From Dimorphilus gyrociliatus (lineage: Eukaryota; Animalia; Annelida): a stretch of DNA of 64,000 nucleotides. Position 1 is the first letter of the stretch, and every line of letters starts with the position of its first letter. Under the pieces are notes generated by a model. That model did no database searches and had not been told where the DNA came from. It worked only from the letters and a program-made list of their open reading frames with translations. The stretch spans positions 682,001-746,000 of the forward strand of contig CAJFCJ010000022.1 in assembly GCA_904063045.1 (NCBI GenBank). Reading direction: 5' to 3'. The position numbers and the translations under genes are program-made. Shown in pieces: positions 1 through 64,000 of the stretch.

Positions 1-1520
1 CCCACTTGACTATCCATGTAGGACGTAGAAGCAAAATAGCTTTGTCTAATTTTTTGCTGTTGAAAAATGTTATAATAAAAATAAAGGATTTCCCAAAGAT
101 GAGTATCGTGACAATAAAGCCTTTTTTAATTTATATATCGTAATGAAAGAAAGGGGGAGGAGAGTATTGCGGTTGTAGGAGAGAAGAATAGGAGAGAAAA
201 GAAAAAAAGAATAGATTGATCGACAATCTGTTCGTAGTCAAAATGATATGACCTAGTTAGGATAAAAGTCTTCATCTATCATCACCGCCAGTATTTCTAT
301 GACTGCAATAGAGTTAAAGAATGATTGCAAATCATTTTTTACCCTGTAATTTAAAGGTATCTCTTCGAAAGGAAATGTTAAATTTAACTGCTGTATATCG
401 TCTCTTAATCTTAGATCGTTCCACGGATTCCACGCCGGTAGGGGTAATTTCTCGGGTTTGGTTGCATCCTTTAACTTTGGGATTCGGTAGAATGGATATA
501 AATCTTTATAGAGTAGAATTATCAATCGTAACTATTTCTATAATATGCTATTAGAATATAATTACCAAGATACTCCTTTGGAAATTTTAATGGAATGTGC
601 GGTTTATGGAATCCTACAGCCATAAAAAATGGCTTTTCCTTTTTATAATTATTTAAAAACCTAACAGAGTAATCGGCAATTTCAATGTCAGGTAGAGATT
701 TTCCAGGTTGACTTTCCACGTCAACTGGGCATACGATATTCATCCGTTTCCCCCATTTCGTCGGGCAAACCTTTGACATTCTATACTTTAAAGTCGGCGG
801 ATGATAAGGTTTTTCCGACCAGCTATAAGGGCAATCGTCTGAATGGTTGCTAACAATTCCTACAAGAAAAGGAAGAGAAAGTCTATTATATAATAATTTC
901 GATAATAATACTGATAATAATAGTAATAGTAATAGTAGCAGTAAGTAGGATAAAATTACCGCATTTTCAAGGTAGAAAGAGAGTAATAATATACCTGGAT
1001 GGAAAATCTTGCCAATTGACAAAGTGTGATAGCCTTTTTCTTTGAAATACTGAGGTAAAGTGGTAAAATTACCGGCAGCTCTTCTCCAATACGAATGAAC
1101 ATCATAGAGTTTGATGGAATCCGGTCTTCTTCCCGTTAGAAAGGATGTTCTGCTCGGTCCACAAAGGGCTTGCTACAAAGAGTTTAATTGAACGTGATGT
1201 TGTGCAGGAATTGGGATACGAAAACGGACAAACTTGAGCATAAGTTCTATTGTATAATGTTGATTGTGACGCTAATTGGTCAATATTAGGCGTGTTCATA
1301 TATGATGTATTAAAGGCCCCCAAAGCTGGTCTCAGATCATCTATAATGATCATAAGAACATTTTCTCGAGGATTCCCCCATCCTAATGAAATAAACGACG
1401 CAGGGTAAAATAGTAATGACGGCGTCTGATAAATATTACACTATATGAAATTATACCTGAGACTATAAGTACAAGTAACTGATAGAGGGTGAATATCCAC
1501 CCTTTTTCCAGTTTTTTCAT
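1..1520 (-). CDS. IDS: Iduronate 2-sulfatase, 3' end outside the window. Exons 1520-1457, 1382-1234, 1172-995, 859-566, 503-343, 56-<1
   Basis: Spliced product: MKKLEKGWIFTLYQLLVLIVSG (signal-peptide-like), WGNPRENVLMIIIDDLRP..., QALCGPSRTSFLTGRRPD (sulfatase CxPxR motif), GKIFHPG, PFFMAVGFHKPHIP, AWNPWNDLR, QKIRQSYFASTSYMDSQVG. Closely resembles human IDS as recalled. All introns GT-AG with matching phases. Confidence 0.95.
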
Positions 1521-2864
1521 CCCTCAGCAATAAAGAACAAACGAAAATAAGAGAGTCTACAGAAATGCAACTGTATAATTTAATAAGTATTTCTTTGCTG
1601 CAAGAAAACTCTATCTCTCTTTTTTGTTTTAAATAAATCCTTTCTCCGCCCTTTTTTTTACTCTTTAAATGTAATAAACAAACCAAATATGTATCGAATC
1701 GATTTCTCACCGACGACAGTGGCGCCCTCTAAATTGAAATCTCGTAAACAATTGCTGTTGGATTGGAAAAGAAACTTGATATGTTTTCCCGCCTTTGTTT
1801 AAAGTTTTTCTTTCTTAATTTTGCACCTAAATGATTTTTGGAAGAAAGGAAGGAAGGAAGGAAGAGAGAGAGAGAGTGAGAGGGGAAATATACGCTATAA
1901 AACTATTATACTAGTCCGAATTTTCTTTTCCCAAGTCGAACAAGTTGACTTTTTAGGCCTATTTATATAATTTATAAAAATATTTTCCTTATATAAAAAT
2001 CGATTGAGATAATTTGTTTCCAAGAAGACAAAACTATGAAGTTGGAAGATGAAAATCTCTTTCCTTTCAATTCTTTCTATAATTAATTATAATCTTTATT
2101 TATGTGTTTTATTATCTTCTTCTCTTCCCTATTCTTGTCAATTTTGTATTAGTTATATAATACAAAACTTTCTTTCCCTTTATTTATATCTATTCTATTG
2201 TTTCTTTGTAGAGAGGTGACGTAAAGAGTGTTCACACTCCTCTTTCTCTATAAACCTGATACCCATCTTTCTTCGATTCTTTTCTAGTTTCATATCCATC
2301 CAACTGCTGGATTATTCAAAAATAGAATAATTCTTGGAAGATGATTATTAAGATTGTAAAAGACGTGTATTGAATTTATATATCTATCATCTATATCATT
2401 AGTTAAACAGATAACTCAACAACGCTCCGTTGTCATGTTCTTTATTGAATAAACAAAACATGCACAAACACACAATATACAATATATATATATATATTTA
2501 TATATATGCATACAGTATATTATATAACTATTAATGTTATTACTTCTCCAAAAAAAATGTCTGACAGCCTATAGATGGCGTTAGATATATCTTTTGCAAC
2601 AATAACTGAAACGTGTATGACAAAACAAAGAAAATATTGATAGAAATGGGACGTTATCGATTAATTGCGATATATTTATTTATTATTAACATAAGAGTAA
2701 ATTGTCTGGCCAAAGATTGCACTGCCGAAACAGATTTTTGCGATAAATATAACAAGAATGAGGTATTTCAGTCGGAGCGTTTCTTCTTCTCTAGCAGAAG
2801 AATACGAGCGCGCCATCTATTATGACTTTGACCTCAATTCGTCCTCCAGGAGTATCTTAGTAGA
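1521..2864. promoter_or_regulatory. Divergent IDS/NDK promoter interval
   Basis: Head-to-head start codons 1.34 kb apart. Contains three TAGATGGCG/TAGAGGGCG motifs (1721-1731, 2572-2580, 2808-2819). Confidence 0.5.
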
Positions 2865-3676
2865 ATGGCTGGAGAAAGAACGTTTTTGTGTATTAAACCC
2901 GATGCCGTCCAAAGGGGCTACGTGGGCGAGATAATTAGTAGATTCGAGAAGAGAGGCTACAAGTTGGTTGCAATGAAATTTATGAAGGTTAGGTTTGGAG
3001 TATTCTAATAACCCGAGTAGCCATATAGCCTTATGTATTTTGTATATACTAATATATACATGTATATGTATATGCTATATATATATATATATATATACTG
3101 TATATATATATATATGTATTAGTAAATGGAATGGGAAAGGAGTCTTTCAGTCTAGCTTTACGCCATAATCTATACCTTACCTCTCTCTTCTTTCACCCCT
3201 TTTCGTTTGAAGGATGAACTGCTTAATACTTTTTTTAGGCATCCGACGAACTTTTAAAGAAACATTACGCCGAGCATGTTGGAAAAGGGTTTTTTGAAAA
3301 GCTACTCAAATACATGTCTTCTGGACCGGTTGTTCCCATGGTTTGGGAAGGAAAAGACGTTATAGCGCAAAGCAGAAAGATGCTCGGAGCAACAAATCCT
3401 TTAAAATCAGAGCCTGGAACTATTAGAGGAGATTTCTCGATCGATATGGGCAGGTAAAGCTTTTAGAAATTCACTTTTCTCTTCCTCCTTAGTGTTGTTT
3501 TTTTTCTTCTACCTTTCAATTTAAATGATGATTAAGAGCTTTTATAAATGCAAATCAGGAACATTTGCCACGGAAGCGATAGTACTCAGAGTGCCGAACG
3601 TGAAATTAACTTATGGTTCTCTGAAAAGGAGAGAGTTGAATGGAAATCGATGGCCGAAAGTTGGATCTACGAGTAA
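2865..3676 (+). CDS. NME1: Nucleoside diphosphate kinase, group I (NME1/2, awd-like), 151 aa. Exons 2865-2987, 3239-3453, 3559-3676
   Basis: [18 protein letters not shown]..., [33 protein letters not shown] (catalytic HGSD), ends SWIYE*. Exon lengths 123+215+118=456 nt, GT-AG introns. Not captured by the ORF track because it is split. Confidence 0.96.
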
Positions 3677-3776
3677 ATTGAAAGTAATATATAGATTGAA
3701 AACAAAGAGAGAGATATATATATATTAGTATTAGCATATACTAGATATATTCGCACTATAGTCATAGCATTATTCT

Positions 3777-4706
3777 CTAGTTGTCGTCACAAGCTATTGG
3801 AAAGGCACTTCCAATACCTTTTCCGTGTCCGTGAACGTTCAGCACAATCATATATCCGTCGATATCCACTTTGGTCTTTTCCAATCTCATAAGTCGACAA
3901 ATTGTATAAATAGCAATTTCAAACTCGGGACTGGTACCAATAAACGAACTACCAATAGGCTTACCTCCGCCTTTCGTCCAGGTAAATTGTATGGTTATCA
4001 GTCTAGGATTGTCTTCTTTGCCCGTTCCTCTTCTAAAATAACCTTTATAATCAATATTACCTCTCTTCTCTTGCAAATAGAATTGAATCCAATTGTGGAA
4101 TCCAATAACTGATTTCTCTCGAGTTTCTCCTACAAAAACATGCTCGAAACCGGAAGAATCCAAATTTCTATCTTCTCTCATTCTCTTATAGAATCTAAAC
4201 CATATCGAATAGAGTAACCTTTTAAAATGGTACTCTTCTTCGGGAGCTAAAGCCTTTTCAACCAGAAACTTGTGGCTCTCTTTCATCACATCAGTTTCCA
4301 TAATCGCATCGATGAAGCGCACGTTTTCCTATAGATTTTTATTAATAAAGAACTTATACGATGACGCTATTTATAGCCTAAAAGTATAATTTAATAAGAA
4401 AAATCTCTTTCCTACTTCTAGTTCATCTTCGGTGAGCGTCTCTTTTGTGCCGGTTTCCGTTTCGTAGTTGTCCAACAAATCTCGAAATGTACGGTAGGTA
4501 GGTCTATCGAACACCTGCTCGTTAACGTAGGCGAAGAGATCTCGTCTTGCCCAGTCCTTTTTAGAGATGCTCCTAGCCGATTTAACGAAACCCTGTAAAT
4601 CTAATTCGTAGTCGACTCCCGCCAAGCATTTATTATCGTCGATGGTCCAAAGCTTCGTAAAGAATTCGGATAATTCTTCGTTTAATTCCGGTTGTTCGTA
4701 TGCCAT
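3777..4706 (-). CDS. ENDOU: Poly(U)-specific endoribonuclease, EndoU/XendoU family, cytosolic type without signal peptide, 280 aa. Exons 4706-4416, 4328-3777
   Basis: Motifs SSGFEHVFVGE, GFHNWIQFYLQE, KPIGSSFIGTSPEFEIAIYT, with the catalytic His, His and Lys present. One phase-0 GT-AG intron at 4329-4415. Confidence 0.95.
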
Positions 4707-6592
4707 TTTGCTTTATCCAATATTATTCTTATCTTCCCACAATTCAATCTGTTTAAGACAGACTCCTATACTTACATTTGCATGCGTCGAGCTTTATATA
4801 TATAATATACAGCATATACAGTATAAGGCTATACTTTATGAATATTCAGTCATTAGGAAAGATGAGAATAAGATGTGGTGGCTAGAACACATTCAACCAT
4901 AAACTATTTATAGAACGTACCTAGAACTCTTAAAAATTTAATTCTACCCTTATTTGTCTATTAGGCCTAATACGCACATGTTCACCTAGACAAAGATAAT
5001 TACTATTAACGCTTTCTTCCTTTTCTTTCTCCTTTTCGGCTGCTTTTAATTCGATTATATTTTTCAACTGAAATAATACGAAAATAACTCTGGTAAAACA
5101 CTTGCGTTATTGCTTCTAAGCCATATGATACACAGCATAGGCTAAAATCTTGGATAGGTCAAAACTAACCAGTATCTAGCTCCATCTATTGGCAGAGAAG
5201 GTTACAATATATTTTTTATATCGTCTTGAAAGAAATATTTTTGATGAGATAGATAGATAGATAGATTAAGAGAGAGAGAGAGAGAGAGGGGGGAAGCTGA
5301 GTGAAGTAAAAAGAGGGGGCAGATAGACCCAAGGATTTCTATGGAAGGGGAATATATTATAGTGTATACATATATATTAATTTATATTTCAAATGTATAT
5401 GGTCAAAGGATTAAGAATTTCTTTTCTTTCTTGTCTTATCCGTGCCGCAAATATTTTCAAGGATAAAAGCTTAAAAGATAAAAAGGCCCAGTGAGAGAAT
5501 TTGGCTTGGTCTAACGAGTTAGATAGAGTAATTATTTTGAGATTAAATCGAGAGATAGCTATGCGTAAAAGACCAAGCAGACAGAGAGAGAGAGAGGGAG
5601 AGAGGGAGAAAGTGGATAGATTGGAAAGGAACAATTTCAGTAATGAATAAATAGTGGAACCATGTAAATGCATGTAGGTGATGGGCTATATTAAACATCC
5701 AGCAACGAGTGTGATACACTACAATCTATATAGAATACTATCTATTATACACGAAAGAGTAATAGGATAAAGCGGATAGGAGAGAATGACCGGTCTTATG
5801 ATCAGAATGTGTAAATAATTCATTCTTTTAGATAAGAAAATATGTTTGCTCTAGAAAAAACATAACAAAGAAAGATAATTTTCTAAGCTACTTATCTTTA
5901 CGGTCAAGTCCTTCTTACTTAAAATAAAAAAAGAGAAAAATTTATGTGCTTCAAATCGATCAATTCCTTCTTATTCTTCTCTTCCTACTTCAATCTATCA
6001 AAATCACTCAAAGTTAAGAGGTTAAAAGAGAATAGGATTATCTAAAAGAACAAAAGAAAAAGAAGAATAATCGTAATAGATAAGCAATACACAGAGTATT
6101 AAACAATAAATACAATACACGGCGATATGCAATATACTGTGTATAATATTTTTATTATTAGTCCAAGTAAAAACTCTTAACAGCCATTTAATTGAGTAAG
6201 AAATAATAATCTAGCGGATTATCATTAATTTAATCCTTAATATCTTAACAATTTACAATATATATATACATATATACAACGGCGTATACGGTATATAAGC
6301 TTAATTTCTCTACTCTTTCAAATCAGTCCATTATAATCTTAAGATGTTCTAACCAATGACTCTGTAATGTGACTATTATCTTATCAGATATAATATTTTT
6401 GTGACGTTTTTCAAAAAAAAAATGTAAAAAAAAAATGAAAATAACGTAATTGGTCTTTTAGACTGTTATTTTATTACTGTTATTATTTCTTCATCATCCT
6501 CTTCATCTTTTCTTTCTTCTTCTTCTTTCTCTACTCTATTGCTGAATTATAGTAACAAAATCTTCAGTTGATAATATTAGAGGCGAGAAAAT

Positions 6593-7647
6593 ATGGATAA
6601 TAATCAAGGTATGTAGCTTTTTTCTAATATTAGCTCATCTGCATTTATTTGTAATAGTTTCGTGATTCTTTCTCTTTTATTTATCATTTTCCTTCTCTCC
6701 TTTCCGTTCATTTTTTCCAAATGATTGTAGAGAGGATTTCTCTTCGTCGTACCGAGTATCTCACTCAGTTAGTGTTTTTTTTTCTTTCCCTCTCTATATA
6801 TTACCTTCAATAAAGCTAGTTGGCTGAAGAAGGGGTTGTAGAGGAGAAACGACGACTGATGGAAAGACGCCTCTCTCAAAAACTGCAATAGGGACAAGGA
6901 TACTTAAATTAGTAATATTCAAAATATCCAGCTTATGTAGACGACTATCAGATTCGTTAGATAGTCGTAGAATTTTATCAATTAAGTTAGGCTTTATAGC
7001 AGGATTTCTTGAAATTAGTTACCGATTTAAATTTATGCCCTAACTTAATCAAACTAAACTGCAATTTAACGAATTTATCTTTCAACACTAAAGAAACATT
7101 TTCAGCCTTTGGAAAATTTTTACTTTTACGAGCATAAATCACGTTTCGAGTATTAAATGTCGACCGATTTACTAGCTGGATTTTTCCCCTGCAACGCTTT
7201 TAGTATTTTCATACGGTAATACCGGAAATTGAGCAAATCGTCAACGTTACTTTTCACTACCGGAATAAAAATACTAAAGCATTAAAAATCCCTTTTTGTT
7301 AGTTGAAAAATTTTTAAAAGAAAAAAAAGACTTACTAAAAAGAGACGGTTTGAAACAGCGTCTCTCTCTCTCTTTTTTTTCTTTTATTTGTATATTTCAA
7401 ACTGGAACTATTGTCCAAAATTTAGACTATATAAAAAAAGAGAAGGGAAAATAAATAAAGAGAAAGAAAAGATAAAAAAAAAAGAGTACAGAGTAAAATT
7501 TTAGGGTACGTACGCTTGCCTAAGCTCTATCTTTTCTTCTTTCTCCTTCTTCATGTTTTTTTTTCAGATAAAAGCGTTTTGCGGTTGTCTAGAGAAAGCC
7601 TCCATACTTCAGCGTCACCAACAATGGGGTCGGAGATTTATTCGGCA
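6593..7647 (+). CDS. Candidate alternative 5' coding exons of CLC copy A (6593-6608, 7568-7647)
   Basis: ATG GAT AAT AAT CAA G|gtatgt, then ttttcag|AT AAA...TCG GCA|gtgagt. Gives MDNNQDKSVLRLSRESLHTSASPTMGSEIYSA in frame with exon 8160. Supported by splice signals and phase only. Confidence 0.4.
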
Positions 7648-8028
7648 GTGAGTACTTTTCTGTCTGTTAAAGTCTCGATTCTATTTAACAGGCAAAGAAG
7701 GTTCAACAACTCTAGTAGTAAACTTACTCCATTACACTCCAATAGTCATGCACCTTTCTATCTTATCTTTTTTCATCTATCATCCTAAACTTTTACAATT
7801 AATTAAATTGACAAACGTGTCTCTAAACGAGACACACACACACAACCAGAGAGAGAGAGAGAGCGAGAGAGAGACAGAGAGGTAGACAGAAAGACAATCG
7901 GACAGGTAGACTATAACGTGCATAGAAAAAAACAAAGAAATGATATTGAAGTCTATAATGAAGTTTTCTATATAAAGAAAGGTCCTATTACATCTTTAAA
8001 TTATCTTTAAAGAGTTGGCTGCGTTAAA

Positions 8029-11000
8029 ATGGTTGATCTAGAATCAGTTCATGCTCTCATTGTAAATTGATTAATAGATGACACTCTGATTGCTATTGTT
8101 ACAAAAACTTACATTACGAATCAAGAAGACAAGTAAACATTACTAACATCTACAAACAGATAAGGCCGAGAGTTAATTTGCAAAGTGATATCCCTCCTGA
8201 TTTATCAAAATTATCTAACGCTCCTCCTCCTTCCAGTCCTGGGCCTTATAGAAAAACGGTCTGTATATATTCAATTCTATTTATTAGAACGCCTTTGTTC
8301 TTTTTTTTATCATTTTCAAGCTCTTTTTTGAAATAGTTTCGACGACGAAATTCCAATTCTCTTACCTACAAAAATGACGCTTTTGAAGGTGAAGGATCCG
8401 AAACTAGCTTTCGCCGTCAATCCTCTCTAAACTCAAGTAATAGGGTATGCTATTGCTCTACCATACTATTTTGATTTATTATATAATATTTCCCAGTTTT
8501 TTTTCTATATAACAAACCATAGGGACAAGATGGCGGATTCCTACAAAGGAGATTTTCGGTATTTACTTCTAAAATAAAACAACCGACGGTAACAATGAAA
8601 CAGAGACAAGAGTTTGACAATTACTCTAGTGTAAACTATATGCCTGCTCATAGCGATTTGTATCTCAGCTGGCTAAAGGAGCATCCCCTTAGAAGGTAAA
8701 CCTGCTTATTATCTATCTACCTTACCCTACAAAGTTTAAGTCAATATTTCTCTTCTTCCTTCCTTCTTAAAATCTATTTTCAAAATGTCAATTTTTCTCC
8801 TTCATCTCACCTTTCTCTCTCTCTCTCTTTCAATTAATTTTGTTTTCTATTCAATCAATCAATCACTAAGGTTGGACTGGGATCGATGGTTGCTCATGTC
8901 AATGATTGGCATTATTATAGGCCTTGTAGCCTTTCTCTTGAAACAAACTTTAGCTGTTTTAGATGACTTTAAATGGAATAGAGCCCGAGAACTCGCTTCA
9001 GTTAGTATTTTAGAAAAAATATCTCGATGAAGAAGAGAATCTCTCGAACACAATCGTTAGGTTTTATCTAGCCCTTTTTTCTTTTCTTTTTTTTAGGAGA
9101 GCATAATCAAGTGCTGGGGCTGGACTGCTGGCATTAGTATAGCTTTTGTCCTTATCAGTTCAATTATCATTGTCGTTAGTAGATAATTACTTTTAGATAA
9201 TCTCCAATGACTTTTATATGATAATAATTTTCTATCCTTTCTATAGTTCATTCATCCGCCTGCTGGAGGTAGTGGTGTTCCAGAAACCATCACTTTCCTT
9301 AATGGAATTGTAGTTCACAAAACTCAAACGTTACGTAACTTTATTGCGAAATTCGCGTCCGTTGTCTTTGCCGTATCTAGCGGACTTCCTTGCGCTATAC
9401 AAGGTCCAATAATTTCGTTAGGAGCGATTATTGGTTCCGGAGTAGGTCAATTTCAATCAAAGTCTTTAGGATTTCGACCAAACTGGTTTTCGAGATTTCG
9501 AAATGCCGAAGATCGTCGAACATTTACAACAGCTGGAGTTGCCGCAGGCGTAGCCGCAGCTTTCAATGCTCCTATCGGAGGTCTTCTCTTCGCAATGGAG
9601 GATTTATCTTCTCATTGGAATAGGAAATTATCTTGGCAAACGTTCTTTTGTTGTTGTATCTCCGTATCGGTTGCGAATTCTTTCAATTCGGCATTCGATA
9701 GATTCAAATGGCAAGGCAGTTTTGGATTATTTAACTTATGGGTTGCTGAGCCGATTCAAGTGAACATTCTTATGCTGCTTCCAGCCATTATTCTCGGATT
9801 GATAGGAGGAGTTCTAGGCGCCATATTCACAAGACTAAATGTCGCTATAATAGAATTACGAAAATTTCTATTCGGGAAGATAAAAAACTTGAATTTACAA
9901 AGATTAGCAAGAATAATTGAACCGTGCATTATAGTGGTATGTGGGAATTATTCGATCGATCAGAGATTATCCGATAATTATAAAAAAAAGACAATGATTC
10001 TTATAAAAGTATAAAAAAAGTTGAGATTCTCGTGATTATCCTACTCTATTTAAAGCAAAGAAACACAAAATCAATCAATCAAACAGTGATTAATGTACAA
10101 TGAAATGAACAAAACAAAAACCGTTGTTTTTCATACAGTTTATTATGTCGGTTATTGTCGTCTTAATGCCAAACGCTTTTCAATGTACTGAAGATAAATC
10201 TCGAGAAGGGAATATAACGGCTCCAATCTTGAAGCAATGCAATATGAGGTATGAATTTAATTATCTTTGACTTTTTCTTCTATATTTTCTTGAATAACTC
10301 TGATAAGGTGAAAAGAGTAACAACGTCAAAAAGGCAATGTTAAAGAAACATTTCAAAGGAATAGAGATAAAGAATTAGAGCATAAATGAAATAGTTTCTA
10401 CTAGTAGGATATCAGAAACAGTTGGAAAGATAACAAGGATAAGTCTTCCTACTCGATGTAGTTGAAATCTTTCTTTCTGTATTCATCTCTTTAGATATTT
10501 TTCCCTATCAATCCAACCGCCTCAATCATACGTAGACTCTCTTCCTCTCATTTCCATTTATAAATACTTTGGTATTTCTATATCTATTCCAGCTTAAATG
10601 ATTCTTCACTTTCTTGTAAAAAGAGAAAGGAATAGAATGTCGTTTAAAGAAAATTTGATTGATTAATATTTTTTCCTTTATAGAATTTTAAATGAATGTT
10701 TTTCTTTCTTGCCTTCAGCTTTAATACTTTTCAGCCAGATGAATTCTCATGTAAAGATAACTCAACTTACAATGAAGGTAAATTCTTCTTCTAATTCCAT
10801 TAACCTTCTTTTAACGCAACAGTTAACGGAGAATGTTTCTTCATCTTATCTAAACAACTTTACTTTTACTTAAAATTCTTTCACCTAACACAATCAACTT
10901 TCATTTTCTTCATTTATTGCAAATTCTCTTATAATCTTTTGCGATCTAACACCAACAAATTTTTGCAGCTGCTACCTTACTCGTCGGTTCGGGAAATAGA

Positions 11001-12971
11001 CTTTTAAGTCGATTAGTCTCTCGGGGAACGCACAGATGGTTTCATTATAGGACACTTTTAGCAATTCTTCCTGTATGGTTCTTCATGGTCTCTTGGACGG
11101 CAGGAACTTCGGTTGCCGGAGGAATTTTTGTACCAACATTGTAAACTTTCTTTTTCATATATCACTTCTAGATACAATTTAATCTTCTCTCCTCCATCAA
11201 CTGTAAACCTTTCAGATCTCATACAATTTCACATATTTAATTTAATTTCATACGCCTCTGCCAAAAATTTACTGTCTCTCTTTTTAAGAATATCGGGAGC
11301 TATTTACGGAAGAGCTTTTGGTCTTGCAATCTTAGATATTTATACCTCTCGGACCGGCCATCAATATCCGATAGATTCTTATTGGGAATGGATCGACCCA
11401 GGAGCGATAGCCATGCTTGGAGCGGGAAGTCTTCTCGGTGGTGTCACTAGACTATGTCTCGCCGTTACCATGATTATTGTTGAAATGTCACAAGACATCG
11501 ACTTTGTAATTCCAGTTATGATTAGCATTTGGTCCGCCAAGGTTGTCGCCGATCAACTAGCTTTACCTTTGTATAAATTCATGTTGAATATTAAATCTCT
11601 GCCATATTTGGACGCTGAAGCCGAAGTAGTAATTGACAATGAAATGTATTATCAAGTTTTCTTAACAGTTTGAATCTTTTATAATTACAACTGATTTCCT
11701 CGTTAGAGTCAACTTGGAATTGTACAAGGCAAGCCACATTATGGCGTCGTCTCCAAAAACCATTCATAGCGTTGAATCGCTGAGTACATTGGCAAGGCTA
11801 CTGTTGGGAACAAAGCACGGAGGATTTCCAGTTGTGAAATATGACGAAGTAACTAAAACCGATATTTGTTACGGACTGATAACGAGGTAGGAATTTACTC
11901 GATTTAATCCTCTAACAGCAACGGTAATCTCTTTGTTTATTTCTTTGTATGCGTTCTATCTACTACGAAAGGAATGAATTGTACATCGTTATGTGTTGCG
12001 ATGACGTCTACAACGAGGAGCAGATAGGCAAAACTGTCACTCCAACAATCGAATGGGAGAAGGTTCGTTCCTCGTATTGTTACTCTTTCGTTTTCCGTAT
12101 TATCGGATTGTTCACTTTTTCTTTTCACTTTCCATCAAAGTACATCGAAAGAGAATGACGAAAGTTTGATATTTAACTGAAAATGTACTGAAAAGACGTC
12201 TTTTTTTCTAATTTGTACAGATATCGGTGGATTATCTAACTGATCCTTCGGCTATGGAAGAAAGGGTAAGAACTTATACGAAATTCGACCAATATAGAAA
12301 CATCTACGTAAATTTGGTTAGTGTTTTTATTTGTCTTTATTGAAAGGCGTCTCTTGAATATAATTGAAAAATCATGTTTGTTTGTTTGTTTTCTAACTAT
12401 TCAGGAACAATTCATTGACAAAAGTTGTACGAAAGTTGATCAAGAATACTCTGTGCATAGAGTTTATACTCTGTTTAGGACATTGGGACTTCGGCATTTG
12501 CTTGTTATAGACTCGTTGAATAGAATAGTAGGAATCATAACTCGCAAAGATTTAATGAACTTCAATATTCACGAAAAATTATGTCTGTTTGAAAATAGCT
12601 TGAAAATCGATGATAATCTATTCATAAGTTCTGCTGGTTGTAGCATGGAGGAAAAAGGAGAGAAAGATAGTGTTGTTTATCAGATTCTACCTGCCGTAAC
12701 TATCCCTAGGATAGATGAGGAAATTGAGGAAGGGTCTAGAAAAAATACGATAACTTCATTTGATAGGGGAAGTGAAAGCGTAGCGGCTGAAACAGAAGTA
12801 AACGATGAGGAAACGTTGAATGAAATTTTAGAAAGTGGGGAGAATAGTAAGAGGTGTGAAGAGAATTTACGGAAGAATAGCTTGGAATTAAGGAACGTGA
12901 AAAGAATCTCAAAAAGTGATTCAGTCGTAAAATTTGATTTATCTTATACTGATGAAAAAACTAGACTTTAA
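8029..12971 (+). CDS. CLC-family chloride channel/transporter, copy A (ClC-6/7-related, C-terminal CBS pair), ~980 aa. Exons 8029-8061, 8160-8258, 8337-8444, 8523-8695, 8871-9000, 9097-9174, 9247-9936, 10139-10248, 10719-10777, 10969-11140, 11289-11645, 11707-11886, 11972-12062, 12221-12316, 12405-12971
   Basis: CLC signatures GSGVPE, AAAFNAPIGGLLFAMED, GGIFVP, GGVTRLCLAVTMIIVE, PLY, and CBS motifs HGGFPVV and LGLRHLLV. Exon lengths sum to 2943 nt with consistent phases. The first coding exon is less certain (alternative at 6593). Confidence 0.93.
11308..12487 (+). repeat. Near-identical segment shared with 18570-19749 (direct repeat, offset 7262)
   Basis: Line-by-line comparison: 1180 bp with only 2 mismatches seen (12355/19617 and 12376/19638), spanning four introns. 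Confidence 0.93.
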
Positions 12972-13086
12972 TCTTTTCTTTTATAATCCAATTTACTAAG
13001 ATTTTAATTGTATTTTCTTTAAAGTTGTATCTGTTAAAGACAGAAAGAAAGAGAGAGAGAGAGAGAAGGAAAAAGTGGCAAATTGA

Positions 13087-13126
13087 AATAAACGTAGTTA
13101 TACAGTTTGTTGTAATCACGAATAAA
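13087..13126 (+). other. Candidate polyadenylation signals of CLC copy A
   Basis: AATAAA at 13087 and 13121, 115-150 nt after the stop codon. Confidence 0.4.
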
Positions 13127-14388
13127 TAAAACTAGAAAAAAAAAAGAGTTAAAAATTATCTACATATATTTATTTAAAAAAGAAAATTGAGCGGTTGGCT
13201 AAAGCAAGCATTAGGTAGGCCTTGTACAGCGTAACTGTAATTATATATATATATATAGCCATTGAGTTAAGTATTAATAAATGAAAAAAAAAATTATCTC
13301 TTCGATATAAAAGAAGAAAATTTGAAGATAAAAATGAATGTATTTTTATAGTTTATGCTTGTCAGATGTGTGTAAACATTATGTTATATATTTCCTTGTA
13401 TACATAATGTTAATGTGTTCGTAGGCATATACATAAAATGTGTACATAGTATATGATATATATATGCAAGTACTTCGTTTTCTCTTAAGCAAACATACTA
13501 TATAATAGAGAAAATTGCGGATAGAGATTAGCTATGACTCATTTTTCCTTATAAAAAAATGTAAATAACCGTAAGAGACAAGATAAAGTGAATGAAGAAA
13601 GAATAAATATCTATTTTTAAATTATAGAAATAATATAAAGACTAAACGATAAATGTAAGGACGATTTTATCTTTAGTTCAAGTTCGATACTTCACAGGTA
13701 ACTATTAATAATATGTTGTACGAGTATGTATAAATGCATATATGTATCTATGTATGTATGTATTTACGCGCGCATCTATCCCTCTTCCTCCCTCTCTCTC
13801 TCTCTCTCTCTCTGTCTATCTCCCACTATGATCATTCACTCTGTATTTATTACTTTTATAACTGTAAACTATATAGATTTATATAATTATTTTGCCGTGT
13901 TCTGATGGACAATTAACAGCATTTTTATACATTTAATCATACTGGGATTTACTCTTAATTTACTAAATGTTTGCTTCATCGATGTATTATGTTTGCCCAT
14001 GATAACTAGGTCACCACGTGCTTTTTTTAGCCAAAAAAAATGAATTACAACTGCTAAAGAATATAGGCTATTTTAAAAAGTTAAATTAGAGTTAAAGAAA
14101 TATTGTTCGGTTTATTTTGCAGACATTTTCCATTTGCTGTTTATGCTTGCTTCTATATTACGATTTATTGATTAAAGATTGAACTATTAAGTTAAAAAAC
14201 ATGAAAGATATTTTAATTTGTTTATATAGATTCATATCTAGTTTTTATGTCGGTTTTTTTTATCTTTCTTGTTTCTAATGCTAGATGTTAATTTATTACT
14301 TTTACTTCTCTTCTTCCTTTTCCCCTTCTTTCTTCTGTTAAGAATAAACAAGGAAGAGAAAACGGTGTCGTCACAATTTCACCTTTGA

Positions 14389-17300
14389 ATGATGTCAATG
14401 TCGGATGTCCATCGAGTGGCTCTTGAGAATTCAACGACGGTTGGTAGAAATATTCTTTTCAGATTAGAAAATGTTTATTTATGACCTTTATTTATATTTT
14501 CCTTTTTTGTTCATTTTCAATAGATTAGGCCTAGAGGGAATCATCAATCAGAATCAGCATCCGATATTTTGAGACCAGGGAGCGTGTCAGGCAGTCCTGG
14601 AGGACTTCGAAAAGTAATATTCTTTCATATGCCCCCAGTTGTATTTTCGCAAAAATTACCTAAATTGAAAATTTATCGTCAAAGAATCGTGTCATTCTAG
14701 AGGTGAATGACCTAATGAGAGAAGAAGGACTTTTAAAAGAAATTTTTTATTTTATCCTTCGAGGGAATAAGATTTAAATAATTACATTTTTTCTTTCTTC
14801 TTTTTTGACTTGTTGAAAAAAGGGACGTTCTAGAAATTCTATGACATTTGTTAATGAAGGATTTGATGGCGGCGATTCTAATATTGACTCCTTCCGACGT
14901 CAATCATCCAGTAATTCCAGCAATAAAGTAAGTACAAAGTATTTTTAATTGCCATAATTTCGTATCATTCAATTACGTTATCTCTCTCTCTCTCTCTCTC
15001 TTTTCATGCATTCAATTTACACTATATAACTTGTCTGTGTGCTGTGTATTATTGTATATATTTTGTGCTTCTATTCCCTCAACACTCTAACAATTCAACC
15101 TACAGAACTTAGATCTGGCTGCGCCAACCTTTTGGGAAAGCATATCCCAATCTAAGCCTATTCAATCATTTTCTATTTGATTGCAACAACACTTATTGTC
15201 TATTCAAAAGATTTTGAAAAAAAACTCCAAGGCATATAAGACAAACAAATCTATTCCCGAGTTCCAATTTGTTCAATTACTTTCTTCCACCTAATTAGCT
15301 TATTGGACTCTGTCTTGCAATGTATGGAGAATATCTATTATCCAATTCGACAATCACTGTGAAGTCATTTCTATATGATTATCATAAATCTTACTAGTAT
15401 TGGGTACGAGTCTCATCCTAGACCGTTTTTTTTTCAATACATGAAACCGTTGTTGCTTCTCTCTCTCTCTCTCTTTCTGCTGTCTATCATTCCTCTTATT
15501 GTATTTTTCGTATTCCTTATTCTGATAATTGTTCATTAGGTGGCTTATTAAATTTTCTTTATCGAAATATGTGACGCGAATACAAGAGAAGAAGAAATAG
15601 GTTAACTGTAATTGTTCTTTTAGCTGAGCAGCTAATATTTTTAAACGTATTAGATCAACTTGTTTATTATTTTTTTAAGTAAGATTCTCTTATCAGATAA
15701 TTACAAAGTGTTTATTGCTGTTTTTGTATGTATTAACATACAGTATTGGTATATACAGTATATACAGTATATACAGTATATATACATGCATATGCATTAC
15801 TGTATAGTGTATATTGTCTGTTGATTGTCTTAACTACCAAACGAGGTATAATGACTTGACCTTAATACTATGATTATTAAGTTTATTACTAATAATTCTT
15901 ATAATTATCTGAATGAATTATTAAGCTATTTTCTTCATCATCTTGTAGTAAAACTCTTAAGAAACGATAATAATTTTTCTTAAATAACTTATTTTTTTTC
16001 AATCTCTTATCCGCTAAACAATTTTTTTTAAGAACACTTCTAGAGATACAACTAATGATAAGTCTATAATTAGAAATTCCTTCTTTCATTCTCTTCTTCT
16101 TCTTCTTCTTCTTCTTCTTCTTCTTTCACTGCTTCATTTGCATGCGCTTGTCTAATGCCTTAGTTATGTGTAGACGTAAACGCTATCGATTCTTAATTAT
16201 TATTCCATTCCCTTATCTGTTGTATTATCTTCTATTCTCTATCTACAGTCGCAAGAGGGTGGATTCTTCTACAGGAGATACTCACTTCATCTTTCCAAAG
16301 TAAAAACTCAAAATTTTACGTGGAAACAAAAACAAGAGATATCCAATTTCTCCGGTTTAAATTATATGCCGGCTCACAGCGATTTATACCTTAAGTGGCT
16401 TAACGAGCATCCTTTAAAACGGTATATAAACTATTGACCAATCACAATCATTTTAAAAAGGCCTATTATATTCTCCCCGTCACTGCTATTTCTTTAATTT
16501 GAAACAGTCTAGAATGGGATAGATGGATGCTAATGACAATTATCGGAATTTGCATAGGGCTTATGGCTTTTTTACTTAAGCAAATATTAGCCGTTCTGGG
16601 CGACGCCAAGTGGACAAAGGCACGTCAATTAGTAACGGTAAAAAATTTCATATTCAATTGAAATATTCCATAAAAAAGATATATCATTCTTTGCTGTTTT
16701 TTAATCATCGATTGAAAAAATTTAACGATTTCTCTTCGTCTCTTTTTACAGGAAAGCCTTCTTAAAAGTTGGGGATGGACGGCAGGTATTAGTGTTATCT
16801 TTGTTCTACTCAGTTCCATCCTAGTTGTTGTAAGTACTATTGATTAAAACTGTATGCTACCCGCAAAAAAACAACGGACAGAAAACAAACAAAGCAAAAC
16901 TCTGCTCATTTAGCCATTCATACATCATTTCTCTCTCTCTCTCTTTCTCTCAAAAAATGCCTTAATATTTAATATATTTGATTTTTTCACTCTTTTCTGT
17001 TTCCTCTTAACTTCATTTTCACTCTAAATCCCTTGCATTCGCTTCTTAGACAAACGCCTAACTTTCGAATTTTCTGCAGTTTGTTCATCCACCTGCTGGA
17101 GGCAGTGGCGTTCCAGAAACCATCACTTTCCTTAATGGAATTGTTATTCATCAAACGTTATCTCTCCGTAATTTCATTGTGAAATTCGCTTCCGTCGTCT
17201 TTGCAGTGTCCAGTGGACTACCAAGTTCAATTCAAGGTCCAATAATTTCGTTAGGAGGAATCGTTGGTTCCGGAGTAGGTCAATTTCAATCAAAGTCTTT

Positions 17301-20185
17301 AGGCTTTCAACCAAAATGCTTTTCGAGATTTCGAAATGCCGAAGATCGTCGAACATTTACAACAGCTGGAGTTGCCGCAGGCGTAGCCGCAGCTTTCAAT
17401 GCTCCTATCGGAGGTCTTCTCTTCGCAATGGAGGATTTATCTTCTCATTGGAATAGGAAATTATCTTGGCAAACGTTCTTTTGTTGTTGTATCTCCGTAT
17501 CGGTTGCGAATTCTTTCAATTCGGCATTCGATAGATTCAAATGGCAAGGCAGTTTTGGACTGTTTAGCCTATGGGTTGCCGAACCAACTCAAGTGAACAT
17601 TCTCCTGCTGATTCCAGCCATTATTCTCGGATTGATAGGAGGAGTTCTAGGCGCAATATTCACAAGACTAAATGTCGCTATAATAGAATTACGAAAATTT
17701 CTATTCGGGAAGATAAAAAACTTGAATTTACAAAGATTAGTACAGATAATCGAGCCTTGCATCATAGTGGTAAGATAACTTTTATCTATGCTAATATAGA
17801 AAGTTTTTTAGTCTGAAAGTATTGAATAATTCCATTAAACAATAAATGTTTTTTCTCTTCCCGCTAAAAGTTAATCATGACAATATTTGTGATTCTGATG
17901 CCTTCCGCCTTTAAATGTACGCAAAATAGTGGTCTGGACCAGAATGAAACCAGTATCTTAGCTCGCCAGTGTAACTTAACGTAAGTAGCGGAATTTTAAA
18001 TGAACGGCAAAAGCAAGTATTTAAAACTTCTCTCGAATATATTCAGCTTACACATTTTTCAACCTGACGAATACATTTGTGATAATAACTCATCTTACAA
18101 TGAAGGTAACAGACAGGACTGTCCATATTCTCTAAAACAATTCTATTCATAAATATTGGCATTTATCCATTGACATTAACATCATTTAAACGACAAAACC
18201 ATTTTGCAGCCGCAACTTTACTCATTGGTTCTGGAAATAGGCTCTTATCTCGACTGGTCTCTCGAGGAACACACAGGTGGTTTCATTATAAGACACTATT
18301 AGCCATTTTACCCGTATGGTTTTTTATGCTATCTTGGACAACGGGAACATCAGTAGCCGGAGGAACATTTGTGCCAATACTGTAATATTCTAAATATATT
18401 GATAATTGCAAACAAACACAACGAAAAGTCGCTCTATATTAATTGACGCCCTTTGTCATATTCTATATATATAATTCGTTTCTCTCATACATACATTAAT
18501 CTTTCTTATCAATATTTCATCAAGCAATTATATAACATTTATATCTTTAGAGTGTCTGGGGCTCTCTATGGAAGAGCTTTTGGTCTTGCAATCTTAGATA
18601 TTTATACCTCTCGGACCGGCCATCAATATCCGATAGATTCTTATTGGGAATGGATCGACCCAGGAGCGATAGCCATGCTTGGAGCGGGAAGTCTTCTCGG
18701 TGGTGTCACTAGACTATGTCTCGCCGTTACCATGATTATTGTTGAAATGTCACAAGACATCGACTTTGTAATTCCAGTTATGATTAGCATTTGGTCCGCC
18801 AAGGTTGTCGCCGATCAACTAGCTTTACCTTTGTATAAATTCATGTTGAATATTAAATCTCTGCCATATTTGGACGCTGAAGCCGAAGTAGTAATTGACA
18901 ATGAAATGTATTATCAAGTTTTCTTAACAGTTTGAATCTTTTATAATTACAACTGATTTCCTCGTTAGAGTCAACTTGGAATTGTACAAGGCAAGCCACA
19001 TTATGGCGTCGTCTCCAAAAACCATTCATAGCGTTGAATCGCTGAGTACATTGGCAAGGCTACTGTTGGGAACAAAGCACGGAGGATTTCCAGTTGTGAA
19101 ATATGACGAAGTAACTAAAACCGATATTTGTTACGGACTGATAACGAGGTAGGAATTTACTCGATTTAATCCTCTAACAGCAACGGTAATCTCTTTGTTT
19201 ATTTCTTTGTATGCGTTCTATCTACTACGAAAGGAATGAATTGTACATCGTTATGTGTTGCGATGACGTCTACAACGAGGAGCAGATAGGCAAAACTGTC
19301 ACTCCAACAATCGAATGGGAGAAGGTTCGTTCCTCGTATTGTTACTCTTTCGTTTTCCGTATTATCGGATTGTTCACTTTTTCTTTTCACTTTCCATCAA
19401 AGTACATCGAAAGAGAATGACGAAAGTTTGATATTTAACTGAAAATGTACTGAAAAGACGTCTTTTTTTCTAATTTGTACAGATATCGGTGGATTATCTA
19501 ACTGATCCTTCGGCTATGGAAGAAAGGGTAAGAACTTATACGAAATTCGACCAATATAGAAACATCTACGTAAATTTGGTTAGTGTTTTTATTTGTCTTT
19601 ATTGAAAGGCGTCTCTCGAATATAATTGAAAAATCATTTTTGTTTGTTTGTTTTCTAACTATTCAGGAACAATTCATTGACAAAAGTTGTACGAAAGTTG
19701 ATCAAGAATACTCTGTGCATAGAGTTTATACTCTGTTTAGGACATTGGGGCTTCGGCATTTGGTAGTCATAGATTGTTGGAATAGTGTTGTTGGAATTAT
19801 AACTCGTAAAGATTTAATGAATTATCACTTAAATGAGAGATTGAGCCTCGTTGAGAGTAGTTGGAAAGTGGAAGAACAAATAACTAACACTAGTAACGAA
19901 GATAAAGGAGACAATTCTGCCTACCAAATCCTTCCTGCTGTAACAATTTCAAGAATAGAGGAAGAAACTGAGGAGACTTCTAGAAAAAATACGATATCCT
20001 CAGTCGATGAAGAGGCTGATGGAAAGGACAGGAAAGACGAAAATGGCAATGCAAAGAGTCCCGCTAAAGAGGGGGAAATGAAGGAAAGTTTTCAAGTCGT
20101 AACAGAGGTTAAAATGAGAAGCAATAATAGAGCTAAAGGAAATGAAGAAGCGGTTAGTGACGAAAGAGAAAAAAGTGATAGCTAG
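14389..20185 (+). CDS. CLC-family chloride channel/transporter, copy B (tandem paralogue of A), ~966 aa. Exons 14389-14439, 14524-14613, 14823-14927, 16249-16421, 16508-16637, 16752-16829, 17080-17769, 17871-17980, 18047-18105, 18210-18381, 18551-18907, 18969-19148, 19234-19324, 19483-19578, 19667-20185
   Basis: Same 15-exon layout and phases as copy A; internal exons 4-14 have identical lengths. Same CLC motifs. Open reading frame of 2901 nt. Confidence 0.93.
15739..15804. repeat. Cluster of TACAGTA/TACTGTA heptamers, including a (TATACAGTA)x3 tandem
   Basis: Copies at 15739, 15754, 15763, 15772, 15798. Confidence 0.85.
18570..19749 (+). repeat. Second copy of the near-identical CLC segment (11308-12487)
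   Basis: Same comparison as above. Confidence 0.93.
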
Positions 20186-20226
20186 TTTAACTTTTTTTAC
20201 AGAAGATAGGAAGATGAAACTGTCTC

Positions 20227-20232
20227 AATAAA
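20227..20232 (+). other. Candidate polyadenylation signal of CLC copy B
   Basis: AATAAA 41 nt after the stop, followed by a T-rich sequence. Confidence 0.35.
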
Positions 20233-20725
20233 TTTATAAAATGTGATATTTTGAATTGTTTCCTCAGTTTTTTTTTTATTTATTGTGGCATTTGGCTGCT
20301 TTTCGTATCTTTGTCCTTTTGCAGCGTTAATTCGATTTCTTTTATATGATATGAAAAGGAGATATGTATGCGATTCATGAGGAAGAGAAGGGGAGAAAAG
20401 GATGATAAGATGGATGGATGGATGATTGATTGGTTTCAGTGGCATTTCCTTTAGAGAGGATTATCTGCTCTTGTGAATATATGTGTATGTATATATTGGC
20501 GTGTATGTGTGCTGTACATATAAATGTAAATATACATTTATATAAATATATATATATACAGTATATATCTACTTGATAAAAGTACAACTAAGGGAAAAAA
20601 TCATTTTTCTCTTCTCAAAATTTTGTTTCATATCACAAAAAAGTATAGATTTTCATCTGCGTTTTGCGTTTTTTTGCGTTTTTTTGCTTATTTATAAGAA
20701 TACTTAATAACAGTTTGAGTATAAA

Positions 20726-23518
20726 TCAAGAACATATCTGCTTTTCGACTCTTTCAAAGTCCATATTGAACATATCAATTGAAGAATTTGCTGTTGCTTT
20801 CATCTCACGCCAGCCTTCGTCGACAATACTCCATATTTTTCGATTCCTTTCAACAGTTTCTTCGAGAGGCTTTGCTGCCGGAAACAATTTTCCCAATATT
20901 CTGAAAACTGGTAAGGCGATTCTATCCAAGAAATTCACTTGGTCTTCACTTATGTTTGCTCTTTGCCTGTCCATTTGAACGCTTGGTGTTATACCTTGAG
21001 CTTTCTCCATATCTCCTTGAGAGAAGAATTCATTATAGATCAAATTTGCAACAGTTTTAGAATTACTAAAGCACTTTGCTTGATCGGATAGATCGGAACA
21101 AGTTATCAGTAAAGATCTTAGGAGGTACTGGTGTTTTTTGTTAGTCTTAACAAATCCGCTGTCGGCCATTTTTTCCTGATCCTTAACTAAATTTAAGTGT
21201 AGACCTAAATCTGTCGCTAAAATGATATCTCTCATCAACTCTACAATTCTCTCGTAGTTCTCCGAGCTCAAATTTTCAAAAATGTTACAATCGGCACTGT
21301 TCAATATGCAGAGAGTTTGATTAAAATGATGTCTTTCCATAACAGATCCCTCGGAACTGTAGAGTGTGGCTAAAACTGTTTTCTATGAAAAAGAGAAATA
21401 CAATTAGCATTTGGCATCTATTTTGCATTTGAAGAGAGGAACATACAAAGTGCTTTTGATAAGCGTTGGTTGTTCCTCGATGGTCGATATCGTGGCATAA
21501 TCCGGCAACTGTTAGAGCTAAGCAGTCTAAATCGCTGCGAAATTAGAATAAAGAAAGGTCATATTAATTGGGGTTTTTTTTATTTGATTGGCGTTGAAAG
21601 GAAGGAAATAAGGAAGGAAGGAAGGAAAGTAAAGAGAAATGAGAGATGAATACTTACTCCATGTAATTGGACAAACCAAAATTTTTATACATAACATAGC
21701 AGAAATGCGCAACGGAGAAGGCGTGAACCCAATTGTGATAGGGTGGATCTCTATATCCTTTTCTTACCATTAACACAAAACGAGCCAATTTTGGTTTAGA
21801 AATACGAAATTTGCTTATAAAATTCATATCTTCTAGCATGGCGATAAAAGCCTGAAATAGAGAAGAATGACGATAATTTAGAAAAGAGGGGAATGAGAGA
21901 AAGAAAGAATTGCAGATTTGCAAGACAGATAGAAATTGAAAGAACAATATACAATATATACAATAAGGGGAATGCATTACTGTACGCTGTATACTCTATA
22001 CTGAATACTGAATACCAAACATATGAAAGGTAGAAAATATCAATTGTACAATCAGCATAGGCTGCTTTATAGTACAAGTAATATACTTTATTCTGTCTAC
22101 AGACCAGATTAAGTACTCTGTACTGTATAATTTACAAAGGGTCGATTAGATAATTACTCTTCCTAGTAGGGTTTTCTCCCTTAATTAGATAACGGCACCA
22201 GAATTAATTACCATTAAACTAATTACTAATAAAATTAGATTTTAATTTTTATCTTACCATGGCCATTTCATTTTCGGAAAGAATTCTCGGTAGAAACGAC
22301 AACGAATCAAGTTCCGGATGAATTTCTTTCACTGAAGGATTCTGATTTCTGGTGAGTTGTTGATAATCTTCCGTACATACCTAAATGATAACGGCGATGA
22401 AGAGGCGGAAGGGGAAAAAAGAGGGAATTTTAAAAATAAGACAAAATTGAGAGGCTGGCCCAAGATGAATAGATTAATAGTTGGAGCCGAGCACGTTGGT
22501 CTAAAAATAGAGATAATCACCTGCATATGATAAAGCATCAACTCGTTGGATAATTGAGTTCTGTGTTGCGATTCTCTAACTTTTTTGTAGAGGATACTCT
22601 GTGTTGTCGGTATTAAAAGGGGGAAAAGAAATGTCTTTAAATACTGAATACGCCTATTATTCCCTATTGTATAGCCCAAAAGTAAAATAATGACTACTTA
22701 CGTGCATTATGCTTATGCAGCAATAAACGGAGAAAGCCTGGGCAATTTCAATGTCGTTAGCAGTGAAACCGGCGGCGTTGATTTTATTACATAATTGAGC
22801 TACTCCAACGACAACGTCTGAAATATCAGTCTTGTTTATTATATACAATTCACCGTTATTCAATATGGTAATTTCTATCATACTATTTTCATCCTTAATG
22901 GGAAAGCAGAGTATATTTCTCGTTCGGAAACCCGTACTCTCATCAACGCCTCTATAGAAAAGGTCGTGTGAATAGGCATCGTCTATGTTGAGTATTTCTC
23001 CTAATTGAATAAACAAAAGGCTGGTAAAATGTTCGTTTCTAGGCTAAAAGTATCACAATGACTACCAGTCGTTGCCACGTGGCCAGCTATTCCTTGAGAT
23101 GCAGGTATACGAATTTCATTGCGGCTCTCCTGTCGGTCGTTCTCTCCGCTGTCGAATACTTTGGCGACGAGTTCATCGGTTTCCTTCTCCAAAAGAAAGA
23201 CCGAACATCTAAAGGAGAAATAACGAATAGTTTATCGTTTTAGACGGCGTGCAAATGCATCCATAAGAGGCTTACGACGTTAACATACTACAATCATGCA
23301 CCAGCCTTGGCTTATTACTGGAAAATTTAATGTAAAAGAATTCCCTGTAGGCTAAACATAATCAGAAAAATGCATGCCGAGTCAGCACTACAACACGAGT
23401 TATAGGATCCTGTTATATCAACATTATTCTCCCCCTCTCTCCTCCTTTTATGTTTTCATAATTAACCACCATAACGATTTCTTATCGATCTATGCCTAGA
23501 TTGATAATCGTCTTCTCT

Positions 23519-23566
<48 letters not shown>

Positions 23567-26500
23567 TTCGTTACCGACAAAGTCGAAAGCATTTTAAATT
23601 CATTACTGCTTATTATAATTCCTTTAAAAAACATTATCCTCTCAACGGAGACGATTTAAGGACTCTTTACTTATAAAACTCTACCTTTTAAAGTGGCTTA
23701 ATACTCGGGGAAGAAAGGAGTAAAGAGAAAAAGAATTACTTGGGTCGATTCTAATACCTCTGCACAGCACGAATCTTGTCTAATAATCGACCGATTAACA
23801 CTCTTTCACTCTGAGCAAAGTGGGCGGAGCCGCCTACGTACACACGAAAAGAATAACTTTTGTATTCTCTATTATGTTTTATCGCTAGAGGGCCAACTTT
23901 TCTGAGCGTTCCGTTATGCTATTTTTCAAGCGTTATATCCTAGTCTCTTATATCTATCAAACTCTGCCCCATTTCCCGTCTCTTCCCCTTGCCTACCCCT
24001 AAAGACATAACGCTATGAAATCCCTATAGCGTACCTTTCAGCTTTGGTAAGATTCTTTGCCTCTTGCATAATTCTTCTCAACAAAATCGTTAGGTCATCT
24101 GCAAAAGAGAAGGGTGTTTTTTTTTTAAATAGAAAGTTCATAAAAGTCGGTAGTGACGTCATGTCGTCGAAATGACATTCAAGAAAATGTTGCGATATTT
24201 TATCAATCCAATTTTGCATAGGAAAATGCCATTTCGACAGTGAGCTATTTACCTAAATGAGTAAACAAATTTCTAGCCACCTGCAGCATTGTCTGTAAGA
24301 AAGAAACAATAAGTCTCCAAGAAAATTTTAACTAGCCAATTAGAGAGTCTACACCTGCGTCTTATTCTTCAAGAATCTCTCGTTTTGCAGCATTAACGTT
24401 GAAGTTAATACGGACGATGTGTACTTAAAACACTGACCAATTTGTTCAACGTCTTTTTCGTTGAACTCTCCACTTCTTTTATTTATTAGACAAGCAATAG
24501 CAACCACTTCGCTTGTATCAAGAGTAAGGACGGGAGCGCATAGCATTGATTGTATTTTCCTATTACAAATCACCTCCATCTGCTCTCTAAACTCTACAGG
24601 AACGTCCATCGTGTACATAGGACGTTTTTTAGAAATCATTGAATAGAACGGCGAACTATCTACGGCGTAGCGGACTTCCGGCTTAAGGATCCTTTCTCCG
24701 ACAACTTCGCAGAACCATTCCCTATCATCAGAGGAGAGTAGTAGTAGAAATCCACTTTCGGAGAAAGTCTCACGAGATAGCTGAATAAAAATTACAGTCT
24801 ATAATTAATCTCACTTTTTTCGGTACTATATTTCAATGCTATGTAACGTTAGGAAGACTGGAGAGAATAAAAAAAACACCACTTGATAAACTTACGTATC
24901 TGATTACTTTAATTTGCAGCGTGGAAGCGTCTTGATCATGCAGATCGGCTGCAACAAAATCAGTTTTATTATACGCCAGAAAATATTAATATAACAGTTT
25001 ATATGCTATATTTATATATATCTTGTCTGTCTTTTTATATAGAGTGTATATTCATCCCCTTCTCCCTGTTCCCTTACCACATAAATTTAGTATTCTATCT
25101 GCGTTGGAAGGATGGGTATTTTTCTGCCGCCGAATTCTCTTATGACAAACAGCAATCTGTGAAAAGGAAAGAGAACACAAACTGCAAAAAGTTAATCGAT
25201 ATATTTTTATAAACTTTTCCCTAACTATCACTTAACCTAAGATTATTCTACTTGACATTTAGACCTTTTTCCCTTCTGCTTCTTCTTCCTACCCTTCCCC
25301 TCCATTTCGAATAGCTATGTATCTAGCACCAGAACTATAAGACGAGTCTTATTGAAACAATCGTCACGTTCAAATGTTCAATTAGCATAGAATGGGAGAG
25401 TTCTAGTTTAAACGACACCAATGATAATGTTTCTCTCTTTCAATATAAACAGTGTGTGTCACCGATTCCGACAATTGCCGCAAGAACGATAACGACGACG
25501 ACGACGATGATGACTCTAATTCAGATTGTTATTCTTCTTTTTACAGTAGGTACCGAGGAAAAAAATTGATTACTCGCTTGTCGAAATTCAATCAAGTAAA
25601 CGGAGACGAATAGCGAAATTAAGAGAAGGCGTCTCTTCACGTCACTATACAAAATTTTAGCCGTGAAAAATGTATCACTCATCTTATTAAGTTTTAGCAG
25701 GCATAAATGATTCATTATCTTTTCTAAAAAATTGATTAAACTGAAGAGAAATAGAGCAAAGCTGGCTGCTGCGTTAAATAGCTCTGCCCGAAGCTACATG
25801 ACTTCTATAAGTGCTATTTAGCCTTCAAAATACTATACAATGAACGTTTAATGCTTTTTCTTCTTTCTCCCGCTTTTTTCCCCATTCTCCCGTCCTTCCT
25901 CTCTTTTTCTCTTTAGCCTCTACTCTCGGCTTTCTTCTACCTTCTAGGAGAGGAGTGATAAAAGTAAGCCCTTCTCTCTCTCTCTCACTTGCTCTCTTTC
26001 TCATTCAGCTTGAAAACTTTTCAAAAACGAAATTATCAATAATCACCAAATTCGTTTGGAATGTAACGGAAAAGTAATAATATCATAGTTTAATCGAATA
26101 ATGGGGTGGATTAACACTTCTCAAGGGAAAATAAATGCACACACGCTTTCAGAGTTTGTTACTTTCCCTCTTCATATATACTTACGTGCGATACTGTCTT
26201 CCGATTGCATTCTACTATTTCCGTTACAAATGACTTTTGTAACGATTTAAGCAATTAAGATTTAAGATCACTGCTAATTAATTGTTTAACGCCCATCTTA
26301 CACGCTAATCGTGTAATTTCATCATCTGTTTCTCTTTGATTTTATCAAATCAATTATCTTTTCCATAAAATAATCCGTCATAAGGTTTTTATGGGCGATT
26401 GCTCGCATTCCAAACATTCCTCGTCTTAAAAACCTTTTAGGAGGACTATAATGGACGGAACTGGAGAGTCGGTAGGTTGCCCTAGGAAGGCGGATGGACG

Positions 26501-29262
26501 AACGGAAGTACGCTTAGATACCTATAAATTATACAAAATGTTTTCCTTTTCGTGCCTATTAGCAAGAACATACAATTGGACAATTGCGGGTTAGCAAGGC
26601 AGGCCAGAGATTGATACGCGATTTGATTGATAGAGGATTTTGGATAAAGAAAAATGGCATAAATTTGAATGCATGAGTGAGAGAGAGAGAGAGAGAGAGA
26701 AAAGAAGTAAGGCAAAAGCGTCTTTTGTCTACGTTTTCTTGCTATTTGCAATAAACAAAGTTAACCCAATAGAAAATCGATATATCTAACTTTTTTTAAT
26801 TTACAATCTCCTGGTGGGATAAAGATTCGAGTTGAACGGTTGGAATATAGAAGAAGGGCTAAAAGTTGCGCTATGAGCTACGAAATGTAAAGCCATATGA
26901 AGCTAGGCTCATTTCCACTTAGGACTAATAGCAGTGTATATATGTATAGAAAGTAAATAATGTGCCCTTAATGAGGTGCACGACGCTAGTCCGTAACGAC
27001 CCGACTAGAGTAGGGGAGGAAATTGAGTCCAGGTCTTCACCTCTCCTGAGGGGTATTCGATTATCAAGGCATGGACGTGATGAATGTCTTTTTATGTTGA
27101 TAGTGAAATAGGACTAATCATTCTCCATAGCAAATGGTGTTTTGAATAAAAAATCTGTCTCGTTTTCTGTTTTTTTCTCTCTCTCTCTCTCTTTCTGTCA
27201 ATCTCTCTAACTTACTATAATATTAATATTAATAATAATATTAATAATGATATTAATAAGAACAAAAATTTTTACTATCGTTATTATTATTATTATTATT
27301 TATAGATTGATTAATAATTGATTTAACGAGGGAAATATTCTATTGAAAAATTCCTTTTTTGTCTCACTCATCGCCTAAAACCGTTGATTATTATGTAAAG
27401 TAGTTATTTGAAGCGAAATATGTGTGTATGAAGTCGGTAAGCGACACAAGTTCCCGAAGGAAAATCACTCTTGACAGTTTGTCAATTCATAAAACACCCT
27501 TAAGGTATATTCCTATAGCACGACTGATCTGCTCAAAGACTCGAAAAACTCCTATATGCAATTTTATTGAAGCTATTCGATTGCCCATTTAGCAGTAAGT
27601 TTGATTGATTAACCCGAGAAATTTTCCTATAATATACAATTTTTACTAACCTGTTTTTCGATAAATTCCAAATGATTTTCATCCTCTTTTGTCAGGGCAT
27701 TGGAGACAAACTGTATAAATATATCAACAATATATCAACAAATAAACAAATCAATATTATAGATATGGCAGTCGTATGTGAATAATCCAACAAAATTTAA
27801 TCTCTCCCTCCTTCCCTCTCTATACCAGATTCTTAATATCTTTTCAAAGGCCTACTCGTATCTATCCGAATCTGTTAGTTTCTTTCATCTGCCATCTTAG
27901 CACGCGTCACGCGCACCTCTTTAAGAGTAATCATTTCCAGAGAAACTCGAAAGGATTTCTTTAAAATTTCCGTCGCAAGTCAAGTTTCTATGGTAACTGA
28001 CAAACATCAGCCTCAATTTGCATAATTCGAAAATACGTTTATCGATAGTCGTCGTAAGAACGTTTGAAGAAAAAATTTTCCCTTAAATATCTTTCTTGCA
28101 TATGCTATACAGACGTCTTTATACGGTATAAATTTACGATTAACTTACCGCTAAAACTGCAACAATTGCGTTTGTTTCTAGGCAGATTATGGGGCTGCAG
28201 TAAACTGAAATGGACGAAAAGGTTCCGTTACTAAAAGCTGACGTATTGATAAAAACAAAAATAAAAAGAGAGGAAAGACAAAGCAACAAAGATAGAAACA
28301 AAGAAAACAACTAAACGTAAAAAAGAGAAATGAGCAAAAAGACAAAACAAAGAAATGGCTTTTTTTTTTTGCAGTAGGAAGAAGAGTAAGGGTAATCATT
28401 TTTGTTGTTATTGTTATCTCGATTATTCGTAGTGATAGGGAAGAAAATAGTCTCTTACCCTAAACTAATAACGAAAGAAATGAGGAGAAAAAGAGAAACG
28501 ATTGGAACGGCGAAGAGAAGAGAGACGGAGAGTAAAAAATCTAATAATAAGTATATGCTGTAAAACAAAGTTCTATAGAGATTGTTGTATTTACAGTCTG
28601 CTCTAAATGCAAACTTTTTAATGGAAATACAATTAAAAAAGGCTGATTATATATACAGTATTATGCATATTGTGTATATTATGTACACTATATTATCTCT
28701 ACAGAATCTACAATTTCTTTAGTTGTTCCCTTAAAAATCATCTATATTCTTAATACGCTATATACTGTATATACATAAGGTATATAGTTATGAATAACAT
28801 TTGTTTATACAAATATGGACACTTATTATAATGTTGACTTTAATAGTGATTCAATATTTACAAGGGTTACATGTATATATACTTGTTTAAATATACATAA
28901 TGTATACATCCTTATTTACATTTATCGAAAATAGTATTCACCTCGCTCAATGAAATGATAAAGGAAGGAAAGAGACGAATGAATGGATGAATGAACGGTT
29001 GAATGCGTGTATGTATGTATGTTTGTACGTTTGTCTCTTTGTCTCTTTTTATTTACTGTATAAAGGTATATACGAATAGGTGGATGGACGGACTGATAGA
29101 TAGATAGATAGATAGACAAATATATGAATAGGTGAAAGAATTCATGACAATTAAAAACATGTTGATTAAAAAGACAATGTTACTAGTTGAACAAAGTTTT
29201 ATTTAACTTTTAATTACACTGTGCTTTATTAGTTTCTACGAGTGATATTCTCCCTCTCTGTG

Positions 29263-29295
<33 letters not shown>

Positions 29296-30563
29296 TGCAA
29301 CTACTACATTCTTTCATTTAAGACATGTTTTTTCTGCAGATTGCACCATAATTATAGCATATTTAGAAAAAAAAAACTGATTGAAACTATGAACTATAAC
29401 TGTGTTTAATTACGTCTATAAAATAATTAGTGTTGAAATAATCCATCTACTTTTCGTCTGCATCTAACAGAGCATATTACATGTAGTATACAGTATATAT
29501 ACTTTATATACAGTATACACACAATATCCATACACTAAACCATCCAATCATTCTCTTTATATTGAATATTAACTGGTTTGTTAAGGCGGTGCATTATTCT
29601 CGTAGATATTCATAACTTATGAATCGAACATTTTACTAGTCGGCTTGTATTGACTCTTTAAGAGTTTATAAAATATACAATGCACGCCTACCTATTTTAT
29701 GCTCTTCACCGTTTACACAACCCTACTTCTATATTGCAAATTCGTTATCGACATTTCTGCTGAGGTTAGATAATCTTAGCATAAACCTATAATCCCGCTA
29801 TATTTTTTCATCCTTTTCCTCTGTTTTATTGTCTTCGTCGTTATTGTCGCTACGTAATATTCTTCCTGCCTAATGTTGCTTTTTCCGTCCGCTTCTCTCT
29901 TTTCCAAGTCAACTTATGCTTACTGAATGAAAAGTCTATTGTTTTTCTTCTCTTCTCTCCTACTCGAGTTCAGAGAATATACAATATTCGGCTTCTATTT
30001 GTTTCCTACACATATTTTTAAGGTTGAGAAAATTCGAATGGTCTAGTTGATTGATATCAGATCATTAAATAATCGAGTAGTGCAGCTAAGATCACATTAA
30101 TAATTAAAAATAAGAGAGGGGGTGGAAAAGGGTGGAGGGGGAAGAAATCGATAGCTCTACGCCTTTTACTATTGATAGAGTGAGGCAAAAATGTTTGATG
30201 TGTCGACAAAAAGGAAGAAAGTAGAGTTGAATTATAAAATAGAGAGAATAATAGAGCGTACTGTACGAAACCAATAAAAAACAATTTATTGGTCACCCGC
30301 TTTCTTATGGATTTGCTAGTGAAAGACTGAAGCTGTGCAAAAACTGTGCTCTAAGATTGCGATTCTTTGCCATTAGAGCATTAGAATCGACTTGATTTAT
30401 TAATTAGAATAAATTCTTCAAATTGCAATTCCCTTGAATGTCGTTCAAAAGTTCTCTTTACACTATTCATTTAGGATAAAATTCTTCCAATAATTATTCT
30501 TCATCTTCTTCGTTTATCTATCAATCAACCAATCAATCCGTATATCCGTCCATCCATCCATCC

Positions 30564-30600
<37 letters not shown>

Positions 30601-33600
30601 ACTCTCTATCTATCTATCTATTTGTCTATATCTGGCTTTGTCTTGCTATTGCTCTTCCTCCACTTGTTTCCCTTCCTTCCTACCATTCCAAATATTTGCT
30701 CCATTCCCCACCCCTCTCAGCTACTTTACTACAATTTTTCCCTTGGCCTTCCTCGCCGTAATTCTTTTCCCTAACCCTTTTCTCTCCGTTTTTCTCCCCT
30801 CTACCCTCTCAACATTTCAGCTTACCCGTTAACCTTTGCTTCGACTGATTCATAGTCAAATTAGCCCGTTAAAGTGAGTATTGAACTTTTCAAAAGCGGG
30901 ACATTACCGTTGATAAATTAGCTTGAGAGTCTTAATCTTTGATGTTTCCATCCGAAAGATTTATATTATCTTAAGTACAAATGTAAAACTCTGACCTCGG
31001 ATAGTATCTTGGGAATTCTAACCGGGCGTTCTATTAAAAAGTCCTAATAAGGTCAAATGACTTAACTAAACGGGTGTCATACTGCATTTTTTTCCTTTCG
31101 TGCTTTTTATTTTGATGAATAGAAAAATCTCGGAAAAGAAGTCAAGTAATAAAAGCGAAATGGACGGGAAAATGAAAAGGATATTCTAGCTAGTTCTTTT
31201 CTTTTCTTTTCTCTATTCCTTTTCTATTTATCGGCGTATATCTCTTACTCTCTAACAATGATCAGCCATCAAAACATTTGATTATCGACGATCAAACAAA
31301 TCCAATCACGTCTCACGATTCCTCCTACTCTGTCCCTCTTTGTCTATTTACTTCAATTAAATCAAATACAAACAAAAATTGACTCTTTTATAACAAATGA
31401 TTAGGTCGCGATTTCAAGAGTTTGCCCTGGAGCAAATCAAGTGAGAAATCATGACAAACAAGCCATGCAACTGCAAGAAATTTTGGTTCTAAACACCTGC
31501 GCCATTAGAGGGAATCGGTGGAGGGGATGAGGATAAACAAGTAAACAGAAAATGTTTATAATAAGTACAAATTTTTCACGGACGAAAATAACAATTTTTC
31601 ATGCCTAATAAAAGAAATAAGAGTAAACTGCTTCTTCTAATCTCCTCTCTCTCTCTCTCTCTCTCTATTCACATTTACCCCATTTTTTCTCCCACACCTA
31701 TTCCTAACCTCTTGCGCTACGTGAAATCTTGTAAAAGCCACACTACTGAATAAGAAATGGGATTCCATGAAAAAGATTAAGAGCCTTGTAAAGGAGATAA
31801 ATTAACAGCAAAAGGACGACTTAAATTGTTTAAAGAAAAAAAAAACTTGTAAACGAGCGATTATCATGTTTAGGGGTCAATCTAATACAAACTAGACAAA
31901 GGGAGTAAGATAGGAGGTCATTGCCAAATAAAGGAGCTCTTTCATAATATATAAGCTATATACTATATAGAATTTATTATATGTATATATATATATAGTA
32001 TATATGTATTACAACCTTCAAAAGATTCTGATTGCGAATGTATTTCGGTATCGGATAAAAAAGTTGAAAAGAAGCTGCGAGTATCGTGTGTAAAGCCGAA
32101 AATTAAGAACGTCCTCAACACGCTTCACTTGAAAAATAAGCGAAATAATCATTTTCTCTGTCAACTTTATCGTTGGTAAGGCGATAACCCTTGAAATTAC
32201 AAACGTGTCAGCCTTCTTATAGCCTCTGTTAGAGAGTAGGGGAATAAGGAAAATAGAGGGGAAGCGGATTTCTCTTCTCACCATCGACTATTGCACAAAA
32301 AGGCGATACGACGGAAAAAGACTAGCTGAGGGTTAACAAGAGTAGTATAAAAGTCTAAAAGGAATCTTTGAAATATTACAAACGTGTTTATCAAAGTTGG
32401 AGGGGTTAGACTGAATCATCTTTCTAAAGAGAGAGAGAGAGAGAGTGAGAAAGTAAGGAAGACTTTAAAAGTGGAGTAGAAGAGAATATACAGTATACAA
32501 ATATGGAAAAATAATATTTTTGAAGAAAACAAACCAAATAGGAAACATGCTTTTAAAAAATTAAATATTAAACTTTGAAATATTGGTGTTTTGTGTTAAG
32601 AAACAGTTTACATTATAATTTTCCTTTGTTCCCCTCCTCCACAAAAACTTCTTGTATCAACAAAAAATCAATTGAAAAGAAATTAAGGGATAAATTTAAA
32701 CAAATAAATAAAATACTTTTTCCTGCTTTGGATACAAAGACAGATTAGAGTGATGGAGAGTGTGTGTTTGTAGATATGTTTGCACATGTGTGCGATGGAG
32801 AGACACTGACAGAGAGAGAGAGAAAGGATGGATGAATAGATGGCTGGATAGATGAATGAATAACTATTAAAGAAAATGAGATAAATAATTGATAATAATC
32901 ATAATATTAATTACAATAATAATAAAATAACGAAAAAACAAATCAACGAATATACATTAAGTAGTCAAGGGGATTAATAAATAAATAAACAACTAAATAA
33001 ATAAATAAATATAAACACAACCTCGTTTCGCCGTCCACCGTCTCCCTCCGCTCTTCGCTGCGCAACAGCAAAATTGTGCAAAGCCCGGCAGGGCTACTGC
33101 AAACAGTACAGTAACATTTAAAAAAAAATACAAAAGACAGCAGAGAAAATTGACTAAAGCTAGTTTTTTCTTGGCTCGACTGAGCCGAAAAAAAGATGCT
33201 ATTGTATCGTAAGATTTCTATATTCGAACCCTTCGCAGACATAGTTTTTGACTTGGGAAGAGGAAATATGTAAATATATATTATATATACAGTATATATA
33301 TATATATTAGTTATATTCTCAGTCAGTAGATAGCAACAGTCATAAATCTCTTAACATCAACTATAAAACTTGAATAAGATAACACGAAACGTGTTGAATT
33401 CTTTCAAGTTTTTCTATTTTTTCTCTGCTTGAACATCTTTCGTATAATGTATATATAAACACACCAGTATGAGCTTTATAAATATACATATTAATATGTG
33501 TATTTATATTTTTCTATGCAAAAATCTATACAAGTCGGTATAGCAATACTGTATATTCAGTATTCCAATATATTACTATACGGCATATACACTCTTATGC

Positions 33601-35086
33601 ATATACAAATACAGTATAAAAAAAATAGCATATAGCATCATCAGTGCATCTACCTAAATGTGTGTAACCCGACTTTATTTACGTTTACGTATAAATATGT
33701 ACTGTACGTTCTACAAGCTAAATATAAGCTTATATACACACCCCGGCCGCAATCCGAAGCCGACTGCAATAGACCGCAAAGAGGGTCGCTCGCCTCCAAA
33801 TTACTTTTCTCCACCCGCCTGCAATCGTCCATTGCCTGTCTGCGAAAAAAAGAGACGCCGCTAGTAACGGTTGATTGGCTTCGAAACTATCAGGCAGTTG
33901 TATTGATCGCCTCTCACTCGGTTTTTTTTTCTTTTTTTTTTTTTTTGACTGGACTTTATATGATACGTTTGTTGACGCTGATAAATACACTCTTTCCCCC
34001 TCCTTTTACAATGAAATAAGTGCAAATAAGTCAAATAAGGAACGGATAGAAAAGGAATAAGGAGATAGGGACGAAAAGGATGAGAATTGACACTAAAAAT
34101 GACATCAATATCATGCAAACTGCCTCTCTATCGTTCAATTTCGTCCTTGTCCTTACACTAAAATGTTTACCGGAAATTAAGTGAGCTACTTGATATCCAC
34201 ATTATTTTATTAGGGAAGTCAAAGGGTTTTATATATATATAAAAAAGAAATAACTATGTATATAGAAAAGAGGGAAAAGGAGGCTTTAATTTCTCGTAAT
34301 CAATCTGTAAACAAGCTTTTACAGAGGGTGTGAATGAAATGAAATGTAAGGGGAAAAAAAAAGAGGCAGAGTACCTTTATTCTATAGTGTGATTAATTAA
34401 TAATTGAAAATGATTTCTTTTAGGGAAGTAGGAGGTGGGAAGGAATAGTATAGCATATATAAAAAATATCTATACTGTATATTGTATATAATTGATTTAA
34501 AATGCTTCTTTCTAAAGAATGATTTACCGATTTATCATTATTTGAAAATTTGTATTAATGGATTTTTCTTTGCTTAATGATGCGTTAATTCAAGGTTTTA
34601 ATTGCTAAGCATTCGTGCTAAAATTTTCAACAAATCTGTGATCAACTTACTTTGCAATTCCAGTTGATGGGAGTGTATGTTTAAAGGCTCTATTCGATTG
34701 TAACTCTCCAAATTCATCAGGAATTCTAACGTAAACGACGACATCACTCTGCAAAATAGCCAAACAAATATTACATTAATGATAGAAGATTGCAAAGAGT
34801 ATGCGTATACTTTCTATAGACATTACACACACCTCTGTGCACACTATATACATACCTACTTTTATCTATACCTTAGCTATATATTTTGCAAATAGAATGC
34901 ATTGTATAGGGAATATGATTGTTTATAGGATATAAATACAGTTGTACATTGACAGACGCCTTGGCAGACGGACAGACAAACAGCCCACCAGCAGGCTATT
35001 GATGTCTGTACATATATAGATAAATATAGTTGTAGAACTGCATAGATAGTATTATTAAAACAGAAAAAGAGAGAGCAGGGTGGTAT

Positions 35087-35128
<42 letters not shown>

Positions 35129-35647
35129 CCGAGAGAGGAAAAGATTGACAGGCACAGAGACCGACTTGAAGAGAGAGAGACAGAGAGAAATAAAGAAGAA
35201 AAAAAGCCCATTGAATTAAGTTAGTTAATAAAGATATTTGTATAGATTGTCTATTTAATAGAGAACACACTCGACTAAATGGAAGTAAAATGCCTAAGAA
35301 TTTGATAATTGACAAATATTTTTGCAAAATTTCTTTTAGATTTAATAAGATTATAAAAGAAATTTTATGCCAGCATGAAAAACTGCTCCCGCTGACGAGT
35401 TTGTACTTGAATTATTAATAAACTCGTAATTCACCGTATATAATTACCTCTGTAAGTTTATAGTAATAATCGATATAAATACTAATAATAACGCTTGAGA
35501 TTACAGCCAATAAATTAACCGTTGAATAAATCGTTTCTCGCTTCGTAAACACATTTGGTTTATTCCTATGACGCACGAAATCAGGGTCCTTTTCCAGAAT
35601 ATATCGGACCAAATAATTAGTTACATATTTTATATGGCTTCACAACG

Positions 35648-35687
<40 letters not shown>

Positions 35688-37770
35688 AAGCTTCTCCCCC
35701 TTTTTTCTCTCCCTCTCCTTCTCCATCTCACACGCTCTCTTTCTTTTACTTCTTTCTTCACATCTCCTTTTTTCTGCTTTTCTCTACTTCTCTCCCTCAT
35801 TCTCTCTCAATCTCCTTCGTCTTCTTCCCTCTACAACTCATTACTCTCCTTATCAATCTATCTTTGCAATAACCTTTTGGTTTAGGCGTAAAATGAAAAA
35901 AACGTCCAACTACCTTATAAGCAATAGATGCGTCTAATTTGCAATTATTGTTCTTGACCTTCGACGTAAGTCATTACGCAAACGAAGAAAATCTAATTAG
36001 GAAGGACGCCTCGTATTTTTTTTGTCATCAAATATACTGTACAATCAAAATCTGACAAAGCAGCGTCTGTAGACGATTATAAACACCATAAGGACAAACA
36101 AAAGAGGCCAGGATTGGACAAATGTTTATGTGGATTGGTTGGCGAAATAAGAGAAATGTGAATAACTTTACTTCTCGTTTGGAAGTAGCAGAAAACAACT
36201 CTCAATTAAAAATAGCTGAAGAAGTCGTGTGACCATATTGATTGTGCAAGAATAATAAGAGAATAGTATATTCAACTTACAAACTATTAAAGGAAATGGA
36301 ATAAAGCAAAACGAAAATTAAGGAAATATCATACTCTGTTGTTCTTAAGTTTAGTCGACAATCTTACGAAGAACCCTTTGCTAACATGATATAATACATT
36401 AATACAGCTTTCTTCTCTTCTCTTCTCTCTCCCTCTTTCAAACTCTCACTCTCTCTCCATCTATCCGTCTCTAAATCTCTAAATCTCGCTCTCTCTTTCT
36501 CTTTAAATAACAACTCTAGTGCTTTTTTTCTATAGCTCTCTTCCTATTTCCTCCATTTAAGCATTTCCCTCTAACTACTAAATAAAAAGAGGAAAATCTA
36601 TCGGCCATCTTTTAATAAATAGAACTGTACGGATAAAACATACGGTTTGAATAGATATCTAAAGGAACTGTGCTTGGGGCAATTAATTATATTTCCCTCG
36701 GGATGATTATAGGATTTAAAGTGACTGCTAGCTGCATGTTCTCCACAGAGTAGGAATGAAATCAGAGAAAATCTGGATTCCTTTACAAGAGTATGAAAAT
36801 TATTGATTAGCTAGCACAAGTTAGAAATGTCGGCGAAAACATCAATGGAAAAGCTCGAGCAGATAAATCGAATAGAAATCGTACTCTTATTAGGATTGTA
36901 ACTTTATTTGCAGCTGCATTCCACAGATATCTTTATTCACTTTTTTCTTCCTTTTATTATCCTACTAATTTTCTATAACAAGTTGGCCAGGGTTAGTCTT
37001 TTTTTGCTTTGAAATCAATATCTTTATATTTGATAGCTAAAAAGACTCAATCCTTTCTCCTCCTATCCACCTCTTTATTTTTCTTTCTCTCTGCTTGTCC
37101 GTCTCTGTCTCTGCCTCTACCTCAGCCTATATGTCTGATTATGACTCTCTATTTCTCAGTCTGTCTATCTGTCTAACTGTCTAACTGTCTATTTCAGTCT
37201 GTTCCTGTCTCTGTTTCTGTCTGTCTTTTTCTCTTTCTCTCACTGTTTTTGCGTGTGTTCGTCCACTTGTCCCCCATTTCAGTTCCTCTATACGCTCCGT
37301 TCCCCTTCCTCTCCAACTCATTTTCTTCCCTCACTAATCACCTGTCTATCTATTTCTATCGCTTCTTTCTCTTATATTCCTTCTCGCTCTCTAATTTTCT
37401 GCAAGACATCTTTTTTGCTCGCTTACCTTTCTAACTCATTTTTTTTCTGCCTTTGATTCGTTATGTTAAACGTTATAGATCCTTCGTCCAGTAACCGAGT
37501 CAACTGCACTAGGTTGTAATCTCACTCTCTCCATACCACTCAATCCCTAATCACCTATTTACTTATTTATGAAACAAACAGTCTACGGGATCCGGATCGA
37601 TAACAAACTATTTGCTAAACAGTCGATGATAAGCCGGAGTATCGTATATACAAAAATATATAATCGGTTGAAAAGCATATTTCAAAGTATCTATATGGAA
37701 GGATAAAACTTGGAAATAGCTTATTGTTCTCTCTCTTCATCTTACTCACTCGCTCATTCACTCACACGCT

Positions 37771-37814
<44 letters not shown>

Positions 37815-38116
37815 CAGCCTATCAGTCTCCTCTCTCCCTCTGTTTCTACCCTCTTATCGTGGCTGTGTGTAGATAGCAAAGCGGACGACTAAGCTTATAA
37901 GATCAGGTATATCTGATCTGAATATGACTGTTTTGTAATATGTGCTCGTCAACACATCCTTCTATCTGCAATATACGTATATATCGCACAAGACAGCTCA
38001 ATTTATCTAATTAAGGAGAGAAAAGAGACAAAATAGGCGATTGAGATAGAGAGAGAGAGTTTGACGGCAAAGAAAACAAGTAGAATAATGAAAAAAGTAG
38101 AGAGAAAAAGAGAGAG

Positions 38117-38147
<31 letters not shown>

Positions 38148-41100
38148 TGGGATAATGGATAATAATGAAAACGTTTATTTAATATTCAAGAAATATAATT
38201 AGATGTTATATTAAACGACCCTTCACAATACGTTTGATGGAAGAATACTTCCGCTTCTATTAAAACATTTGTATATTTTTATCCTTTTTATGTCCTATAG
38301 TTTCGTAAAGGTAAAATGCTTCTTTGTAACTATAGTTACCGTATATACATCTACATTTCTACCTTTCCATGTTTTAAGCCCGAATCCATATTACAAGTAT
38401 ATGTGCAGAAATTGTTTACGTTACAAGGCATACATACAAATATAAGTGCGTACGGTATATACATATACACGCACATACATATTAGTATAAATGTATATCA
38501 GATATATGTGATATACAAGATATATGCCATTATTAAAATGTAGAATACTATCTAGTAGATGCGTGTTTTTATTTTAAGTATAATGAGTGGAAGGTGAGAA
38601 GTGAGAGAGAGAGAGAGTGAGAGAGGAAGAGAGAGAAAGTGGGAATGAGAGAGAAAAACAAAAATACAAATTAAGTGTATTTTTCCCTTTCGAATAAGAG
38701 AAATAGGCAGCTGAACATAAAGAAATAATTTTTGTTTTTGTCTTTTCTCACTCGACAAAAAGACGTAAATATAAAAAGAAAACTAAATTGAATGGATCAG
38801 ACTGTACATGCATCTCTGTAAGTGTTTTTTTTTGTGAAATTATACTCTATTTGTATACAATTGTCAGAATAAAGAGATTTTACATATTTTTTATATAGTA
38901 TATGTTCCACGTTTGCATGCACTCTGTATATTGTATACACAATAGATAATATTTATGGATAGATTTCAATTTGTGTGTAACTCAAACAGTCTGTTAATAT
39001 AGTTGAATAACCCTAAGCCTAAAATCGACCCTTATAATATATTATTACTTGTATACTCTATATATACATATATATATTTATAGAGAGAGAGAGAGAGCAT
39101 ATATACTCTATGCATTTTGCACATGCGCAACACATAATACACTAATATAAATGCAAGTGTGATTTATCATTCTCTTTCTCTTTTCACTTATCCACTCGGT
39201 CACTCACTCACTCACTTGTCCATTCATTCATTCATTCATTCATTCATTCATTCGTGCGTGCGTTTATTCCCTCATTCACCCCGCTTTGCCTGTCTCTCTA
39301 TCCATAGCTCTTTCTTCGTCATCCTTTCTAACTATGTAAGTATTGTATACATAAAAATAAAAGAAAAGCGTTTTTTATATAAATAATTCACACATAAGGA
39401 CATAAGTAAATATGTAAATATAAGCGAGAATAGACGAATATCAACATATACACAAATATATTTGTATATAAATAAGTGGAAATTGAATGAAGAATGGATA
39501 TGTATTGCAAATGTAAATGTTTTTAATTTTCGTTATCATGCATACGCAATTCATAATGCAATACATACTTAATACGCATTCATCAACACATGTACAAACA
39601 CATACATTCACACATACGTATATTCTGTATATACATATAGATACACATGTGTGTACGCACGTTCGTACAGATGTAGTCATTCTCCTTTACATTCGAATAA
39701 ATCTATTAGACGCCGTATATTCTATAGTGGCATTATATTATATACAGGGCGATGAAAGACGTATTTAACTAGAATAATAGAAATATACCTTAGACGTGAA
39801 TTGAAATGTCGCCAATAACGATATCGGCAACAACAACAATAACAACAACCTTAGCAATATAATTACTTAACAAATACATGATGCACCATTTATCAAGGTT
39901 AGGCTAGGCTTATTCAACGTCCGTATTATAAATTTTCAGCCTATTCCCTTTCATGGAGTTTAACTGTTTTTGTTTAGCGGCGTATTGTTGTTATTGATCT
40001 TATTAAACAAGTGTATAGGCCTGAGCCAACATATTCAGAGTCCTTTATAATAATAATACTCATTGCCATTATCTATTCTTCATAGGACTAGAAAGAAATA
40101 GAGAAAAAGGGGGACGATAGTTGGGAAAGTATAAAAATAATAAATTTTTCATTAGCCCTATATCTCTATATAATTTCTCTTTCAGCTCCTAAGCCTTATT
40201 TTGTTCAAAAATATACAAAATTTCTTTTCCAAAGTCGTACATTTTTGTATGTTTATCGATTGGCCTAGATATTCTGATGTTGCGTCCCGTTAATAGAATC
40301 GTCTCTTCCCTCAAATTCCCCTGCTATTCAAGAGTCGATCTAGTTAGATTATTTACTTTTTCTCCTACTTTGTATGCTAGTTCTTGTTCTTTTTTTTTTA
40401 ATTCTCTTTTTTAACTACAACTATTACTCATTGCACTCTCAACACACTGTTCGTTCATCTCCACCAACGCTGTTTACTACTTGGTACTTACTATTAACAA
40501 CTGATGGTCTTTCGAATTGTCTGCCTCCTCCTCGAGATTGTAAATTCTTTTTGCGTTCAATTTCAGATTATCAATCGCACTAATCATATTTTGTTTGTTC
40601 AAACAAGATAAAAAGACTTTATGAAATAATAGAAAAACTATATATAATTGCACGCTTTAACCTTTCAATAGGAAATATACGTTCTGAAAGCCAACCGCTT
40701 CCCTTTTTTAAACGTAAATCTTCTCTGTTTACAATTTTTCAGGCTTTTCCTATATCTCCCTTTTCTCTTTCCTTACGTCTTTGAGCGGAAAAAAACCATG
40801 TGATAACTTAATGTAATGGCGCATAATTTAATTAGTCGCCGAACTAAGGCCTATTGCATGGGATATTGGATTATGAATAAAACGAAGTGGATAGCTGGGA
40901 AACAGGTTAATCCCCGCAATATATATACATATTCTATATCTTTATGTACTGTATATTTGCAGTAGAGCGTTGTTATGTATAAAAACTGTATTTATCACTC
41001 GACTTAACGGTTTATACACGCTGTGTTTTTTGCAGCTCACACGCTAACTGCTTCTGCACTCCCGCGTGTGCAGGCAGCAATAATCCAATGCAAATATATA

Positions 41101-41710
41101 CAGCGACATTTAATATATGGCCGGATTATTAAGGTTAATGATAATAATCCGGAATCTTTTAAGATATGCTAATTATAGTCATTCATTTTATTCCCTTTCC
41201 CTCGTCTCCTTCCATTCATTTCTCTTCTCTGCGTTTTTCTATCAACGTCACGTCACTCCATTAATCAAACGATTGAAAGGTGAGGAAATATTGGGAATTA
41301 TGTAATTCTGATTACGAAAAATCAACTCTATTTGACGAGCGGCAGAGGAAAAATTACATAAAAACAATACTCCACTCGATTTACAATGTAATGAAAACTT
41401 GGACTAGAAGAGCTTCTGTTCAGAGTATATTGAAACAATTACCTTCCATCGCCAGCACCCTAACTTGTAGTATCTCTATTATAATAAAAAGAATAAGCCT
41501 ACTCTTTCTTTAACGATATACCTTAAAATCTCAAAGAGAAACATATAAGCCTAATTTGTCTTTGATCTCTACCGAATTTCTTTCCTCGTTTTATTATTTA
41601 CAATACGAAAACGAAAGATATTTTGAAAACGAATCGAGAGCTCAATATGGGTTTGGAGAATTTGAATGCGATAGGATGAGATCGAGAGCCTTAACAGTCT
41701 GAATGAACAA

Positions 41711-41741
<31 letters not shown>

Positions 41742-41930
41742 AGAAAGACGGAAAGAAAAACCAGACAACTACACTAGTTACTTACCACGCCTTTTAAAGC
41801 GGCTTCGATAGCTTTTTCTCCGACCTCCTGCAAGTTTTCTAATGTTTCAACACCGCTCAACTTTAAAATGGAATCCTGTAAGTCGCAGAGAACGCACCTG
41901 TCCGCCGTCATATTCGATTCTGGTGAATGC
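20726..41930 (-). CDS. PDE2A: cGMP-stimulated 3',5'-cyclic nucleotide phosphodiesterase PDE2 (GAF-A, GAF-B, catalytic domain). Exons 41930-41786, 34748-34651, 33839-33742, 28204-28149, 27710-27651, 25156-25078, 24948-24896, 24780-24355, 24292-24253, 24098-24035, 23208-23066, 23000-22884, 22817-22702, 22598-22521, 22380-22258, 21851-21658, 21534-21447, 21382-20726
   Basis: Catalytic motifs [53 protein letters not shown] motifs [10 protein letters not shown] and [33 protein letters not shown] matches the start of PDE2A GAF-A. The distal 5' exons match the PDE2A N-terminus (e.g. [32 protein letters not shown]) with consistent phases. In-frame Met at 41911; an upstream exon was not found. Core 20726-25156 is high confidence, distal exons moderate to high. 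Confidence 0.88.
23526..23564. repeat. (TC)n microsatellite, one of dozens of (AG)n/(TC)n tracts in the window
   Basis: Directly visible. Confidence 0.95.
30549..30620. repeat. Compound (CCAT)n-(CTAT)n tetranucleotide microsatellite
   Basis: Directly visible. Confidence 0.9.
35088..35123. repeat. (GA)n microsatellite
   Basis: Directly visible. Confidence 0.95.
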
Positions 41931-43466
41931 CTAATTGAAACGCCCTCTGGTGGTTGACGATGAAAAAATCGAATCCTTATGCACTGTATACTATACCGCC
42001 CCGACTGCTTTTAATTCCTTGCCGGAGATTGGCGTTTATTGCTAAAATTTTATTATATTTCTTGTCTTTCCTACTTTTTTGCGGCACTTGGAAAATTGTT
42101 TTATAGAAATTTTTCATTTCATCACCCAAATGACGAGTGCTTTTAAGCCAAGTATTTGATGAGGGTAAACAGATACTTTTTAATAGTTTTTGCTACCCTC
42201 TGTCCCTCTACCTTCTCCACTCTCTAGCTCCAATCTCTCTAAATTTCCTCCACTCGACACCTTTCTCTTTGTCCTTATAGTTTTCTATCTATTTATCTCT
42301 ATCATCTACCTATTTATCAATTCATCTATCTCTCGGTCTGCTTCTCCCTTTCTTAACCCTTTCCCATTCTCCCTACAAGACCAATTCTCCGTTATGTCTA
42401 CGCCTCCGTGGTTTTCTCTATCAATTTTCCTTTCCAGTATAAACCCCCCGTCTGTTACTTTTTTCGACCCCTACCCCTCAGCCGCCCCGCTCGCCCGCTC
42501 GCCCACCCCCCTCGCTCCCCCTCTATCTCTCTCTTTCTGAGTGACGAACACTTGCTGGGCATGCCATCTATCGCCAAAAAAATTTAAACTTAAATTAGAT
42601 AACGCATTCTCAATTAGTAATAAGATCTTGTTTGATGAATTAAAATAATCATTAGATATTCTCTAAGAATACAAACAATGTGCGAGGTTGGTTGGATGAA
42701 AGGCAAAACTGAGGATCAACTGTCAGGGGCAACCCTAAAACCAATGAAATAATTTTGTAAATGAAAAGAGAAAAGTGGTAATTGTTAGGTGGAGTTCTGT
42801 TTAGTCCATCGGAGAAAACATTTACACAAACTCGAGCAATTAAGCTCCTTACAATTTACATAATTGATCCGTTTTATGATGTAGAAAAACTTTTCTAGCA
42901 CTAGACTTTGATTTCTCTATCAACAAGCGATAAGATAAGCAGGCGAGAATATGTAAATATTCAACAAGATTTTACCTGCTTATATCTCTTCTTTCATACT
43001 TGTAACTTTTTTCTTGCCCGATAAACTTTTCTTTTATCCCTATAAGTTTTTTTCTCTATTTCTCTCCATTCGTCTTTCCACTCTTCCTTCCTTCTTTCTT
43101 TGTCTCTTCCCTATACACTTCTCTTGCTGTCTCTTGACCTCTTTCCCTCTTCATTCCCTCCTCTAACTTAACTCATCACTTTCAATATTTTATCTTTTTT
43201 TCGCACGATTTCTCTTACTTTCGCCTCCTACTCAACTTTTACTTTTTCTAATTGAATTAATCGTACCAATACTCGTCTCCTTAAATGTTTCGCTCGTATT
43301 AGATATAGTTAATACTTTATTATAGTAAAACGTCCAACGTCGAAACTTTCTTATTTGCCCATCTGCTGGCTTGAGTGTTTTTTTTTTTTTTATTTCTATG
43401 CTTGCCCTTCACCCTTCTCATTCAGAGATATAGATACACAGTATGTATATACAATATATATATACA

Positions 43467-43506
<40 letters not shown>

Positions 43507-45532
43507 TTATTTATTTATTTCTATTAACACATTCTTTCTCTCTTCCCTCGTTCCTCTCTCCCGTGCCCCTTTACCCCTCCCCTCCCTCACCACCCCCTCT
43601 CTCTGTCACCCATATTTTCATTCATTCATTCTTTCATTCACTGGGCATTTTTCAATATCAATGTCAGGTTTTGTTTTCAGTTGTAATTATAATATTTTCT
43701 GTATATATATATATTTATATATGCAGTATATACAGTATATTTGTTAAACTGAGGGTTAGTTTATTTTGTTCAACGCCACCTGACGGCCTAAATAGTTCGA
43801 GACGATTAGGAAGTCTCAAGGTTGTGAAACTCTATGGTATTTTGCTAACAGTATCGCCATCTATAGCTCATATGGAAAGAAAAGAACTTGTGATATTTCT
43901 TTATGTAAATATGCTTTGAAAGTGGCAAATATTCAATTCATTTGGGGCTTAGAAGGTAATTTGAGGGGGTAGGTTGACGACCGACCGAGTGAGAAAGAGA
44001 TACAAAGACAGAGAGGGGACGAAGAGACAGAAAGGCAAAGACAGAAAAGAGATAGAGCATTTGAAAGCGAAGCAAAGACAAGGTTAATAGAATGTTACCA
44101 TAAGCCAAATATTACTGACAATACGTAAATATGTAGAGGACATATAGAAAGCACATAAAATACATATATATGTTATATACGGTTTGTTGAATATAGCGGA
44201 CTATGTACTATCTGTCAATAATATACAGGACATGTATTATACGTTTAAAAGCTTGTTTATATGTGTAGGTTAAAGGATATACACATTCTAATAAGAGAAA
44301 GAGAGACAGAGACAGAGAGAGAGAGAGAGAGAGAGAAAGAAAGAAAGAAGAAAAAGTATGTATTTGGTAAATGAATGGAGTCTACAGATAGATTGCCATT
44401 GTATTTGTTCGTCGTCTACGTATAAAAGGAGAAGGGATTATAGATAAAATTATATGTGTATATATAGAGAATATATTGTATAAATGGTACATTCTATAAA
44501 AGAATATATATTCTATACATAGTGAATGTGTGGCTTTGAAGCACCTTAGATATTGCTTACCGCGCACTAATTACACATTCTCTCTCTTATGGTGATGATA
44601 TACTTAAAAAATATGAGCTTTTATACACCTTCTTCTATTCTATTCATAAAGGTATCGTTTGCAGTATTAGTCAATTTCATATCCCACGTGATGTTGTCCA
44701 ATCCTCTCTTCTTTTTTTTAATTATCGCATATTACCATTAAATAAATTATTCGACTTAAATTTATAGGCCAAAAGAGAGAAGGGAGATTAGCAGCCGACG
44801 GATAGAAATAGCGAGAAAAGGGGAGAGGAAAAGAGGAAGCAGAAAAGGAAAGAGATACTAAATAGAAAAGAAAAAAGAGATGATAGGCCTGAAGGTGTAT
44901 TAAAAACAAAGCAGGCTATAGACAGGGAATATCTGTTTAGAAAAATAGTTGCCTTTCAACTGAATTGAACGATAAAACAGCGAAAGAGAGAATGAAAGAG
45001 TTTTTATTAATATAGTTTGAAACGTATCGATTGTAAAAGCTAATATATCAATATATCACCCCTTGTCTTTATTAAATATGATAAATAACCGTTTGGAATT
45101 ATAGAATTAGAAAACACTGGCCAAATTGATCGCGTTAAAAGAATTCCGGACGAAAATAAGATTTATCGTTCAGATAATCTTATTGTCGTCAAATTTCGTC
45201 TACAGAGGGCGCTATCCGAAATACAAAGGAAATGAAATAAATAGAGTGTTGATCACATTTCCAGGAAACGAAATAAACTCTTTTCATTCCTTATGAAAAA
45301 GCCGGGAAAGGAACAAGTCGAACGAAGAGAATAGTAGAGAAACTGTGATGCAAGGGGTAGAGAGTCTAATACTAGTTATAAAGAGAGAAACGATTACGTA
45401 TATCATTCATTCCTCCTTTATTCGTTATGTAAATAATACACTTTTATACACAAAGTTTCTCGTACTTTTCGAAAATTTACCACTATAAGTTAAGCAACTT
45501 TTATCCTCTTCCTCTCCCTCTTTCTCTCCCTC

Positions 45533-45543
<11 letters not shown>

Positions 45544-45585
<42 letters not shown>
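45544..45585. repeat. (CT)n microsatellite
   Basis: Directly visible. Confidence 0.95.
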
Positions 45586-45588
<3 letters not shown>

Positions 45589-48500
45589 TCCATCTCTATT
45601 CGTCTTCTTTTATTATTTTATAATTTCTAACCTATCCATTAGGTAATTGACAAACGCCATTACATACATTATACAGATATAGTATTTAGTTGTTGCTATT
45701 GTTGCTGTTTTTTTTTTATATTGAAGAACAATCACTCTTCCTTTAAATTATTAATAAAAACTATCGACTAGTTGAAAGTTAATCATGAAATGAAAGTGAA
45801 AAATCTGTTAAATTGGCATTTCAAAAAATTAAAAATGAAAATCAACTAAAAACAAACAAATGTTAAATTAATGAATTTTTACATCGGCCTCTTTTCTTTC
45901 TTTCTCGTTTTCTTCATCTCATTTCGTTACCCTGCCACTTTCTCTCTCTTTCTCTAGCTCTTATTGTTATCAATAAATTCTGTAAGCCTTTTTCCCCCAA
46001 CGTTCTCTGACACCCCGAGAGGAATTTACAGCCAGAGAGGTAATTCATTTCAAAAAGATGGCGCTACCGAAAAGCGTAAAAAATGAAAGAGAGAGGGAGG
46101 AAGGGAGAGAATGCAAAAATATGAATAGACACAGAACGGGGGTACGACACGGGAACGGAGAAATGTTGGCCTGAAAGAATAATTGAACAGTCGACTGTGT
46201 GCGAGAAACGGAGAAAGAGAGGGATAGTGAAGGGGAAATAGAAAAAAAAGATAAAGATTAGACGCCTCGCGTGACGCCGGACAACAAGTGCTTCGTCGCT
46301 CCGATAAAATTGGTTTATCGTCCACGCTTAGTATTAATTCCCTTTTTACAATAGCCCAGTTCTGTACACTTTTGGGGGCAAAGGATTAAAAAAGGCATCG
46401 GCCCCCAAATTAATTTGATTTTCGTTCAATAGGGAAAAAAATGTATTTTCATGCGAAGCAATCCGTCGATTTATCAGAATTATACAGGTTGCCGAATAGG
46501 TTACATTCGTCTAACCTCTAACCTCCAGCAGTCTTTTCGTATTACTGCTTATAGCTGTTCAAACTTTGTTGTTTATAGCCGGGGTTACTTTAACGAAAAA
46601 CAGAAGAGGTCGGCAGGGGTTAATTTTTGCATTGCGAGAAGAAGGCGGAAGAAGAGGGAAAACCGACGAATGTGCTCGATTAAATTAGGAGCAATTGAGT
46701 ATTTTGAATTACTAAGGAAAGAGGGTAAAGAAGAATGGGGAAGGGGGAGGAAAAGATGAAAGAATTTTCCAGTAAAAGCAAATATGAGTTTGGCTAATAT
46801 TGATTTATTAGTATGTGTTTTTAGGGGCTTCTTTCAAGCAGCCTATCGTCAGCTTAGACGGACTTTTGGGGTAAATCTCTGTCAATACATGAGCCGAAAT
46901 ATATTAAAGAAATTCCCTGTTATTACATACTCCTTATATATATCTTAAATATATACACATGATTTAATTTTTATTTGAGGATTTTTGTAAATCTCTTTTG
47001 ATGATGCCGAAACTGAAATGTCCATCTAGAGAAGGAAGGGAGTAAGGCAATTAAGTAGGTAGGTAGGAGAGTTGAAAGATGTAGAAAGAGGAGAAGAAAA
47101 GAGGCAGAGACAAAGAAGAAGAGAGGGAAGAACAAGAAGAAGAAGAGGAAGAAGAAGCAGTATATACAGTATATGTATATATATATATATATACATACAT
47201 ACAGTATATTTATATAAAGAAATATAAATTCTCAAATATAAACAGATGTTGTTTAATCAAATAAATTTCTACTTCTTTTTTCGCTCCAAATTAATTTAGA
47301 CGTTAAATGTAAAGTGTTGGGAGGGGGCGGTTTATAGCCTTCTTCTAAATCTCACCACCAATGGATGAGCGTATGCAAATAAGACAGATGCCTGTCTATT
47401 ACACGCTTCCCTTCGCTTCTGCTACACAACTAAAGTATTTTTTTCTTAATTCAATTCAGTATTACGTAATCTGTCTTTTTATCTCTTACTCTCCCGCTCT
47501 TTTTTTCCCTGTCTCTCTCTCTCTCTGTCTGTCTCTCCCCTTCTCACCTTCTGTCTCTAAGCCTATTTTTATATTTAGAAATTATTAGCATAAACAAGAT
47601 AAATAAGCAATCAAAGAAAATGAATTGAATTGAATTTATTTGAATTTTTGCTCCAAATTGCAAAAGTAGCTTTCTCATGCTATTCGTTAAAGTTCAGAAT
47701 ATTACTTGTTTTTTTCGTTGTATTTAAAAGAAAAAGAAAGAGAAGAAGCAGAAGAAGAAGAAGAGACGAAAACTTGAAATAGACAGTATATTGAAAAAGT
47801 GAATAAATAGTTTAGTTTGCAAAAGCTGCTTTAGATTTTTGATTTGCAGATTCTTTGTATTTTTCGTTTGGAAAATGTCTTTTGAATAGAATACATAAAT
47901 ATGACTTTTGGCAATAAACTATACTTTTATATGTATGTATGTATGCATACATATACTATACATACTGCATTATACAATATACGTGCTGTATTTGCACTTT
48001 ATATACAGTATATACTGTATACATCTTGCGTACAGCATATAAACTATATAAACTTTTTACTCAATATATAAAAATGTGTAAATATACTTTTATATCGTAT
48101 AGTGTATATTTAAAAAGTTATATATTAATGACTGTATTTACTGTACTCTTTGTCATTCTCATATATGTTAATATATAAATTTATATATTCTGTATTTATA
48201 TTACTTATATTTGTCTTATGTTTTTATGTATCTTTTATGCATTTTCTCTTTTCTTCCCTTTCTTCAGTACACCTTTCGAATACTGTATATTAGCGTTTAG
48301 ACACAGCTCATTCTGCATTGCACCATTTTGTATTCAGCCGTCTATTATTCTAATATTAGCTCTCTATATCAATTGAATTAGCCATTAAATCATAACAAGC
48401 GAAATTACATAACAAACTCTTACAATCGGCTGCTTAATACATTTCTTTTTTCATTTTACTGCAACGCCATACAGGTTAAGAAGCATACTGTATCCCTTTT

Positions 48501-49237
48501 ACAGAGTATGTGCTTGTGTTTCGTGTATATGCGTGCGTGTGTGTGTATGAGTGTGTGTCTATGTGGCGATTGTGTACGTAATGCGGACGTACGTGTCTTT
48601 TGCGTTTGTGTGTAGAGTTATGTGGCGATGTGCGAACTATAAACATCAATATAAATATATCTTTATAGTTTTTATAGTAAACCTTTCTTTCTAATTATCT
48701 TTCTTTTTGTGTTTTTTCTTTGCAGTGTGCGTGAATGCGTGATTGCAATGATATTTACTTTACATGTGTCGTATAGAGTGAAAAAGTTTGCTTGTAACAC
48801 GTGCTTCTCAATTCTACGAGAATAGAATGTTGTATTGTTGTTGTTTGCTCTGTTTGATATGAAAATAGATTTAAATAGAAAGGGGTTAAAGGTTATAATC
48901 TTTTAGTTATATATTTGTATGTATGTATCTGTGTATGTTTGTTTGAGTGTTTGCTTTGTATATACATATATAAGTGTAACAGTTAACTTTTGCATGCACA
49001 ACATTTACGTCAATAATCAAAAAACGTAAAAGAATATTAGTTTGTTTTTTTTGTTTGTTTGTTTCGTTAACGAAATAACAAAGATGAATGGGGCGTCTAT
49101 TTTTTGTTCTGTTTTCCTTCTTTTGTTTGTTCCAATTTAACGCCGACTCATCAAATTTGATAAACACAAATTAATTACAAGAAAATGAAACTCAAAAATA
49201 TTTAATGGCTGTAGAGTTTAACCATAAAATTAAATTT

Positions 49238-50906
49238 TCACCAGCTAGCATTAGTAGGTGGCTTATGGTGGGCAGTAGGCGGAGAAGGGGCGTAAAAGGA
49301 TGGGGGATAATACCCTGCACCGTATCCCCTCTCGTAGTTGAACGTCTGACTGGGTAAAGAAGAAGCATAAGATTTGAAAGCGTCGTAACCATGACAATAT
49401 TGATCCGCCGAATAGTCCGGTGTGGGATAAGGCGGCACGTACGATTCGGTATAGTTATTAGCCAATGCAGTTCGACTAGAGTAATTACTGCGGATTACTG
49501 ATTCTCGATTGGCGTAAAGTGATCTCAAAAGATGCGACGCAGGGAGAATACCGGGTGTCTCTTCAGTTGGTAGATGGCGGTTCATTGCCTCTTCTAGATC
49601 CCTAACTGACGAATTAGGAGCGGCGTCACCAACACCAGGAGATACTTTGGCCAAATCTTGTTGAGAAGGTGTCGACACAAGTTTGGTTGGAGATGTTCTT
49701 TTTTCTTCTTCTTCAAGCTCTTCATCCTCTTCTTCCTCCTCCTCTTCCTCCGTATTTTGGTGAAATTTTCTTCCTCTCTTCTTTGGCTTATCCATTTTCC
49801 TTCGACCAACACCTAGCGTTTACGTTGTTTTTTTTAATTCATTAACATATTGTAAACAAACAGAGCGCAATTGTCTCAACCGTCAAATAATATTTAAACA
49901 AAACACAACACAAGTATTTATTTCCTCTTACCTTTCTCTTCTTCTTTGTACAACACCTCCAGCGCTTCCGTTACTGGACCGTCCTTGACCTTAGAGGGCT
50001 CCGGTGTGACCGACGTTATGGGTGATGCAAACGGTAATTGACGACTATCTAAGACGCAGTTGCCCCGCTCGACTCCACTTAATGAAGATAAAATTGAATT
50101 TATACAAGGGACAAATTTTTACCGACAGGTGGCGTTACCTGAGGACATAATTGACAGCAATGATATTTTGTTCGTCGCTGTGCTTGGAACTGTAGACGGC
50201 CGTTGCGCAAGTTTGAAGCCATACGTAACCTCCACTCTTGTTCAAGAGCCGGTAGTAATCGGTCATCACTTGACCTTTACTGAGCACTATAAACATAAAG
50301 AAAAAGCGTCTTTATTTAATAGAAAGATAAAGGATAAAGGGAGTAAATAACATTGAAATAGCACCACGAGGCTTTTAGATTGAAAAAGTAAAAAACAAAT
50401 AGATATCTAAATTAACGAATAAAAAGATAAAGAAAAAGAAGAACAAGAACAAGAACAAGAACAAAAAGAGCAAGACTGCCGATATTTAAAGTTAATTTTA
50501 CATTGACAATTTATATGTTAAACAAATAAAAGAAACGCTGTTCGGGAACAACCACCGTTATTTGACCTTTACGTAAGACTAATAGCGGGAACAGCGGGAC
50601 GGAAAACAAGTAGAAAGAAACATGGCAGAGCCGATTGGCTAAAAGAGACGCCGCCTTTTTAGGCCTAAACCAGGCGTTATTGGTAGACGACTCACGTAGG
50701 CGCCGCGCTTCCGTCGCAATTCTGCATGCGAGCAACGGTCGGCCTTTGGGATTTTTCCGTGCATATATACATTGAATATTTACATTTATTACTTGCTTTT
50801 TCACGTTTTTATTGACATTCCGTACCATGTCAAGATTTCTATTCTATATTCGATAACGAAATAAAATTACATTGCACAATCAGTTGTTCCGTTTCTCATC
50901 ATTTCT

Positions 50907-50946
<40 letters not shown>

Positions 50947-53900
50947 GTCTTTCCTTCTCCCCGTTCCTACATCCTCCTCTTTCTGGTCAGGGGAATGAGA
51001 GAGGCTCTGAGAGCAAGAGAAACTAAAGAGTATTAAATAGAAACTGCGTGCAGTGAAGTACAATGAACTTGTTGGCGATTATCTCATAATCAGAGTTATA
51101 AAATATGATTATTTAAGAGAATTATGGTCCATATCAATTTTTAAACAATCACTTGCTTAATGATAATTGAAAAAGGAAATGGTAAAGTGATTGATCGCAA
51201 AAAAATTCCTTTTTCATTAAGCACCGTAATAAAAGCTATAAATGTCGTCTGGAACTAGGCTCTGATCGCGTGACGACATTTAAACACAAATTTCTTCCAT
51301 ATTCCTCATTTACATATGCTCTAAATGTACGTAAAGTGGACATGCAAAAGTAATTTGTACTAAGAGTTGAATATTAAAGGGGATAATAACCTCATTTATC
51401 CCGGATCACGTTCCATTTTTTTTCTCTTTTGCTCTCTTATACTTTACGCTAAGCAACTCAGCTCAACTCTTGCTATTCAACAGTCTTCTTCGCGCTGTTC
51501 AGACAGCGTTTACTTTATTCAATTCCGCCCTATATGTTTCTTTTTATTTCACTCATTAAATACCATAAAAAATACAGGCGCAGTGTTTTACTGTCAGGGA
51601 CCGTGTGCATTTATCCTAAATCTGCTATAGATCAATATCACTTAATCACCGTTCCCCTCGGGTAAAGTTTTTCCTATAATTGCGCAGGGGAAAATGGCAA
51701 AACTATAAAGGTAAAGAGAGTGATTGAGAGAAATAGGGAGTGAGTGAGAGAGAGAGAGAGAGACACAAGAGTTTGGATGGAGAGATTGCAACAAAGTGTC
51801 TAAACAAATAAACAAACTAAACACACTAGTGGGAGGAAAAACGTATGAAAAATGTTGCCACCCACTTTTTATCCAAATGAAAATATTAATTAGTTTATAA
51901 AAAATTCAAAATAATAGACTATCAATCACTTATCCAATTTTCGCAACCCTCAGAGGTGACCTCCTCCTAGAGGCAGGGGTCATTTTTACCTTATAAATAT
52001 TCTATATACTCCAACTAGACGCTCTCTCTCTCTCTCTCTCTCTCGCTCTCCTCTCTTAAAACACCTGATAATGTATAATAATCCACCACTGGTACTCACA
52101 GTCTAAGTGCGCCTTACGTAACTTCTGTCCATCCTCTGCATGGCAAAGAGAATATAAAGTGACGCCGTTCATCTCGTCTACGCTCATGTCCATCAAGTCG
52201 GCTATTCTTGGTTCAACGTATGTTACTTGAAAACCTTGATTTAAGCGGCTGACGAACATGTCCGAGTCCAAAGGTAATTCGTTGACTGTGGGAGGAGGTA
52301 GAGCTATAGCCATTCCCACAATTCCTAATAAGGGTCTCTGTGATGCCTTTCTAGGTAATGAGAAAGTGAACTGGTGTCTAAGGCGAGTAAGAATTTGAAC
52401 GACCCTATTATTTGGACAAAAAAAAAAGACTCGTAAGATAATTGTTGAATGATTAGTTACTGCATTTTTTGGCCTACCTGTAACCGTTACTCTTAACATG
52501 AACGCCTCTCTTCGTTAGCGTCGACTTCATTCGAACGCAAAAGGAACGTTCGCTGGAACGCTTAGTTATTGTTTGTCCGACGATAGCCGTCGCTGTAGAC
52601 AAAAAACGATCCATCAAAAGGGTAAATCTCTATCCAGGGCATTCACTTTGTATTATTCGAAATCTCGGAAAGGAGAGAGAGAAGAGACAAAATATGCGTA
52701 AAGGCGTAGAAAGACTATACTATCTAAATCTCTTCTTTTCTCTCCTTCTTTCATTTTCTTATCATTTATCATGCACCCCCCTTTCTGCCTTAGATTATTC
52801 GACCAAGTTTATTGATTTACACTGACGTAAAGAGAGAACTATTAAGAAAGGAAGAAAGAAGAAAAGAGGCAAAGAAGAAAGGAAAAAAAGGTTTATTTTA
52901 GGATTTTCCCTTCTCTGAAAGAAAAAAAACGAAAAAGAAAAGCGTTACAGTTAAATAATGCCTCCTACAACTATCCTACACCGACGTAAAATAGAACGAT
53001 TGCTTTATCAGCGACGCTCTAGCGATATGACAGATGAGCTAATTAAATGATGTGTACAGTTAGCGGGGGCGGCCGACTTTCGTTGACCCGCGTCCGGTCG
53101 GCTGGACGTCAGGGGCGTCTAGTGCGTCTATTGTAGATGCCCTGAGCGGACAAGGCTGCCCCTAGGGCTGTTTGTCGTCACGCCTTTGACTGAGAACACG
53201 GTTATGACGCCGAGTTTTTTATTGGCCTTTACTCCTCTCAATCAGTAAACGACTATAAAATGGAAACATTACGTATACACTATCTAGTCGACGTCCAATT
53301 CCGCCTATTTACTCCAAATAACGACTGTCTTTATTAGATATGCAGTAAAGGAGATAGCATATTATACATTACTCATGTTTCTCCAGGACAAAAGGGGTCA
53401 GATCAAGATAAGAAAATACGGTATTTCTATACCAGTATATACAGTATATATATTATCTAGACTAAAAACTCTCGTTTAGAATCTAACGTCGTCGTGGAGC
53501 GTCAACTCTAGACGCTCCGTGCCGAGAATTAGCAAAAGCGACGGCCATTAAGCGTGATTACTTACCTTTGTCGGCGGGCGTCGGTGACGTCCTTTCGTCA
53601 CCGTTTCTGGGCGACGGCAAGGAGACTCCATTCGGTGCGCATAAACCTAATTGTTCGGCCACCTCCTGCTGATCGGCTTGGTGAATATAGTCGAAAAAGT
53701 TACTTCCGGTCATCTCAACCTATTTTAAAAAGCAAGCGAAAAAATAAGCAACCGTAATAAACAAAAAAAATATAGGGTTAAACAAACAACTTTTGTAGTT
53801 GTCGACCGTAGGTCATCTAGACCAGCAACAGGCGGAACGACGCGTCACGCAGGCGTCACATCGTTACGAGCCTCGTGACGCCCGTAAAACGTTGCTTATC

Positions 53901-56900
53901 TGAGGCGCGAGTTCGGCGAGCGGCAACAAAGAGACGTCTATTACGTTCGCCGCCGTCATTATGGACAGGAGACGCCCCGAGAGACGCCGCAGGAAATAAG
54001 AGCATTAAGCGGCGTCTCGGGCTTGTTTGTGTCAACAACTTCGTGTTGCAAGGGGTCAAATTGTTTTTTTTTTTTCTTACCTGAGAGAGGCCTAAATAAA
54101 TTGAGACGGTTTCCGAAATGTAAAGGAAGCGGCCGTCTGTTGTGAGGGCAAAGGCGAAGCCGTCAAGGCTCTGTTCAAATAAAAAAGAAAGATGATTAAA
54201 TATCCTCGAAAATACGGTCAGTCGAATTAACAAAACAAACAAAGAAGAGCGTATTGTCAATAAAACAAACAGAACAAAAACGGATAGTATGATAGTGGAG
54301 AAGGATAAGAATGAGAAGGAGAAAGAGAAGGAGAAAGGAGGGACGAGAGAGGAGAAAAAGGGGGAAAAAATTGAAACTGTTTCAATAATTACTGTCGTTG
54401 TTGCACAAATAATAAATGATAATGAAAGAAAAGGTTTTTTTTAGAAAATCTTCTGGAAAATGACTAATTCTTCTCTTTTTTCTCCAAATTATACTCAATC
54501 ATAGTTTACTTAATGCAGATGGAATAGTTTTGTAATGGCCAGAGAAAGGCCGAATGAAAAAGGCATCTTATAAACTGCCAGCTCTTTACGCCCTTTATCT
54601 TCAGCCAGATTTTTAATTTCCATCATATTCTCTGTCCAGATTTTACAGGATGATGACATTATGACCCCGGCCATCCCCTCTTTTCATAACTTACATCCGG
54701 TCGTTACAGAGGATTAGCGCACCTTATCAGCGCTGTCCTTTCATCTCATCCGTCCGTCTTGTGTACACATGAAACGCCGGACCGTCACGCTTGATCGACG
54801 CTTTTTTCGATTTGCGTCACCGACTTTGATTTACGACGTCAGCTGCCCGCAACGCTATTGACAGTAGTGTCCAGTTCGGGGCGCAAGATCGCTATCTTTC
54901 ACCAACTGCATTTCTATACGTACTCGACCGCAATTTTTTACCAGCCAGCTCCAATCTATATGTATATTTTTTCCGCTTTCCACCCTCATTTTTTCTTTAC
55001 CCTTTGCTTTTTTCCCTACTGTCCACTCATTTCTTATTCTCCCTTATTTCTCTTATTTCACTTTTGTGAAAATATAATATACAGAGCGTCACTTCTCTTC
55101 TCATATTGAGTATCTATTTCTTTCTTTAATATTCCTATCAACCATTTCATTTTTTATTCATCTATTCCATCGCTAGATATTTTATACTCTCTTTTTCCTT
55201 ATGATTCCTCTTCTTCCTCTTTTTTATCATTCCTTTTCCCTCCTTCCTTCCTCTTCCAAACCCCTAATTTCCAGTTCACTCACTATCCCCTCTCCGTCTT
55301 CCCCTCTATTTTTCAGTGCTATATCGGTCTTTCAACCTTTCCCCTCCTCTTAACCCCTCCCTAAAAAACGCACTCGAACCCTTAAATAACTATGATTAAC
55401 TACAATAATCCTATATCCCCTTTAACGACCGGATTGTCGAAAACTTGTATGTGCAGTTGTTGCATTTTTTTTGCAGTATATTGTTGCAGATTAACCTAAG
55501 ATGAAAAACGGGCGAGGAGTTGGCGCTGATAAAGTGCCCTAATCCTAGTTCCATAATGACTGCTTTCTAATAAAAGTCCCTGTGGGAAAAAAATGAGCAC
55601 TGCAATTTTGCAATTTTGTTTTGCTGTTTATCCTCAGATGCTGGTAAGGACAAGGGGGTGAAGAGGCTGATTAGAGAAGAGTTTGAAGAGAAGAAGAGGA
55701 GGAGGAGGAGGAAGAAGATCGAAGATTTTGATAATTTAATAGTTAATTTTTTTCAACTATTAAATATTTTGTATCAACAAACGAATGAAAATAATAATAA
55801 TAGAGACTTTAATAATGGAATTATTATTAAAGAGATGCCAAAATGAGAGAAGACAGATTTCTGTTTTCATCTTTCTCTATTAAAAACTATCTCATAACCA
55901 TTCGGTATGTTTCCTCAATAATTAATTAGTAATTGATTAATTAATTAATTACACTATTAAATTCTCAATCCACAGAAATCCAAGGGGTATATACGTAACA
56001 GAATGGGTATATGTATCCATTTTCATCCTTGTCCTTCTCCTCCTCATTCACATTCTCCTCATCATTTGCTCCATCGTCAAACTCATCCCCTCGTCTGCTT
56101 CTCTATTTTCATTTGCTCCTCCATTTCTTTTCCGTGGCTTGAAGAACATCTAAGAATGTATAGATAGTACAATTCTTATCTTTTGCCTTATTCTCTTAGG
56201 ATTGCCCAATTTAAAATTCTCTTTTTTTTTCAAAGCTTTTAGTCAGAGTATACCCCTCTTCTTCTCGTACAGGCCTATATAATAGAACATCTGTCCGACA
56301 TGGCGTTCCTTTTCCGATTCGATTACGTCGCTCATTAGACGCCCGTCGACGTTCGTTTCTCGGGAGACGTCGCTGACGAAGACAATGTCCAGGCAAGGAC
56401 TCTTATAAATAAAAAATAGACTTTCATGCAAGTTTTTTCAGCATTGACTTTTCGCGGCAAAAAATTTATTCAGAGGGCGTCTACGGGGCGGTAACGCGAC
56501 TAGTCGTCGAGCGGATTGCGTTCGCCCTTCGTGACCTTGACCTTTTGATTTTCGACGCCTTTTCTTGTTTAGCGGTCGCAAATATTTGGAACAGCGTGAA
56601 ATTAGAAAATATCTGCCATAAGACAAAAGATGTAAGACGGAGAAGGAAGAAGCCAAAGTAGGCAAACAGATAAATGAACTTTAGAACAAACAAACAAACA
56701 TTTCGATGACGATTATTAAAGTAAACATAAACAATAAGAAGATAAAAAGTACGAAAATGACAGTAGAGAATAGGTAAACAAACAAGACAACTAAATAATA
56801 ACGAAGACTAAATGACTAAGAAAAAAGTATATACCTGTAAAATATGAGTTCCCTGTTGCAAGTCGAAAGTTTCAATACCTAAACTTCTATTTCGGCGTCC

Positions 56901-59516
56901 CTGAACTGAGGCTGACGAATGGAAAAACAAATGAAATCCCTAAATAAAACGAATGTTTCAAAACATCTACAGTATATATACAACTTATAACCAGCCACAT
57001 TGGAGAAGATGTAGACAGTCTTTAATTGAATGGGATAAGAAAAAGAAGGATATAAAAAGAAACGACTACCGACTTAAGAAGAGAATAAGCGTTGTAAAAC
57101 GGTATTATTAAATGGACTATAAAAAAGAAAGAGTAGTCCGTACGTACTCTTTTTTTTTTATATATATAAATTTTATAGATGTATATAGACCATTTAAATC
57201 TGTGTAGACGCAGGAACATAGATAGATGCGCTGCATTTTCACATATAGATATATATGGGAATATATCTGAATGGATAGCAATAAACTAATTTAGTTGACG
57301 GATAGTTGTAAAAAGAAAGCAGTGTTTTCGTCAACCGACGCTACTCTCTCTCTCTCTCTCGCGCGCGCGCTTTGAAGAGAGAGAGAGAGAGAAGAAAGAA
57401 GCGAGGATAGCGGATGAAAAGAAGAAAAAGTACACTGCATTAACTAAAAATAAATTGGCATCATTCTGAAAATTGAATGGAATAAAATCCATAATAAATA
57501 AAATTTATTTAAAGAACGAGCCGCTTTTTATACAACAGTTCAAAAGGACCGACTTTTCTCGCCTAATCACTGGCCTACAGTCCGCTCACCGCGTTAAGGT
57601 CTATGTAAATTTTTTTCCATTCTTTCTCGTTCGGGGAGGTTTTCTGTTTTGTTTTCGTTCTAAGTATTTTTATTGCTGTTGCGTCCGGGGTGGGCGCGCT
57701 TGATTTACGCCGCATTACGACTAACGACCGAAAATGAATGTCAACGGACGCACGGATTAGTTTTTTTCTTATCCTCATAAAAAAAGAGGACAAACCTTGA
57801 CCTTCGGGGCTCGTTTACAACATTACTTCCAATCTAAAAGACAAACCTTTCTTACATCCTTCGCTCGTCCATGGCGGATCGCCATGGGCAGAGAAGTCGC
57901 GTAACTTTAAGTAAGAGATCGTCAAACGGATTATAGACGCCTTATCGAGTTGAGATGTAATGGCGCCCGGAAGCGGAAGCATTTTAGCCAATTCATAAAA
58001 TTCGTAGTTTTCCTTTCCCCTTCTCGACCTAGCAGCATCCCTCGATTTTTCCTTGCGTAACTCCAAAATACTAGGATGAATAGAGTAAATAGTTAAATTT
58101 TACGAAGAAAGAGAAAAAAGTATGGGAATGACAATTGAACGAGAGAAGAGACCAGAGATAGGAGGCCAAAAAAAAACCATTCAATTTTTAAAGCGGAAAG
58201 AACGAGAAAGAAAGAGAGAGAGAGAGAGAGAGAGAAAAGAAATAACTAATAATAAATAACATTGGCACTTCCTCGTTCTAATTGAAAATTCGTCATGTTT
58301 ATAACGACTGTTTGTGACTTTGACAAAGACGACGACAATACATCATGTTTTTTTTTTTTTTAAAGCACTTCCGATTTTTCTGTAATGGACATTTTTATTT
58401 TACGACTGGTGTATTTGACATTGAAAAAAAATATACGTGGGTGGTATTCTTCAAAATATATAAATATAACTTTATATATATATCTTTATATGATAATAAT
58501 AAAATTCTTTTTTCTATTTTTAAACATTCTCATTTCTCTCTCTCTCTCTCTCTCAATATAGATTACATGCGTTTTGAACACTTATTTATATCCTACTCTA
58601 ACCCATTATCTATATACATATCTCCTTATATATCTCCTTATTTATCTCACCATCCATCTATACTTCCATCCATCTTTTTTTTCGTTTCTTCCTATTCTCT
58701 CTTTCTATCTGTCTATCTATCTCCCTCCCTCCCTCCCTCGCTCCCTCCCTACTTCGCCAAGTCATTTCTTAAAAAAACACCAGAAAGTAACTATTTAATT
58801 GGCTTCTAAACCATTTTAGATCGTCTTAACTTGCTTAATAATAAATAAACAGCTGTTTTTGACTGTTGCTGACAAGGAGAACGCGATAAGAATGTCCATT
58901 TGTAATTATAGGCTTTTACGCTATCTCAAGTAGTGCAAACTTAATTTTTTCTCTAGAAAATTATTTCTAACTACTGTTTCTGACAAGAAAACGTGAGTCG
59001 AATCCTACGTGGCCAATTTAAATTATTTCCTCCCTTACTTTTCCTTCTTATCCCAACATAAAACGCCGCCTAACGCAAACAAATTAATATTTTTTCCTCA
59101 ATGTTCTTAGCGCTCTTTTAAATCAAAAACCCGACACCTTGATAATGTTTCCCTTTCTTTCTTTTTTTTTCCTCGTGTAGTTCTTCCTCTCTTTCTTTTT
59201 CGTCTCTTCCTCCCCGTCCTCCATTTTCTCGTGTCGAATCATAACATTTGCGTTATTCGAAACGTTAACAGTGCAATCGTCATATTTTGCCAAATTAACA
59301 ACTTCAAACAAATATATGCAAATACGTCAAATACCCTATACACATTGCACTGATTCCTTATGGTTATAAAGAAAAACCTTAAATAAACTCTCTTTCTACA
59401 AAAACTTTAAGGTTTCAATTTTAAAAATATTCATAACGTTTCCGTTGTCTTTTTTGTCCTACCAATAGAAATTCCTATGTCTATTTGTTTTCCTATCTAT
59501 TTATCCTTTTTTCCTC

Positions 59517-59548
<32 letters not shown>

Positions 59549-60150
59549 TATCCCAGGTGTTTTCTTCTTCTTCTCCCCCTCCCCCTTTTCTCTTATTCGT
59601 ACAAGTCTAGATATTTTTGAACTATTTATCGCTTTAAGAATATCTCCTTAAATCTCTCCTTCTCGTTTTCTTCCCTATCCATTCATTCATCTATCTTACT
59701 ATCTGTCTGTCGGTTTGTCTCGTTTTTTCGCTCTTTCTATCCTTCTTCCATTCTTCTAGCTCACATTTTTGACTGCCTATTCATTTTCGTTTATTTTCTC
59801 GCTAACCGAAAAAGTCTATAAAGCTGTCTTTCTTTCTTTCTTTCTTTCTATTTTTTTCTCTTCTTCTCTGAACCCGAAGGCTGATTTTGGCCTTTTTTGG
59901 GAACGTAAAGTATAAACGAAGCGCTCCGTTAAGATCTCCTTCGAAAATCCTCGATTGACAGCGCGAATGCGTAAGATTCTGATAAGGACAAAATTTTCAC
60001 AAACCCGTCGAAATTCGTTAAAGCCGGTGCTGGATGCTGGAAAACTTGCGATGGAGCATGATGAAGCATATGATGGCTATGGTGATGATGATGATGATGA
60101 TGATGCATTGCAGCGGCCGCCGCTATACCGTATTCACACAACGACGACAT
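49238..60150 (-). CDS. trh: bHLH-PAS transcription factor trachealess / NPAS1-NPAS3 orthologue, ~659 aa. Exons 60150-60005, 58070-57847, 56911-56835, 54170-54081, 53719-53566, 52592-52478, 52404-52100, 50286-50139, 50077-49932, 49812-49238
   Basis: b[109 protein letters not shown]...[29 protein letters not shown]...[10 protein letters not shown]. Ten exons sum to 1980 nt with consistent phases. Confidence 0.94.
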
Positions 60151-60244
60151 TCTATAGCCTTATAACTGAAAAACTCCTCTACTCCTGCCCACTCTTCATT
60201 ACGTATGCCACACCAATAGCCACTCAGCAAGGCAAATAAAGCGG

Positions 60245-60260
60245 CCACCAGGAGGCGCTA
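60245..60260 (+). promoter_or_regulatory. CTCF-like site just upstream of the trh start codon
   Basis: CCACCAGGAGGCGCTA closely matches the CTCF core consensus CCASYAGRKGGCRS. Motif match only. Confidence 0.45.
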
Positions 60261-60518
60261 ATTGCCAGACACTATATTTTACAATTTTTTCCGTCTCATA
60301 GACATTTATATATGTTCTTTAATGTTTCGTTATGTAACGTAAATTAATATCCTTCTAAATTATTGTAAAACAAGTTCCTTTGAAATTAATACGCCTATTT
60401 TTCCGATAAAAAGCCTATTAAATTTTGTAGAAAAAAAAAATCTACATTTTTCATGCATTCAACATTTTCCAACATTAATTTCACATTATTTATTTTACTT
60501 TCTCTCTCTCCTCGCCCT

Positions 60519-60561
<43 letters not shown>

Positions 60562-61286
60562 GTTAATTAGTCAATTTCTTCTTTCGTTCTCCCTACTCCT
60601 CCCTCTCTTCCTCCTCCTCATTCCTCACTAAAACCAGTTTTCTGTAATGATGCTTATCTTCTTCAGCTCATTTCTTCGTTAATTAATTACTCGTCCGTTA
60701 CTCTATTAAAATCCCAAATTGTCTTCTTTCGATCTTCCCACTCCTCCCTCTAAATGCAACTTTTTATTTCTCTTCTTTCTCTATTCCCAACTAGAAATGT
60801 TATTTTTTTCTTGGCAAACTTGAATTTATTCTCATCACACGCTCGCGAACCTCATCTCCTATTCCGACTACTGTTACAACTTGTAAATTAGACGGTCGGC
60901 CGTCTCTTAATTCATCTTGCAAATCTTTCAAGTTATTGAACTAGATTTGGGAAAAATAGAAGAGGCTGCATTCTAAACTAGGTTGACCCAATATAGGCAC
61001 TCGTATTTTATATGCTTATAACGAGGCGTCGATAGAAATCATTTAATTACACCCAACTTTATCATGATTTATAGCTCTGACAAAATCGTTCATTTTGCCC
61101 ACTTTATTATTATCTTTAATTTCCGTTTCCTGGGCAAAATTTTACCCCTTTACCCTGTTTCTTTATATTTTTTCCTCCATAGATGTCAATGTTCAATCAA
61201 TTACAAACAACGCTAATGACATCTGTTTTCATTTCGTTTCTCCCTTTCATCCACTTGACATTTCTAATACTTTTTGTTGTTAGTTT

Positions 61287-61317
<31 letters not shown>

Positions 61318-61779
61318 ATCAACATCAACAACATCATCATCGCTATTGTCTTAGTCAATGTACTCTTATTCTCTGCGTAAGACGACTCTAGAATGAAATT
61401 GCTATCGTAAAAACACGCTTTCTAATTTATCGAAGGGCGAGTATGTTTCTCCCTATTGCTTTTCTCTGACTGACCAAATCTATTAAAAATTCTCAGACAA
61501 GTCGAGTAGATAACAAGATGAAAAAAAGTAACGCGTAAACGCCTGGCAAGCTTTACACTAGTTGGCGATGCATAACGTCTCGCCAGATTGTACAAACAGG
61601 GCAAACTTCTCCGTAAAATGATGTCGTGCTCGAGTTGGACATATAATTGCTTACGTAAACTATTCGTTGTCGGTGGCACGACCGTATCATTGTTACAACT
61701 CTCGTTACGCAACGCTAGAGGGTCGCGCATTTTTTTATCCGTATTATACGCATTCGCTGCCCGATTTTAGGGATAGAGA

Positions 61780-61794
61780 GGCGCCATCTGACGG
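61780..61794 (-). promoter_or_regulatory. CTCF-like site upstream of trh
   Basis: CCGTCAGATGGCGCC on the minus strand. Motif match only. Confidence 0.35.
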
Positions 61795-62814
61795 ATCCCG
61801 ATTTGTTCTTTCCCTACAGATCAAATTTAATAGAAATTAAGAGTATGATGAGAAAAACGACGTCACTGGCCGTCTGCTAAGAGTTTTCTCTCTCTTTCAT
61901 CGTTTATTTTATTCTTTTTGACAAATTGTACAATTTATCCGTATTTAGACAAATTCCCTTATCCTCTTACAGTGCGCATGCGCAGCAAATGTTTTACAAG
62001 ATTAACTTTTAAGCAAGTTTAGATGTATAAAGGAGAATTTAAGCTTGTAGACATAGAGAAGAGACGATTAAATGTGTGAAAATTGAGCGAAATTATATCC
62101 AGACATGAATAATGTATACTATGTAACCTTTTTATTTGAAAAAATCCAATTATATAAACTCTAAATAGCTGCGCCTCCGACATAATTACGAATACTTTGA
62201 CAGTCATTCAGCAATGGTAAATATCAATAGCCAAAAGAACACCCTCCTAATTAGGGCTATGCACAGCCATTTTCTCACAATAACCACCCAACAAATGACA
62301 AACACAATCTCAATCTGCTTTTAGTTTAATTCAATTTGCCGAGAGCTTAGAGGGAATGGCTCTCCTATCACACAGAGAAGGGGAGAGACAGAAAGAGAAA
62401 GCATAGTTGATAAAGATAGATGAACTGATAGATTTAGAGTAAAGTAGACAAATAGCCAAACAAGCCAACTAACAAACTATCTTCTTGAAACAAATCTAAC
62501 CAAATTATTTCATTGATTTTGTTTTAGCATTAAATTCATAACAAATTGTAGAAAGAGAAAAAGAGAGAAAAGATTGAGAATAATAATAATAATAATAATA
62601 GTAATAATAATGATAATTAACTAATATTAATAATAACCAGACTAATTACAAAAACAACAACAATAAAACAAAAAACATTAAACAAACCATGAATGTCTTT
62701 GACATCTATCGTCGTAGGTTGATTGAGGATAGTGGACAAATTGAGGACCGTAATAGCCGTCCGTATACATTATTTATATTTCTCTTTCTCTTGCCCGCTC
62801 CTTCACTCACTCAC

Positions 62815-62859
<45 letters not shown>

Positions 62860-64000
62860 TACTCTATACTTCTCTCCTTTTGTCTACTTTTTACAAAATT
62901 CTCAACGCTTCTATAACAAGAAATCACAAACTTTTCAAGTTTACCTTTATTTATATGAAGGTGAGACAGGGGCGGAGCCTGAAGAGGCGGGAAGAGATGG
63001 AGACATTAAACAGGAAATAATTTGATGCTATTTTGACTAGCAATTTACAAGTGTCACTTTTTCCCTTCTCGTCGTCTCTTCGACACCTCGACTTTATTAA
63101 ATTAACTACTGCCTTTGTTCAATTAGACGCTACTTTTTAGCGTGTCGACAACTCAGTAGGGACCTCATGACGTCAGTTTATAAGGGATTTAAATTTCTAA
63201 AGTGTTCCCTCTGAATAAACTTGTCAGCGTGTGCCTACTTTTATTCAAGTGTTTATCTTCTCTTGTTTGTCTGTCGCCAGAAAAAATAGTTGTTTGTTTG
63301 TTTGTTTTATCAGATTTACAAGTTTTTCTTTAATTCTTCGTTCTTCCCTCCCTCAACAACAGGTGAAAAATAAGGTCTATTCCCTTTCGCTACTGTATAT
63401 TTCTAACTATTAACTAGCTCTCAACTTTTCTCTTTCTCCTCCTCCCATCTCTCTCTCTCTCTATCTATCTATCTGTCTATATAGCTATTGGTCTATCTAT
63501 TCGTCTATGCCTGTCTGTTTTTCTCACCACACGTGCTCGAGCGCAAGCAAAAGCACGTCCCACTGTCTTCTACCTTTTTACAACCAATAATGCAAATCAA
63601 ACTAAGTCACGTGCGCCGGTACTCGTGACATTGACGCTTCCGCCGTTCCGGCGTCGTTTTCCAGTTAGACGCTCGTTAAGTTGTTGACGAGCGGGACGTC
63701 TAATTATTTAGTCGTCGAAACCCTAGACGCCCACCCATCGTAGAGCCGATTAAGAGGAAATTTTCTTTGTCGTTATGAGCTAAAAACGAAAATGATTGGG
63801 GAAAAATCGACATTCTTTTGACTATCGACGCCCTGCGGAGACTGAATAAAAGAATTTCCTTGTAGAGTGTGGCTCTTAACTAAACAACTTTAAGCTTTTC
63901 CTTCAACTTTTTATATACTTTACTTTGGACTCTTCAACTGTAACTCTAATTAATTTAACTCTGACTCTTAAACTTTCTTTTTCACCCTCTGCTTTCCGCT

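What the first reader, a model, noticed from the sequence alone, without database searches (positions are those of the whole stretch)
8029..20185. Tandem pair of intact CLC genes that both have Gln instead of the gating glutamate
Seen: at the start of helix F, where CLCs read G-K/R/P-E-G-P-x-x-H, copy A reads GLPCAIQGPIISLG (CAA at 9400-9402) and copy B reads GLPSSIQGPIISLG (CAA at 17233-17235). Flanking codons differ between copies (TGC GCT ATA vs AGT TCA ATT), so Q is shared outside the homogenised tracts and is unlikely to be a base-calling error. The Cl-coordinating Ser (GSGVP) and Tyr (PLY, 11572-11574) are kept and both ORFs are intact. Established: neutralising this Glu (E148Q/A in ClC-ec1, E166 in ClC-0, equivalents in ClC-5/7) abolishes H+ coupling and fast gating and leaves a passive anion conductance. 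Natural absence is rare; the ClC-K channels have Val there. Inference: a ClC-6/7-related exchanger lineage converted into an uncoupled, possibly constitutively open anion channel and then duplicated.
Basis: partly seen in the sequence, partly recalled or inferred. Interest (0 to 1): 0.85.

Follow-up and report, generated by a model that had tools for sequence, protein, structure and literature searches.

The report
Annelid CLC genes with glutamine gate
Two neighbouring, expressed chloride-transporter (CLC) genes of the tiny marine worm Dimorphilus gyrociliatus belong to an old annelid-only subfamily in which both proton-handling glutamates of the parent Cl-/H+ exchanger have changed (outer Glu to Gln, inner Glu to Asp). 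They most likely carry anions passively without proton coupling, which nobody has yet measured.

Summary
CAA (Gln) sits at 9400-9402 and 17233-17235, and it aligns without gaps to the gating Glu of ClC-7 and ClC-6. Ser (GSGVP), GxFxP and Tyr (PLY) are kept.

The window is from Dimorphilus gyrociliatus; the genes are DgyrCDS12999 (A) and DgyrCDS13000 (B). Spliced RNA contigs cover the A codon with no differences and confirm 10 of A's 11 introns. Letters specific to B are also present in the RNA. B has all 12 homologous exons intact, although its annotation skips three; its start codon was not found.

The Gln is not a Dimorphilus novelty. It is fixed in an 8-member clade (100/100 support): named members from Capitella (also a tandem pair), Paralvinella and Helobdella, plus two unattributed metagenome/metatranscriptome sequences. 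The clade branches from canonical annelid 'CLC-C-like' (GPEGP) genes. It is not a ClC-6/7 orthologue.

Only 9 sites are fixed differently between this clade and 19 canonical relatives. They include both proton-transfer glutamates: outer E to Q and inner E to D.

The A/B duplication is younger and lineage-specific. It is under purifying selection and patched by gene conversion.

Most likely function: an H+-uncoupled passive anion conductance, inferred from mutant data. I found no paper describing this clade. The scan has not noted it on other DNA. I rate it a new variant of a known kind, of moderate interest.

The parts
8523..12971 (+). CLC gene copy A (DgyrCDS12999, P0154, 876 aa as annotated from ATG 8595). 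Exons: 8523/8595-8695, 8871-9000, 9097-9174, 9247-9936, 10139-10248, 10719-10777, 10969-11140, 11289-11645, 11707-11886, 11972-12062, 12221-12316, 12405-12971.
   Evidence: The exon set translates exactly to P0154. Ten introns appear as GT..AG joints in spliced RNA contigs. Pfam: Voltage_CLC 1.3e-72 and CBS. The AF2 model matches ClC-7 with TM 0.89-0.90.
8029..8444 (+). Probable upstream coding exons of copy A (8337-8444, and possibly 8029-8061 holding the true ATG). The reading frame stays open and is conserved with copy B and Capitella upstream of the annotated ATG.
   Evidence: An RNA contig continues 206 nt upstream of 8522, and its last 30 letters match 8414-8443. A/B protein similarity begins at 8526/16252. 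Exon 8029-8061 is inferred only.
9400..9402 (+). CAA = Gln at the gating-glutamate (Glu_ext) position of copy A (Q155 of P0154).
   Evidence: Covered by a spliced RNA contig with 0 differences.
9601..9603 (+). GAT = Asp at the inner proton-glutamate (Glu_in) position of copy A (D222 of P0154), in the motif FAMEDL.
9271..9273 (+). AGT = central Ser of GSGVP, copy A (kept).
11572..11574 (+). TAT = central Tyr (PLY) of helix R, copy A (kept).
16252..20185 (+). CLC gene copy B (DgyrCDS13000, P0001). Rebuilt exons: 16252-16421, 16508-16637, 16752-16829, 17080-17769, 17871-17980, 18047-18105, 18210-18381, 18551-18907, 18969-19148, 19234-19324, 19483-19578, 19667-20185. The start codon lies further upstream and was not found.
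   Evidence: Eleven of the 12 exons match copy A in length, all introns are GT-AG, and there are no stops. The public model P0001 omits 16252-16421, 18047-18105 and 18210-18381, the last of which encodes GxFxP. B-specific letters appear in an RNA contig.
17233..17235 (+). CAA = Gln at the gating-glutamate position of copy B.
17434..17436 (+). GAT = Asp at the inner proton-glutamate position of copy B.
11283..12559 (+). Gene-conversion tract shared with 18546-19821 (98.2% identity, introns included). A second identical tract is 9487-9726 = 17320-17559.
   Evidence: blastn, difference list, and zero nucleotide differences over codons 481-720.

Best explanation
Copies A and B are real, expressed paralogues of an annelid-specific CLC subfamily. 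The subfamily arose by duplication of the canonical annelid 'CLC-C-like' gene. That parent carries both glutamates that mark Cl-/H+ exchangers (GPEGP gate and FAMEEV).

On the stem of the subfamily both proton-transfer residues changed: the outer gating Glu became Gln and the inner proton Glu became Asp.

An amide side chain at the outer gate cannot be protonated or deprotonated, so it cannot shuttle H+. In the ClC-ec1 E148Q crystal structure it swings out of the external anion site. I therefore infer that the proteins move anions down their electrochemical gradient without H+ coupling and with little voltage or pH gating.

In Dimorphilus the inner constriction (Ser of GSGVP, Tyr of PLY) and GxFxP are intact. 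The expected behaviour is a Cl--selective, uncoupled, transporter-like conductance rather than a wide-open channel. In the other members of the clade the Ser is also lost (GGGT/Ax), and in Capitella and Paralvinella the Tyr is Phe, which may take them further towards a channel.

Shown here: sequence, alignment, expression, phylogeny and selection. Inferred: the transport mode.
For: - Gapless alignment of Gln to the gating Glu of ClC-7 and ClC-6.
- CLC fold and domains.
- A spliced transcript carries CAA with 0 differences, and B-specific letters are also transcribed.
- dN/dS is about 0.1 in unconverted segments where dS exceeds 1.
- Gln is present in 8 of 8 members of a 100/100 clade on a long stem of 0.9-1.3 substitutions per site. 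The clade is sister to the canonical annelid E-type genes.
- Only 9 sites are fixed differently between the clade and 19 canonical relatives. They include Glu_ext (E>Q), Glu_in (E>D) and the residue next to it.
- Among 326 homologues scored at this column there were 312 Glu, 10 Gln, 2 Asp, 1 Gly and 1 Arg.
- Literature: E148Q and the equivalent neutralisations in ClC-5 and ClC-7 give uncoupled passive Cl- conductance (PMC5362633). In the E148Q structure the gate is open with an extra Cl- bound (PMC2266597).
Against: - No functional measurement exists for any member of the clade or of the parent CLC-C-like clade.
- A carboxylate (Asp) is strictly conserved at the inner proton site across the whole clade. 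This is unexpected if proton handling were simply abandoned: CLC channels have Val there, and E203D still supports coupling in ClC-ec1.
- Neutralising Glu_ext does not by itself make a fast channel (PMC4769167).
- The Gln codon of copy B was not seen in RNA.
- Subcellular location and partners are unknown.
Confidence: 0.6

Rival explanations
1. The proteins are regulatory or 'silent' subunits. They have lost useful transport and act mainly by dimerising with each other or with other CLCs, or as CBS-domain nucleotide sensors, to modify a partner's activity.
For: CLCs are obligate dimers. The two gene-conversion tracts (P0154 residues about 158-337 and 458-697; counted as 181-360 and 481-720, which numbers from 8526) appear to cover the dimer-interface helices and CBS1; I inferred that from the ClC-7 alignment and did not map it. 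The stem branch is long and evolution in the TM domain is faster than in canonical genes: 52% against 63% mean identity between species. The central Ser is lost in the other members of the clade.
Against: The anion-pathway motifs GSGVP, GxFxP and PLY are intact in Dimorphilus. The gate segment Q-G/A-P is invariant. Selection is purifying. No canonical E-type CLC-C-like partner from Dimorphilus turned up in two database searches.
Confidence: 0.15
2. The proteins are still coupled, or differently coupled, transporters. Proton or substrate coupling persists through the conserved inner Asp and another route, or the change retunes substrate preference (for example nitrate or another anion) rather than abolishing coupling.
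For: Asp at Glu_in is invariant in 8 of 8 members. E203D keeps coupling in ClC-ec1. The ClC-7 proton-glutamate mutant E312A retains residual transport (PMC7681918, title and abstract seen). Ser_cen, which affects Cl-/NO3- preference, is changed in the other members of the clade.
Against: Every tested neutralisation of Glu_ext (ClC-ec1, ClC-5, ClC-7) removes H+ coupling. No new conserved acidic residue appears among the 9 clade-specific fixed differences.
Confidence: 0.15
3. The finding is an artefact or decay: an assembly error, collapsed haplotypes, or pseudogenes that happen to share a substitution.
For: Near-identical tracts between the copies could suggest an assembly duplication. The public model for B is incomplete.
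Against: Outside the converted tracts dS is saturated and the C-termini differ. Both copies keep 12 open exons with GT-AG introns. Both are represented in spliced RNA contigs. The same Gln is found in four other annelid genera or sources.
Confidence: 0.02

Closest known systems
Metazoan 'chloride channel protein C-like' CLCs (GPEGP gate motif), e.g. Capitella CAPTEDRAFT_215079, Ridgeia NP493_51g02024, and proteins from Ciona, sea urchin, cnidarians and reptiles/amphibians
   Same: This is the parent clade by phylogeny. It shares 42-44% identity, the same domain layout (Voltage_CLC plus two CBS domains) and the same GSGxP and PLY motifs.
   Different: Canonical members have Glu at both proton sites (19 of 19); the window's subfamily has Gln and Asp. 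The canonical metazoan members shown read S-G-L-V-V-P where the Gln clade has G-G-I-F-V-P. As far as I could find, the parent clade is itself uncharacterised functionally.
ClC-7 and ClC-6 (lysosomal/endosomal 2Cl-/H+ exchangers)
   Same: They are the best solved-structure matches by sequence (E 4e-38) and by fold (TM 0.85-0.90). They belong to the same broad branch of the family.
   Different: The window's genes are not orthologues: they fall outside the ClC-7 clade (100/99). ClC-6/7 read GKEGP and LEE. Their 'unc' behaviour comes only from engineered Glu_ext mutants.
ClC-ec1 E148Q/E148A, ClC-5 E211A/Q and the ClC-7 gating-glutamate 'unc' mutant (engineered or disease neutralisations of the gating glutamate)
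   Same: The same residue change at the same position. These mutants are the basis for predicting uncoupled passive anion conductance.
   Different: Those are single mutations in otherwise wild-type exchangers. Here the change is natural, fixed across a deep clade, and accompanied by Glu_in>Asp and seven other fixed changes.
ClC-Ka/Kb (Val at the gate) and the plant CLC-G subfamily (gating Glu substituted)
   Same: Both are natural CLCs lacking the gating glutamate. ClC-K shows near-linear, weakly gated currents. CLC-G is predicted to be a channel on this criterion (PMC7733266).
   Different: These are independent origins with different residues (Val or another, not Gln). ClC-K sits in the channel branch and has Val at Glu_in. 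The annelid clade keeps a carboxylate at Glu_in.
Engineered 'channel-like' ClC-ec1 E148A/Y445S(A)
   Same: In the other members of the clade the outer gate (Gln) and the inner constriction are both altered (Ser>Gly throughout, Tyr>Phe in Capitella and Paralvinella). This resembles the two-gate removal that gives fast uncoupled Cl- flux.
   Different: Dimorphilus keeps Ser and Tyr. Y445F on its own is well coupled in ClC-ec1. The resemblance is only a lead.

Membership tests
CLC family (Voltage_CLC, PF00654) | Voltage_CLC transmembrane domain above the Pfam gathering score | tested here: met
   P0154 scores 245 bits against a cutoff of 24.8. The exon pieces of both copies also match.
CLC family (Voltage_CLC, PF00654) | Eukaryotic layout with a C-terminal CBS pair, and the CLC fold | tested here: met
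   CBS hit. AF2 model has pLDDT 83 and pTM 0.81. Top PDB matches are ClC-7, AtCLCa and ClC-6, with TM 0.84-0.90 normalised by target.
CLC family (Voltage_CLC, PF00654) | Anion-pathway motifs GSGxP, GxFxP and the central Tyr | tested here: met
   GSGVP, GGIFVP/GGTFVP and PLY are present in both copies.
CLC Cl-/H+ exchanger class | Glutamate at the external gating position (E148 of ClC-ec1) | tested here: not met
   Gln in both copies and in all 8 clade members.
CLC Cl-/H+ exchanger class | Glutamate at the internal proton-transfer position (E203 of ClC-ec1) | tested here: not met
   Asp (FAMEDL) in all 8 members. The residue is still a carboxylate, and E203D supports coupling in ClC-ec1.
CLC Cl-/H+ exchanger class | Measured stoichiometric Cl-/H+ exchange | not testable with these tools
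   Needs electrophysiology or flux assays.
CLC channel branch (ClC-0/1/2/K) | Phylogenetic placement with the ClC-0/1/2/K group | tested here: not met
   ClC-1, ClC-2 and ClC-K are far weaker matches (E 1e-15 to 1e-19) than ClC-7 and ClC-6 (1e-37 to 1e-38). The tree places the genes inside the CLC-C-like clade.
CLC channel branch (ClC-0/1/2/K) | Non-protonatable residue (Val) at the Glu_in position | tested here: not met
   Asp is present there.
ClC-6/ClC-7 orthologue group | Falls inside the ClC-7/6 clade, with GKEGP and LEE motifs | tested here: not met
   Falls outside the ClC-7 clade (100/99). The motifs differ.
Metazoan CLC-C-like clade | Nested within the clade on a maximum-likelihood tree | tested here: met
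   The Gln clade is sister to the canonical annelid members: 88/94 with Lineus included, and 95/91 on unconverted columns.
Metazoan CLC-C-like clade | Gate motif G-P-E-G-P-M-I-H and FAMEEV | tested here: not met
   A has AIQGPIIS, B has SIQGPIIS, and both have FAMEDL.

The most novel reading that the evidence does not exclude
The annelid Gln clade would be a natural, stepwise conversion of a 2Cl-/H+ exchanger into a true anion channel. The outer gate and proton relay were disabled first (the state kept in Dimorphilus: Gln, Asp, with Ser and Tyr intact). The inner constriction eroded later (Ser>Gly in the other members of the clade, then Tyr>Phe in Capitella and Paralvinella). Living species would then hold successive intermediates of the exchanger-to-channel transition, which so far has only been produced by engineering ClC-ec1.
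Probability: 0.3. Interest if true: 0.75.

Novelty: new variant of a known kind. Interest (0 to 1): 0.55.

Why it matters
How CLC exchangers turned into channels is a long-standing question. It has been approached mainly with engineered mutants (E148Q/A, E148A/Y445S) and with the already fully diverged ClC-0/1/2/K channels.

Here is a natural subfamily inside the exchanger branch. It is conserved across deep annelid divergences. Its few fixed differences from its exchanger parent are concentrated on the two proton-transfer residues, and related species differ in how much of the inner gate remains.

Expressing the Dimorphilus and Capitella proteins, together with the canonical Capitella paralogue as a control, would test directly three things:
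- whether Gln at the gate is enough for uncoupling in a native context;
- what the conserved inner Asp is for;
- whether loss of Ser and Tyr raises throughput.

It would also give a first function for the metazoan CLC-C-like family, which mammals appear to lack.

Tried and rejected
- Assembly or base-calling error: rejected. The spliced RNA contig has 0 differences over the copy A codon, and the same Gln occurs in other annelids.
- RNA editing to Glu: rejected. No alternative letters were reported near 9400, and CAA to GAA would need C>G, which known editing enzymes do not make (own knowledge).
- A misaligned glutamate elsewhere at the gate: rejected. The alignment from GSGVP to the gate is gapless, and no new conserved acidic residue is among the 9 clade-specific sites.
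- An ancient tandem pair shared with Capitella and hidden by concerted evolution: tested on unconverted columns only. A and B remain sisters (100/99), so the duplications are independent.
- ClC-6/7 orthology: rejected by the tree.
- Canonical E-type CLC-C-like gene in Dimorphilus: none appeared. This is not proof of absence, because only the 8000 candidates sharing most words were scored.
- RNA runs X1-X3 held only short, 90-95% similar fragments from other organisms and added nothing.
- P0083 could not be traced to a contig. The source organisms of P0004, P0085 and P0156 remain unknown.
- Literature searches for a described natural Gln gate or for annelid CLCs found nothing relevant.

Full report
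**What is in the sequence**

Searches confirm the two CAA codons at 9400-9402 and 17233-17235. The three preceding codons differ between the copies (TGC GCT ATA in A, AGT TCA ATT in B).

Both lie in a roughly 690-nt exon that matches Pfam Voltage_CLC (E about 1e-41). A phmmer search of the copy A exon against all PDB sequences gives ClC-7 (4e-38) and ClC-6 (7e-37) as best hits. From GSGVP through the gate the alignment has no gap, so ...GLPCAIQGPIISLG lies over ClC-7 ...GLAVGKEGPMIHSG. The Gln is therefore at the gating-glutamate (Glu_ext) column.

The same alignment shows that the inner 'proton' glutamate column (LEE in ClC-7) reads MED. The second Glu is Asp in both copies. GxFxP (GGIFVP in A, GGTFVP in B) and the helix-R Tyr (PLY) align to their ClC-7 counterparts.

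**Identity of the locus and gene models**

An exhaustive HMMER search and an exact look-up identify the window as Dimorphilus gyrociliatus, a meiofaunal annelid. Copy B is DgyrCDS13000 (P0001, 743 aa). Copy A is DgyrCDS12999 (P0154, 876 aa).

The 12-exon structure of A reproduces P0154 exactly. P0001 omits three exons. Mapped from copy A, B has 12 exons; the 11 upstream of the last match A in length. All introns are GT-AG and there is no stop. One of the skipped exons encodes GxFxP.

In both copies the frame stays open and conserved upstream of A's annotated ATG. The true N-termini therefore lie in upstream exons. For A these are 8337-8444 and perhaps 8029-8061. For B they were not found. 'Intact' is shown for A and for the conserved body of B; B's start is not shown.

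**Expression**

Of four runs offered, X4 holds contigs of the same organism: 16 of 17 laid contigs are at least 99% alike, and they are spliced. Ten GT..AG joints coincide with A's introns.

One contig joins 9174 to 9247 and runs to 9726 with 0 differences, so the A transcript carries CAA. No alternative letter is reported near 9400.

A second contig differs from A at eleven places between 9727 and 9778. Each of these is the copy B letter, so B is transcribed too. B's own Gln codon was not covered, because only one read-laying run of at most 6 kb was allowed.

The contigs break exactly where a 240-nt tract identical in A and B (9487-9726) ends.

One non-canonical joint (9907>11308, CA..AC) is probably an assembly chimera at A/B-identical sequence.

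**Paralogy and selection**

blastn between the copies gives 91% identity over the large exon and 98.2% over 11283-12559 against 18546-19821, introns included.

Codon analysis gives overall dN 0.13 and dS 0.53. The values are strongly mosaic:
- zero differences over codons 481-720;
- dS 0.07-0.25 over codons 181-360;
- dS from about 0.9 to above 2, with dN mostly 0.08-0.43 (0.92 in the divergent C-terminal tail), elsewhere.

The segment holding the Gln codon has dN 0.09 and dS 1.1. So the copies are old paralogues under purifying selection, patched by conversion, and the Gln is not simply a by-product of homogenisation.

**How widespread is the Gln?**

I scored the gate column in all homologues fetched. 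It was Glu in 312, Gln in 10, Asp in 2, Gly in 1 and Arg in 1. Eight of the ten Gln proteins form one group that also shares FAMEDL:
- the two Dimorphilus genes;
- Capitella teleta CAPTEDRAFT_205673 and 205672;
- a Paralvinella palmiformis protein;
- a Helobdella robusta fragment;
- two environmental sequences, one of them an intronless 3.7-kb metatranscriptome-like contig encoding a full 884-aa protein.

The Capitella pair is also a head-to-tail tandem.

In maximum-likelihood trees (LG+C20) the eight form a 100/100 clade on a long stem (0.9-1.3 substitutions per site). The clade sits inside the metazoan 'chloride channel protein C-like' family. That family has a GPEGPMIH gate and FAMEEV, and is separate from the ClC-7 clade.

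The Gln clade is sister to the canonical annelid genes (Capitella CAPTEDRAFT_215079, Ridgeia). Support is 88/94 with the nemertean Lineus included. On columns outside the conversion tracts it is 95/91, with Lineus outside.

A and B are sisters, and so are the two Capitella genes, even on unconverted columns (100/99). The tandem duplications are therefore independent and later than the E>Q change. Capitella keeps a canonical E-type paralogue. None from Dimorphilus appeared in two searches, which is suggestive but not conclusive.

**What changed with the Gln**

I compared the 8 Gln-clade sequences with 19 canonical relatives. Only nine columns are invariant within the clade and conserved to a different residue in the relatives. 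They include Glu_ext (E>Q, 8/8 against 19/19), Glu_in (E>D, 8/8 against 19/19) and the residue after it (V>L). The fixed divergence is thus concentrated on the proton pathway.

Within the clade the inner constriction changes stepwise:
- Dimorphilus, the first branch, keeps GSGVP and PLY.
- All other members read GGGT/A-x, so the Ser is lost.
- Capitella and Paralvinella additionally have PLF.

**Mechanism**

The following is established in the literature.
- Neutralising Glu_ext (E148Q/A in ClC-ec1, E211A in ClC-5, the ClC-7 'unc' mutant) abolishes H+ coupling and voltage dependence and leaves a passive Cl- conductance (PMC5362633).
- In the E148Q structure the side chain leaves the external site, and a Cl- ion takes its place (PMC2266597).
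- E148A alone still turns over slowly like a transporter. Removing both Glu_ext and Tyr445 gives fast, channel-like flux (PMC4769167).
- Y445F stays coupled (PMC2151619).
- E203D keeps coupling.

From this I infer that the Dimorphilus proteins are H+-uncoupled, weakly gated passive anion conductors, still with a transporter-like inner constriction. I put the probability at about 0.6. The strict conservation of a carboxylate at Glu_in is unexplained by this reading, and it keeps alive two rivals: a residual or altered coupling mechanism, and a regulatory role.

**Comparison with what is known, and novelty**

Natural loss of the gating glutamate is known in ClC-K (Val) and in the plant CLC-G subfamily. 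The principle is therefore not new.

What appears undescribed is an animal subfamily inside the exchanger branch with Gln at the gate plus Asp at the proton site, conserved across annelids. Four literature searches found nothing on it. The proteins exist in databases only as unnamed predictions.

Structure prediction confirms an ordinary CLC fold closest to ClC-7, AtCLCa and ClC-6.

I rate it a new variant of a known kind with interest 0.55. It is a clean, testable natural experiment, not a new category.

Noticed in passing
window 16252-16421, 18047-18105, 18210-18381: The public model of copy B (DgyrCDS13000) skips three conserved, open exons with GT-AG borders. One of them encodes the GxFxP pore motif. 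The model also starts at an internal Met (16527).
   Followed up: yes
window 8029-8595: Copy A's annotated ATG (8595) is probably internal. The frame is open and conserved with copy B and Capitella upstream of it, and an RNA contig splices 8444 to 8523 from an upstream exon.
   Followed up: partly
window 9487-9726 = 17320-17559, and 11283-12559 = 18546-19821: There are two homogenised tracts between the paralogues: one 100% identical and one 98.2% identical including introns. Together they appear to cover the helices that form the CLC dimer interface plus CBS1. This could keep A and B able to dimerise with each other; that is an idea, not tested.
   Followed up: partly
window 9907 > 11308: One RNA contig shows a non-canonical joint (CA..AC, skipping 1400 nt) between points that flank A/B-identical sequence. 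It is probably an assembler chimera.
   Followed up: no
window 20726-21340 (- strand): An exon of a 3'5'-cyclic nucleotide phosphodiesterase gene (PDEase_I, E 6e-45) lies just downstream of copy B on the other strand.
   Followed up: partly
L005 10001-20926 (Capitella teleta KB310954.1): Capitella also has its two Gln-type CLC genes in head-to-tail tandem. The trees say this duplication is independent of the Dimorphilus one.
   Followed up: yes
proteins P0083 and P0085 (sources unknown; L003): A second, unrelated long-branch pair of CLC-C-like relatives also has Gln at the gate (AQGP, MQGP). Their proton glutamate is replaced by Ser or Gln. This looks like an independent loss of both glutamates.
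   Followed up: partly
proteins P0265-P0281 (reptile and amphibian 'chloride channel protein C-like'): Vertebrate members of the CLC-C-like family read PSGLP at the Ser motif, and the six turtle sequences read PYGLP, with Tyr in place of the central Ser. Both glutamates are kept.
   Followed up: no
alignment: Canonical metazoan CLC-C-like proteins have Val where GxFxP normally has Phe (SGLVVP). The Gln clade, the green-algal relatives and ClC-7 all have Phe.
   Followed up: no
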